A stretch of 64,000 nucleotides of DNA from Octopus bimaculoides (lineage: Eukaryota), in NCBI RefSeq assembly GCF_001194135.2, contig NC_069009.1, positions 9,605,452 through 9,669,451 on the forward strand, given 5' to 3'. The notes beneath the pieces are model-generated. The model did not search any database, was not told where the DNA came from, and was given only the letters and a program-made list of their open reading frames with translations. The position numbers and the translations under genes are program-made. Positions 1-64,000 of the stretch are shown piece after piece. Numbering within the stretch: the first letter of the stretch is position 1; every line of letters begins with the position of its first letter.

Positions 1-1520
1 GTCCAGCCTGTGAAACAAACCACTTAAGCAACTTTCTGGACATACTTTGAAACCTTTCCTCAGATACATTAAATGTTTTATTAGAGACGATCTGGACATG
101 CTAGAGCATCTACCAAAAACCACCAACGAAGAAGCTCTATTGGTCTCCTTCGATGTTATTAACCTCTCGATAATATTCCATATGACTACAGAATAGAGGC
201 AATAAAATTCTGGTTAGGTGAATATCCCAACGTTCTCCCGGACTGCATAAACCAGACTTTTGTCATTGAATCCCTGAAGTTCATCTTAAAAAACAATTAC
301 TTCCTATTCGATACAACATACTACCTCTAAAAATGCGGTATTGAGATGGGAATGAAAGCAGCACCTGTCCTTGTGAACCTAATAATGGGTTTCTTTGAAT
401 CTAACCTATATGAACTTTTGCTCCAAAAATTTGGAACCCCATTCCAACCAGTATATAAGAGAAAACTGGAAAGGGTACCTCGATGATTGTTTTATCATCT
501 GGAATGAAACCTATGATAAACTCCTGGATTTCAAATCCACACTGAACAATATAAACCCCAACATCCAATTTACAATGGAATATAGCAAAGAACAGCTCCC
601 ATTTCTGGACATTTTGATTTTAAAAAAGTCCAACAACCAAATTGCAACTGACATTTACTACAAACCAACAGACTCAAAACAGTATCTCCTTTTCAGTTGA
701 TGCCATCCTAAACACACCAAAATAAATATCCCATTCAATCTAGCAAAAAGGATCTGTACAGTTGTATCTGACAACCACTCGGGAACTTCGCCTACAAGAA
801 CTCAAAATAACACTCATTGAACGTTAATACCTACCTACACTTATAAAACATGGAATTAAACGTGCCAAGAAATTGGACACAAATACACTAAGGATAACAA
901 AACAAAGCACCACACCTCATCCTAAATCACTCCCATACATATCAACCCACAACCCCAGAAACAATGAAGCATACAATACAATTATACAAAATCTCCCTCT
1001 GCTCACTCAAGACCCGAAAATGAACAGCATCCTAAATACACACAAACTACTAAAATGCAAAAGACAAGACAAATCATTCAAGAGACTCCTAACAAATGCA
1101 AAACTCTACTCAATACAAACGATACCAACAGTTAAAAACTGCAGACGACCTAATTGTGGTGCATGCCCAAACCTAACTGAAAGCTCGGAATTCACATTCC
1201 AGCAAGGACAAAAATTCTCAATCAAGACCAACTTCAGATGTGCTTCCAAGAACCTTATCTATGTTGTAACCTGCTCAGGTTGTGGTCACAATTATGTGGG
1301 CCAAACGAGCCTTACTTTGAGACGCTACATAAAAAAGAGATTCGTTTCCCCCCAGTACAGACAGACAGCAACTGAGCAGACACATCGACAGATGCGCAAG
1401 TAAAAAAACACTGAATTTTCATATCTTCCCATTATAGCAATGCAAAGATTCAATCTCAGTACAAGGAAAACCTGTTCATACAAAAGTACAGACCACACCT
1501 CAATATACAACTTTGACCAT
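1..1520 (+). mobile_element. Penelope-like retroelement (RT + GIY-YIG endonuclease), degenerate, 5' part outside the window
   Basis: Broken frames give RT motifs LVSFDVINL, MGMKAAPVLVNLIMG, WKGYLDDCFIIW, LPFLDILI and TDIYYKPTDSKQYL. These are followed by a Cys-rich linker (CRRPNCGACPNL) and GIY-YIG-type NLIYVVTCSGCGHNYVGQT. Multiple stops and frameshifts. Confidence 0.9.
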
Positions 1521-1839
1521 TTTTTAAAAATTGTACTAAGGAGACAGTTGTCCCCCTTCCCACCCGTTACTTCCCTTGGTTCACTCTCTAGACTCAATCT
1601 TATTCTTCAAACATCCAAAATGATGAAAACCCTCTGCGACGAGAATTGATTACTGTCCAATGTCCCTTAAAAAGCTAATTTAAATAGCGAAAACCGGTTA
1701 AGATTCACGACATCCATACAATATGTATACATTTATAAAAAGATATTAAACTATATGAAACGAAGGCATTTCTCTTCCACTATATATATATATATATATA
1801 CATGCTCTCCTCCCATGGCACAGTAAGCTCCCCAAGGAC

Positions 1840-3285
1840 TACATGTCTCTGACTCTCATCTACCAACCCCAGCTCCCAAGACTGCTGTGGCCCATAACTG
1901 TGTATGAAGGTTCTCTAACAAGGATTGAAACAACTGAACGTAAGATCAATAAGATGGTAAGGAAGTGGCTTGGCCTTTCGAAGTGCCTTTCATCTGTCGC
2001 CCTTTATGGCAACCAGGGTATGCTCCAGTTGCCCCTAGCATCACTAGTAGAGGAGTACAAGGTCTCCAATGGATGCTGTCCGAGACAAAAGGCCACTGTG
2101 ATCCAGGACAATCTACCAGATTTGAACACTGGTAGGAAGTGGAAGGTCACTGAGGCAATGCAGCAGCTTGATGAGATGGCTCAGCATGCTGAAGAGCGTG
2201 GAGGGATGTTAGACAGCAGGGCTGGTGTGGGGCTTGTCAAGAGAGAGCAGTTCTGGTCTGAGTCAACTGAACAAGAATAGTGGAAGTTACGTGAACAACA
2301 AGTAAGGCAGCTGGAAGATGAGAGGCGTCTGGGTCACACAACACAACAAGCACAGTAGGGTCAGTGACTGAATTGGGATGATGTCAAAAAGCTGGAGTTG
2401 AAGTGGTCTGATTGGTGGCAGTTGAGTGCAGGGCATTTGAAAGCTCTGATCTAGACTGCATATGATGTGCATCCATCTCCAGCAAATCTCAAAAAATGGA
2501 GTATCCAATGGAGTCCGCAGTGCCACTTGTGTGGGAAGTATGGCAGTCTCAAACACATGCTATCAGCTTGCCCAAAAGCACTCCAGTCTGGATGGTATAC
2601 ATTCAGACATAATTTAGTGCTAAACGTTGTTGCTTCAGCTGCAAGAGGGGGTCAAGAGCCTGAACTGAGCTTGCATAAGACAGCATTTGTGAAGCAAGGT
2701 GTGAGGCTAAAGAGACAGAACCCTCGGCAGGCCGAAGGCAGAAAATGTGAGGTGTTCGTGGACAAGCCATTGCCTGAAAGCATCGTGGTGTCAGCACTCC
2801 GCCTGACCTGGTGTTGGTTGATGAGGGTCAGAGACATGTGGTCCTTGGGGAGCTTACTGTGCCATGGGAGGAGAGCATTGCTGAGGCCCGTGAGCGGGAG
2901 CTGTTGGGCTATGAAGAGCTGGTAGCTGAGATTCTGAAGAAGGGTTACATCCATGAGCTGGTTGCGTTTGAGGTTGGCTATAAGTGTTTCCCAGCAGCTT
3001 CTCTCAGGTTTCTGAAGGTGACTGGTGTATCCGCTGTGAGGAAGACAATCAAGGAATGTGGGGAGAAAGCAGTTGAGGGTAGTGCTTGGATTACCAGGAG
3101 GTCTGTGAATGCATATAAGGCCACAGAACTGTCACAAGTCTGGCTGCAATGCAATAGGTCCAGCTCTTGTGGGCCACCATGTGGAGAGATACTGAGTTTA
3201 ATGGGCCGAAATCTCGTCAAAGCATGGCACTCAACTGATGGTTGCAACCAGACGAGAAATGGAGCACTCAGTGTTTTCTTCTACT
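1840..3285 (+). mobile_element. Hero-like (restriction-like-endonuclease clade) non-LTR retrotransposon, 5'-truncated and degenerate
   Basis: Post-RT segment LLWPITVYE...KMVRKWLGLSKCLSSVALYG, CCHC finger CHLCGKYGSLKHMLSAC with YTFRHN, then an RLE domain VVLGELTVPWEESIAEARER...FEVGYK. Frameshifted; followed by (TA)n. Confidence 0.85.
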
Positions 3286-3309
3286 ATATATATATATGNN
3301 NNNNNNNNN

Positions 3310-3342
<33 letters not shown>

Positions 3343-3361
3343 ATATACATACACATATATA

Positions 3362-3655
3362 TTATAGCCTCAAGCCAACCAAAGCCTTGTGAGTGGATAT
3401 CGTACACGGAAGCTGAAAGAAGACTGTCATATATGTGTGTATTTGCGCGTGGGTGTGTGTGTCTGTGTTCATACCCCCACCATTACTTGACAACCAATGT
3501 TGCTGTGTTTACATTCCCATCACTTAGCAGTTCGACAAAAGTCACTGATAGAATAAGTACTTGGATTACAAAGAATGAATCCTGTGTTCAATTTGTTCAA
3601 TCAAAGCAGTGCACCAGCATGGCCACATTCACATGACTAAAACAAGTAAAACATG
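3362..3655 (+). mobile_element. tRNA-derived SINE (family B, internal microsatellite), head truncated
   Basis: Shares the core 'ccaaagccttgtgagtggat...ggaa(a/g)ctgaaagaag' and the tail 'cagtgcaccagcatggcc' with many other copies in the window. Confidence 0.7.
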
Positions 3656-3692
3656 CCATTTTAATCCTGAGCAAGGCCGGGTATCTCTGCTA

Positions 3693-3732
<40 letters not shown>

Positions 3733-5304
3733 ATATATATATATATATATATAGGGGGAGAATTCACAAAAAACAAAAGCCGAAGACAGGTGGTGTAGAA
3801 AACAAACAGGTGTATTAGTATAACGCTTGGGAATTGAAACAAGGAGAGAGAGAAAATGTATGTAGTGGCTAGCGATCCATCATGGCGAGAATATATATGT
3901 TTGTATGTATATATAAACACACACACACACACACAATGGGCTTCTTTCAGTTTCTGTTTATCAAATCTATTTAAAAGGCTTTGATTAGCTTGACACTGTA
4001 GTGGAAAACACTTACCCAAGTTGCTACATAGCAGGACTGAACCTGGAAGCATGTGCTTGGAAGTAAACTTCTGAATTAGACAGCAAAACCTACACCTGTT
4101 TTTACAGGCTGTGATTTTGGTTGTCTGTTTTTAAATAATATTTGGGATTTCTGACTCAAAAACAAAAGCAATAACTTTAAACAAGTAATTATGAATGAAG
4201 ATAATGAAATATGAATGTTTCTGAAATTTGTAATTAAATGAAAAATGAGCAAAAATATAACTGAATCAACAAAACTACAATGGCATGTTACCTACTCCAA
4301 ACAACTAGTTTGACACTGGTGGATGAAGCCATATTGGCAGGGTGTAAACAGAGATCAAACTACATTGATCTAGGACCTATTATTGAGCGTTAGGTGAACT
4401 GTTAACAAAATGGCACTCTGTCAGTTACAACAATGAGGGTTCCAGTCGATCCGATCAACGGAACAGCCTGCTCATGAAATTGATAAGCAAGTAGCTAAGC
4501 ACTCCACAGACATGTGTACTCTTCATGTAGTTCTCAGGGAGATTCAGCATGACACAGATTGCGACATGGCTCTGGCCCTTTGAATTGCAGGTACAACTTG
4601 TTTTTACCAGCTGAGTGGACTGAAGCAACGTGGAATAAAGTGTCTTGTCCAAGAACACAATATGCTGCCAGAAATTGAACATAGGACCTTAAGATAGTGA
4701 GCTGAATAACCTAACCACTAAGCCACCACCTTCACAGGTGGACTGATCACGTAGTACACACACACACACAAACAGATATATGTATTATGTGGTTAAGAAG
4801 TTTGCTTCACAGCCCCATGGTTTCGGGTTTCTTCCCACTGCATTTTAAGAATGAAAAATTTATATTCTCAAAAATGAATAAAATGTTTTAAAGACTTATG
4901 TAAAATAATTTGTGAGGTAGAAAGAATGACAATTTAAAACATTTGCAATATTCAACCTCAAAATACTTTCTCTGCAAAATTTCATTGAAATAAATATACT
5001 TTTCAAGAGGTCGAAAAAATGTCAGGAGCACCAAACTGTAGTCATACCCATTATGCTAGGTCTTTCAGAAAGACCAGTAGCTAAGATTAGAATATTTCTA
5101 ACGGATTGAGGGACAACAGAGGTTCTAGTGTGCCCTACAAAAATATACTAAAAATAAACAATCACATTGTTGAAATCTCAAAGCTACGAGATAATGCAGG
5201 ATTAATTCAAAACAATGTGAATAAGTTAGCATTACATTTGACTGAGTAATCTGAATGTGAAAGGGTTAAAATAATAAAAGAATATCTTTTATGTTTTTAT
5301 CATT

Positions 5305-5605
5305 AGACCATGGCCATGCTGGGGCACTGCCTTGAAGAATTTTTAGTTGAATAAATCAACCCCAGTATTTATTTTTCCTTCTCTTGCCAAACTGCAATGT
5401 TATGGAGACATAAACACACCAACACTGGATGTCAAGACAAAGACATGATGGGCTTCATTTAGTTTCTGTCTATCAAATTGACTCAAAAAGTTTTGGTTGG
5501 CCCAAGGGTATGGAAGACACATGTCTAAGGTACAACAGAGTGGGACCGAACCCCAAACAATGTGCTTCGGAAGCAAGCATCTTACCACACAGTCATGGCT
5601 GTGCC
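5305..5605 (-). mobile_element. tRNA-derived SINE (family B)
   Basis: Near full-length copy from 'ggccatgctggggcactgcc' to 'cttaccacacag' (reverse of a tRNA-like head with A/B boxes). Further copies at about 5758-5915(+), 13482-13840(-), 16648-16990(+), 17025-17330(-), 20170-20470(-), 30540-30880(+), 36560-36800(+), 47985-48275(-), 50085-50290(-) and 61845-62010(-). Confidence 0.75.
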
Positions 5606-5919
5606 CATATATTGTTTATGTCATAAGAATTTCAAAACTATGAGAAAACGGGAGGTAATGTCTTTCACGTTTGAACTTGAAAGCCTTCAGTTTTTCCTAT
5701 CAAAAGGAATTTTTAACTCAATTTTCACACACTATTGAGTTCAACTGTTAAAAATGCTTGGCTGTGTGGTAAGAAGTTTGCTTCCCAACTACATGGTTCT
5801 GGGTTCAGTCTCACTCCTAGTACCATGGGCAGATGTCTTCTACTATAGCCTTGGGCCAACCAAAGCTTTGTGAGAGGATTTTGTAGATGGAAACTGAAAG
5901 AAGTCCATCACATATATCA

Positions 5920-6660
5920 TCATCATCATCATTTAGCATCTGCTTTCCATGCTAGCATGGGTTAGACAGTTTGACTAAAAACGGTAAGCCAGGAGAGCTG
6001 CACCAAGTTCCGGTCTGATTTGGCATAGTTTCTACAGCTGGATGCTTCTACTAATGTCAACCACTCCACTCCAAGAATGTAATGGGTGCTTTTTATGTAC
6101 CACGACCATGATTTCACTTGGTTTGGCAAGTCTTCTTAAGCACAGCATATCGCCAAAGGTTTCAGTCACTTATCATCACCTCCATGAAGCCCAATGTTTG
6201 ACGGGTGCTCTTTATATGCCAGTTACATAACACTGGCATCAGCCATAACTACAATCGCACTTGGCTTGACAAGTCTTCTCAAGCACAGCACATCACCAAA
6301 GGTCTCAGTCACTTGTCATCACCTCCATGAGGCCCAATATTCGAAGATCATGCTTCACCACCTCATCTCATGTCCTCCTGGGTCTATCTCTTCTATAGGT
6401 TCCCTCCACAGTTAGAGATTGGCAATTCTTTACAGATATCTTCGTCCATGCGTATCACATGGCCATACCAGTACAGTCGTCTCTTTTGTACACCACATCT
6501 GATGCCTCTTATGCCCAACTTTTCTCTCAAGACACTTACATTCTGTCATACATGCATACTGACATCGCACATCTAGTAAAGCATACTAGCTTCATTTCTT
6601 TCCAGCTTACGCATGTCCTCAGCAGACACAGTCTAGGTTTCACTGCTGTGTAACACCCAA
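5920..6660 (-). mobile_element. RTE-type LINE 3' end with a duplicated ORF2-end segment
   Basis: (CAT)n tail plus 'ccatgctagcatgg' hairpin. The ORF2-end segment 'cacttgg...aagcacagca...ccaaagg...cagtcact...atcacctccatga' occurs twice (about 6175-6200 and 6258-6330). Homologous to 38080-38700. Confidence 0.75.
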
Positions 6661-7489
6661 GGATGTAGGAGCTGTTAGTAACGAAGAGCCTCTCTCTCAG
6701 AATGAAAGGCAGATTGTATGATACCTCTGTATATGTGTGTTTGTCTTTCAGTCAGTGTTCATCCCCCACTACCGCTTGAAAACTGGTGTTGGTGCATTTA
6801 CATCCCCATAATTTAGCAGTTCAGGAAAAGAGATCAACAAAATACCAGCCTTAAACAGAACTACACACTGGGGTTGATTATTTGATTAAAAATTCTTCAA
6901 GGCAGTGCCCCAGTATGGCTGTAGTCTAATGACTGAAATGAGTAAAAGATAAAAGATATATATGTGTGTGTGTATATATATATATGTGCATGTATGTATG
7001 CACAGGGACATGGAAATAGCTGGGTTGGTGTCCAGGCATGCGGTTGGCCCACCAGGAATGGGAGGCACCTCTGTTGTTCTCACATCTCTCTAAGAGAGGG
7101 AAACTCTGAAAGAAAACCTGTGACACTCGCAATATTTGATGATGTAAACTAGTTCTTCTCTTTGAGTTTATGTTGACCATGTTCAGAGAGTGGGATTCGA
7201 TCTGTGCAAGTCCTTTCATTACTATAAAGAATCATCATGCACAGGCACTGCTTGAAAAAAAAGACCCATCACAAAAGGAGCTCGTCGTAGCGATGGCAAT
7301 ACACGAGTTTGAAGTCATCATATGTGTGTGTGTGTGTGTGTACTCTCTGAGTGGTTGGCGTTAGGAAGGGCATCCAGCTGTAGAAACTCTGCCAAATTAG
7401 ATTGGAGCCTGGTGTTGCCATCCGGTTTCACCAGTCCTCAGTCAAATCGTCCAACCCATGCTAGCATGGAAAGCGGATGTTAAACGATG

Positions 7490-7847
7490 NNNNNNNNNNN
7501 NNNNNNNNNNNNNNNNNNNNNNNNNNNNNNNNNNNNNNNNNNNNNNNNNNNNNNNNNNNNNNNNNNNNNNNNNNNNNNNNNNNNNNNNNNNNNNNNNNNN
7601 NNNNNNNNNNNNNNNNNNNNNNNNNNNNNNNNNNNNNNNNNNNNNNNNNNNNNNNNNNNNNNNNNNNNNNNNNNNNNNNNNNNNNNNNNNNNNNNNNNNN
7701 NNNNNNNNNNNNNNNNNNNNNNNNNNNNNNNNNNNNNNNNNNNNNNNNNNNNNNNNNNNNNNNNNNNNNNNNNNNNNNNNNNNNNNNNNNNNNNNNNNNN
7801 NNNNNNNNNNNNNNNNNNNNNNNNNNNNNNNNNNNNNNNNNNNNNNA
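7490..7847. other. Assembly gap (N run)
   Basis: N run. Other gaps at about 3299-3309, 9376-9420, 13553-13633, 25724-25889, 28013-28022, 34654-34911, 36890-37156, 52523-53015 and 61704-61841, mostly next to microsatellites. Confidence 0.95.
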
Positions 7848-8000
7848 ATGGGCTTCTTTCAGTTTCCGTCTACCTCAAATCCACTCACAAGGCTTTTGTC
7901 AGCCTGAGGCTATAGTAGAAGACACTGAACCTGGAATCATGTGGTTGGTAAGCAAGCTACTTACCACACAGCCACTCCTTCGCCTGTATATGTATGTATG

Positions 8001-8044
<44 letters not shown>

Positions 8045-9321
8045 ATCAGTTAACATCTGTTTTTGATGCTGGCATGGGTTGGACAGTATGACAGGAGATG
8101 GCCAGCTGGAGTGCTGCTTGGGCTACAAGTCTGTTTTGGAATGGCTTCTATGGTTGGATGCCCTCCCTAACACCAGCCACTTTACAGAGTGTACTGGGTG
8201 CATTTGAACAACACTGGCACAGGTGCTTTTTACGTGGCATCAGCACCCACAAGCCTGCAAGATTAGAAATGCTCAACTGAAGAGGGATGTAGGGGACACA
8301 CCTGTATTTACCTGGCTTGATGTGTCTTCTAAAGTACAACAAACCAGAAGTCTCTGTCCCCTGTCATCAAACATTGACACTTTGTTCTGAAACAAGCATA
8401 TATTCTCTTCTACACCAGGTTATTAATCTCACAATGCCAATGTAAAATATAACTCTTTGAAACACTTAGTTTTAGAATGGTGGCAGCTGATGAAGGAAAT
8501 GTTCTCTATGTGGCCGGTATGTTTTTGTGCTCTGTTTTTCATTTTGTCCACGTTTTTTTGTGACGTCCTGTACCCAGATATGCATTTACATATACATGTA
8601 GATGTAGGTATGTACATACATGTACGTATATATGCATATACTCACATATTATTTGTATTATTATTATTATATATATATATGTATATATTGAGATGATGAA
8701 ACAAGCCAGTCTACCCACCTATTGCCATTGAGCAACACATTTCCATGGATCCCTACTACTTTCAGCTGTGAATCAGGAACCCCTATTAACTTCTTCTTCT
8801 TGTCTGTGGTTGTTTCTTCTTGCAGACTTGACCCAAGAATTGTCTGAAATTAGTAGAAAATAAATACTGTGATGAGGTGGAGTGGTAGCTCAGAGACAAA
8901 GAGGTTGAAGTTTGTAGGCTACTAACCTTGGGGTGACAGGTATAAAAGGCATGGTCACTCAACATAATAGAAACAGCAGCTAAATCTCTCACAAACATCA
9001 TCATTTAAATCTACTTTTCCCTGCTTGCAAGGGCTTCAACCCATGTTTAAAATGCCCTTCTTGTCACCAAGCCTTACCTGTTTCCAACCAAGGTAATATT
9101 TCCCCACGAATAGATGTTCTCACAAAATATTGGAAATGAATGACAATGACTGTATGACACGCGACTTTGCATAACATATATGTGGATCAAAATACTTACA
9201 AGGTTTTGGATGACCCAAGGCTATAGCAGAAGGCACTTGCACAAGATATCACGTAATGGGACTGAAGCCAGAACCATGTGGTTGGGAAGCAAGCTTCTTT
9301 ATTTCCACACAGTCACGCCTC

Positions 9322-9375
<54 letters not shown>

Positions 9376-9552
9376 NNNNNNNNNNNNNNNNNNNNNNNNN
9401 NNNNNNNNNNNNNNNNNNNNCATGCGTGAAGTTGCGGTAAAAGTTACGAAGGTGTATGAATAATTTACGTAGCTTCAACTCTCTTACGATGCGAAACAGT
9501 ATCACATGGACTCTCTTGTCAGCGCCACCATATCATTACTATGAAAGTTATT

Positions 9553-10068
9553 TTAAGTAAAATAATGGAATACGACTATAAAAGGGGGCAATGTTTGAAC
9601 TGGGATTAAAATACCAACAACAACGACAACACCACGACCAACACTAAAAACAGTCACAGTACTTACCGCAGATAACTTTTTCCAGTTACTAGAACATTCT
9701 GCCGGATCAGTTGGAATATAGCAAAGTCCTATACCTCCAGATTCTGTTTTTTCTGCCATGGATTTATTGGTCTGACTATGTCTCTTATCGACATCTTTCG
9801 TCTTCTTTTCATTATCACCATTTAATACAGTTTTCTTTTCCTTTTCATTTACTTTCTTCTTTTTCTTCGTCCTTTTCCATTTCTGCTTAGATTTGTGAAC
9901 AAATTTGCCATGTCTCTTATCATCGTGCTTATTATTATTTTTATCGTTCTTTGTGTTTTTGTACTTAAAGTTTTTCTTTTTCTTTCCAACACTATTAAAC
10001 GTCCGTGGAACTGATGACGAAGACGATGGCCCAGATGGAGTCTTGGAGGCTGTTTTATGCAATTTCAT
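9553..10068 (-). other. Unassigned 171-aa ORF (Lys-rich N-terminal half, hydrophobic C-terminus)
   Basis: Open ATG-to-stop ORF outside any recognised repeat, with an in-frame TAA two codons upstream of the ATG. No family recognised. Confidence 0.3.
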
Positions 10069-10539
10069 TTTTTAAATCTCAAATCTACATCAGATATTAA
10101 CTCAGTCCCTAACAACACGTCTCCTCTTTCCTGTAATACCAACAATTTCTTCCAATTAATCCTTCATAGAGAATATATTTACTGTTCCAAGAGAAAACAT
10201 GTGCTTCCAAGTTTATGGATGAACAGGAAGTTATGAGAGTTATCTGTTCCTTATATATGGAAACTCGTTTCCTGTTTCCATCTACAGGAAGTAACCGTTT
10301 GTCAACATGGATTACTTCCCTTGTCACAAAGGAAATAATGTGTGGTTGTTGTACTAGAAATAACAGTCGAACCTCTCTCTCATTTTTCATCCAATCGTGT
10401 TATATAACATTAAATAATGTAGCCTTACGTTTGTGTGCTTTAGATGCTATGGCTACAGATCATAGATCTGGCTAAGAGTGACACGGGACTGAATATCAAC
10501 TACAGCTGCTAATACGAATTTTAAATTTTTCCACAAGGG

Positions 10540-10712
10540 CAGTCATTTCGGAGGAGAAGATGTGTCGATTACATCGACCCCAGGGTTCAACTGGTACTTA
10601 ATTTATCGACCCTGAAAGGATGAAAGGCAAAGTCGACCTCGGCGGAATTTGGACTCAATACCGCGAAGCATTTCGCCCGGCGGGCTAACGATTCTGCCAG
10701 CTCACCGCCTTC
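10540..10712 (-). mobile_element. tRNA-derived SINE (family C)
   Basis: Reverse of the head 'ggcgg(t/c)gagctggcagaatcg' with core 'gaggtcgactttgcctttcatcctttc'. Related copies at about 22660-22845(-), 45640-45760(-), 54535-54695(-) and 60025-60200(+). Confidence 0.75.
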
Positions 10713-10959
10713 CTACGACCACAAATACAAACTACTGTTCTATACATTTGATAATGTAATCCTGAATATACTATATTTGAATTTTTTTAATGGGATAGTC
10801 ACAGCTGGAACGTCGGTGATCATAGACCTGCTGCATCAAGACAGACCGGGAGCTAAACAACGATTATAGCTACTTTTTACCAGATGAAATAAATATCAGA
10901 AACGCTGTGTTTCATACAGAAGCTGCAGGAGTTGCTCAGATGTTCCGCAAACTCTTCTA

Positions 10960-11705
10960 AATCCATTGCCATATCGTCAGCAGGTATCTCAGGGTCAGAA
11001 GCACTTCGTCCCTTAGCCTATACACTTTGCCTAAGTGAGGCACCAAGGACTGAAGTAGTTTCCCCCTATGGAAGGGTTCCACTTGTGGTCTCTTATTAAT
11101 CATAGCCAGTTTGAGCTGGTTTCACTTCCCAAGCCTATCTCCTTGATAGCTTCCTTCAGTTGTCAAGGTTTCCTTCTATAGGAAATAGCTCACTGATCGA
11201 GCTGAAAAGCTACAGCAGCCAACTTTAGAAAGGTATGCTGTCTCTTGACATGGATCTCATCACCTGAGTCCTGATACTTCATTTTCTTAACCTACTGGGT
11301 AATTTCAAGTCTGTCCTCCCAGGGCACTATGAGTTCGACCATAATGATTGTTTTTGTATTTCTGGGGAACAGGAACATGTGTTGTCGAAGCAATATTATC
11401 ACTATCTTCTCTGGAAAAACAAGTCTGCTCTTTAGATCCACTTGAATATTCTAATCTGAGGTTGAACGAAAATAGAAAACAGGTCCCCTACCATTAATTT
11501 CGCCACTTTCTTTTAGCATTTTAATATTCTTTGGTGGTGGTAGCTGGTGTTTATTAGCCTTCACCCTTTGCAGATCAGTCCACTTGGCAATTTCTACAAG
11601 GACCCTGTCATGTTTCTACTTGAATTGGTCTTCTCTTAGTGCCCAAGGCGTCCAGGGAGCAAAGAGTTGTTCTGCACTGCATGCAGGATGGATCTCTTTC
11701 TTTGC
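10960..11705 (-). mobile_element. Second Hero-like RLE retrotransposon fragment (different subfamily)
   Basis: Manual minus-strand translation gives DPSCMQC..., KHDRVLVEIAKW and IQVDLKSRLVFPEKIV...TKTIIMVELIVPWEDRLE. These are the CCHC/RHD and RLE motifs, with stops. Confidence 0.75.
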
Positions 11706-12641
11706 CCCATATTTTACTACACATTTGATAATGTAGTCCTCGATACACTATGTCTAAATAAAGGATGGGATGGTCACAGCAGGAACGTCTTTGATCTTAG
11801 GTCTACTGGATCAGGACAGATCTAAGGCTAAACAAGTGGAGGTTAGGCTAGAGATAACAGCGCCTAAAAAAAAAAAAAAACAGAAAAGGAATTTGTTGCA
11901 ATTGCTTCCTCCAGAGTCATATCCCAATGATGATCAAATTCATCACAAAAAATCGTGTAAAAAGATCACCAAAAACAATCAGAGTAATGAAAACATAGGA
12001 ATCCAAAATTTCAGGATTGCAGGTGCAGAATGTTTTTAATTCATTCACGGAATTAGCCATTAGATTATAAAAATTGTTATCATATAAAAAAATTTGTTGC
12101 AAAAAGTCACATTAAAAAATTGTCAAAAACAATCACAGTAATGAAAACTTGGGAATCCAAAATTTAAGGATTATGCTTCCCCTTAGTTGAAGTGTGACAC
12201 ACTGACATTCACATCTATTATATTAGATATGTTTAATTTTGGGGAATCTTCAAGAGTGTGGTATGTTCTTGAGCAAAATACTCCATTTCAATTGTCCCAG
12301 ACCACTCAGCCATAAATTTATATGTACCTATCTATGTGTATACATGTATATGTGTGTGAGAGAGAGAGAGAGCGTAAGTGCTACTATATAATATAAATGT
12401 ATGTATAGATTAATATACGTACACATAAGTATGAGCATGTATTTATGTCTGTATACATCTATAGCTCTATACAAATTGACATACATGTGTGTGTGTTTAT
12501 AAATGTATGAATATCCATATGTATATAAATAATTATGAATATGTGTCTTTGTGAATGTACTGTGTATGTTTATATGTATTTATGTGCACATAAGTGCATA
12601 TATATGTAAATGTACATACATTCGTGTGTGTGTGTGTGAGT

Positions 12642-13388
12642 GGAGGTAAAGGACATGGACTGCACCTCCTTTCGGTACTTTTTTTTTTATACAGAAACCC
12701 ACTTTTTTAACTGTGGAGATTCTGAATCTGCAAAAAAAAAATCGGCATTTGAAAATTTTGGAATTAAGAGATAAAAATTAGTTTTGCACACATACATGAC
12801 AACAAAATGACATTTTTAAAGATTTTTTCCTTTTTTGGTAATTCATATTTAGAAAGTAGATCTTTGGTTTGGCTGTTGTTTCTAGATTTTTGGACTTTCT
12901 GGTTGGAGCGTACTTAAACATTGAAGATTTTGAAAACCCCAAAAACACGTTTTCAGAATTTTGATTTTCCCCCTCTCCACCCCCTCTGGCAAAGAAAGAA
13001 AAAGGAGATGGGGAAATTAAAATTTTGAAAACATGATTTGTCGTCTAGCTGCTGTTTCTAGCATGTCAAGTTTTCTGTTTAGATACTTTTTATGTTTGCT
13101 ATTTTAGTAGGAGGGAAGGGGTGTTTATTTATTTATTTATTTTTTTGAAAAATTGAAATTTTACAAATTTTTTTTTTCAGAGTCATAATCTCCATATTTT
13201 CCTACATATTTCATGAAAGAAATTTTTTAAAAATTGCAGGGGGTGGGGGGGCAAAATTTTCAAATGCCAATTTTTTTTTTTTTTTTTGCAGATTTGGAAT
13301 CTCCACAGTCAAAATGGTGGGTTTCTGTAGAAAAAAAACAAAAAATAAAACCCAAAAGGTGGGGGTGCAGTCCATGTCCTTTACTTCC
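12642..13388. mobile_element. Foldback/MITE-like element with long imperfect terminal inverted repeats
   Basis: Left 'ggaggtaaaggacatggactgcacc' matches the reverse complement of right 'ggtgcagtccatgtcctttacttcc' at 24/25. Imperfect complementarity continues for more than 100 bp, and there is an internal IR around 12950-13032. Confidence 0.75.
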
Positions 13389-13662
13389 GCCTGTGTGTAT
13401 ATATTATAATTTCAAATATTTGTTAAATAGAAAATGAAAATGAATGAAATATATATATTAATATATTTTCCATAGGTGCAACAGCATGGCCATGATCTAA
13501 TGAATAAAACAGTCAATTGACTGCGGCCATGTTGGAGCACTGCCTTTAGTTGNNNNNNNNNNNNNNNNNNNNNNNNNNNNNNNNNNNNNNNNNNNNNNNN
13601 NNNNNNNNNNNNNNNNNNNNNNNNNNNNNNNNNTATATATATATATATATACATATACATAT

Positions 13663-13696
<34 letters not shown>

Positions 13697-14269
13697 GATG
13701 GTCTTCTTTCAGTTTCCGTCTACCAAATCCACTCACAAGGCTTTGGTCGGCCCAAGGCTATAGTAGAAGACACTTGCCCAAGGTGCCACGCAGTGGGACT
13801 GAAGCCGGAACCATGTTGATGTTAAGCCACGCCTGCCCTATTTATATATATATGTATCTTTTACATGTTGTAGACATTAGATTGTGGCCATGCTAGGGTA
13901 CTGCCATGAAGGGTTTTAACCAAATTGACCTCAGTACTAATATCATGAAGTAATAACATGGTCAGCATCCAACAAACTATGGAAAATCTGGAAAGCAACA
14001 TAATTGTCATGTGACCTAACACTACACCTGTTTCATGCTACAATCACTAGACAACACAAACACTTGATTTCTGCACAAGGCCTTTAACATGTTTCATGCC
14101 TGCCATAATCAAACAAGTCACAATATGGATCTAGACAACCCATCAACTAAACCCTTAAACAAAAATGGCTGGAATTTGCAGATCACTGTTTTCATCAAAC
14201 AGCTCAATCTGATACTACTTTTTCTCTATAACCCTCTGGGGAATGTTCAAGCCCGATAGTAAGGTTTGA

Positions 14270-14525
14270 ACACAGAACTGTGTACTGTCTCAGAGTTGGC
14301 AGATGCGATGTCTTATCACAAGGCCAGTATTGCAGTGATGATGAAATTTTGACAAATGGGATGAAAGATGCTTCACCAATGGAATCCAAGCTCCAAGGAC
14401 TATGACACAAATAGAAGAAATGTATGGACCGTAAAGATGACTATGTTGAAAAATGAACCTCATATGGTCACATTCCATGAGAGTACGTTGGTCAGCCTAC
14501 AAACCTTTCAACCATCCCTCATATA
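14270..14525 (+). mobile_element. mariner transposase 3'-end relic
   Basis: Broken translation DERCFTNGIQA...KKCMDRKDDYVEK* matches the typical mariner C-terminus (GI..L..RW.KC....GDYVEK). Confidence 0.6.
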
Positions 14526-14959
14526 ATTCATCATCATTTAACATTTTTTTTCCATGTCTGCCTGGTTGGATAGTTTGACAAGAAGACAACCCAGAGCACA
14601 AAATTCTATGTCAGCTTTGACATGATTTCTACAGTTGGATGTATATATGTGTGTGTGTGTACTGAACTACAAAAGAAACGTCGCACTGTAAAAGATAGTT
14701 TCACGCACAATATTGAGATTATATGGATTTTATCACATTTTTAGGTAATTTGATATCGAGAAGATGTCACTAAACCACAACATCACTCTTTTGAAAACAC
14801 AAGGATTGCATGTAGGGTTCGAACTTGCTCACTTTTCATGAACATGGTAATGCTTTCAAGCACATCTTAATGCAAAGCATGATGCACATGCAAAACATTG
14901 AATCATTGGGTATAAAAGGTACCCAAATTTACCAGCCTGTCGTTCATCTCCCGAATAAC

Positions 14960-15930
14960 ACAAGACTGACATGAAATCAGAGGGAGGAAGCCATCAGACA
15001 TTTCTTTGCTGGTCAACGTCCATGGGTTGAACTGCAGTATTCGGACAATTGTGCAGCTGAAGGAATGATACAATGCCACAAACAGCACAGATGATTGTCC
15101 ACGCAGTGGCTGACCGAGGGTTACAACAGCACATCAAGATCACCACCTAAACTGACAGGACCAATTCCGGAGGGCAATGGAATCAGCAAGGGACTCACCA
15201 CAGACCCGTTTGTGCAGAGACAGTTCACTGGCGGCTGAGATCTTTCAATCTGTCTTGTTGACGTCCAGCTAGAGACCCCCATCCTCACAGATCGTCATCG
15301 ACTGGCACATCTGCAGTGAGATTAAAAACATCAGAACTGGCGATATCAGCAGTGGAGGACTGCAGTCTTCTCTGACGAAAGTCGATATTGCATTTCTGTG
15401 CCAGATGGCAGAGCTAGGGTTTGGAGAAGTAGGGGTGAACGTCATGCTGATGGCTGTGTGGTGGAGAGAAACTCATGGGGAGGACAGAGCATCATGGTAT
15501 GGGGTAGGATTGCACTCAGCCAGAAACCACTGACCTCCCAAAGCATCAGCCAAGGCCAGGACAATGGTGTAACCGCTGCTTGCTACATTGACCAAGTGTT
15601 GAGACCTCGCATTGTGCCATGCTTTGCCCATCATCGGAATCACGACCCCATGCCCATACTGCCAGGTTGACAACAGACTTCCTCCAACAGCACAACATCC
15701 AGACACTGTCATGGCCTGCCCTAAGTCCAGACTTGAACCCCATAGAGCACCTGTGGGATGCAATCCAAACAAAGCTAAATGACATCCGTCTAAGGGCGAC
15801 AACTCACTGCAAATTTTAACAGAGCATGGGCTGCTATCCCCATAGTCTTCATCAATCGTTGGGCGCATTTAATGTAGAGATGCCTGACAGTAATCAATGC
15901 TAACGGTGGTCACACGAGATATTGAGTTCA
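14960..15930 (+). mobile_element. Tc1-family DD34E transposase pseudogene
   Basis: DDCPRSG.PRVTT, WRTAVFSDESR, IMVWG, RPHAHTARLTTDFLQQHNIQTLSWPALSPDLNPIEHLW. The QDNA segment carrying the second catalytic Asp appears deleted; stops and frameshifts present. Confidence 0.9.
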
Positions 15931-17399
15931 CCTCTTTGGATCCAGAAACATTCCGTCATCACGTGAAGCCATGTGACATCAAACATGTCTAGTTCACACT
16001 AGATATGAAACCAAAGGATTTTTCTAAACTATTACGTTATATATACAAATATATATATTGTTATTCCATTGTAATGCTTTGAATTCAAAGGACTAGCCTT
16101 ATCACATTCTGTGTCACACTGAATCTCCCTGAAAACTAATGTAAGGGTACATGTATCTTTGGAGGAGTACTCATCCAATTTCGTGTCAATTTCACTCGGC
16201 TGTTCTGTTGATTGGATCAACTGGAACCCTTGTCCTCCTAACCAACAGTGCCAGGTGGTCCAGTCTCTCTTTTTTCTTTTTTTATTCATAGCTATTCTTT
16301 TTAGCCCTAATCCCACCTTTTTTCCATCCAGGTTGCTTGACTGTCTCAAGTGAGGGATACAGTTTATGTTATCCATAATTTTCTAACAGGTAGTAGAAGT
16401 ATCGACCCTTTAGTATTTAAACCAGTTATTTTCAGCCAAATTATCCTGTTTTATGCTTAAGCTGGCCAAACATGGCCTCTCCCACCAACCTTACATCACT
16501 CTAATAATTAATAGTTAGCTCATCAAAATCTCAAAACGACAAGATGTGTGATTAATTCAAAGCGATGTGAATAAATAAGCATTACATTTGACAGAGTAAT
16601 CTGAATGCTGTAGGGTTAAATAATTGAATATAATAAGTGCAAGTGTAGCTTATGGTAAGAAACTTGCTTCCCAACCACTTCGTTTCAGGCTCAGTCCCGG
16701 TGTGAAACACTGAGTATTTTCTATGCCCTCAGGCCAACCAAAACATTGAGTGGATTTGGTGAACCAAAACTGAAAGAAGCTTGTTATGTGTGTGAATATG
16801 TCTTTCTCTCTCTGCTTGTCCCCCACCACCACTTGACTGACAACTGCTGTTGGTGTGTTTACATTCCCATAACCTAGCAATTCAGCAAAAGAGACCCAAT
16901 AGAAAAATTACAAGGCTTAAAAAATAAGTCTTGGGGTTGATTTGTTCGACTAAAACCGTTCAAGGTGGTGCCCCAGCACGGCTGCAGTCAAATAAACAAG
17001 TAAAAGATAAAAGATTATGATTCAAATCATGCTGGGGCACCACCGAGAAGAGTTATTAGGCAAATGAATTGACCCCAGTATTTTTTTGGGGGGGGGGTCA
17101 AACTATTAAGTTACAGGGACATAAACACATCAACACTGGTTGTCAAGTGGTGATGGGAGGGGCAAAGACAGACACATATATATACAATGGCCTTCTTTCA
17201 GTTTCCTTCTACGAAATCCACTCACAAGGCTTTGATTAACCCAAGACACTTGCTCAATGTATCATACACTGAACCCAGAACCATGTGGTTGGGAAGCAAA
17301 CTTCTTACCACACAGCCATGCCTGCACCTATGCTATCTAAAAAGTTTGTCAGTTTCATGTCTCAGCAGACAAAATGGAAAAGGCATTGCCCAACAGGAT

Positions 17400-17720
17400 T
17401 GCAAGGAAGGTGTGCTGGAACAGTCACTTTTCACAAGTGGGGCTCATCATCTCCACCCCAGTACCAGTGAGGATGGATGTAGTCTAGTTGGGCAGAGAAT
17501 GCCAGAGGCCTTCACTGCCACAGGTTCAACCACAAACATGTCAGAGAGCAGATGAAAGTTTGCCTGGGCTGGCAGCGAAACAAACCAAGTTGCTACCGGA
17601 AGTGTCACAACGTGGAACCCAGAGGGAGGGTGAAGGCATTCCACCACAGAACCAGGCGGAATTAAGGATAAAGGCAACTGGTCTTCATTTAGAGACATCC
17701 AACATACTTTCAAAATCCCA
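17400..17720 (+). mobile_element. Highly decayed RTE-like LINE ORF2 C-terminal relic
   Basis: SR*KFAWAG...VTTWNPEGG*R resembles the R..L.FAGH...W.P.GG.R.RG motif of RTE C-termini. Confidence 0.4.
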
Positions 17721-18196
17721 GCATTAAGTGGAGATTCTTGAACCAACATCCTGATTACTCTGGGCTAAGAATTAACCCCACCATTACCATATTTCTTTTG
17801 AAATATACTGCCTTTCTTTCAACTAATTTGAACATAGTGAATTTATTGAAATAACTGTCATTATTCAAGTGGTGTTTGGGATAAAATTTTGATGGCAGGT
17901 TTTAATTTAAATCAACTTTAATCCTCCTTACCATATTTCTGTTCACTGGTTTTGTTTCAATTTTTTAATTAATGAAGAATTCACCAAAATAGAATTGTGG
18001 TTATAAGCTGGTGTCTGCAACAAATTTACATGCAATTTTTTAATTTAGCTCACATATCGAACCACTTTGTTTCCATATCTATTGAAATACACTGCCTTTA
18101 TTTCAATTTATTTTGAAAACAATGATGAATTCAGTAAAATAACTGTGGCAAACCAGGACCAGTTTCAGTCCTGTCTATATGAAAAAAACTTTAGAT

Positions 18197-18990
18197 CAGG
18201 GGCCGGGGAACTTTTTTTTTAGCCAATTACTTCCCAAAATATATTTACACTGATGTCACCACCTTGATTTGAAAGGAATTTTTTTTTTTTAAATTCAAAA
18301 GGTTTATTGAATCTATTATAAATATAAAAAGTATATTGTTTCATAAATATAAAAGCATTTTGAATCTATTATAAGTACGAAAAGCATAAAACAAATACCA
18401 TCATTAAACTTAAAGATTTTTCTAGAAACTTTTTCACTTCAGGTTCTGAAGAAATGTTTCACTTTTGTTACAATTACATCAAAATTGGGGCATTTTGATG
18501 CCAGAAATACTTGGACACAATCTTTGGGGTCCAATCGATTTTTCTTTATGTTCATTAGAGTGGAAAATCTTTGTTTGCAAAATGCAACAACTTTTTGATC
18601 ACCTCCTCATGCTATTTTGAAAACCTTTGCAGCAGTTAACATCCAAAAATGTGACATGCTTTTTTTTCAAACTCATTGTAGCTTTCTTATAGGATTGAAG
18701 TTCAAAAGTGTCTCTGTCAACCCTTGAGGCTCTTCTGGAACATCAACAATTTCACATTTAAAGGGACATACAACTTGACAGTATGTGAATCAAGATCTGG
18801 AAAACAATCAGAGAAGCACTCTTTGAATTTGTTGAGATGCCTTATAACTGCATCCTTGATGTCAAAGCTTTCAAAAAAAAATAAAGCTAATTTTGAAATG
18901 GCAACTTTTTGTTTTCTGCCTCCAATATAAAAGCTTTTACTTGTCTAGTGAGTCTGATTACCTCCAAGCATTTCGTTTTTAATCCACTTT
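18197..18990 (-). mobile_element. hAT (Charlie/Buster-type) transposase C-terminal relic with terminal repeat
   Basis: Manual minus-strand translation: IKDAVIRHLNKFKECFSDCFPDLD, CPFKCEIVDVPEEP, SMSHFWMLTAAKVFKIA and CKQRFSTLMNIKKNRLD (hAT dimerisation region). A CAGGGG-type end lies at about 18197. Confidence 0.8.
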
Positions 18991-20892
18991 CAGTAATATA
19001 ACCAAGTTTGCTGACCTGTTTTAGGTTATATTACAGTAAGTACCCAGTTATTAAACAGCTCATGTGGGTTTCAGTCTTGCTCAATTTTATTTTATATGTC
19101 ACAGGTGGAGGTGCACAGCTGAGTAGTTTAGAGTGGTGGATTCGTGAATGTAAGATATCCATTTCAGTTCAACTGGGCAATGTGGTGTGCTCTCGAGCAA
19201 AACACATCACTTCACATTGCTCCACTCCACCCATCTGGCAAAAATGAATAATGATGCAACAGACCAGTATCCTGTCTAGAGAAGAAAATATACAACAGAA
19301 ACCAGATCACAGGTGCCTGGAACTACAAATTGGTTTCCACTGCATGGAAACTGCACCTGGTGCCATCTATGACGGACACTAGGAGTAAGAAACACTAGAT
19401 GTGGAAGTTCCTCTTAACATTTCTGACAAGGTCTCAGTGTAGTGTTCAATGCCAACATTCGTAAAGCCATCCAATTCCCATCAGTTTATCGATGAGGAGC
19501 CAAGTTATCTCCCGTCCATTTGTGCAGTAATTGTAAACCAATTCACCATGGAAGCAAAACACCCAAACCTTACCTTTTCTTTCTGTTACCTGTCCCAGTC
19601 ATTAGACTGCAGCCATGCTAGAGCACCACCTTGAAGAATTTTTACTTGAATGAATGGACCACAATATTTCTGTTTTCTTTAAACCCTTGTACTTATATTG
19701 GTATCTTTTGCAGAACCATTATATTAGGGGGGTGGTGTAAAGACATATATAATCACACAACTGTTTTTCAGTTTCCATCAACAAAATCCACTATCAAAGT
19801 TATAGAAGATACTTGCCCAAGATGTCAGGCAGTGGAGAAGGAAAACTTCTTACCACACAGCCAAGCTGCTTACAAGTGCTGACCCCACCATCATCACTGT
19901 TTTAACACTCACTTTTGAAGTAAATCAGATTCTCTTCACTGAGATAACCTTCCTGTCACCAACCTCACCTGTTTCCAAGGAAGAGATTTCCTCATAACCA
20001 GCCATTTCACAGTGGACTTGACAAGACAAAGCGCTGTGAAGTTGCTTGTTCAGGTAAACTACATTTCTCATTTCAAACTTAAACCAAAGGTCAGGATGAG
20101 GTCAAACACATCTCATCTCTGAAGTCAATGTAATTCAATATGCATATCTATATTCTTTTCATTTATTTGAATGCGGCCATGCTGGAGCACTGCCTTTAGT
20201 TAAACAAATCAACCCCAGCACTTATTCTATTGCTGTCTTTTGATGATCTAAGTTACAAGGATGTAAACACACATGTGTGTATATATATATATGTGTATAT
20301 TCACACACGACAGGATTTTCAGTTTTCATCTACCAAATTCACTTGCAAGTCCTTGTCAGCTGGAAGCTATAGTTGAGGACACTTGCCCAAGGTGCTCCAC
20401 AGTGGGACTGAATCAGGAACCATGTGGTTGGTAAGCAAGCTACTTACCACACAGCCACTCCTGTGTCTAAATGTGTATAATACATCTATGCACAGACACA
20501 TTTAATGTCCAAGCTGGCAAACTGAGCGGCTGCACCAGACTGATTTGGCATGATTTCTACAGTTGGATGTCCTTCCTAATGACACCCAGTGTGTGATGGG
20601 TGCTTTTTACATGCCAGTTGTGACATTGGCATGCACCCCTCAACCCCCAAATGAACTACGATTTCACTTGGCTTGATGGGTCTTCTCAAGCATAGCATAT
20701 TGCCAAAGTTCTCAGTCACCAGTCATTGCCTCCATGTGGCCCCGAACTTTCAAATATCATGCTTTGCCACATGTCTTCCTTTGGTCTACTTCCATCACAG
20801 GTTCCCTCCGCAGTTAGAGATTGGCACTACATTACACAGCTGGCCTCGTTCACAAGCATCACATGACCACACCCCTAATACTCACGCAGTGT

Positions 20893-21180
20893 AGTGAAGG
20901 TGCATGATTCAGTGGTTAGAACGTCAGGCTCACAATCATGAAGTTGTGTGCTCAATTCCTGGACCAGGCTATGTGTTATGTTCTGGAGCAAGATCCTTTG
21001 CTTCACGTTGCTCCAGTTCACTCAGCTGTAGAAATGAATTGCAATTTCAGTGGTGCCAAGCTGTATCAGCTTTTGCCCTTCCCTTTGGAGAGTGGCATGG
21101 GGAGGGGAGGCTGGTATGCATGGGTAACTGCTAGTCTTCCATAAACAACCTTGCCTGGACTTGTACCTCAGAGCAGCAAT
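20893..21180 (+). mobile_element. tRNA-derived SINE (family D)
   Basis: tRNA-like head 'tgcatgattcagtggttagaacgtc...ctcaattcctgg' plus conserved core 'gttctggagcaag...gctccagttcactcagctg'. Related copy at about 31905-32080. Confidence 0.7.
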
Positions 21181-21298
21181 CCCATTGTCATTAATTACTT
21201 GAAAGGGGTCTTTACTCTTTACATAGAGAGAGAGTACAATAGCTTTCTCTAAGTTTCTGTGTATCAATTCAACTTTCATTTATACATACATACATATA

Positions 21299-21750
21299 TA
21301 TATATTTGTAAATATAATTAAGGGATCAGCAAATATTTGCTTCACCGGAATATTATTCGTCCATGCTTACACAGTTTGCTAGCATAGTCAAATTTACTAC
21401 TGGAATACAGTATTGATGAAGGAAATTGATTATTAATCATAATCCAGGAAAGCGTCTACTGTTAAACGTCGGAATTGGTTAGTTTTTCATTGTTTTTTCC
21501 TTTGTGAGTTACAAATGATGCTATCTGTGGGATTCTCAGCTTTTTTAGCTGCTATTTCTGAACTTCGGTATATGGTGAAGCAAATATTTGCTGATCCCTT
21601 AATTATATTTACAAATATATACGAGCTTTTAAATAAGTTCTCCACCAATAATGGTGCTTTCATACCGATGGGCTTGGTAAAAATTATTAATTGTTAATTG
21701 ATTTATTAATTAATAAATTGATAATCCTTTACCCTTTTAATTTGTAATAC
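21299..21750 (+). mobile_element. Non-autonomous Penelope-type (pLTR-like) element with a perfect 48-bp inverted repeat and a hammerhead-like motif
   Basis: 21299-21346 is the exact reverse complement of 21574-21621. A hammerhead-like motif lies at 21407-21462, and the element is flanked by (TA)n. Confidence 0.6.
21407..21462 (+). ncRNA. Degenerate type I hammerhead ribozyme motif
   Basis: Stem I ACAGTA/TACTGT; core TTGATGA (CUGAUGA with C3U); stem II GGA/TCC plus TGATT/AATCA; GAAA; GUC cleavage triplet at 21454-21456. Confidence 0.6.
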
Positions 21751-21780
21751 ATATATATATAGATATATATACATATACAC

Positions 21781-22246
21781 AAGGGTGTGGAGTGGAGTGA
21801 AAGCATTTGAAGAGGCCAGGATGATGCAAGCAGGGCTCAAGAGATATTTAAGGAAAAATGTAAAGACTGAGAAGGTGAATGACAAGGACCTGTTTGTGTG
21901 CACAGTCTGTGACAGACCATGTCTGTCCTTGGCTGGCCTCAAATCTCACCTGCGAACCCATGGAAAACAAACCTCATCCAGCTATTCTGATTATATGTCT
22001 GTGCACACGTTTGAATGTGGTGTGTGCCAGAGGGTTTGCAAATCCAATGGGGGTCTTAAAAGACATGTTAGGATCCACAATGAGCAGAACTTACTTGCAG
22101 GTATTGGTAGTGCAAATCAGAGGTGCAATCTGTGTGGGTGTTTTTTCAAAACACTGTCTGGTTTAAAAAGTCACATCAGACGCCATGAAAGGGCTAAGGT
22201 GTAGGTGCAGGAGGTGGTCAAACTCTGTAAGGAGTAGACAACCACC
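21781..22246 (+). mobile_element. 5'-truncated RTE-type LINE end encoding three C2H2 zinc fingers, with target-site duplication
   Basis: Open frame VWSGVKAFEEARM...KR..RK (RTE ORF2 C-terminal motif), then three CxxC-x12-HxxxH fingers with GLKSH/GLKRH. Flanks 'atatacatatacac' (21767-21780) and 'atatatatatacac' (22247-22260) match at 13/14. Confidence 0.75.
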
Positions 22247-25200
22247 ATATATATATACACATTTATTTCTAACAGGCATGAAGTAGTCATGCAAATCCCC
22301 ACATGCTCTATTGACAGAAATAAAGAGAGAGAGAGAAAAAAAGAAGAAAGAAAAAACAATATGAAGCAAAATGAAATTAGGGAATCCAAATTTATTACAA
22401 AAACATTCGCCAGTGCCCTCTGCAACATTCAGGAGACAAAAAATACAAGAGAAATAGCTAAAATGTGAGTTTAAAAAAAGTGGGGAGGGGATTTGAATAA
22501 AGGGGAACAATAATGATATTTTATTAGTGATCCATGCAACATTGTTGGTTAAGGCTAATAAAAGGAGAAGGGGGAGAGAATATAAGGGTGTGCTCTAATA
22601 TCAACATTTGATGGGGAAGTAGGGGGAACAGGACAAAATTAAAACATGGGATGGGGCGGATGGAATAGCCGATGACTCGACCCCAGTACTGTCTGGTACT
22701 TTATTTTATCGACCCCTCCCAGGAAAGGATGAAAGGCAAAGTCAACCCTGGCGGGATTTTCAAACTCAGAACGTAAAGGGATGTAACCAAATACCACAAG
22801 GCACTTCGTTTGGTGCTCTATCGATTCTGGCAATCTACCGCCTGTAAAGTAATAAAAGAGCTTTTTGCTTTTTTTTCTTTTTTGGAATAGACAGATGGTG
22901 GATATTGGAAGAAGGAAAATAATAAAAATTAAAAACTACATGTGCTTATAGCTTGCTTGGAAAAAGAAAAAAAAAAACCCTAATATTCTATATAGGTACA
23001 AATCCTGCACCCTTTTTTTAATTTAAGAAAAAATTTTCAACAAGACAAATGAACAGAAAAAAAAAAGAAAAGAAAAAGTAAACAGTAACATACAACTTGA
23101 AAAAAATCCTCACACACAGGATCGAGATATTGTGGGAGTTATGAAATCCTAAACCGACCCTTTTTCTATGGGGAAATCAATGAAGATATTTATGGAGATT
23201 ATGTGTAGGTAGGTATAGAGTCAACACAAAACAGCTAAGCTAAAAAGGGGAAAAAAGAAAGAAAAAAAATCCATGTCTCCTTCGTCTTCCTAACAACTTA
23301 CAGGACAGAAAACAGATAAAAAAAAAATTAAGAACCCTAAAGCCAAACAACCGGCACAGCACAGCAAGGGTGTGTCTCACCACATACATTTACCTGGGGC
23401 CCCAAATTATCATCCCTGTTTCATAAAACCTACCTGATGCCATCATCACAAGATGGCAAATACTTCATTGCACCTAAAACACTCGTAACTCTTAGGGGCG
23501 TGCACATGTACATACATGTGGTCAGATCAATATATGCAACATTGAAATGTGGTCTTGATGTTAGTTTTTAAAGCTAGATTTAAATGGAAGCTGTTAAGAC
23601 ATCCAAAGTAAAACCAAACAAATTCTTAGAACTTTAACAGAGATGACCCTCCCACCACCTCCATTGTATGACTGAAGGTTTAAGAAAGTGTGTAACTGAT
23701 GAAGATTCTTAAGTAAAAACTGCAAAATTGCTACAAATTTGGTGCCAGATTACTATTTGAAAAGTGGCTCGAGATATTAGTGTCAATACAGTTGACAATA
23801 TTAACGGTTTTGGTGCAAGAAACCTTATATGCTCTACATTCATACAACAGGCTAGAGAGCCACCCCAGCATAATATCAGATACCCCATTCTATTTAACTA
23901 AACTGCCACCTTGTTATGGAAAAACCATGTAGAACACAGCTAGAACGACATTTCTATGAGACCAAAGTAGTCCTCATCTCACAAGAGCTACCCTACACAA
24001 GAATCTAGCATGGTGACAGCAAACCTCATCTTTATGTTTCTGTGGATACAAAGACAGCCTAGCTCACTGCCCGGTACACCCCTAGCTAATGACACCCTTC
24101 ACTGCTAAGAAAGGCTATATACAATTATACATTTATCTGAAGAGACATTCTAAACAGATATGTATAAAAAGAGATATAGGAAAAAAAAAAAAACTTGTTC
24201 AAAAGACTTAACAGTCTTATCAATAAGACTCACAAAATGGACTGGGGGTAGGTGGTGGTGCTGCTATGATGGCAATACCGAGACGCTTCTCAAACCGAAT
24301 TTAGGAACTCTTGAAAAACTGCACAAGGCACTAGTCTGATGAATTGTCAGATAAATTTGATCAACGAGAGCGACGATACTTAAAGCTGATTTATATACAA
24401 ATCTCCTCTCTTCTCCATCTCTCTCTCTCTCTCATCTTCCTTCTTTGCTGCCTATAAAAATACATCCCACCACCAGAAAACTGTGGTGGAAAATATCATA
24501 TATAATCCTTTGGTTTAGTTATTTTCTTTTTTTAAATCCTCTTTGTATGTTGTCTTCATCTTCATCTCAAACTATTCCCTCTTGCTAGTTTTCTCCCCTC
24601 TGTCTCATTACCTCCATTTCTTCGTTATTCAGTGATTTAAATTCTTCGTCTTACCTCAACTCATCTTCATTTCAAAACTTACTCCCTTCTAGTTTTCTCC
24701 CCTCCCTCTCATTAACCTCTTCTTTCCTCTTCATCGTCTTTGGTGCTGCTGTCGTCGAGGAACGGCACACGACAGTCCCCACTGTATCTACAACTCCCTA
24801 CTCCACCATACTGTTAGCTGCGACACGGATACAATCTCCCCCACCCCAAGATGCCATATCAGTGCACCGGGGCGCCTCTACCAAAAGATTCATTCACCCA
24901 CATGGTGCCACATTCATGCACCAGGGGCCTCCACCAAAATCCTCGCCCACCCCCTCAAGTGCTGAGGGAGAGGATTTTTAATGACGTTTTTCACCTCAAA
25001 AAAAATTTTAAATTGTCAACTAAAATTTCCTTATCTCCCCTCTACCTCTTACTCCCCGACTACTCCCTATGCCCCCATCTTTATCTCTTCCACCCCACCT
25101 ATCACGACCCCTACACCTCCGCCTCTATCTCTCTCCCATCTCTTTCTCTCTCTCTCTCTCTCCACCGTTAAACACATTTAAAAAAGAAAAGAAAAGAAAA

Positions 25201-27124
25201 AATATGCAACACATGCATATAATTCAATATACATGCATGCATGAAAAACTTAAAAACAACCAGGAGCAGCCCAAGAAGGGCCCCCCTCCAGGAACATCAA
25301 CAGTTAAGATTGAAAAGCTTCATCTAAACACAATCCAGCTTCTTCCTCTGGCGACCCCTTTTCTGGAAAAATGCAACAGACAAAATTTCAGGGCCATTTT
25401 TAAAATTCATTAAAAAAAAAAAAAAAGAAAAAACCCATCTTACCTCACACTTTAGTGAGTGGAGTGTCACGTTCATGCTCACACTCCAGATTAAAATCTT
25501 TAAAAGCTATAAAAAAAAATTTAAAAAAGCACATCCAGGATGTAGAAAACTACAACTGCTCAGCCGCCACACAGTGGGGTCAGGGGGGCAAGTCTGGTGT
25601 GGGAGGAAATGGATTTAAATGATTTCTCAAAGGGGGGGATTGTATATGAAGCAGGGGAGGGGGAAAAAAGTGAAAGGAATAATGCCAAGTGACACTGGGT
25701 CAACATATCTATATCTACTGTCANNNNNNNNNNNNNNNNNNNNNNNNNNNNNNNNNNNNNNNNNNNNNNNNNNNNNNNNNNNNNNNNNNNNNNNNNNNNN
25801 NNNNNNNNNNNNNNNNNNNNNNNNNNNNNNNNNNNNNNNNNNNNNNNNNNNNNNNNNNNNNNNNNNNNNNNNNNNNNNNNNNNNNNNNNTATATATATAT
25901 ATATATATATATGATTGGTACCTATTTTACCGCCCCTCAGAAAGACAAAAGGCAAATTTGACCCTGATGCAATATGAAATCAAAATGTGAAGAGGCCTCA
26001 CTGAAACCACAACTCTAGTGATCCTGCTAACCACAGCCATTACAATTAAGCTACCACACCAAGTGTCTCACAAGGGGTATACATCAGTTAAGATTAAAAG
26101 ACTAGACTTTAGGGGGGTTAATAAAACAAAGTGTGCTTGGGAAATATGCACTGTGGTAGTACTGCTACCCACTCCCTGCAGAATACTCTGGTTAAGTAAG
26201 AAACTTAGACAAAGCAGGACCTTCTTTGAAATTATTTGCATCTTGAGTCACATTAGATCTTTCACATGTTAATATTGATGTTTATTGGATGGTTAAGTGG
26301 AAAATGAAATATAATCAATAACTACTCTTTACAGTCACCACACAAACATTAAAGCAGTCTGTGTGCACATATATATTTATCTAATCTATCTATTTATAGC
26401 ATCTGCCTATAATTATTCTGGAGAACATTGACATGAATGTGGGCTTCAGAGTAAGCTGAGGCCTACAATTTCAGACAAACCGTAAAGCAGCCTCCTTATG
26501 ACCTTCAATGTTTGCAGTCAAGGTCATTGCACATGCAATCAGTATATCACTCTACAGACATCTACCCTAATAGTCTCCTAAAGCTAACTTGAACTGGCTT
26601 TTCAAATATTAAATAGCAAATCCTGCAGATGGCACTTCTGCTTGCCTGCATACGTTCAAGTGAACCCCTACCCACTCCCCATGGGTAAAAATTAGTTTTA
26701 GACAGACATACTTTATCTTGTCCATTATTTTTACTATAGCCATTAAGAATTAATTCTAATACACCACAGTGATCCCACAGATTTAGAATATATATATATA
26801 TACATACATACACACCTGCAGGCACATTCAATTGCCTCCCCTTTTACAGAGAATGAGTTTTTTTTTTTTAAATAATTTACACAGGGCAATTGACACAAAC
26901 TAAAGACAAGCCTCCCCTCTGGTGCTACTCAGATTTCACATTTCTGCTCTGCATAGGGAATGAAATTGGCTAGCATCAAAAGGAATCATTAGTCTCAACA
27001 AATGCAAACTCCATATATACAGTTAATTGTCAGATAAATTTGTTAATTTCTTTCCAAAGTTATCTGAATGAACACAAAAAATATTTGTGTTTTATGTAGC
27101 TCTGTTCTTACTCTACATCTTTTG

Positions 27125-27130
27125 TTTATT
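27125..27130 (-). promoter_or_regulatory. Proximal polyadenylation signal (AATAAA) of the CNBP-like gene
   Basis: AATAAA about 1 kb after the stop codon, with upstream TGTA motifs and a U/GU-rich element (TTTTTTGTGTTC) about 45 nt downstream. Further minus-strand AATAAA at 26281, 22520, 22391 and 22262. Confidence 0.55.
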
Positions 27131-27885
27131 GGTTTTGAAATTTAAATAAACTTTCACTTTCAATCAAGGTTCCAAAACCGCCCAAGGTATTTGTGTTGTG
27201 TACAGAGGTATGATCTTTCTGATGCACTACATTTCAGCCAGCCTGTTCAATTCAGTGAAGATCAATTGGAGGATTCATTCACAAAGGATCCACCATGGAA
27301 TTAGTACAGCAGTTGGAAATAAAATAAACAAATTTATCTGACAATCCAACATAAGTAATTTTCTCCTACACTGTGTTGATGCTATTAACAGTTTAAATGT
27401 TTAAGACAGACGAGAATAAGATTAAAAAAGGGTCCAGTCTTCTCTGCATGTTTAAGAGGTGTTCATTTGTTGGTAGACTGCCACAGACCAGGCTGTCAGC
27501 TACAAAAAAAACCCCTTTTTTCTACAGAGGGCAGAGGTATGAAGGATGTGGCAGCAGAAATACTACTAAATTCATGGTTTTGAGTGAAAAAAATCTTTCA
27601 AGGACGGGCTAAAGGAGTGTTTTAATTTACCCCACAACTTTCAAGGAACAAAGGGTGTTTCTGCAATTAATTTATAGTGTAAGTAGTAAGCCCCAAAGAA
27701 ATAGGGATGAGAGCAGTGGTGAAGTTGTTTAGTCTATCAAAGAAATTTATAATAAAAAAGATAAAAGCTCGAAATCTACAAAAGAAAAAGAATTGCTGGC
27801 TTTTTAGTAGGAATAACTTGTTTTGAGGGAGGGGGGATTAAAAAAAAAAACTTCGGAGGGGGGAGTGTGTGGCTCCACAGCATAT

Positions 27886-28000
27886 TTAGAGCACCTGGTT
27901 GTTACAATCCCTAGCATAGTGGCCTGTCGCCCTGCATGTATAGCACTGGGTTAGATTTAAACTAGGACACTCCTTGGCCAAGTGATCACTTTCACCACAC
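27886..28000 (-). other. Identical second copy of the CNBP-like last coding exon (probable assembly or haplotype duplication)
   Basis: About 27839-28012 is identical to about 28074-28247 (235-bp offset). The two copies are separated by a 10-N gap at 28013-28022. Confidence 0.8.
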
Positions 28001-28120
28001 CTAAAAGGCAAANNNNNNNNNNCTTTTGGGGGGATGGGTTGGTTTCTAAGAGCAGCACGCAAAACAAAATATTTAAAAAAAAAAACTTCGGAGGGGGGAG
28101 TGTGTGGCTCCACAGCATAT

Positions 28121-28235
28121 TTAGAGCACCTGGTTGTTACAATCCCTAGCATAGTGGCCTGTCGCCCTGCATGTATAGCACTGGGTTAGATTTAAACTAG
28201 GACACTCCTTGGCCAAGTGATCACTTTCACCACAC
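28121..28235 (-). CDS. CNBP: CNBP-like CCHC zinc-knuckle protein, coding exon 4 (last)
   Basis: Acceptor tttgccttttAG; phase 2 completes K in CYK|CGESDHLAKEC. Then PSLNLTQ-CYTCRATGHYARDC-NNQVL, with TAA at 28121-28123. Confidence 0.9.
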
Positions 28236-28336
28236 CTAAAAGGCAAACAGAAACATGAAATTAGATTACATAACTGAGGAGAAAGAGAAAACAAAAAAAA
28301 AAAGAGAAAACAAGAAAAAGAGAGAGAGCTACTAAC

Positions 28337-28541
28337 TTGTAACAGTTCTTGCCACTTTCTGGACAGCTCTTGGAGATGTGACCCGTCATACCACAGTTAT
28401 AGCACTTGCGGTCATCTCGTCGCTCATCAGAACACTCCCGAGCTATATGGCCAGCTACACCACATCGATAGCATGGTTTTGAGCTGGCCACCAGGCACTC
28501 CCTCTGGATGTGACCACTCTTGCCACAGTTGTAACATGATC
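28337..28541 (-). CDS. CNBP: CNBP-like protein, coding exon 3
   Basis: Acceptor cattgtAG, donor GTTAGT; 205 nt, phase 1 to 2. Encodes GSCYNCGKSGHIQREC..CYRCGVAGHIAREC..CYNCGMTGHISKSC..NCY. Confidence 0.92.
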
Positions 28542-28787
28542 CTACAATGTAAAATAACATTAACACCAAATAAAAGACAAACCACATAGAGGGCTCAGAC
28601 AGTCAAGAAAAAAATTTTTTTTTAAACTTCTAAACCCACTAAATAAGGCAATGACAGAGCCTGGACACAATCACTGAGGAACTGGCATGGCCACAGCTGA
28701 AATAGCTGTCACAACAAATGAACCTGAGGTTAAACATATACATCAATTATATGTGACCCATGGCCAGCTGAGAGAAACTGACCAGGA

Positions 28788-28940
28788 TTACCCTTTAGCA
28801 TTGAAACCTACCATATCAGGTCAAAATATTCTACCTGCTTTATGTTCAAACCAACTAGATCCTACCTCTCACATCTACCCTACATTGTCATGAATAAATA
28901 AGCAGTAGTTGAGAGAGTAATCTTAATGCTAAAGGGTTAA
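28788..28940. mobile_element. piggyBac-type MITE, internally deleted
   Basis: Ends CCCTTTAGCATT...AATGCTAAAGGG with TTA/TTAA flanks. Confidence 0.65.
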
Positions 28941-31064
28941 CTTGGGAAAGTGTAATTCTATATAAATCCTTCAGATACCCACCCCTCTTGGTTCTACAAC
29001 ACAAGCTTCAGGTTTTAAAGTGACCACTCTTCAAAATTTGATGGTAATTGGTACTCCAAACACCAGCTTAACATGGATATTTGGAAAATGATTTCTATGT
29101 AAATATAGTCACAAAGGGGTTACGAGTGAATACATAACTTGTATTGTAGAGTGAATGACTTCAACATTGCATCTAGGTTGGAAGAGAAGTATTCAAGCTG
29201 GTCTAGATAACCCAACTGATAGACAAAGCACACAACAGCTGCCCAACAACCTCCAACAAAAACAAGCAAACGGTATATTGTGACTGCATCTGCAGAGCCA
29301 ACAAAGCAGCAACCACATAATCACTCCATCTGCTATAAGTAGCAACTAGATTTCCCTCACAACCTACCAACTTAAAACAAAGGATTGAAAGGTTTTAAAC
29401 TCAAAACCTAACCAAAATATCCCAGATTTTGTCCCTTCACTGCTTCCTTCAATAACTAATTGCCAAAATTGACACAAACCACTTCAGTACTTGTATTTCA
29501 AGTAGAGAAGTATGGAAGGTACAAAGAAACACCACAGGTAGGTTGCCAGATAATTTAGTGTATGCTGTTGCAATGATTTCTATGGAGGGTATATAGCATA
29601 GTCTACGTAATCCCTAACACCAAATAAAAACAATGCTTCATTCAGTGCAACGCCAGCACTTAAGTCTTCAAAAATCAATATAACATTAAGCAATGTCAAG
29701 TGACGAGATGCTGCACTGGAGCAGATCTATGCTAGCAAGGGAAGGAAACAGTGGGGGGGGGGGCAGAGGAGCGAAAATGCAGACTTAAGAAAACAAGCAG
29801 AAAGACAAGCACAGAAGAGTGAGCAAATGCAGTGACATGCGTTCCAAGAAGTTGTTAGGAGGGCAAGGAAAAGATATTTTCAGGGAAAATATTAGCACAG
29901 TAATAAGGTGAGTTTACAATGTTTTAGTAGAATATTATTTTTAGTACAGACAAGAGGAGAATGCAAAGATAGATAATTATTGCTCCTTGTGAAAGTTTCA
30001 TACAAAATTAAACTATGAAAGGTCAGAGAGACTTTGAGATTGTCCTCACCCAGCGATTGTACTTGGTTGTCTTAATGTAGGACATGATAATGCAGTCTTA
30101 AGCACATTATAACTGAAACAGCAATTAATCAGTGGGTACCTGAATTTTTGGGGAAAACTAAGCAAGGATATGGTCTAAATCTAATTTAAAGTCCAACCTA
30201 GTAAAGAACATGGTGGCCATGTGCTTAAAGCCTGAACACAGCACCATCCAACAGTGTATCTAGGACTACATTACTTAATGTATCCTCCCTTGCTAATTGG
30301 CTGCATATCACCTTTTACTGACAATGTACACTCTTTCATTATGTGTATCTACTTAAAGATGTTTGGAGGAAATGTTTCCACATAGCTACATACTAATATT
30401 TTTTATCTGTTGTAGTAATAAGGAATACATGACGTCCAGCAGCATTTCTGCAATTTCAGCCATTGCGAGAAAAGTTGCTTTCCCCACCAACCTTCTCTTT
30501 CATAGCCTGCAACACTGGTGAATACCACATAATATACATATGCATTATATCCAGTGTGCAGGCATGGCACTTTGGAACTACATAGTTTTGGGTTCAGTCC
30601 CACTGCACAGTGCCATTGGCAACCATCTTCTACTATAGCCCTGGGCTAACCAATGCTTTCAGTGAATTTCTTTACTATGTGAAAGCCTGTCACGTGTGCG
30701 CATATGTCTTCTTACCTGCCACAACTCGCTTGACAACTAGTGTTGGTTTGTTTACAACCCTGTGATATAGCTATCAAGCAAAAGAGACTGATAGAATAAG
30801 CACCAGACTACAGAAGCCAATAAGCAAGGTGGCGGTACCTTGCCATGGTCACAGTCCAGATGACCAAAACAAGTAAAAGAGAGCAATGTGTAATTCAACA
30901 GCAACAAAGTTCACTAAAGTAAGCTATGTTATGTATGTTGTAGACAATCTGAGTTGCTCAATAAAGCCTCTGTACAAGACTATTTGCAGCTCGCCACTCG
31001 GACTGCCCTGAACACAAACTAGGAACTAGTCTCCCATCTTTCTTTATAGGGCCAGCCAATGCCT

Positions 31065-31289
31065 TTAACCCTTTAGCATTAAACCAGTCATATATGGCCC
31101 AAATATTCTATATTTTTATGTTCAAACTGGCTAGATCCAACTTCTCACACTTACGCTACAATGTCTTTCTAAAAGTAAACAACCACAGCATCAAAATCTC
31201 ATGGCTATGAGATAATGTATGAGTAATTCAAAACAATGTGAATAAATAAGATTTACATTGGACAATGATCTGAATGCTAAAGGGGTTAG
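31065..31289. mobile_element. piggyBac-type MITE
   Basis: TTAA|CCCTTTAGCATT...AATGCTAAAGGG(G)|TTAG. Related copies at about 16403-16620, 5150-5270 and 43630-43830. Confidence 0.7.
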
Positions 31290-32406
31290 CAAAATTGTTA
31301 GATTGTTAATAAATTGACATCCCATGCCTTCATTTGACACCAATGGGCAAAAATGGTGATGTGTTTATATTGTTTGACATTATGAAATTGTTTTCAATTT
31401 TCAAAGCCCAGTAGAATAAAAGCTTCCCTACAGGAAATTCTCCTTGCCTCGACAGCATATAGCTGTAAACCAGTGCCACTGCTATGTAAGGTGTGTGCTC
31501 CCAATCTTCCTTGAAAATGCCTGTGATCGTGGAGAAATATTACCTTACTTGGAAACAGGTGAAGAGTTGGCAATAGAAAGGGTATTCAGCTGTAGGAAAA
31601 TCCACCTTAAACTCCTCCTGACTCATGCAAGCACGGAAATATGAACATTAACAATTTTCATCTTCAGAGAAACTCACTGTAGGTTGGCAGCACCTAATAT
31701 CAAAAGCTTGCTCCCTATATTTCATTTTTGTCTTGCATGTCTGCTTTTACATAATTGGATTAACTAAAGCAGTAGATATGACATTTTATTGACATGTGCC
31801 CCTCACAGGAGGTTGTGGACTGTCTCGTAAGATAGTTTTTACTGTGTTATATACATATATTAAAAACTACCATATGATAGTTATATACACAGGCAGTGGA
31901 GGCACATAGTGGTTAGGGTGTTGCACTCATGAATTGTGGTTTTGATTCCTGGACTGGCTGATGTGTTGTGTTCTTGGGCACAACTATATTTCATGCAGCT
32001 CCAATCCACTCAGCTGGTAAAAATGAGTAATCCTGCGACAGACTGGCATCCCATCCAGGGGAGAACACATACACCAGAGAAATCAGCTCCATTGTTCCTT
32101 ACAGAATAATGTGGACTAACCCCTCCACCTCAATTCAGACACTAACAAACACAGGAAGAGAATGGGAAGATAAGAAGGCTTCAGATGAGATAAATGCTAA
32201 AAGCTGAAGAGAGAAATGAAGGCAATTATGAAATAATAGATGGAGACAACAGAAGGAAAGAAAGTTAAATTAATGTAAAAACATCTATCATACAGTCACT
32301 GCATGTCAGTGTTCTCCTTAGGAAAGCAATGCAAAAATTCAGAAGGTGAAGAAAAGTCACACGTAAGGTATTAAGTTTTGGCTGCCTATTTTATATTTAT
32401 CCAATG

Positions 32407-32686
32407 GAATTCTGGTTTAAGTATACCATATAAACCACCCCATAAGTTATCTTTTGGAATTTTCAGAAAATTCATTCAATTAGGGGGAGGGGGAACCCCC
32501 TACCACACACGGAGTGGGGTAGGGTCATGAGACGCTAGATCGCCCTGAAGAAAAAAAATTTTTTTTGCATGATCATGTGAATTTTCATATGTAGAAAACT
32601 AATTCGCAAAAAAATTTCTGAAAATTCACAAAAAATTTTTTTTTTTTTTAAATGAGGGGTTATACTGGGTGCTTAAACCAGAATTC
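32407..32686. mobile_element. MITE with a 15-bp perfect inverted repeat
   Basis: GAATTCTGGTTTAAG (32407-32421) / CTTAAACCAGAATTC (32672-32686). Similar internal sequence at about 46660-46960 and 49030-49320. Confidence 0.6.
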
Positions 32687-33926
32687 TGCTTATTTTTCTC
32701 TTAGGTGAAGTAAACATTTCTAGTTTAAAAATTAACTGTAACAATACCACAAATTTATTTTATATCCTATGGCACTAATAATTACCAGTGATGTTTGAAC
32801 AGTATTTAAATCGGTGTAAATTCCAAATCATAATTAACAACAAAAGTCAATACTGCTAAGAATGGGTCTTCAATTTCCCAAACTCTCACAACATACTAAA
32901 TGCATATTCTTGCCAAGGGAGAATGGCTTTCCTTTACTGCATTGACTCCTGTTGCTTGTAGAATCATTTGCTACTTTACAAATTACATCTAATTTATCAG
33001 AGTTGGCCCCAAGATTTCCAAGCACCATCAAAAATCTACTAGATTTCATTGGTGCTGCAACTAGGAATGGTAGAAGATATTCCCTGTGGGCTGTGCCAAA
33101 GAAATACCAACAGAACTACCAACTTGAGACAAAAAAAAAACCTAGACATTTCTTTTTAATTTTAAACATTTAGAAAACACCTCTGGCAATTGTTTGTGCA
33201 TGCATGACTTTTCTAACCCATCTGACTTTTCTATCCATCGGTGGAGATGGTTAATGAATACAATTTAGCTCCAGCTTGAACCTCCCCCGCCCCCAATTTA
33301 GAGAGAAAAAAAAAATTCAAGCTAGAAATTGAAACCAGCCCATTTTGTTTAATTTAAAATGGGATGAATTCTAAATGACTGGTTACTTTCCAAGGCTTGC
33401 CACCATCTGACAATCAACCACCAAAACATGGAGACTAAGTGATACTGCCACGTAAACACCACCATCACCTTTCAAACTTTAACCCCCAAGAACATTTACT
33501 ATCCCCCGAAAAAGAAAGAGGGAGATCCAAGCTAATATCAAAGACACTAAGTAATAATTAACCCCTTATATGTCAGGTGACCTAAAAACAAATACTCCCT
33601 TAGAAAATTATATAAAAGTAACTGGTTACATGTGTATGTAACTGTTAGCACACGGCAGTTGCTGCAAGTGCAACAACTACAATCAGGGGGAAAAGAGAGA
33701 GAGGATGCAGCAGAAGTAGGCAGGTGTGTGGCTAGGGTATTCAGATAACACCCTGGGTTAGAAGGGTTTTCAAGACAAATTGACCTAAATAAGGGGAAAC
33801 ATAGCTCATGCTTCTCAGGGAGAACACTGAATATTAGAAGGAAGAAGTTGGGAAAGGAGTTAAATAATAAATAATAATGATAATGTTCTATGCCAAAATT
33901 CTACATAGTTTTAGAGGTACACCTAC

Positions 33927-33983
33927 TTGACGAAGAATACTTATAGTTGCCAGTTCCATCTGTGCCACGAAACGGTGGCCCCT
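33927..33983 (-). CDS. Candidate in-frame cassette exon of the CNBP-like gene (57 nt, 19 codons)
   Basis: Acceptor cttaatttttcttttgcacAG, donor GTAGGT; phase 1-1 with no stop. Inserts EGPPFRGTDGTGNYKYSSSR in place of the junction Gly between knuckles 3 and 4. Confidence 0.55.
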
Positions 33984-34290
33984 CTGTGCAAAAGAAAAAT
34001 TAAGATAAGCTGATTAACAGGATTAACAAGAACATCAGGGGCGAGTTTTTAAGGCAAGCCACTGCACAAAAACTGTCAAGTTTCTGACCTCAGCTTCTAC
34101 GGCAAGTAATGTTTGACGTGGCACTAACTAATCCTTGTATCATGGCAACTCAAACTTATCTGTTACAGAAAATCTAGAAAACTGAGAGCAAATTTGGGGG
34201 TAAAAAATTTTTTTTTTTCAAAAGCAAATAATCAGTTCCAATATATGAAAACCATAACTATTTCATGTATAATACAATATAAACACACAC

Positions 34291-34304
34291 TGTGTGTGTG
34301 CGCA

Positions 34305-34336
<32 letters not shown>

Positions 34337-34350
34337 CGTATATATATACG

Positions 34351-34383
<33 letters not shown>

Positions 34384-34415
34384 GCATACATACATATGTA
34401 CATATATGCACACAT
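34291..34415. repeat. Compound (TG)n/(TA)n microsatellite
   Basis: Direct inspection. Similar tracts at about 1783-1800, 3285-3340, 3697-3752, 8000-8042, 9325-9375 and 42865-42910. Confidence 0.9.
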
Positions 34416-34911
34416 ACACCTGAGGTTCATGTGGCCTTCAGTCTTTCCAAAACATAAAATGGAACACCCCTAGAACACACCTGCCTCTATATAAGACAAA
34501 CACGCACACCCAAATAGAAGAAAAGAAAGGCGTGATGGATAGGAATGGTGCAGTATTCAAATGTGAGTATTTTGCCTGTGTATGAATATTTATATTTTAT
34601 ATACACATTTCATATACTCAAACTTTTAAAAGACTAGGTAGAGCCACCTGAGANNNNNNNNNNNNNNNNNNNNNNNNNNNNNNNNNNNNNNNNNNNNNNN
34701 NNNNNNNNNNNNNNNNNNNNNNNNNNNNNNNNNNNNNNNNNNNNNNNNNNNNNNNNNNNNNNNNNNNNNNNNNNNNNNNNNNNNNNNNNNNNNNNNNNNN
34801 NNNNNNNNNNNNNNNNNNNNNNNNNNNNNNNNNNNNNNNNNNNNNNNNNNNNNNNNNNNNNNNNNNNNNNNNNNNNNNNNNNNNNNNNNNNNNNNNNNNN
34901 NNNNNNNNNNN

Positions 34912-34949
<38 letters not shown>

Positions 34950-36250
34950 TAAAATGGTTTAACAGTTTGGTGTGGAAGCAACAAAACAAAAAAAAAAAAC
35001 AACAAAAACATTACAACCTTTTTTTTTTCATTAAATTATAAACAAAAATGTTCAAAAATAAAGCATGAAATACATAAAATTAAACACAGCCTCCTCAAGT
35101 CCTTTCACAACACAGACTGAATGTCTCTGAATCCTTAACCCATTTTCTTCCCATAGATCAGAACAATTTTCCAACAAAGAGCAGGCAGATCAAAATTTCA
35201 AACAAGAATTATCCCCCAGAAGAATTTGGAAGATTGGAAATCTTCCAGGTGGTGAAAAACCTCAACACAGATTCTTTCCACTATATCTACAGATAAATGA
35301 AGACAGGAAAAGCAACGATGAATTATTTATGTGTATGAATCTATGCCAAAGCTAACTGGAAATGGTACAGTGTCTTAGTTTAGTTACCTGCTCGCAATTG
35401 AAATTGAAAAAGGGCCACAAACCCAATGCCAGAAATTTAAATCCTGTTAGTTTCCACCACCCCATCATAATTATATTTTGCACAAGCCTCTACATGGATG
35501 TCAACATGCTAGAAATAGAAGCCAAATTCGTTTTAGATCACATTATTTTAAAGGACACTGCAGACACCCTCCATAAGATTGCCTATCCATTTAAACTTAG
35601 CAGTCAAACCACTGCCCCCCTCAATATCTCAAAGGAATGGTCCTGAGTGCACTGTAGCCACTGCTGTGAGAGGAACCTAGTTCATTACATTGCACGCAAA
35701 GATTGCAGTCACAGCAGATTAGGCTGGTGCAGGCATCGACAACCTTTTGCGAGAAGCCGGTTGCATGAAATATGGCTCATCATCTTGTGGGCTGCACTAT
35801 TTAAAAACGTTCAAGGTAAATTTCCAACAGGTAATGTCACCTAGAAAGATCCACAGGTTGCATGTGACCACAGTTTGGCTCTGACTGGGTATCTTCTCCC
35901 ATAGTCTTTTAGTGTCACTGGGTGAATAGAAGCGTAACAAATGAACTAAATTTGTTTGAGTACAGTGGATTACAACCATCTGGTGTGGGCACTGATCCCT
36001 TCAATTAATTTTAATAGAGTCCAGTTGCAAGAATTCAAACCAAATATCCATGCTTCCTTGTCTTGGAGGCCATGCCTAACAAAATCATAAAACAAGTAGA
36101 GAAAGCAGTAGAGAGAGGAAAGGGTAGAGCTAACAAGCGAGGAATCCGGGCGAATTAATGAGAGGGAAGGCAGAAAATAGTAGACATGGAAGGGGAAAGA
36201 AAAGAGAAAGGGAAATAAATATGCAAAGAAAACCAAGAAGCTTAACTTAC

Positions 36251-36376
36251 CACTATCTATTTCCTTATTACATTCTTTAGCAATATGGCCGTGTTCGTTG
36301 CACTTGTAACAACGGTCGATCTCCACTTTGCACTCTCTTGCAAAGTGACCGTAGCGGTTGCACTTGTAACACTTTT
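36251..36376 (-). CDS. CNBP: CNBP-like protein, coding exon 2
   Basis: Acceptor tttttattgcAG, donor GTAAGT; 126 nt, phase 1-1. Encodes [42 protein letters not shown]. Confidence 0.92.
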
Positions 36377-38079
36377 CTGCAATAAAAATAAGTCCATAGT
36401 CAAAAATTATACAAGATAAGACAGGAAAAACATGTCAAATACAGGACAGAGGTAGTAAATATCATTCATGAAAACGATTTTGTCTGCAAATTTAACTATT
36501 ATTACCACTACCACATGTACGCATAAGTCTCACACACACACACACACACACACACGCACAGTTGTGTGGTAAGAAGCTTGCTTCCAACCATATGCTTTAG
36601 GATTCAGTCCCACTGCATGGCACCTGGTCTGGCCAGGGCCTTGAGTGGATATGGTAAACAGGAACTGAAAAAAGCCCATCATATGCATGTGTGTGTGTTC
36701 CTGTGTTTGTCACTTCTCCTCCACTGCTCAACAGCCAGTGTCGGTATGCCTACGTCCACATCACAGAGATTCAACAAAAGAGACTAATAGAAGAACCAGG
36801 CTCTAGTCCTTTAGTGTTCAGACCAGTCGAAAGTGGCTAAAAATAATACCCCCTTTATTTGTTTGAACCGGCCAGCTTCGGTTGTGAAANNNNNNNNNNN
36901 NNNNNNNNNNNNNNNNNNNNNNNNNNNNNNNNNNNNNNNNNNNNNNNNNNNNNNNNNNNNNNNNNNNNNNNNNNNNNNNNNNNNNNNNNNNNNNNNNNNN
37001 NNNNNNNNNNNNNNNNNNNNNNNNNNNNNNNNNNNNNNNNNNNNNNNNNNNNNNNNNNNNNNNNNNNNNNNNNNNNNNNNNNNNNNNNNNNNNNNNNNNN
37101 NNNNNNNNNNNNNNNNNNNNNNNNNNNNNNNNNNNNNNNNNNNNNNNNNNNNNNNNAGTGCCCTGTGTAAAGGGTGCTTTGGGCAGTTTCACGACAGAAA
37201 TTATAGCATAACTAGATTTTGTTGTTTGATAGCAATATCATATTTTATTTTTATTATTTGTGCCCTTTTAAAGCCTAGCCAGGCTCATGGGCCCGGTTTC
37301 CATGACGTATGCCCCCCTCCCCAGATGGATGGGACGCCAGTCCATCGCAGCTTTACTCAAGAAACAGGAAGAAAGAGTGAAAGAAAGTTGGGGCGAAAGA
37401 GTACAACAGGCGTCACCACCACACTCTGCCAGAGCCTTGTGGAACTTAAGGTGTTCTTGCTCAATAAACACACACAACGCCCAGTCTGGGAATCAAAAAA
37501 GTATATTACACACTTATACTCACCTTTGTCTCGCCTCTCAAAAAGCTTTTTTTTTTTTTATTAGATGCATTCTGTTATATAAATGTATAAGAGTACATGG
37601 TATATTGACTAGTAAAAGAGTTTTCTACTTTATGAAAATGTTTGAATGAAATATAGACGAAAGAGTAAAATCTTGCACCAATTATACCTGCATTTTATTT
37701 AATTCAAATTAATGTACCTCATCTTAAAAAGTGGCAAAATTGTTGGCTGTTGATATCTGGGATAAATTTAGTAAATCAAACAGGTAACATGTATTAAGAA
37801 TTTGAATTTTAGAGTTTTAAATTTACCTGCCCATAAATGTCAAATTTAATCAGAAAGATCTAAAATTACGTAACTATAAACCACTGGCATATAAGCACCC
37901 ACTGAAAGAATTTCAAACCTGTATGTAAAAAATTCAAGGTACAAGCAAATATTGTGGACATGCCTCTGGAACCTAAATAATTCAAAATCATGTTAAACTA
38001 GCATTATATTGCCAGATTAGTCTGAACACTAAAAGTTAAAGAAATCACTTGGTTTGATACACTCAACTGAAAATTCAAG

Positions 38080-39965
38080 CCTGTGTTTTCTACGTGCTAC
38101 CTGCATGGGAGCCAGTCTGGTGGCACTGGCAATGACCACGCTCGAATGTTATTTTTCACAGGTCACCGACACAAGAGCCAATCCGTGGCCCAGGCAATGA
38201 CCACGCTCAGATATGCTTTTAATGTTCCACTGGCACAAGTGCCAATCAGGCAGTACTTTCATTAGCCATGTCAGCGATTTTTATTTGATTTCACTTGCCT
38301 CAATAGGTCTTTGCAAGCAAAGTTTATTGTCCAATGAATGAGGGATATTCATAAGTGGGCTGGTTACACCCACAGCATATCTCCAAAGGTATCGGTCACT
38401 AGTCATTGCCTCGGTAAGGCCCAGTGTTCGAAGGTCGTTCTTCACCACCTCGTCCCAGGTCTTCCTGGGTCTACCGCTTCCACAGGTTCCCTCAACTGCT
38501 ATGGTATGACACTTTTTCACACAACCTGTCCTCATCCATTCACAACACATGACCATACCAGTGCAGTCATCTCTCTTGCACACTACATCTGATGCTTCTT
38601 AAATCCAACTTTACACATGCATCATACAGTCTACCATTTACTCTGAGCGAGAGGCCCTTTGTCACCAGCAGAGGAGCTCTCTTAACTTTGCCCAAGTATT
38701 CTTATTCTAGCAGCCACACTTTCAGGGCATCCACCCCAGCTACTGACTTGGTCCCCTAGGTAACTGAAGCTATCAACTACTTGTAGTGACAGCAGCGGTT
38801 CTCTACACATTTTCGGTGTTTATAGTTACCTGAGCATTTGCCACATGCAAAAACTATCTTCCCAGTTAGACTTCCTTTGATATTGCTGCACCGCTTATTT
38901 GTCCATAGCTTACACTGGGTACATCTTATGTAGTTTCTACCTACACCTATTCTATGGATCAAGCAGGGCCATCTACCTGAAGGGATTTGTGGTTTGTCTG
39001 CCTTCCTACTTATTAAGACTTTGGTTTTAGCTAAGTCGGCTCTAAGGCCCTTCGATTCTAATCCTTGCTTCCACACATGAAACTTTTCCTCTAGTTCTGA
39101 TGGTGACTCAGCAATTAGAGCAAGGTCATCATTATAGAGGAGCTTCCAGGGGCATCCTGTCTTGAGTTCCTCTGTTATTGCTTGGAGGACTATGATGAAT
39201 AAGAGGGGGCTGAGGATTGAACCTTGGTGGACCCCTTCCCAGGATTCCTCACTGTACTCGTTGCCAAAGCTCACCTTACTGACAGCATCCCTGTACATGG
39301 CTTGCACAGCTCTCACTAACTATTCATCTATCCCTAGTTTCCTCATTGACCACCAGATAAATGATCAGGGAACCCTTTCAAAGGCTTTCTCCATGTCAAC
39401 GAAAGCCAGGTGCAGAGGTTTATCTTTGGCTAGGTATTTCTCCTGCAGCTGTGTTACCAGAAATATAGCATCAGTGGTGCATATACCTGGCACAAACCCA
39501 AACTGCATCTCATCTAAGCTGACTCTCTAATTAGTTGGGCTATGACCCTCTCCATGACCTTCATTACCTGATCCAACAACTTTATACCTCTGAAATAATT
39601 TTTATCTAAAGCATCACCTTTACTTTTGTAGCAGTTGACTATGTTGCTGCTACACCAGTGATTGGGTATGACCCCTTCATGTATCACCTGGTTAACTATA
39701 TAGATGACTAGGCTATAGCCAGCATTACCAGATATTTTGAGCATCCCTGCGGTGATTGCGGATGGACCGGGGGGAGGGGGTCTTTCCCTGCTGCCAGTAA
39801 GGTGAGCGTTGGCAACGAGTACAGTGAGGAATCCTGGGTAGGGGTCCACCCAGGATCAGTCCTCAGCCCCCTCTTATTCATCATAGTCCTCCAAGCAACA
39901 ACAGAAGAATTCAAGATAGGATACCCCTGGGAGCTCCTATGCTGATGACCTTGCTCTAATTGCTG
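38080..39965 (-). mobile_element. RTE-type LINE, degenerate and rearranged (RT core to 3' UTR)
   Basis: RGIKLLDQVMKVMERVI, GVHQGSILSPLLFIIVL, LLY(N/A)DDLAL, GRPRKTWDEVVKNDL. The RT segment QG..LSPLLF..YADD is present twice (about 39120-39290 and 39780-39965). Confidence 0.9.
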
Positions 39966-41811
39966 AGACACTTATAGCACCTAGGTTTACCAAGCGGTCA
40001 GCCATCGAAGTACTCACTAGGTTCGATGTTGCCTAACTTTGGTGATCGGATGAGAACTGGTGCTTTCAACGTAATATGACATACATACATACACATATGA
40101 AAAGCAGAGAATACACCTTTACGACAGGCTCTTACAGTTTTCATGTACCAGGTCACCCATAAAGCAGTCCAGAGTTCATACCAGTCAGCGTTAGTGGGAA
40201 TGAAACCTAAATCCAAAGCAACCTTACGCCAGCACCAACACACAAGTATCTAAAATGTAATTAGCACTGAATAACAAAAATAATCTTAAATATATATTGT
40301 ATTGCATAACCCAACATTAATTTTTCTCTAACTGCCTCACATCATCACTAGTGTTTCTCTGAAACCATTACCCCAGATTATTTTTAAATTGATCTTGTCA
40401 AGGCAAATACAGAGATATTCCATTCAACAATTTAATGACTGCCGTGGAACTTGAAGTTACAAAACTTGAAAATATCCTCATCTAACAGCTGTCCAGACTC
40501 CCTTACATTTATAAGACAAATGGCCCCATGGTTCTGGTGCCAGTGCAAGTAAGAAATGTTACTGTTAAGTAAGCAATTCAAGAAACTAAATTCAATAAAC
40601 TCTAAGTTTATTAAGCAATGTTTCACATTTAGTAATTCATAGCGCATACAAGTGAAGTGTGTATATATACATACATAACTGCATATTTCATTGTCGTAGG
40701 GCTGTGGAGTCGAAACAAAAAACTTCAACACCTCGACTATTGGTACCTCTGACTCCAACTCCCCTTTATGTAATTAAGTAATTGTGATCCACATATCTCC
40801 AAAGCATTTGCATACACTTGTATTTTGAGTAAACCTATATGTTATAACCATTTTATATTAAATAAAGATACAAGTTGGAGTTGCTAAAACTAAAGCAATT
40901 GATTCTAGCTACAGCTTAATTGTTTCCAACTCCAACTTCACAGCCCTGCAGTGTCCCACAAGTGTTTTAAATTTACCATCATCCAACTCATGCCAGCTTG
41001 GAAAAGCAGGCCTAAAAAAAGAGAGAGAGAGAGATACCAGTCTCAAGTCTACAAGCTCATTACACATTCTAGCCTAGTTAGAGACAAAAAATACAAGACT
41101 GCCAGGACTCCATTGTCATGAGCTACAAGCTGCTTGTAGTATTCTGGATTAGAGTAATAAGAAGTATGCGAGTACCTGTGTGCATACACTACCCATCATA
41201 AATAGCCCAAGCATGGCTGTATGATCATGAATTTTGCTTCGTAACCAGATAGTATTGGGTTCTGTCCCAGTGTGGCACTTCATGTGTCTTGTACTATTGC
41301 AGCTTTGTAATGACCAGTAATCTTGAGGGAAATTTAGCAGACAGAAATGGTACAATATCTATTTCAGCATGTGCCCCCATTTGAAAAGTAAACAAGCACT
41401 GGCAACTGTAAAGTTCGTTTTATTACCAATCTTAAGCTGTATACTATACATGGTACAACAGACATGCATCTACTGCAGCCATGAACTGATCAAAGCCTTC
41501 TCCACTGAATTAGTAGAAACCGTCATGTGTGTTCATGCATTCATCTTTTGTTCTTTGCATGCAAAGCATCAAACAAAAGAACAAAACTGATATCCTTTGC
41601 CAGTGGTTCACAGCCGTTTATTGCCAATGGACTCCCCCGATTCCTATTTTACTTTCCTGGACATAAAAATCTTGCTGCATTTTTATAATTGAATATTCGG
41701 AACTGTATTAAAAAATGTTCATATTTTGTGTATTGTAGAAGTATAATCAATTTACTGCAAAAATTTTAAAAGCAAAACTTTATATTGACCTCGTAAAATA
41801 CACCATTTCAA

Positions 41812-42027
41812 GCGTGGCCATTGCCAGTACCCCCTGACTAGCCTTCGTGCTGGTGGCACGTAAAAGCACCCACTACACTCTGAGTGGTTGGCGTTAGGAA
41901 GGGCATCCAGCTGTAGAAACTCTGCCAGATCAGATTGGAGCCTGGTGTAGCCACCTGGTCCACCAGTCCTCAGTCAAATCGTCCAAACCATGCTAACACG
42001 GAAAGTGGATGTTAAACGATGATGAAG
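41812..42027 (+). mobile_element. RTE-type LINE 3' UTR/tail copy (family A)
   Basis: 'gcacgtaaaagcacccactacactc..gagtggttggcgttaggaagggcatccagctgtagaaa...ccatgcta..gttaaacgatgatga'. Further copies at about 7341-7489, 44371-44810, 48660-48941, 60905-61080(+), 8045-8220, 20500-20860 and 58060-58200(-). Confidence 0.8.
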
Positions 42028-42859
42028 GGCAATATGTACCTCAGTTGAGAACCACTGTCCCTAACAAGTTGTTCCATAGCTCCAGGTTTGTGAAGACAAG
42101 TGAAATAAAAAAAAAAGAAGTACAAGTAAAACAGGCAATGGTTACAGACAGGTGACTGGAAAACAATGCCTCAATACATATGCTGCTAGCATGGAAAAAT
42201 GGACATAAAAACAGGCAAAAACAAAAATTCTAAAGCAGGAATCCAAGATTCCTATATACAGTTGTATCCACTGTTTAACTTCATAGAAAATGGATGTTAA
42301 ATGATATTTAACATTCTCTTTGCCACATCCTATCACAGCGTATTCCATTTCTCAATTTTGTCCCCCACCACTTATCCTTTTGAAATTATTTTAGTGCATC
42401 CTACTTTGCTTTCAACTTTATTCTTCCCACCCATGCCCCAGTGTACCCCTTATTCTTCTTCAGTGCACCTCCTACTCCTCATGCTCTCATTTTATAAAAC
42501 CTTGTTTCTCCTTAGATTTCTCCAACCATCCTACACCACCACAACCTCATAACTAATACCTTACTCAAATATTACAAGTGTATTTTAATTTGCCTTGCTT
42601 TCCAGAAAAATTATTAAGAATCGTATAAAAGTGAACCATTATACTTTAAGTAAACCACTACTGAAAATCTTGGTCTTTTACCTGACAAAATTAAGGCATT
42701 GGTGAAAATGCCAAGCTGTATTCCTCTCAAGTCTTTATGTTCCAAATTCAACTTTGCCTTATCCTTTCAGAGCTATTAAAAGTACCAGTCAATTACTGGG
42801 ATTAGTGTAACTAAATCTTCCCCACAAAATCCTAGGCTCTGTGCCTATGTTAGAATCTC

Positions 42860-42911
<52 letters not shown>

Positions 42912-45900
42912 ACTGTGTGATGAGAGTCAACCCCTTCTATTGTATTAAAAAATATATAACGGACAGAGCACAAATCAAACTGCTCTTTCACAATACAAGC
43001 CCCAACGAGTAGTATAAAGAGTAATTATTCCCACAAATCCTACAGGGATTAAAGAAAGAATAAACTTGCAGAGAAACACACCTAAGGAATCCATTAATTT
43101 GTAGTGAGAGAAAACCTAAATGTGAATGTAAGGCATACAACTGCCCCCCTGAGGGGAGCACAAGGCTAATCTTCCTTGATGAAAAGGTAATATATCGATG
43201 TAGAATTGTAGCAGCCAAGCTTTTAAAAATCTTGCAGAAGACTGCAAGAGCAGACCTGGCTCAGTGGATACACACAAGGCCATCACAAAGATGTTCTATT
43301 CAATGTCACACGTCACAGTGTAGTAACGAGATACCTTGCAGCATGCAGTGAAGCAAAAAGCATGGATGCTTACAAAAATGCACTTAACACCACTAAGCAT
43401 TTTGTCTGGCATGCAAACAATTCTGCCAGGAATAAACACCCATGAAGATGTCACATTAAAATTCTGTTTGTGATACAAAATCAGTACATACACAGTACCT
43501 TGATGTCTAAAAGATTTGTATATGCCACCTACTGAATGCCTCAAATTATATTGGCAAATTATAAAAGTAGTATCAGAAAGAAAAGTATATTTTATATCAG
43601 TCTAAATGGGGCCCAACATATTGTACTTCTCTTGGGCTGGATCTGGCTGGTTTAAATGCTAAACCAGCCCTACCTGTTCTATGTTCAAACTAGCCAGATC
43701 CAGCCTCCAACACCTATCCTAAACGTCATTTTAAAAATATGCAATCACATCATCAAAATCTCAAAGCTATGAGAATAAAACCATTAAAAAGTGTGGTTAA
43801 ATAAGCATTGCATTTGATCAAGTAATCTGAATATTTATTAAAAAATATTCCATCACAGATGACAATACATTGATCTCTGCTTTACAAATAACACAAAACT
43901 CCTCCACAAAGTGAAGCTGTTACTCATAACTATAACAAAATCATCAATGATCCAAACAAACCTGTAGATATGCATCTCACAAAGAGCACTGGAAATCTAC
44001 AAGGATCACAAGATATCAATTCTAAGACATCTTTGAACAGGACTGGTTCAAAAGTCTGTGCAAGACAACATGAAAATTGAACAACTAATGCTGATGCAAA
44101 CCAATAGCTTAAGTTGGATTTGTTCTAAAAAGGAATAAAGTCAGCATATACAAATATTCTCAGAGACAGGAAAATACATAAAAGAAATCTCATTTATTTA
44201 TTAAACAAAACCAGTGGAGAATGCATTTTTCCTAAAAATCAAAAATCACTTTCGTAAAGGAGAGCTAAAAAATAAAATGGGTTTATAGACGAAGTAATAA
44301 ACCCTTTGTGTTTCTACAATTCAATATGCAAGGTAAGCTAAAACTAGTAAAATTAACTGATTACGACTCGTTGAGGCAAGTGAAATCATTGTCATGGCCG
44401 ATGACAGTACTGCCTGATTGGCACCCGTGCCAGTGGAACATTAAAAGCATCATTCAAGCATGATCGTTGCCAGCGTCACCTGACTGGCTACTGTGCTAGT
44501 GGCACGTTCAAAACACCAGTTGAGTGTGGTCGTTGCCAGTGCCATCAGACTGGCTCCTGTGCAGGTGGCATGTAAAATGCCACCATTTGAGCATGGTTGA
44601 TGCCAGTGCCGCCTGACTGGCCCTCATGCTGGTGGTATGTAAAAGCACCCACTACACTCTTGGAGTGCTTGGCATTAGGAAGGGCATCCAGCTGTAGAAA
44701 CTTTGCCAAATCAGATTGAAGCCTGATGTAGCTTTCTGGCTCACCAGCCCTCAATTAAACCATCCAACTCATGCCAGCATAGAAATGTGGACGTTAAACA
44801 ATGATGATGATACACTGGCACATAAGGACGAGTCACTCCTCCCCCATTCTTTTCAGTCCTGCCAGCTGCCTGACAGCCTCACGAATGCCAACAGCAGAAA
44901 AAATAGCATCCAATCCAGTTTGAAAAATGGTTGACATTAGCAAGGGAATCCAGCTATAGAAACATGGCAAAGCCGATAGCGGAACTTGGAACAGCCCTGT
45001 GGCTTGTCAAATCCTATCACACAGTCCAACTCGTGCCATCATGAAAAGTAGGCATTAAATGATATGAACCAAGGTTGGCCTCAGTACATTTCCAACAGTT
45101 CTCATGGAAAAGCAAAAACTGCTTCACTTTCTCCCCCAAAATATGGAAGAAGGCATACATCCTAACCATTAGAGGAGGAAGAGGGACTGACATAAAAAAT
45201 TGAAGGCCTATCAAACTCACATTACCTATCTTCTAAGTTAAACTATCAAAAAGAACTTGATTGCATTCATCAGAGTAAAATGACTTGGTCTTGCTTCCAT
45301 AAGAGAGCTGCTTCACACAGCTTCTACAGTATTATGACAATCATCCATACATGGATTTAGTGTATCCCAAAAGTTGGAAATATAGAAGTTTTTTGAGAAC
45401 TAGGGGTCAGGTTTACTGCAGCCAATGGGAGCAGTAATTCTGAGTAGTTTCTCAAGGAACTGTCTTGGGGCCATTACTGTTTGTAGTAGCTCTCTCACTC
45501 ACCTTGCATTGCTTTGACATCCACTCTCTCTTGCTAAGAATATCAAGAGCCCTGATGATGCCAAAAGCACCCATTCAGAAAGTTTCTAATACAACATACA
45601 TATTGGTTTCAAATGTTGGCACAAGGCCAGCAATTTCGAAGAAACGGGTTTAAGCCAATTATATCAACCCCAATGAAGAATTGGTACGTATTTTATCAAC
45701 CCTGAGAGGATGAAAGGTTATGTTGACCTCAGCAAAATTTGAACTCAGAACACAATATTGGCTCAAGAAAAAGTTTAACATTTAAAAATTTCATATCAGT
45801 CCTAAAACAAAATGCAGCCAGGATGCATAAGAGCAGGATAGATTGCAAACCAGAGTCACAGAGAGTGTGTAGCATGCAAGTAAAAATGAACAATGATGCT

Positions 45901-47462
45901 TGGGAACAAGTCTGAAGTACATTTGTTCTCAAAGCTATTGCTCACAACTATGGCAGTCAAGTAGGAGACTAAACAGAGGAACCCACAATAATCCAACATT
46001 TGTTACACTAAGATGAGGAAGATATCTAGTGCTTTCTAAATCTTGGAAGGATTAGCACCAATTTAGGCATTGAGTAACATCAATCTCTAAATATGACAAT
46101 ACTACATAGGTCCCTCCTCCATCTTAGACAAGATATTCTGAAAAATGAGGTGAATGATGAGTGGATGAACATTAAAACAATACTTATGAGTCACCTATGC
46201 CAAAAGCAGCAGTGTTAAACACCTTCATTCATCAAAAAATCTATGACCGGAGGATCTAACTACAGTAATGGCAGGGCAGATGGACTGAAACTGGTAAGGG
46301 TGTATATTTACACATTCATACATAGAGAGAGAGAGACTGTAGACAACCTTATCAGAATTTTCTTCATGCAGTTATAAGCAACTCTGAAGGAGAGGAACAC
46401 ATGCACATGTGATCTGTTTCCTAAAGCATTGGTTGAGTCAAGGCTATATAGCAGAAAACAGGTCCTCCATGTACAAGATGAGTGAACCTGAAACCGAAAC
46501 CATGTGATTACAAACCTAGCTGTGTAACCAAACTGTTAGGCATGTTGTGTATATACAAATATACTGTATATTCACACACAGGCAGAATTATGGAAAAGAA
46601 ATTTAAACATTTTAAATCCCCGTCCCATATCCTAAAAGTTCCACTATATTTTGAATTATTTTTTTCTAAATCAGCATTTAAAATATGACAGTCTGAATTT
46701 TTCCCAGTAATGGACCACTCTAGGATGCATTCATCATTCCATAAAACACATTTATGCAGAGAAAAATATTGAAAAACATCAATGTCAGTGACAAAGAAAC
46801 GAGGAAGGTCAGTGGTCATGAGATGTGCTAAAAATAACAGCTAAAGTACACTTAAATCTTGCACACAATTTTTTTTTTTTGGTCATAATATGAATTCCTG
46901 TGAACATGAAAAAAAATCTTCAAAAATTTTCTGAATATTCCAGAAAGTCAATGTTTAAAATAAAGAATTTAGTAAAATACCTTTCTCATTACTGAACAAA
47001 CTAGCATAAAATTTTTATGGAAGATAGTAATTAACTTTAAAAATATTTATTTCATAGAACCTGTGTTAGGCACAGGCAGGTTGGTATCAAAAAGGTTAAA
47101 CCAAAATTCCACCCAGACACTATAACCAGTTTTAACTTTTGACAAGCAAAAGAACTTATGTGGATCCAACTCTCATCACACACATGATCAGTCTCTAACT
47201 TGGAGATCTAGTTCTAACATGGAATTCAGCATGAACTTCACACTTCATAACCACTGGAGCATGATACACCCCAAAGAAAAACAAGATTATTAAGTCTCTA
47301 CGTGGCTGTCCCAACCTGCTAGTAATGGCAACCAAATCTTAAATCCTACTTACTCAACTGTCGGTTTAGATGGATGTCTTAAAATAGAGCATGAACACCT
47401 TTGATCATGAGTTTACCAGATAAGGTGTAGCCTGAGGCTAAACAAACAACAATCATACTTAC

Positions 47463-47595
47463 CACCGGTATTGTTTCGAGATCGCGGATCTCGCATGCCG
47501 GTATTACTCCGGCCTCCCATACCAGAGATAGTGCTGCGACACTCTCGCGCATAGTGTCCTGTTCTACTGCATTTATAGCACTTATCGTTACTCAT
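47463..47595 (-). CDS. CNBP: CNBP-like protein, coding exon 1 (ATG)
   Basis: Long polypyrimidine tract + CAG, and the exon begins A-ATG, so an upstream non-coding exon is required. Donor GTAAGT; 133 nt. Encodes MSNDKCYKCSRTGHYARECRSTISGMGGRSNTGMRDPRSRNNTG, similar to the vertebrate CNBP N-terminus MSSNECFKCGRSGHWAREC. Confidence 0.9.
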
Positions 47596-49847
47596 TCTGC
47601 AAAACAGGAAGAAAAAAAGAAAAGAAAAAACAGCAGTTAATTAAAAACAGACTAGAAAACCAACCACTAACAAAGATACATGAAACATCAATAGAGGAAC
47701 ACCATCACACATTGCTCCCCCACCAACTTTTACAATCAGGGGGGGGGGGGCTACACAGCCTCTTTTGTAGTTTTCCCATTACCAAATTGGTTGCCTGAGG
47801 ATGGGCCAACAAGACTTGCTTATGATGTTAGGCAGTTGTAAAAGAAACTTGTGAAACCAACTTCTTGATACGGCCATGCTTATACATGTTACATTTTATA
47901 ACCATCTTAATTTTTTATTTTTTTTTTACCTTTTACTTTGTTTCAGTCAGACTGGCTATGATGGGGTTTTGCCTTTTAGAACTTTGTCAAATATATCGAC
48001 CCACGTACCTATATTTTGTTATGTCTGGTATCTATTTTATCAGTCTTTTGCCAAACTGCCAAGTTACAGAAACGTAAGGAACACAGGTTGTCAAGTAGTG
48101 GTGGAGGACAGACACAAAGACAAACAATGGGCTTCTATCTGTTTCCATCCACCAAAACCACTCCAGTTTTAGTCAGCCCAAGGGTATGGTAGAAGATACT
48201 TACCGAAGGTATCACACAATGAAACTGAACCCGAAACCATGTGGTTGGGAAGCAAGCTTCTTACCACACAGCCATACAATACTTAACTAGATTTTAGAAA
48301 GACAGCTGCCAGACCTGAGATGCTCAGGACTCATCAAAAGGCATTGCTGCCAAAACAGCCTCGGCTTTTCATACACCAGGGAGTTACATATTCCTTATTT
48401 GAATAAAGCATGCATAGTATTTTAATATTCAACAGCTGCACGTGCAGATGATATAAACTGACTCCCGGTAGAAACAATAAGTTAGCTCCCCTTATCCTTT
48501 CTTATTTACAATTTCAGCGACTACTGAATGTTCCAGTAACTGCTTTCAGGAGATAAATGACCAATGTACTGCGATAAATTCCTCTCAGTAGCAAGAGACC
48601 ACTGACAGCATCCCCCACCCCACTTTCTTATTTTTTTGGAATTTTCATAAAATTTTTGCGAATTGCGTTCTCCACGGAGGCAGAGTGACCGAGACCTGTG
48701 GCAATATACCGTGCCTGAGAAGACCTGTCAAGCCAAGTGAGATCGGAGTCGCGGCCAATGTCTGTGTTTCGTAACTGGCACGTAAAGAGCACCCACTACA
48801 CTCTTGGAGTGGATGGCGTTAGGTAGGGCATCCAACTGTAGAAACCATGCCAAATCAGATTGAAACCTGGTACAGCTCTCCAGCTTACCAGTTTTCAGTC
48901 ACTGTCCAACCCATGCCAGCATGGAAAACGGACGTTAAATGAGACAAATCCGTTATGCTTAAAAAATTTTTTTTTTATTTTTTACACTCCATCTTCCAAC
49001 GTCCAAAAAGTTTTATTCGAATTTTTTTTAAAGCAGATTTTAAAATACGGAGTTTGGTTTTGTTTAAATCTCAGCAATGGGCAATCCTTGGGGGGCATCA
49101 TCATTCCAGTAGGTGTTTATGGGGAGAAAAATATTGTCAGAGTGACAAAGAAACGGGGAGGGTATCAGGTGGTCGTGAGATGTGCTAAAAACAGCTAAAT
49201 CACATAAAAAAATCGTATGAATTCCCACGTGTAGAACACAAATTAGCAAGTTTTCTGAAAATTCCAAAAAAATAGGTTAATGAGGAATTTATATAGGTAC
49301 TTAAAAATCAGAATTCCGTCGAATATGGTTATAGAGGCCCTGGTGCAGGATGTGGGTTGTGCGACTGAGGGGTGGGGGTGTAAACGCTTAAACCGAAATC
49401 TCGTTAACTGGTACATTTGCGGTCAGAGAGTGTCAACAGCTTCGTGATTGAAACTCAGAACAAATATTCTTCTACCAATCCAAATAGCACCACTGAGGAG
49501 TATTACAAGACTTTCTCCTCACCACCACCCCTTAAAAAAATTTTAATTCCGACCCCACTCTTTTCGGCTACGGGAATTACTAATCTGCAAAAAAAAATTG
49601 GCAAAATCGACAATTTTTAAATTTTTTAAATAAACAAATTTGGGGGGAAACGGTGGACGGGGACGAGCGGAAGTCTTTCCCCAGAGTAGTCTTCGGCAAG
49701 ATTTTAACTCATGATTTAAGAGATTAACTCTATATATCACAATTACACTACAATTAATAAAAAAAACGTTTTTATTGCCTTAGGGTAATGTAATAGTAAC
49801 AATCAATTATCCTCTTATAATACCACCTTCCCCCATATCATTTCTGG

Positions 49848-49994
49848 GTACTACTAAAGCAGCACGGTCGCGCGTCCGCGCTAGCTAGTCGTGAGTGGTC
49901 GATCCTAACCCTAACCACGTATTCATATGCACACGCGGGTTAGGGATCGACCACTCGCGACTGCGCGTTCGGGACCGTGCTGCTTTAGTAGTAC
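49848..49994. repeat. 147-bp CpG-rich palindromic element (MITE-like hairpin) in CNBP intron 1
   Basis: Perfect 22-bp terminal IR GTACTACTAAAGCAGCACGGTC / GACCGTGCTGCTTTAGTAGTAC. A second inner imperfect IR of about 23 bp contains CCTAACC / GGTTAGG. Confidence 0.85.
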
Positions 49995-50819
49995 TTCATT
50001 TCTGTCACTCGTCAATGTATTAAAAGAAAGGGTATTACTATCTTTTGTATATACACGTACGCATTTTACTTCTTTTAGTCAATGGCCTGCGGCCATGTTG
50101 GGGCATCGCCTTGAACAATCGACCTCAGGACATTCTATAAAGCGTGGTACTTATTCTATCCGTTTACGTCGAACTGCTAAGTTACGAGAATGTAAACAAA
50201 CCAGCACCGGTTTAATTACAAAGCAGTGGTGAGACATATACACGATGGGCTTCCGTTCACCAAATCGGTGAATCGAGGCTATAACAAAACCAAGCCCCAC
50301 GTGCACTCAAAAGATAAATTACGCACGCGCACGTTATGTATTAGATTTGGGTAGTCTATCGCTGGCTGGCTACTCCGAGTTATAAGTTACCTGCCACCTG
50401 GGCATCCACAGGCGAAACTCAGTAACAAGAGACAGACTCAAACCATAAAAAAATGTATCTGCGATGGTACTGAGAACTCCCAACAATCAGTATTAATAGT
50501 GTATACGCGTGTATATATTATACACATAAATATATGTAAATACAATTTAGAGAAAAAGAGACTAAATTGTGCGCAGTGTAAAATATAGCAATTAAAACAT
50601 TAAAAAACCCCACAGTAATCTGCTGAATCACAACGGTTTTATACGAGATTACACTCATAAATGATCGTTGATCAAACGGAAGAAAGTAAAGTACAAACTG
50701 GATTAAAACATTATTGCCACACGTTTTCGTTTGGCTACGGCCTTGTTGCTTGGGTGTATCTGGGCAGATATACGTACGCATAGAAAGGTTGTGTAAAAAC
50801 AGACGAAATAGAACAAAAA

Positions 50820-51030
50820 AAAATGGCGATTACCTGAGAGAATATATAAAGACGACTGGTTAAAAAAAAAAGGAATAGTCAACACGTGGATATCACACTG
50901 GGTTTTAATAAAATGGTTGCCGGTCTCAGTATGTGAGTTAAGTAGGTCGTCGCCTTTTTCTCTCACTCGTAAGGAGAAAGAGAGTTAAGTGGTTCACTCA
51001 AGGCCGGCACAATTGGTAAGTCGTTATATA
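50820..51030 (-). promoter_or_regulatory. Candidate promoter and non-coding first exon(s) of the CNBP-like gene
   Basis: CpG-enriched zone. TATATAA (51024-51030), TCT-type initiator CTCTTTCT (50975-50982), donor CAG|GTAATC at 50834/50833 immediately followed by a YY1-like CGCCATTTT (50820-50828). Confidence 0.5.
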
Positions 51031-54000
51031 GGACAGAGAGAGAAGGGGGAGAGGAGGAGTGTGTGAATATATACACACAAACGGGGTCGGGGTGTTTATA
51101 CCAAGGACAACAGAGGAAGCTAAGTCAACTCGCACACAATACAGTAAAAATGAAGGATAGGAAAGATATTTCTTATTCGGTGTATGTGTGTATTTTTTCT
51201 GAGGCGGGGGAGGGGTCTCTTGCTACTCTCAGTTTCATCTGCATGTACACAGGATCTTCAGGCAAATTATGACAGCAAGAGAGCGACTCCATCAAAATAA
51301 AATATATTGTTCATCTGTATGCGTGGTTTAAATTTGGCAAATACAAGATGAAAATTTAGGTACTTGCAAACGGAAGTGAAATCTATACGCAAGGACAACT
51401 ACGTGTATATACGGGTGTGTGTGTGTGTGTGTATCTATGCGTGTCTATCTACACACACACGCATGCAAATGCAACGCACGCGCGCTAAAAACCTGGAGAT
51501 AAATCGATAAAATAAGACTCCCAGGAGACAATAGGCACTCACATAGAGTGAAGCAGTAGTAGTAGTATGCTTAAGCCTGACACAGTATATAAGAGCTTAC
51601 TTTCAATTAATCAATATTATATACACTTCCTTTGATAATATGTACAAACAATTTATTAAAACAGATATAAGCTAATAAATTCATTTAAATGGTTTATCTC
51701 ATGTTTTTCGATTCCGGTTGCATGTCGCGGAACCAATTACCCACGTAAGTTGGGGTATTACTGTGTAAACGCTCTGCTTACGTCATACAAAGCGGATGAT
51801 CAACTTGCTGAAAATAACCCAAATCTCATCACACTACCATCGAAAAAAAAAAGGGAAATGAAAAGGCTCTAAGGTCATGACTGGAATGACTAGACCATAA
51901 TAGATCTTGAAGAGAACCGAACAAGTGGAACTGGGGCAGGGAGGTTTGGGTCTCTCTGTAACCACTCAATTCTCGTTCAAACCTCAAATGTAATCTTGCA
52001 CTAATTCTAACTGCAAGATGGTCACGGAAAGAATGTCTTCGATCGTACGTCTATCAACTGGATCAGAATTCATTTGGGACTAAGCAATTGTGGTTTTGAC
52101 ACAAACACAATGTCACGAGTTCGAAACTTGCATCGACTGAGCTCTGCGGCCTATGAAGGAAGAATTCATAGCTATAGACTAAATCAGGGGCTCACCAAAC
52201 TTTTTTCACGGTGGACCAGATAACTGAGAGAATGACGAGCGCGGGTCGCACAACCATTTTGTTCAATACAATACAGTGAATGAATACATTATAAAATAAA
52301 GACAACCAACATTTATTTACTAAAAGGTTATCAAAGATGGCGACGTTAGCAATAAGCTTGTATCCCACCCGGTGCGCACATATCCGAATCTCAAACTAAA
52401 CAGCAAAAAAGGTCAGTGAGGTTTGTGAAACTGGTGCTTAGCTTTTAAGATATAATCAATATTTGCTTTGAAATTGCTGCATCCAACCAAGAGAATTGCT
52501 TTCAAATGTTCATCAGTCCACCNNNNNNNNNNNNNNNNNNNNNNNNNNNNNNNNNNNNNNNNNNNNNNNNNNNNNNNNNNNNNNNNNNNNNNNNNNNNNN
52601 NNNNNNNNNNNNNNNNNNNNNNNNNNNNNNNNNNNNNNNNNNNNNNNNNNNNNNNNNNNNNNNNNNNNNNNNNNNNNNNNNNNNNNNNNNNNNNNNNNNN
52701 NNNNNNNNNNNNNNNNNNNNNNNNNNNNNNNNNNNNNNNNNNNNNNNNNNNNNNNNNNNNNNNNNNNNNNNNNNNNNNNNNNNNNNNNNNNNNNNNNNNN
52801 NNNNNNNNNNNNNNNNNNNNNNNNNNNNNNNNNNNNNNNNNNNNNNNNNNNNNNNNNNNNNNNNNNNNNNNNNNNNNNNNNNNNNNNNNNNNNNNNNNNN
52901 NNNNNNNNNNNNNNNNNNNNNNNNNNNNNNNNNNNNNNNNNNNNNNNNNNNNNNNNNNNNNNNNNNNNNNNNNNNNNNNNNNNNNNNNNNNNNNNNNNNN
53001 NNNNNNNNNNNNNNNAACCCTCAATAAGGCCAAATGAACATAAAAGTGGAACGATGAAACATCGTTTTGAATCTGTTATTTTTATAACAATTCATACAAA
53101 ACTGGAAAAAATTATGCATTTTCCTGAACCTGAAATATTTTTATAACAAAATCATAGCATGCTTATTGAGGAGGCGAAACGTCAACAATGTGTTGAAGTA
53201 GTAAATCAAAAGGATTTTTTAATCCAATCTCTTGTCGCGACATAACTCGATTTTTTTTAGTGGAGATAACCTAATTTTTTAATGGGGGTGAGATAACCTA
53301 AAAAGCACCTCGAAGTTATTTACTTAAATCATGACTCGGATTCGTAGCAACCTTTTTCGAGAAGCAGGCCGAGCCGTACCGGGGGGAAAAAAAATTTTTC
53401 GTTTGGAAGTCTACTTGGCGTAGGATGTGGGAAGTCTTAAATGCCATCAAATAAGGTAGCTACGTGGTCGCTCCACCTGCTAGAAACAGCAGCTAATCTT
53501 GAACCGTCTTGATAAGGGAAACACTGGCAAATGTCCCTGCATGGATGAAAATAACAATGCTCACAAATGGAAATGTATGATAGTAGATGAACTCGATCAC
53601 AGCTGATCTTGAACTGAACACGAATTATCAAAGTACAGACGAATGGATTAAGATAACCAAACGACTGACGAGTTAAATTCGTCCCATATTCTCAGCACTA
53701 ACAAGGGCACGAACCAGCTCAATCCAGTTGACTTTAAATGCAGAGCTAGGAGTAACAGTCCCAATATTACTGATTTGATGAATGTTGGGTAATGACTGCG
53801 CCAGTTACGAGTTGCCTTTTGACAAGGCATAGCAACCGTTCAGCCACCCTGCCAGAAATACGGCGAAGAGGTAGCGGAAGAGCTCAACTGAGCCAATTCT
53901 TACATTGCTGAGCGGAGGAATCTGAGATGATCAATGGTCAGGATCTATAAGTTCCATCAAGAGCGTAACTGCGACACATCCATTGGGGGTGGTGTCCATA

Positions 54001-54149
54001 GTTGTGTAATCAGCTGATGAAAGATTCACAATGACTCAAGCCCCCAATTCAAATTCATATTGACGAAATTGGATGGCGACAGTCATGGGAATCCGCGAAA
54101 GCAGCCTCAACCGAAATGGGGTTTATCTGAAGGATCTCTGAGCTATGTT

Positions 54150-54420
54150 CAGAGACCCTAGTGTCTCTCCTGGTCGAGTCACTTCTCGTCACAGGTCTGG
54201 TATTGTGGACATGCGATTAAAATGTGACAGGAAAATCACAAAAATGGATTCTCCAAACCAAGAATGAGATGGTTAGATAATATCCATGGTCCCAGTCGAT
54301 CACACTTGAGAACCCAGCCGGAAAGTCTGACAGTTGCTTCTCGTAGGACCCTATGGAGGAGGTGCCTGAGGACTACTGCCACAACCCGCCCAGGAATACT
54401 GGTTAGAGAAGTGTGTAAAA
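54150..54420 (+). mobile_element. Decayed RTE-like LINE 3' fragment
   Basis: QVWYCGHAIKM...KPRMRWLDNI. A homologous copy lies on the minus strand at about 60270-60480 (RRPRGRTRWLDNV). Confidence 0.55.
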
Positions 54421-57400
54421 GGCCCCAGGTATAAACCTTGTGGTTCTTGTTTAAACAGGCACTAACTTTCTCGCCTTATCCGCAATTCTGTTATGTAATA
54501 ACGGTTCTAAATTTATGTACAACTTTTGGGAAGGGTTAAGTCGATTACATCGACCTTGGTGTTGAATTGGTTCTTATTTCATCAACCCCCAAAGGATGAA
54601 ATGCAAAATTGACTTCGGCAGATTTGAACTCAAAGACGAACGAAATGCTACTTGGCATTTTGGTCGGCGTTCGATTCTGCCAGTTCGCCGCCTTCATAAT
54701 CATAATAAATAGGAAGCAATCTAACTAGTCCCGAATGGCCTACAGGAAAGTGATGGGGGCATTTTGTCGAGTCTGGAATTAGGGGGAAGTGCCCCATCAA
54801 TTTCCCGTAGGAAAATGGAGGTCCTGACTCAACAAGCGCATGCGCGCATCCAGTCACCCACCCACCCTGTGGGATACTAATTATTGGTACACACACGCTC
54901 TCTCTCTCTCTAGCAGCGATTCTTAACTGGAGTCTATATAAAATTTTGCTGTTAAAATCTATGGGTAATAAATTGGTCATACTTATCCAATTCAAAATGT
55001 TTTAACAATTGTTATACAATTCCTAATATTTCGTTATAAAATTATAATGGGACTATTTTAAACAATGAATGTTTAGGGTCCAGGAGAGTAAAATACGAAT
55101 TAAAGGGATCCATAGGCAAAAAGAAATGAACCGCTGTCTAGAGGGAGAACTTGAAATAACCAGATTTCCCTCCAGTCATAAAAGCATATTGGATAATACA
55201 GTCCAAGATACACTATTGTCCTGAAACAAAGCAGGCTTGATGTTTACAGCTTTAATTACATTGTCAATCCAACACTGAGCTGAGACTACAATAAAATGAC
55301 CACGTAAGATATTATGTATGTGTTGACAGTAAAATTAGGTAATTTCCTATTTGACGTTCGTAGAACCAGTGATCTGAAAAGTTCATTTCAAAACATTTCA
55401 GTGATACATACTATAAACAGTGGGTAAAAAGTGATGGAAAATGTTCGACTTAATTTGAATAGTTTCGCCCGGGCACATGTGAGAATTCTTCAACAATCTA
55501 CAGCGGGCACACCGAGCAATACAAATCGATGGATACAACGAAGGTTATCTACTGATCTCTATTTCGTTGAGATTCACAATAAAACGAAGAGCAGTGGGGC
55601 GTACGAGACATGCTAATCGAGTGGAAATGAGATTGAAACTAAAACAAATTCGATTTTACGAAGGTAATGTACAAATCAAGGGGTATAATTCATGTCATGT
55701 TTTATCCGCCAGGTAGCACCCATGTGCAACCTCGGCTATACAAGGTTCTGTGGTCTTAAATAGATAAAAGAAAGCAACTGAAAATAACGGTTACAGAAAT
55801 AAAGCATAGTTTGTTATACACACGTACATTTAGTGGCATAAACTATACAAGCCGTCACTCGAATAACAATAACATACGCAAAGAAATATGGATGCCAGTT
55901 AAAGAATCGAAAACGAGGTTTAAAAACTAACGTATACATTTATACACATAAACCGATGTAGTCTCTTGTTACTCAGCGTCATTTTGTGTAACATATGGAA
56001 GGTTAAAACCACCACAATCGGCCATTTAAAATTTCGTTCCATGTTGTAGTTTGTTTGACATATAAAGTATCAGTAGAAATAGCAGTCGAACCAAACCTGA
56101 ATTTAAAAAGATAAATACACGTAAATAATGGTGGAGCTGTAGAAACTATAACGATGATCACAATACCCCTCCTCTATTAATAAAGTAGAGAAAATAGAAT
56201 TTGCATAATTCTTCTACGCTATGGTGCAGGCAAATTTAAAAGCAGCTTAATATATTAAACATAGCAAATTGTTAGCCCTCTGATTGTCACAGGCTCCCAC
56301 GACGAGAAATACTGCCTTAGATTAATTAATAGGAACTGATGGATCGGAATTAACATGATGTATTATCAACACCACCATCACTGAGCGAGCTTTAACAGCC
56401 AAAGTACCCTCAAATGACATCTTAAAAAAATTTTTTAATACAAAAATAAATGCAGTCTAGCAGGGCAATGTTGGACTTCATACTGCTTACAAGGATAAAA
56501 ATAGTGTTGCATATATAATTATGCACACATACGACACATATGCGTGCGTATATGTGAATATGGAGGGGGACACAATTCCGATAAGCATTTACCCCACCAT
56601 CCACTCATACATTCCTAATCCAGTGATGACAGACAGAATAGTTCAGTTACCTAGCTAAATTAGCAATTTCCAGGTGAAAATTGAACTCATACCCACGTAG
56701 ATCACACCTACACACAGCAAGTAGCAGTCAATGTCCCCCTCCTCCAACTTATTACTTCTTATACTACCACGCAACCTTTCTCCAACCACTTGTCTCCTCT
56801 TCCTCTTCCTACTACCACTGCATACGTCATAGCAACTTGCCTCAGTTACTCTCCTCCCCTTCCTTCAACCAACACTAACATACTCCTCCCTAACTATTTT
56901 ACACAGGTAATGCCCTCTACTCATGTTCCCCGCTCATAAGTCATCTCTTACCGAGACTCAAAGACACCACTTCCTCTATCCTTCACCCTCGATACCTTTC
57001 TCTCTGTTTACTCCTCGTCCTCCACTCCAACTCCTCAGCAAATGATCAAGAGCCACTACGCAGTAACTAGACCTACTAGAAATAGCTACCAAATACCTCC
57101 CTAATACTATTTGAGTAATGTGGTCGCATCCGGAAAGCCTTTTATCATAAAGTAAATAGGTCGGTTTCACTATGACAACTGTAGGGACACAAACACCATA
57201 CACATTAGAAATAGGCCATAGAAATACAATGTGGGAGGAAGACAGCCTATATTTTATGCTTCAACTACATAAAACGAAATTTAAAAAATCTATTCTCGAG
57301 ACATATTCGTCGTAGGAATTAAGTATTTGGTCCAAGGAGGCTGAATAATATGAGATAGATGTATGACTCGGTTCCATACTTAGCTTGGTTTACTTCACAT

Positions 57401-60400
57401 GAAGATAAAAATAAGAAACTCTTAAATAGAAATGGAAATTATGTATTTAAAGTGAACATCCCAACACAAAATAACTGGTAGTGCTAATCGTCCGACTAGT
57501 CCTAGCAATTTTTAGAGAGGGGATTACGATCCCAGTATTGGACTGGTACCGACCCTTTCGGGATCGATAAAGGCAAAATCGACCATGTTTTTGTTTTTTT
57601 TTGTATTCCAAAATAATCTCAATCCTTCACCTTGTCATAAGTTTTCCCTAAACATCCATGCTTGTTTTAAGACTTAACGGTTTCGTATGTTGAGTAATAA
57701 TAAAGCTTTTAGTAGTTGAAAGAAAAAATTGGGGATGTGTGTCATATACGATGCATGGATGCCAGAGAAATATGTCTTATGTATCACGTGTGATACATAG
57801 GACAGGCAAAGGTTTCAAGACAATGTCCTAACCAGTTAACTCCAGCATAGAGCGAGGCCGATGTGGGAGGCTGTCTGACATCGCCTGTCACGGCTTGGCT
57901 TGGTTTGGTTTGTATTTTTACCGTTAATCATTTGATTCCACTTTTCTGCCCTTGCATGGGTTGGACAGAATTTATTAAGGCAGGTCTATGACCGGTTAAT
58001 AAATTTCCCTATTGTCAAACGTTCTCGTAGAAAAGTGGAAATTAATGATACTGATTATCATTTAACATCCGTTTTCCATGCTGGCATGGATTGGGCGGTT
58101 TGAGCAGAGCTACACCGGTACTACTTGGTTTCTAAGGCTGGACGCCATCCCTAACGCCAACCACATTACAGAGTGTAGTGGGTGCATTTTATGTGTAACC
58201 GGCACAGGGCTCTTGCACGTCAATCCTCTTCACCAGTGGGAGAGGCATTAACACTTCTGCTGAGGATGAGTCTTCTTGAGGCGCCAGATATTTCGGTGCT
58301 AGTGAAATTCATTTACAACTATCAAGTGTACACACATACAGGGTGGACTTCTTTCACTTTCTGTCAGATAAATATCCATTCACAATGCTTTGATCAGCCC
58401 GGGACTAAAGCGAAAGACATTTGAACAAGGTGCTTAGGGCTGAAGGACAGAATCCGTAACCACGTTGCTGGAAAGCAGTTATCACAATCACCTACTACTA
58501 ACATATCAAGGAAAATATTTTGTGGATCCAACTAAATGACGTCACACCGGATCCTCGGTTAATATCTAACCGATCGGCACGCTTTACACGTTTAATCTAG
58601 TTTCATTTTGTAATCTTATCGCTCACGTATTTCAATCTTTGGACTGTGGCCATGCTGGGTGCGTGGCACCACCACGTGGGGGTTTCACCGAATGAACCAG
58701 ATCCCTGTATTTGTCTTTTGCCGAACCGCCAAGTTACGGAGACGCAAACTAACCAACACTGGCTGTCAAGCGTGGTGAGGGACAGACAAAAAAGACACGC
58801 TATATATATATAGTACTGGCACTCCGTCGGTTACGGCGACTAGAGCTCCAGTTAATTTGAAGAAAGGAATAGCCTGCTCGTGAAATTAACGCGCAAGAGA
58901 ATGCGACATGGTTGGCCCTTTGAAATACAAAGTACTACTCATTTGCTGCTACCAGTTCCCGTCTAACAAATCTACTTACATGACTAGTCGGTCCGAGGCT
59001 ATGGTAGAAAACGTACCAAAAGATGATGCACAAATGGGGCTGAACCCAAGATCAGGTAGTCGGAAAATAAGCTAGTCAACCCAATCGCCACACCTGTCGG
59101 GAAAACATCTACTGCAAGGATAAACACTTTCACATTCGTGGGGCCATGTAAACTGAGTACCGCAGATTTCTTTCAGTTACCAGAGAGAGATCAGTAGTGA
59201 CCTATCGGGATTGAGGAGAAAGTAGGTACAATATTAGTCGCCGCCACCACCACCTCACGTCAGTAACTAATTTCTATCGTAGGTAGAAAATCAGATTTGG
59301 AAGGAGGGATCGATCAATCGAATCTACTGCTGTACTTCATTTTATCGAACTTAGCACGATTCGAAACCTCTCTCAGCGAATAGTTATCATTGCAGCAATA
59401 ATGATTCTTGCACAGAAACGAGTCAAACCCTGACGTTAAAGTATGATCAATACCACTGGAAATGGAAACAGAGTCGCCGTTACTCAGCCAGACATCAGTT
59501 TACCGCATCCAACCACCTGTATACACGAGCCAACGAGAGCTTCTACAACTTGCTAGAAATAACTATAGCACCTTCAAATCACACTACTGTCTTAGTGAAG
59601 AACATACTGGACAATGTGATCCCAAATGCACTGCACCAAGGGAAAAGCATGATGGTCATGGTTGAAATGCCTTTCATCCATAGGCTTGCTCGGCCCAACA
59701 ACAGAGAAGCCGAGCTTCACGCATTTAAAAGACTGGCAGCGACCATTAAAAGTTAACATAAGCGAAACAGGCTACGATGCGAAAATAAGTATATTTGTTT
59801 TATCTCCGTAACCCTAATAACGGGTGTCCCACTTGGTTTGTAGTTTGACTTGCTAGAAATAAGACAAATCCCCCTCAAAATCACATTTAGTAGGTTTTCG
59901 AAAAACGCGGACACCCGTGATGCAATCCGAAATAGTAATTGAATAATGGACGAAATGGCCACAAACTGGAACACTTTAATTGACCATGGAACTAAACAGC
60001 ACGTTATGTCACTTGTGTGTATTCAGGCGGCGAGCTGGCAGAATCGCGAGTACGCTGGGCAAAATGCTTTGCGGCATTTCGTTCGACTTCACGTTTAGTT
60101 CAAATTTCGCCATGGTCCACTGAGACTTTCGGGATCAGTAAATTAAATACCAATTAGTGAGCGATATAAACGACTTCGCTCCTCTCCCGAAATTGCTGGC
60201 CCTTGTATCAACAATTGAAACCATTATCTACAGTTAACTATTCTCCCATGCACACACACTACCGTACACAAGTTTCTGTCCACTACTCCTGGAAGAGTCG
60301 TGGGGGGTAGGGTTCTCAGGTATCGCATCCATACCAAACATCTCCAACTGGATTACCAAGTGCGATCAATTGAGAACATAGACATTATCCAACCATCTCG

Positions 60401-62045
60401 TTCTACCCCTAGGTCTCCTGTCGATTAGTTTGTCCGAAGTACCGGACCTGTGGCCTTTCTTAATGCGGAGACCGAGCTACATACCCTGTCAAGTAACATT
60501 ACTCTAGAAATCCTTCAGAATCCCATTTCCGCCGCTTGTATACACTCATTTTTTCCTATTATCTTGCTGTCGTTTATGCAACTACGCTACCCCCACAAGG
60601 CCCATGTACATTTAGTCAGTCGAAAAAACTGCACTTGGGTCGCGGCACTATCACATCAAAAGTGTTGTCCACAATATAAATACTGTGCTCCAGAGGACAA
60701 GGTCGAAACCTGACGTTCAAAACAGAACCACTGCCTTGAAGTGACAAAACTCATTTTAAACTTACTCCAATATCGTCTGTTTGCATGCGTAGATATTACC
60801 AGTATTCCCACCCCACCCCCTGAAAGCTGATCTTCAAACACTGAGCCTTATGAAGGAGATAACAGAAGAGAGATATGTGACTCAAGGCCTGCCGAAAACA
60901 ACTGAAATTCCTAAAACCAAGGTGCCACGTAAAAAGCACCCAGTGAAGTGGTTGGTGTTAGGAAGGGTATCTAACCGTAGAAACGAAGCCAAAGCAGACT
61001 ATGGAACCAGGTGCGGTCCCTGGCCTTGTCAGTTCCTGTCAAGCCGTCCAACCCATGCTAGCATGGAAAACGGACTTTAATGTCTTTTTCAGAGCCGCCA
61101 ATATCTTCCACTAGATGGTCGTTTCCTTTCACAGAGGAAAAAAAAATTTTTTTTTTTAAAGAACAATCTTAACTGAAAAAGGAACGGCACGATCGACTGA
61201 GATCGATCTGAAGAAGTGTATATTTAATCTTAATGCCTGAAATATAACGAGTTTGGAAAATTCACAAAAAAGTGTTCAAATCCTTACTGTATTGCTAGGG
61301 TAGAAAAAGAAGAGTTAGCTGGATGGATCTGTTGGAAATAATAAAGAATTGAAGAGAAAAAGGAGATAAGTGACACCATAATTATTTCAATATTTTATTT
61401 ATACACAAAAGCTGGGGTCTCTGATGAATCGAGATTTGAATCAGACATTTAACTTGTTTGAATACAATGACCTAGAAATTTTGAACATGCTCACGTCATT
61501 CAGTCACCATCCATCTACTTCTATTGTCATTAGCTGCGCTCAAGCAGGGGCACTGCCTTAAGGGTTTAATCCAGTGATCCTCAACCATTTTTTTTTTTTT
61601 TTTTGATGAGCCTCATAGTAATTCAATGTTTAAAAATCCTATAGTATTTTTTTAAATGGTTAAAATATTGTGCAGATAAACATTAACAAAATCTTTTATG
61701 AACNNNNNNNNNNNNNNNNNNNNNNNNNNNNNNNNNNNNNNNNNNNNNNNNNNNNNNNNNNNNNNNNNNNNNNNNNNNNNNNNNNNNNNNNNNNNNNNNN
61801 NNNNNNNNNNNNNNNNNNNNNNNNNNNNNNNNNNNNNNNNNAGGCAGCGGGGGTGGGGTCACATACAGAGGTTTTTATTTCCGTCTACCAAATCCACTCA
61901 CTCAACTTAGGTCGGGCCGGAGCTGTAGAATGCTCTTGTCCAAGTGCCGCATAGTGGGACTGAATCCAAGACTACATGGTTGGGAAGCAAGCTGACCACA
62001 CAATCACGCTTGTACCTATAAAAAAAAAAGCTATCAGCTGCTAGA

Positions 62046-62121
62046 TACCAAAACCCGAGATTGAACTGGAGACCTTTACACCTTCAGTCTAACGAATTGC
62101 TCTCAACTGAGCTATACGTGA
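62046..62121 (-). pseudogene. tRNA-Phe(GAA) pseudogene
   Basis: TAGCTCAGTTG-AGAGC[aattc]GTTAGACTGAAGGTGTAAAGGTCTCCAGTTCAATCTCGGGTTTTGGTA aligns to eukaryotic tRNA-Phe. The 5' acceptor strand no longer pairs, and there is a short insertion after the D arm. Confidence 0.8.
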
Positions 62122-64000
62122 ACTCTACCTCCTTTATTCTATTTTTACCTACATGTACATGCATAGTACACACAAATGCTCGACATCTGTTTATAAACCC
62201 CCACAAAGTCTTTTCATACAAAATTAACTTCCCCCCTACTATTTCTCACACACACACTGATTACAGAACAGATGAAACACTCCCGTTGGATTTTTTTCTT
62301 AAAGTACGAGTGTTGTTCAGACAAATCTACTTGAATTAGGTGTGCCAAGTGGCTGAATATTCCAAACACGTGTACTTTTACAGTAATTCCCAAGTAGAAG
62401 CATCATATACAACCGTGATGCCCAATATTTCAACGGCAGCCATCATATTTAAGTACTGACTAAGCGAAAGTACGTAACAAGATTTGTTGCAGTTTTTACA
62501 TAAAATGGTTTGTCAGTGCCGTAGTTTAATACAAGCCAAACTTCCTTCTTCCCACGCTCACAAATGGAGTTTTCCTTAAAGAGCATTCACGCGCTTTAAA
62601 GAAACACGGCTCTGGGTAGAAACTGAGTCACTCAGATATGGTCGTTCATAGGAGCCAAATCCTATATATATATACGTGTGTGTGTCTTAAAAATATAGGA
62701 AGGCATGTAAATGCTAGGCAAAGTCCTGGTTGTTGAAAAAGACAAGCGGTTTCGAAATTAATATCTTTACCTTATAGAGGAAAAATGGTCATGGAAAAGG
62801 TGATGGTGGGAGGTATAAAACTGAATTTTTTATTATTTTTTTTTAATTAAAACACCATTTTCCCAGAATTTTAAATTCCGGCAACACCGGAATACATATT
62901 TGTAAAGAGAAAAAAAGAACAGAAAACCGTGCTCTTTTGTTTCTCAATGAGATATAGAAACATCCATTTCGAAACTCCAATGAAACAGTCACCTATCTAG
63001 TTCCATCAGGTTGACACCAAAGCCCAAACCACCCACACAACCCCCTGCTTAATAAGGAGATAATCCGATAGACGAACCACCGGCTAAATAAAAAAAAAAA
63101 TCACTGGAACCCGTTCTCCGCCGTGCGGTGCGGCAGCAGCCCTTAAATTTCGAACTAGTATCCTGTTACCACATTCAAATATTACATCTGAGACAACGGT
63201 GATCGTAGACCAAATTGGTTCTCAAAACTGGCAAAATACCAAAACCACCACCACCAAAATAAATTTTAAGAAACTTCTAATTTCGAGATGAGATTAGTCG
63301 ATTCCGAAGTCGGAGGGAGATTAGTGGAAAAAAATTACCGTCACAGTACTTTTACTCAGAACGTAAGGAATCAGAACAAGGGATTTTTTTTTCACACGTT
63401 TAAACTGTTCAATAACCCCCGAACATCCATAATGCTGTTGTACTGAACACAGCAAATTTGTTTTGTCTGTACACATTTAAATCACAACATCCCTGCCCCA
63501 TATGAAACATAAGCTTAGGGGACTCTTTGGAAGGGAGAAAAGGTTCATTGTTTAATGACGATCCTTGGATTTAATAAAGGGCATTGAGGACGGAATTTCA
63601 GTTTCACCTCTCACTTCAAAATGCATGCTTTTTATATTTGACGGTGGAGTAAATATTTGTCAAATAAGAAATCGGAATCAATAGAGCACCCTACTAACAT
63701 ATTCCGTAATTAACCAAGTCTCTTCAGGGCCAGTCATTAGGGAAACGCCTGTCATCAACAAGACAACGACTTGGCCTGGGGCATAACTAGAGCCCACCCA
63801 CCCCCGACTTTGGATGATCATAACTTTCAGAAAAATAAATATTTTTTTAATGAAATTTTCTATGAATATGGGGTTAAATCATGTTGATTCCGAATATACA
63901 GAATTGGGGGGGGGGCGGAAAATTCACCGGAGTATACACTATAATCCGTCTTAACTTATAAGAAAATGGATATTTTTTTAATGAAATTCTCTACAAACAT

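What the first reader, a model, noticed from the sequence alone, without database searches (positions are those of the whole stretch)
24342..27350. Docking-site/selector-like competing RNA duplexes downstream of the CNBP stop codon
Seen: the 17-mer ATTGTCAGATAAATTTG occurs at 24343-24359 and 27026-27042, and its reverse complement lies within 27327-27345. The 27026-27044 / 27327-27345 pair is a perfect 19-bp inverted repeat that extends imperfectly to about 36 bp (27022-27057 with 27313-27350). On the minus-strand transcript, the first element (about 27345) can pair with either the proximal partner (about 280-nt loop) or the distal partner (about 3-kb loop), but not both. None of the three sites is in a recognisable TE. 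The proximal loop contains the first AATAAA, and the distal loop contains the first two. Established: competing docking/selector duplexes control mutually exclusive processing in Dscam-type genes, and long dsRNA is the ADAR substrate, with editing extensive in coleoids. Inference: an RNA-structure switch controlling alternative polyadenylation, 3'UTR architecture or editing of CNBP mRNA, which I do not know to have been described.
Basis: partly seen in the sequence, partly recalled or inferred. Interest (0 to 1): 0.8.

Follow-up and report, generated by a model that had tools for sequence, protein, structure and literature searches.

The report
Edited transposon hairpin in CNBP 3'UTR
The inverted repeat behind the CNBP-type gene is the pair of terminal repeats of a small dispersed transposon-like element that folds into a hairpin in the mRNA and is edited by ADAR, which is an ordinary situation in octopus, and I found no sign of a structural switch with the third copy.

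Summary
The sequence observation is real. The 17-mer occurs three times, and the 27026-27044 / 27327-27345 pair is a perfect 19-bp inverted repeat that extends to about 33-34 nt. The claim that no site lies in a transposable element is wrong for this pair. In four DNA runs about 125 contigs from other loci match the arms and adjacent interior. That is roughly 60-70 genome equivalents for the left arm. The similarity stops at the outer ends of the repeat, and other copies join both arms over different interiors. This is a MITE-like element of about 320 bp.

RNA-seq shows it is transcribed within a long minus-strand 3'UTR. Six of seven T>C (sense A>G) sites in 641 nt fall in the two arms, at 4-14%, and all are paired in the predicted stem. 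So the proximal hairpin forms in vivo and is an ADAR substrate.

The distal copy is an isolated 18-23-nt match. No editing was detected in it at the 2% listing threshold. In the 3.25-kb ensemble its pairing probability is about 0.0003, against about 0.99 for the proximal partner. Continuity across the assembly gap is unproven. Conservation could not be tested.

Verdict: a new member of a known kind; the switch is unsupported.

The parts
27026..27345 (.). MITE-like non-coding element of about 320 bp (68% A+T) with terminal inverted repeats, inserted in the 3'UTR
   Evidence: Other-locus DNA contigs match 27017-27209 and 27298-27363 and nothing outside. 26 contigs diverge at 27027 and others at 27345-27353. 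Contigs from other copies join the left arm to the right arm over other interiors (repeated). No ORF exceeds 47 aa. No convincing target-site duplication.
27313..27346 (-). 5' arm of the RNA hairpin (right terminal repeat). Edited A at 27334, 27335 and 27339.
   Evidence: pairing probability 0.9-1.0 with 27025-27057. T>C at 4%, 14% and 4% pooled over three runs. The arm splits into variant contigs with 2-4 differences in run X16.
27025..27058 (-). 3' arm of the RNA hairpin (left terminal repeat). Edited A at 27035, 27040 and 27047. It also holds a small local hairpin (27030-27041 / 27056-27067).
   Evidence: T>C at 11%, 4% and 10%. Variant contigs in X17 and X19. The local hairpin is -10.9 kcal/mol.
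27059..27312 (-). 254-nt loop of the hairpin, interior of the element. It carries the first minus-strand AATAAA (27130-27125).
   Evidence: Weak clusters of left-hand molecule ends at 27105 (X23) and 27100 (X24), 20-25 nt downstream of the signal, but no clear fall in depth.
24337..24359 (-). Distal solitary copy of the terminal 17-mer (core 24343-24359), in otherwise unique sequence
   Evidence: No other-locus DNA match at 80% or more in 24212-24400. No T>C was listed inside it at the 2% threshold. Pairing probability with the right arm is about 0.0003.
25724..25889 (.). Assembly gap between the distal copy and the hairpin
   Evidence: RNA reads enter it from the left with one consistent sequence that is absent from the window. 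The right edge is (TA)n. No bridging read or contig.
28121..28123 (-). Stop codon of the CCHC zinc-knuckle (CNBP-type) gene. A second copy at 27886-27888 lies in a duplicated assembly block.
   Evidence: ORFs. Five zf-CCHC knuckles in the last two exons. Splice 28233>28335 and RNA contigs with 165 other letters between 27851 and 28023.
22379..22396 (-). Probable terminal poly(A) signal (AATAAA at 22396-22391) and cleavage region (about 22379) of the long minus-strand transcript
   Evidence: Left-hand molecule ends at 22379/22380 and 22408, with a coverage trough at 22240-22409. Signal position.

Best explanation
A non-coding, MITE-like DNA-transposon relic of about 320 bp (27026-27345) sits in the long 3'UTR of a CNBP-type CCHC zinc-knuckle gene on the minus strand. 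When the mRNA is made, the element's two terminal inverted repeats fold back on each other. They form a stem of about 33 bp (19 bp perfect) that closes a 254-nt loop. ADAR deaminates several adenosines in both strands of this stem at roughly 4-14% in the raw-read samples. The editing appears heavier in some other samples, judging from variant contigs. The third copy, about 2.7-3 kb downstream, is an isolated 18-23-nt match to the same terminus. It is most likely a remnant of the same family, for example from local transposition, and it plays no detectable structural role. Shown here: the repeat-family membership of the arms, transcription, and editing clustered in the arms. Inferred: that ADAR is the enzyme, the origin of the distal copy, and that all three sites sit on one RNA molecule.
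For: Repeat family: at 80% likeness, 126-127 DNA contigs per run from other loci match only 27017-27209 and 27298-27363. Summed word depth over 27034-27055 is 891, 567 and 3693, against my estimate of about 13, 10 and 52 for single-copy contigs. That is about 60-70 copies for the left arm and about 12-14 for the right arm. 26 contigs break at 27027 with unrelated flanks (agreement 0.49). Seven or more single-copy contigs join the left arm to the right arm with other spacings (the same pattern in X15, and in raw DNA reads). Flanks and the distal region give zero such matches. Structure: MFE -95 kcal/mol, z = -3.8. Arm pairing probability is 0.9-1.0 in a 3.25-kb partition function. Transcription: RNA contigs run continuously from the coding exons to 25917, and one contig covers 26960-27400 without a difference. 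Editing: T>C at 27035, 27040, 27047, 27334, 27335 and 27339 in three runs, carried by reads with no other difference, and no A>G apart from 27068 in one run, which I read as a SNP. Six of 7 T>C sites fall in arms that hold 27 of 205 T positions (p = 2e-5), and none has a 5' G. In deep runs only the arms break into many 49-62-nt variant contigs. Literature: hyper-editing across Metazoa mostly targets dsRNA formed by inverted or palindromic repeats, and octopus ranks highest (PMC5625713).
Against: No clear target-site duplication flanks the element, and I could not assign its superfamily. The SNP alternative is excluded only by the low fractions, strand consistency, clustering and reference letters in other RNA runs. 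The nature of the differences in the variant contigs was not listed. An exact 18-nt match 2.7 kb away, in unique sequence, is not explained by a simple single insertion.
Confidence: 0.8

Rival explanations
1. The right arm acts as a docking site that pairs either with the proximal or with the distal 17-mer. This mutually exclusive choice would control poly(A) site use, 3'UTR architecture or editing.
For: Formal complementarity exists for both partners. Bimolecular duplex energies are similar (-41.1 against -38.5 kcal/mol). The transcript at the distal site is probably minus-strand too, because the low-fraction changes there are T>C rather than A>G. One T>C site (24332, 3-6%) lies 5 nt outside the distal arm.
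Against: In the full-length ensemble the distal pairing has probability of about 0.0003. No T>C was listed within 24343-24359 at the 2% threshold, at depth 200-420. The left-arm editing can only come from proximal pairing. The arms are transposon termini. Depth is about 4 times higher at the distal site than at the hairpin, so most molecules that carry the distal copy may lack the upstream partner. Continuity across the gap is unproven. Position 24332 is paired with 24574, outside any distal duplex, in the single 3.25-kb MFE structure.
Confidence: 0.04
2. The transposon-derived hairpin has been co-opted locally. By enclosing the element's own AATAAA (27130-27125) and its cleavage site in a 254-nt loop, or by recruiting dsRNA-binding proteins, it modulates use of that proximal poly(A) site or mRNA stability. 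The distal copy is not involved.
For: Molecule left ends cluster at 27105 (X23) and 27100 (X24), 20-25 nt downstream of the AATAAA. In X19, contig depth falls from 2919-8216 (27048-27332) to 1341 and then 201 further downstream. Read depth over 26916-27407 is about half that of both flanks in X22 and X23.
Against: The end clusters are small (7-8 molecules) and appear in one mate orientation only. Bulk depth barely changes across 27100. The X19 profile is also explained by oligo-dT priming on the A12 tract of the RNA at 26851-26862, where a contig starts at 26858.
Confidence: 0.1
3. The distal copy and the right arm are the outer termini of an older element of about 3 kb (24337-27351). The left arm would be an internal or nested copy, so the hairpin is a by-product of a composite element.
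For: Complementarity between the distal copy and the right arm extends 6 nt outward with 4 of 6 matches, which the left arm does not share. Some family copies match the right side out to 27353.
Against: Four of 6 matches is weak. No other-locus DNA matches the distal flank inward of 24359. The interior 24360-27025 shows no family signal apart from microsatellites. Family boundaries fall at 27027, not further left.
Confidence: 0.06

Closest known systems
Inverted-repeat or palindromic transposon dsRNA in 3'UTRs edited by ADAR (inverted Alu pairs in human; the palindromic Harbinger repeat in frog; hyper-edited repeats in Octopus bimaculoides; PMC5625713)
   Same: A repeat-derived intramolecular duplex inside a transcript. 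Clustered A>G changes on the sense strand in both arms. No 5' G before any edited A. Located in non-coding sequence.
   Different: The stem is short (about 33 bp, 19 perfect) compared with the roughly 300-bp Alu duplexes. Editing per site is modest (4-14%) in the raw-read samples. The substrate is a single element pairing with itself rather than two copies.
[quoted passage not shown]
   Same: Small (320 bp), A+T-rich and non-coding. Terminal inverted repeats. Tens of dispersed copies with conserved termini and variable interiors. Sits in a gene's UTR.
   Different: No recognisable target-site duplication, so the superfamily is unassigned. Copy number is modest (about 60-70 at 80% likeness or more).
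Docking-site / selector-sequence competing RNA structures of Dscam1-type mutually exclusive splicing (PMC6071210, PMC7430681)
   Same: One sequence has two complementary partners that cannot both pair with it.
   Different: The sites are in a 3'UTR, not in introns next to an exon cluster. There is no array of alternative exons. There is no evidence that the second pairing forms, and it is about 3000-fold disfavoured at equilibrium. The motifs are transposon termini. Conservation is untested.
RNA structures that set poly(A) site use (the HIV-1 poly(A) hairpin that occludes AAUAAA; the HTLV-1 Rex-response element that brings AAUAAA close to its cleavage site), recalled from my own knowledge and not checked here
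   Same: A stem flanks a poly(A) signal.
   Different: Here both the signal and its cleavage site lie in a large loop, neither occluded nor brought together. No functional evidence.

Membership tests
MITE / non-autonomous TIR element | Terminal inverted repeats at the element's ends | tested here: met
   33-nt arms at 85% complementarity with a 19-bp perfect core. Family similarity ends at 27027 and at 27345-27353.
MITE / non-autonomous TIR element | Small size and no coding capacity | tested here: met
   320 bp. The longest ORF is 47 aa. 68% A+T.
MITE / non-autonomous TIR element | Multiple dispersed genomic copies that share termini | tested here: met
   About 126 other-locus contigs per DNA run. 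About 60-70 genome equivalents over the left arm. Flanks are unrelated (agreement 0.49). Contigs from other copies join both arms.
MITE / non-autonomous TIR element | Target-site duplication flanking the termini | tested here: not met
   No symmetric direct repeat at the inferred boundaries. The best is 5 nt (TAATT) at asymmetric offsets. TTAA lies on the left only.
ADAR-edited intramolecular dsRNA | A stable duplex of about 20 bp or more within one transcript | tested here: met
   Predicted only: z = -3.8 and pairing probability about 0.99. Both arms lie on one RNA contig.
ADAR-edited intramolecular dsRNA | A>G changes on the sense strand, clustered in both arms, with 5' G avoided | tested here: met
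   Six T>C sites in the arms in three runs. Enrichment p = 2e-5. 5' neighbours are U, A, A, A, U and C.
ADAR-edited intramolecular dsRNA | The changes are absent from genomic DNA of the same individual | tested here: inconclusive
   No true-locus DNA reads or contigs were laid over the arms. RNA contigs of other runs carry the reference letters.
Docking/selector competing RNA structures | One docking sequence complementary to two or more selector sequences | tested here: met
   The right arm is complementary to the left arm (33 nt) and to the distal copy (23 nt).
Docking/selector competing RNA structures | Each alternative pairing actually forms and selects a distinct processing outcome | tested here: not met
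   Distal pairing probability is about 0.0003. No editing was listed in the distal copy at the 2% threshold. No alternative exons, and no marked change in depth at the first AATAAA.
Docking/selector competing RNA structures | Conservation with compensatory changes across species | not testable with these tools
   The only other-species run (X21) gave no orthologous contig even for the coding exons. The protein search returned no hit above 71% identity and none named as cephalopod.
CNBP (cellular nucleic-acid-binding protein) | Small protein made of tandem CCHC zinc knuckles | tested here: met
   Five zf-CCHC matches in 105 aa of the last two exons, E = 5e-33. The best named relative is the Leishmania universal minicircle sequence binding protein, 51% identity. 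Orthology to CNBP proper was not established.

The most novel reading that the evidence does not exclude
The transposon-derived, ADAR-edited hairpin is a co-opted regulatory element. By looping out the transposon-borne AATAAA at 27130-27125 and its cleavage site near 27100, and with editing tuning the stem's stability, it would set the ratio between a short 3'UTR isoform (about 1 kb) and a long one (about 5.5 kb) of the CNBP-type mRNA. The distal 17-mer could act as a backup partner once the proximal stem is edited or unwound.
Probability: 0.05. Interest if true: 0.6.

Novelty: new member of a known kind. Interest (0 to 1): 0.15.

Why it matters
As it stands, this is one more example of a very common class in octopus: a repeat-derived hairpin in a UTR that ADAR edits. 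It is useful as a worked case for two reasons. An apparently unique perfect inverted repeat with a third copy nearby can still be transposon termini. Editing in the arms shows that a duplex forms, but not that it regulates anything. It would matter more if the hairpin were shown to govern use of the poly(A) signal it encloses. That would link transposon insertion, ADAR editing and 3'UTR length choice in a cephalopod.

Tried and rejected
- Other copies of the element or of the distal flank inside the 64-kb window: none beyond the three sites.
- Known RNA families in 22300-28300: none (one chance-level bacterial sRNA hit, E = 0.31).
- Orthologue from another species: run X21 (organism B) laid at 80% likeness gave only low-complexity matches, not even the coding exons. 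The protein search returned no hit above 71% identity and none named as cephalopod. No conservation test was possible.
- SNP check with DNA: the DNA runs that hold the locus according to the index gave no true-locus contig over the arms. Raw DNA reads were too sparse.
- An apparent depth spike of 14-30 times over the left arm in X19 and X17: it looked like a small RNA. It turned out to be largely the summed depth of many overlapping short variant contigs. One 60-nt contig at 8216 remains unexplained.
- A contig junction at 25436 (TGTGGCTTACC...) shared by X1 and X8: the continuation is not in the window, and no canonical splice site lies there. Left unresolved.
- Target-site duplication scan: nothing convincing.
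- Assembly artefact as the source of the inverted repeat: rejected, because RNA contigs of independent runs reproduce 26960-27400 exactly.
Full report
**Observation**

The 17-mer ATTGTCAGATAAATTTG is at 24343-24359 (+), 27026-27042 (+) and 27329-27345 (-). With up to two mismatches there are three matches against 0.04 expected, and no shuffle reaches three. The proximal pair is a perfect 19-bp inverted repeat (27026-27044 / 27327-27345). It extends to 33 nt at 85% complementarity, with 254 nt between the arms. The distal copy pairs with 27329-27351 over 23 nt at 91%. Further ones lie at 22705, 22525 and 22396.

**Gene context**

The last two coding exons on the minus strand encode five CCHC zinc knuckles. 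The best named relative is the Leishmania universal minicircle sequence binding protein. 'CNBP-type' is therefore reasonable, but orthology was not proven. An exact 175-nt duplication (27838-28012 = 28073-28247) flanks a 10-N gap. RNA contigs carry 165 other letters there. So the true stop codon is at 28121-28123, and the hairpin lies about 770 nt into the 3'UTR.

**The assembly gap (25724-25889)**

RNA reads from three runs continue from 25723 into one consistent sequence, GCTTTATTATCATTATTATTTCCAAG, which is absent from the window. The right edge is a (TA)n tract at which RNA contigs stop. Both sides are transcribed at comparable depth. No read or contig bridges the gap. The spacing of about 3 kb and the co-linearity of the distal copy with the hairpin are plausible but unproven.

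**What the arms are**

I laid DNA contigs of three independent runs and raw DNA reads on 26880-27520 at 80% likeness.
- This gave 126-127 contigs per run, all from other loci (none at 99% or more).
- They match only 27017-27209 and 27298-27363. The flanks have zero depth.
- Summed word depth over 27034-27055 is 891, 567 and 3693. My estimate of single-copy depth, from the depths of the listed contigs, is about 13, 10 and 52. That gives roughly 60-70 genome equivalents. The right arm has about 12-14.
- Twenty-six contigs diverge at 27027 into unrelated flanks (agreement 0.49). Others diverge at 27345-27353.
- At least seven single-copy contigs join a left-arm match directly to a right-arm match over other spacings (27054>27326, 27069>27327, 27074>27321, 27150>27322, 27154>27317, 27178>27327, 27207>27331).
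- The same picture appears in X15 and as paralogous reads in RNA.

This is the anatomy of a small element with terminal inverted repeats and variable interiors, that is, a MITE-like family. Most copies differ from the window in the arm (27041 C, 27045 C/T, 27046 G, 27058 T, 27064 T). Only about a third share T at 27041. I found no target-site duplication, so the superfamily is open. The distal region 24212-24400 gave no other-locus match under the same settings. No further similarity to the element was found in the window. The distal site is therefore a solitary 18-23-nt terminus match.

**Transcription and strand**

RNA contigs run without a break from the coding exons to 25917. Left of the gap, coverage continues to about 22410.
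- Left-hand molecule ends lie at 22379/22380 and 22408. A minus-strand AATAAA lies at 22396-22391.
- The raw libraries are unstranded. However, low-fraction changes across 21900-27500 are T>C (21977, 22872/3, 23710, 24332, 26025, 26095, 26225/6, 26464 and the arm sites), with no comparable A>G. This points to a minus-strand RNA throughout.
- A single 3'UTR of about 5.5 kb is the simplest reading.
- Depth rises about four-fold below about 25430. About 30% of molecules have a right end exactly at 24073, followed by adapter sequence. Many RNAs that carry the distal copy may therefore not include the hairpin.

**Structure**

The minus-strand RNA 27380-26990 folds at -95 kcal/mol, with shuffles averaging -76.6 (z = -3.8), and the arms are paired. 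Bimolecular duplex energies of the right arm with the proximal and the distal partner are similar (-41.1 and -38.5). In the partition function of the 3.25-kb RNA, however, the right arm pairs with the proximal partner at probability 0.9-1.0. It pairs with the distal one at about 0.0003.

**Editing**

In three RNA-seq runs, reads with no other difference show T>C at six positions. No A>G appears apart from 27068 in one run, which I read as a SNP.

| Position | Arm | Pooled T>C |
|---|---|---|
| 27035 | left | 11% |
| 27040 | left | 4% |
| 27047 | left | 10% |
| 27334 | right | 4% |
| 27335 | right | 14% |
| 27339 | right | 4% |

- Six of the seven T>C sites in 641 nt fall in arms that hold 27 of 205 T positions (hypergeometric p = 2e-5).
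- None has a 5' G, and all six are base-paired in the predicted stem.
- In deep contig runs only the arms break into many 49-62-nt variant contigs. For example, in X16 the right arm has depth 561 unchanged, against 414, 327 and 295 with 2-4 differences. The loop and flanks are single clean contigs. The listing did not show which letters differ in these variants.
- Left-arm editing can only arise from proximal pairing, because the left arm and the distal copy have the same sense.
- No T>C was listed inside 24343-24359 at the 2% threshold, at depth 200-420 per run. Only 24332, five bases outside the copy, shows 3-6%. In the single 3.25-kb MFE structure it is paired with 24574.
- DNA from the same animals over the arms was not obtained, so a SNP origin is excluded only indirectly.

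**Polyadenylation**

Depth barely changes across the first signal's expected cleavage zone in the three bulk runs. Small clusters of left ends at 27105 and 27100, and the uneven profile of X19, hint at some use of this site. An A12 tract in the RNA at 26851-26862 offers an internal-priming explanation for X19. The first AATAAA lies inside the transposon, so the element brought it in.

**Comparison and verdict**

The literature describes exactly this class. Hyper-editing across animals mainly targets dsRNA made by inverted or self-complementary repeats, and Octopus bimaculoides has the strongest signal (PMC5625713). Pairing of nearby inverted repeats is described as the conventional source of long dsRNA editing substrates (PMC9989829).

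Docking/selector systems are intronic, tied to exon arrays, and conserved with covariation (PMC6071210, PMC7430681). Here only the formal 'one site, two partners' feature is met.

I conclude that the finding is a transposon-derived hairpin edited by ADAR, in the 3'UTR of a CNBP-type gene. It is real and not described for this locus as far as I could see, but it is of a known kind. The switch hypothesis is unsupported, though not formally excluded.

Noticed in passing
window 27838-28247: An exact 175-nt duplication (27838-28012 = 28073-28247) of the last coding exon and stop codon flanks a 10-N gap. RNA contigs have 165 other letters between 27851 and 28023, so this looks like a mis-assembly rather than a real duplication.
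   Followed up: partly
window 24073: About 30% of RNA-seq molecules in three runs have their right-hand end exactly at 24073, followed directly by adapter with no poly(A). This may be a discrete 5' end (cleavage site or internal start) of a minus-strand RNA within the distal 3'UTR.
   Followed up: no
window 24950-25440: RNA depth steps up about four-fold going from 25440 to 24950, which is the 3' direction on the minus strand. Contigs of two runs share a junction at 25436 to a sequence (TGTGGCTTACCATTCC...) that is not in the window. This could be a separate transcript, a mis-assembly or 3' bias.
   Followed up: partly
window 21785-22204 (+): An expressed ORF of 139 aa with three C2H2 zinc fingers (Pfam zf-C2H2). 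It is separated from the long minus-strand transcript by a coverage trough at 22240-22409. More than half of the reads carry a 1-nt insertion at 22140.
   Followed up: partly
window 23710; 26225-26226; 26025; 26095; 26464; 22872-22873: Further sense-strand A>G (T>C) sites in the same 3'UTR, outside the finding. 23710 is at 11-13% (39% of contig depth in X16). 26226 is fixed as C in the X16 contig but at 0-20% in the raw-read runs. The duplexes responsible were not sought.
   Followed up: no
window 26851-26862 and 26858-27332: The minus-strand RNA has an A12 tract here. In run X19 a contig starts at 26858 and depth upstream is 7-40 times that downstream. This looks like internal oligo-dT priming, and it complicates any reading of poly(A) site use.
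   Followed up: no
window 27048-27107: In X19 a 60-nt contig identical to the window has depth 8216, against 2919 and 1341 for its neighbours. Overlap of variant contigs does not explain this. It may be a paralogue with the same letters or a stable fragment.
   Followed up: partly
window 26916-27407: Read depth over the hairpin region is about half that of both flanks (about 65-95 against about 150 in X22). No deletion joints were seen. Possible causes are under-representation of structured RNA, A+T bias, or loss of heavily edited reads.
   Followed up: partly
window 24556-24714: A direct repeat of about 105 nt period (24556-24610 against 24661-24714, 92-94% identical) in a C+T-rich stretch just upstream of the distal copy on the + strand.
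   Followed up: no

What the first reader, a model, noticed from the sequence alone, without database searches (positions are those of the whole stretch)
33927..33983. Hidden in-frame 57-nt cassette exon between knuckles 3 and 4
Seen: not in the ORF track. It has a branch-like CTTAAT, a U-rich tract, CAG, exactly 57 nt and donor GTAGGT. Its phase (1-1) matches the flanking exons with no stop, changing DS-G-SCYNC to DS-EGPPFRGTDGTGNYKYSSSR-SCYNC. The surrounding intron is TE-poor. Established: vertebrate CNBP has only small splice variants affecting linker length. Inference: regulated (for example neural) splicing inserts a 19-aa Gly/Ser/aromatic linker that would re-space the two knuckle clusters and could alter RNA target selection.
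Basis: partly seen in the sequence, partly recalled or inferred. Interest (0 to 1): 0.7.

Follow-up and report, generated by a model that had tools for sequence, protein, structure and literature searches.

The report
Unproven 57-nt exon candidate in CNBP
A 57-base stretch inside an intron of an octopus-like CNBP gene does look like a small in-frame exon, but no data reachable here show it is ever spliced in, and it is somewhat more likely a decoy "pseudo-exon" than a real alternative exon.

Summary
On the minus strand, 33983..33927 is a 57-nt stretch with branch-like CTTAAT, a U-rich tract and CAG upstream, and GTAGGT downstream. It lies in the 7.7-kb intron between the exons for knuckles 2-3 and 4-6 of an eight-knuckle CNBP-like gene. 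Read in phase 1-1 it has no stop and turns DS-G-SCYNC into DS-EGPPFRGTDGTGNYKYSSSR-SCYNC.

It is mildly unusual:
- Its splice-site scores fall within the range of the gene's real sites.
- It is the only in-frame candidate of that quality in the intron; chance expectation is about 0.05 per intron (about 0.24 with a looser statistic).
- It is unique in the 2.34-Gb genome, so it is not derived from a recognisable repeat.
- Its composition is exon-like: GC 0.49 and CpG o/e 0.88, in an intron with GC 0.37 and CpG o/e 0.22.

The interpretation (regulated, perhaps neural, inclusion) could not be tested. No cephalopod transcript, protein or genome other than this assembly was reachable.

Against a functional insert: the knuckle 3-4 linker is 8-9 residues in the 16 orthologues with the same layout that were examined.

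Estimates: pseudo-exon 0.55, genuine lineage-specific cassette exon 0.35, other 0.1. RNA-seq junction reads or RT-PCR would settle it.

The parts
33927..33983 (-). Candidate 57-nt cassette exon (or pseudo-exon). In phase 1-1 it encodes (E)GPPFRGTDGTGNYKYSSS(R).
   Evidence: GC 0.49, 3 CpG, CpG o/e 0.88. Single copy in the genome.
33984..34010 (-). Putative 3' splice region: branch-like CTTAT/CTTAAT (34009-33999), U-rich tract, and CAG (33986-33984). No AG lies between the branch-like motifs and the CAG.
   Evidence: Generic PWM acceptor score 4.44, against 8.5, 1.4, -1.5 and 5.1 for the gene's real acceptors.
33921..33926 (-). Putative 5' splice site: CAA|GTAGGT.
   Evidence: Generic PWM donor score 3.30, against 5.5, 5.5 and 0.8 for the real donors.
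33927..33959 (-). Nested 33-nt version that uses an internal AG (cacAG|ATGG) and the same donor. It is also in frame: (D)GTGNYKYSSS(R).
   Evidence: Acceptor score 2.3.
36251..36376 (-). CNBP coding exon 2 (knuckles 2 and 3). Ends …EIDS + G| in phase 1, with donor GTG|gtaagt.
28542..36250 (-). Intron 2 (7709 nt, including 258 N), which hosts the candidate.
   Evidence: CpG o/e 0.22.
28337..28541 (-). CNBP coding exon 3 (knuckles 4-6). Starts |GA TCA TGT… (G-SCYNC).
47463..47595 (-). CNBP first coding exon (ATG at 47595, knuckle 1, weak Arg/Gly linker). Ends in phase 1.
28121..28235 (-). CNBP last coding exon (knuckles 7-8, stop TAA).

Best explanation
The 57 nt are most likely an intronic pseudo-exon. 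This means a unique stretch of intron 2 of the CNBP-like gene that happens to carry a usable-looking 3' splice site, a moderate 5' splice site and an open phase-1 frame, but is normally skipped. The mature mRNA would then join exon 2 directly to exon 3 and give the conserved 8-residue knuckle 3-4 linker NKEIDSGS.

Shown: the signals, the frame, the uniqueness and the composition.

Inferred: non-inclusion. This rests on base rates (decoy exons outnumber real hidden exons in long introns; established knowledge, e.g. Sun and Chasin 2000, cited from memory) and on the length conservation of the linker.
For: - Bare in-frame open AG..GT pairs are abundant: 167 in this intron.
- Pairs with comparable splice scores in any frame occur about once per 6 kb of strand in this window (22 in 128 kb) and about once per 9 kb in other DNA of this genome (37 in 321 kb).
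- An in-frame one of this quality is expected 0.05 to 0.24 times per intron, depending on the statistic. Over the gene's 18.8 kb of introns, and with post-hoc thresholds, that is not significant.
- The orthologous intron of an unrelated invertebrate (L015) also holds a non-homologous in-frame candidate with the same summed score, 7.66.
- The knuckle 3-4 linker is 8 residues (xxE[IV]xxG[SA]-like) in 15 orthologous proteins or transcripts with this architecture and 9 in a 16th. Other linkers vary widely.
- The phase-1 intron in the Gly codon is shared by L014 and L015, which have no cassette.
- No retrocopy or paralogue in the genome carries the insert.
Against: - By the standard of the gene's own weakest functional splice sites, this locus is the only in-frame candidate in the intron.
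- Its composition is exon-like. GC >= 0.49 together with >= 3 CpG per 57 nt occurs in about 1.4% of windows of this CpG-depleted intron, against 34% of windows in the gene's coding sequence.
- The three CpGs lie inside the exon boundaries. The nearest outside are 60 nt upstream and 273 nt downstream.
- It is not repeat-derived.
- Non-inclusion was not observed. It is only inferred.
Confidence: 0.55

Rival explanations
1. It is a genuine, lineage-specific alternative cassette exon. When exon definition succeeds on the CAG acceptor and GTAGGT donor, 57 nt are spliced between exons 2 and 3. The Gly of the linker is then replaced by EGPPFRGTDGTGNYKYSSSR. This would be a Gly/Ser/Thr/Tyr-rich, presumably disordered spacer that lengthens the knuckle 3-4 linker from 8 to 27 residues. 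It could change how the first three and last five knuckles engage nucleic acid. Tissue regulation (neural or other) would be an added, untested layer.
For: - Correct phase with no stop.
- Splice-site scores within the range of the gene's real sites.
- Nominal chance P of about 0.04-0.05.
- The only qualifying locus in the intron.
- Exon-like GC and CpG retention confined to the exon.
- Unique sequence.
- No competing ncRNA or structure explanation.
- Plausible branch points at -17 and -23, with an AG-free zone before the acceptor.
Against: - There is no expression evidence of any kind.
- The thresholds were set post hoc and the PWM is generic.
- The linker it would expand is the most length-conserved one in the family.
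- No insert is seen at this position in any orthologue with this layout. One divergent acanthocephalan protein, P0021, has a 33-residue linker that may be equivalent, but its homology was not examined.
- The exon begins with a GGGG run and its donor contains UAGG. In vertebrates these motifs act as exonic/5'ss silencers (from memory: Han et al. 2005; not tested here, and transfer to cephalopods is uncertain).
Confidence: 0.35
2. The GC- and CpG-rich patch is constrained for a reason other than coding, and its exon-like look is incidental. Possibilities are an intronic regulatory element (a splicing or transcription factor binding site) or an exon of some other rare transcript.
For: - Local CpG o/e is 0.88, inside a unique 1.6-kb stretch whose o/e is 0.18 without it.
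- About six or seven other small CpG clusters exist in the same intron without exon-like signals, so such patches need not be exons.
Against: - No Rfam match, and a fold no more stable than shuffles (z = +0.91).
- The plus strand has no AG/GT at these boundaries.
- Nothing positive points to any specific element.
Confidence: 0.1

Closest known systems
Intronic pseudo-exons (decoy or false exons) of long metazoan introns
   Same: Flanked by AG and GT with decent consensus matches, of ordinary exon size, and sited deep in a long intron (2.3 kb from exon 2, 5.4 kb from exon 3). There is no evidence of inclusion.
   Different: It is in frame and free of stops, more GC- and CpG-rich than its surroundings, and the single best candidate in its intron. 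Typical decoys have no such coincidence of features.
Vertebrate CNBP (ZNF9) splice isoforms
   Same: The same gene family. The isoforms differ by small in-frame changes in linker regions rather than in the knuckles (from memory: alternative 5' splice sites giving alpha/beta forms that differ by a few residues near the RGG box).
   Different: The vertebrate variants lie between knuckles 1 and 2 and arise from alternative splice-site choice, not from a separate cassette exon. Here the putative insert is 19 residues, lies between knuckles 3 and 4, and is unverified.
Lineage-specific in-frame cassette exons encoding disordered linkers in RNA-binding proteins
   Same: Short, symmetric (length a multiple of 3), and encoding a low-complexity Gly/Ser/Tyr-rich segment between folded domains.
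   Different: Known cases are defined by transcript evidence and usually by conserved flanking intron sequence. Neither is available here.
Neural microexons (Srrm4/eMIC-dependent)
   Same: A UGC lies just upstream of the acceptor (ttttGCacag), where the vertebrate Srrm4-responsive motif sits (from memory).
   Different: 57 nt is above the usual microexon limit (<= 27 nt, at most 51). A single UGC is expected by chance about one time in five. No UGCAUG lies within 300 nt.

Membership tests
CNBP / ZNF9 family (host gene) | Seven or more tandem CCHC zinc knuckles (C-x2-C-x4-H-x4-C) making up almost the whole small protein | tested here: met
   192-aa product with 8 knuckles. Pfam zf-CCHC E = 1.1e-49 with 8 stretches.
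CNBP / ZNF9 family (host gene) | Arg/Gly-rich (RGG) linker between knuckles 1 and 2 | tested here: inconclusive
   The linker RSTISGMGGRSNTGMRDPRSRNNTGEK is long and contains Arg and Gly, but has no RGG triplet.
CNBP / ZNF9 family (host gene) | Closest relatives are proteins named CNBP, with a shared architecture and a shared intron position | tested here: met
   - Human CNBP aligns to all four coding exons.
- Best database relatives (40-51% identity) include proteins named 'cellular nucleic acid-binding protein' and share the 6-aa and 8-aa linkers.
- The phase-1 intron in the Gly codon is shared with L014 and L015.
- A reciprocal-best-hit test was not done.
Alternative cassette exon | Functional-looking 3' splice site (branch point, polypyrimidine tract, AG) and 5' splice site (GT) | tested here: met
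   The scores lie within the range of the gene's real sites. The PWM is generic and approximate.
Alternative cassette exon | Frame-preserving and free of stops in the phase set by the flanking exons | tested here: met
Alternative cassette exon | Inclusion in mature mRNA in at least some condition | not testable with these tools
   No transcript data for this species or its relatives could be reached. Even the canonical product is absent from the collections.
Alternative cassette exon | Conservation of the exon, its splice sites and its frame in related species | not testable with these tools
   No cephalopod genome other than G000 is available. The distant orthologous introns L014 and L015 have no homologue, which is uninformative for a lineage-specific exon.
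TE-derived (exonised repeat) exon | The sequence belongs to an interspersed repeat family | tested here: not met
   The 321 nt around it have one copy in 2.34 Gb. The surrounding 1.6 kb has no other match. The search skips very common words, so very old or very short repeats could escape.
Neural microexon | Length <= 27 nt (at most 51 nt) | tested here: not met
   57 nt. The nested 33-nt version would fit only the loose limit.
Intronic structured ncRNA (snoRNA or miRNA hosted in a housekeeping gene's intron) | Match to a known RNA family, or unusually stable folding | tested here: not met
   No Rfam match at 33850-34080 even at E <= 1. Fold z-score +0.91.

The most novel reading that the evidence does not exclude
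An octopod- or cephalopod-specific, regulated in-frame cassette exon inserts a 19-residue Gly/Ser/Thr/Tyr-rich spacer into the one CNBP linker (knuckle 3-4) whose length stays at 8-9 residues in the orthologues examined. This would create an isoform in which the first three and last five zinc knuckles are decoupled and may select different single-stranded nucleic-acid targets.
Probability: 0.3. Interest if true: 0.4.

Novelty: new member of a known kind. Interest (0 to 1): 0.25.

Why it matters
CNBP is a conserved single-stranded nucleic-acid chaperone, and the spacing of its knuckles is thought to set how it grips G-rich RNA and DNA.

If the exon is real, it would be a natural experiment in re-spacing the knuckles. 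It would also be an example of isoform innovation in a cephalopod housekeeping RNA-binding protein. That is of moderate interest to specialists, but it belongs to a well-known class (lineage-specific cassette exon).

If it is a pseudo-exon, it is ordinary. Its value is then as a reminder that a coincidence of splice signals and frame at P of about 0.05-0.2 per intron will turn up repeatedly in a genome scan.

Tried and rejected
- **Repeat or TE origin.** Rejected. The sequence has a single copy in the genome.
- **Retrocopy or paralogue carrying the insert, as a fossil of inclusion.** None found.
- **Structured ncRNA.** No Rfam hit and no stable fold.
- **Isoform in protein databases.** A search centred on the insert, a full-length search, an exon-3 ORF search and exact look-ups were all empty. 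They are uninformative because no cephalopod CNBP, not even the canonical product, is in the collections.
- **Degenerate DNA pattern for the peptide in metagenome contigs.** No match.
- **Relatives of exon 3 in metagenome contigs.** At most 66% identity and no cephalopods. These hits served only to extend the linker-length survey.
- An invented exon-2-skipped isoform was accepted, so the check is not annotation-based.
- **Literature.** Nothing on cephalopod CNBP splicing.
- **Rbfox, Nova and PTB motif counts in the flanks.** Nothing beyond chance.

Full report
**Host gene**

The window is a piece of a 2.34-Gb, 145,327-contig animal assembly (C29:9605452-9669451). On the minus strand it carries a CNBP-like gene.
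- tblastn with human CNBP (sequence from memory) and direct reading locate four coding exons: 47595..47463, 36376..36251, 28541..28337 and 28235..28121.
- Spliced together they give a 192-residue protein with eight CCHC knuckles (Pfam zf-CCHC E = 1.1e-49 with 8 stretches).
- All junctions have AG/GT.
- Exons 1 and 2 both end in phase 1. Exon 3 begins with the last two bases of a Gly codon, which gives …EIDS-G-SCYNC….

**Observation**

- On the minus strand the sequence reads gcttatCTTAATttttcttttgcaCAG|AGGGGCC…TTCGTCAA|GTAGGTg.
- The exon candidate is 33983..33927, 57 nt.
- G+57 nt+GA translates to EGPPFRGTDGTGNYKYSSSR without a stop, so 19 residues are added between knuckles 3 and 4.
- No AG lies between the branch-like motifs (A at -17 or -23) and the CAG.
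- A nested acceptor (cacAG|ATGG, exon start 33959) would give a 33-nt in-frame version.

**Is it more than chance?**

Bare AG..GT pairs that are in frame and open are common: 167 in the 7709-nt intron.

I scored splice sites with a generic metazoan position-weight matrix written from memory, so it is approximate.
- The candidate scores 4.44 for the acceptor and 3.30 for the donor.
- The gene's real acceptors score 8.5, 1.4, -1.5 and 5.1. Its real donors score 5.5, 5.5 and 0.8.
- The candidate is therefore well inside the functional range.

Requiring both sites to be at least as good as the candidate's, a length of 27-300 nt that is a multiple of 3, and an open phase-1 frame:
- The candidate is the only hit in the whole window on either strand.
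- Markov-1 simulations of the intron give 0.047 hits per intron, with P(>=1) = 0.043.
- 320 kb of other DNA from the same genome gives 0.046 per 7.45 kb.
- With the looser 'sum of scores' statistic the rate is about 0.24 per 7.7 kb.
- The orthologous 6.9-kb intron of an unrelated invertebrate contig (L015) contains a non-homologous in-frame candidate with the same summed score.

The thresholds were fixed after seeing the candidate, and the gene has 18.8 kb of introns. The honest significance is therefore marginal, roughly 0.1-0.4 for the gene.

**Composition**

- The 57 nt have GC 0.49 and three CpGs (o/e 0.88). Intron 2 has GC 0.374 and CpG o/e 0.22.
- The unique 1.6 kb around the cassette has CpG o/e 0.18 once the cassette is removed.
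- The three CpGs are all inside the exon. The nearest outside are 60 nt upstream and 273 nt downstream.
- GC >= 0.49 together with >= 3 CpG occurs in about 1.4% of 57-nt windows of the intron, against 34% of windows of the gene's coding sequence.
- This is the strongest argument for a real exon. It was looked at post hoc, it is partly correlated with having an open frame, and about six or seven other CpG clusters exist in the intron.

**Alternative identities**

- Repeat: the 321 nt around the cassette have a single copy in the genome. A 2.35-kb query shows repeats only at about 32402-32699 and a palindromic microsatellite at 34291-34394. The candidate is therefore not an exonised repeat.
- The intron as a whole is not TE-free. 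A ~220-nt SINE-like element at about 31063-31284 drew more than 17,000 first-look candidates.
- ncRNA: there is no Rfam match at the cassette even at E <= 1. The local fold is no better than shuffles (z = +0.91).
- Plus strand: no splice-like boundaries there.
- Retrocopy: no retrocopy or paralogue in the genome contains the insert.

**Expression and conservation**

These are the decisive data, and they were unreachable.
- The protein collections contain no cephalopod CNBP. Searches with the insert isoform, the canonical protein and the exon-3 ORF gave nothing above about 50-73% identity.
- Exact look-ups of both isoforms failed, so the absence of the insert isoform means nothing.
- A degenerate pattern for the peptide found nothing in metagenome contigs. 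A search for exon-3 relatives there found only distant invertebrates.
- The paper library holds nothing on cephalopod CNBP splicing.

**What the distant relatives do show**

- In the 12 proteins and 4 transcript contigs that share the octopus architecture, the knuckle 3-4 linker is 8 residues in 15 (NKEIDSGS, DKEIDSGA, ENEVESGS, …) and 9 in one. That architecture is a long linker, then 6 residues, then 8 residues, then 7 residues.
- The knuckle 1-2, 5-6 and 6-7 linkers vary several-fold in length.
- Two genomic contigs from other invertebrates (L014, L015) have the same phase-1 intron in the Gly codon and no cassette.
- The insert would therefore expand the most length-constrained linker of the family. 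This lowers, but does not exclude, the likelihood of a functional isoform.

**Weighing**

- I took a prior of about 2% that a 7.7-kb intron in an invertebrate RNA-binding-protein gene hides a real in-frame cassette. This is my estimate, not a measurement.
- I took about 0.3 for the chance that a real alternative exon has sites this good, and 0.05 for a chance pseudo-exon. The odds before composition are then about 0.13.
- An exon-like composition factor of about 6-9 and a linker-conservation penalty of about 0.5-0.7 bring the odds to about 0.4-0.8. I take the lower part of that range, because the composition factor was found post hoc.
- I therefore give pseudo-exon 0.55, genuine alternative exon 0.35 and other constrained element 0.10.
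- Nothing supports neural specificity. There is no UGCAUG within 300 nt, one GCAUG lies 116 nt downstream, and one UGC lies before the acceptor. All of this is at chance level.
- From memory, an exonic GGGG run and a UAGG at the donor are silencer-type motifs in vertebrates. That would fit either a skipped or a tightly regulated exon. It was not tested.

**Comparison with what is known, and novelty**

- The closest known things are intronic pseudo-exons, the small linker-length isoforms of vertebrate CNBP (which sit in a different linker and arise by a different mechanism), and lineage-specific cassette exons encoding disordered linkers.
- It is not a microexon by length and not a TE exonisation.
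- Under either reading it is an instance of a known kind.
- If real, it would be a modestly interesting new isoform of a conserved nucleic-acid chaperone.

**Verdict**

Interest is low to moderate (0.25). RNA-seq junction counts or a single RT-PCR would decide it.

Noticed in passing
window 27881-28011 vs 28116-28241, with a 10-N gap at 28013-28022: The last coding exon of the CNBP gene, with its acceptor and the start of the 3' UTR, is present twice on either side of a 10-N gap. Wherever the two copies were compared they matched. This is most likely an assembly artefact at a gap rather than a real tandem duplication.
   Followed up: partly
window 39969-40086 (-), in CNBP intron 1: A full-length Rfam 5S rRNA match (64.2 bits, gathering score 38). 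It abuts a ~184-nt repeat (39789-39972) that has thousands of first-look candidates and an inverted copy at 39103-39287, and it lies near an RVT_1-like ORF (38777-39319, E = 1.7e-12). The 40 scored repeat copies do not include the 5S part. It therefore looks like a lone 5S pseudogene, or a chimeric retro-insertion next to LINE fragments, rather than a 5S-headed SINE family.
   Followed up: partly
window about 31063-31284 and 32402-32699 (CNBP intron 2): Two interspersed repeat families. The first is a ~220-nt SINE-like element, 81-87% identical to copies on many chromosomes, with more than 17,000 first-look candidates. The second is a ~150-nt element whose copies hit on both strands (MITE-like or with inverted arms).
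   Followed up: partly
window 34291-34394: A palindromic TA/CA microsatellite. It produces a string of sub-threshold miRNA 'hits' (mir-297, mir-466 and others) on both strands. These are spurious low-complexity matches.
   Followed up: yes
CNBP introns (28542-36250) vs 200 kb sampled elsewhere in G000 (L016-L035): Intron 2 of this housekeeping gene is strongly CpG-depleted (o/e 0.22) compared with a random 200-kb genome sample (o/e 0.72). Coding exons 1-2 keep an o/e above 1. This is consistent with gene-body methylation of a highly expressed gene, which was not tested.
   Followed up: no
L014 10207/11121 and L015 10144/17026; window 36251/28541: The phase-1 intron splitting the Gly codon of the knuckle 3-4 linker (…ID[SA]-G|-[SA]CYNC) is shared between this gene and CNBP genes on two invertebrate host contigs from ENA metagenome assemblies. 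This indicates an old intron position. L015's intron also carries a piggyBac-like transposase ORF (DDE_Tnp_1_7).
   Followed up: partly
window 47596-47599 (-): The first coding exon is preceded by a strong acceptor (ttttgcag|A ATG). The gene therefore has at least one non-coding 5' exon further upstream, which was not located.
   Followed up: no
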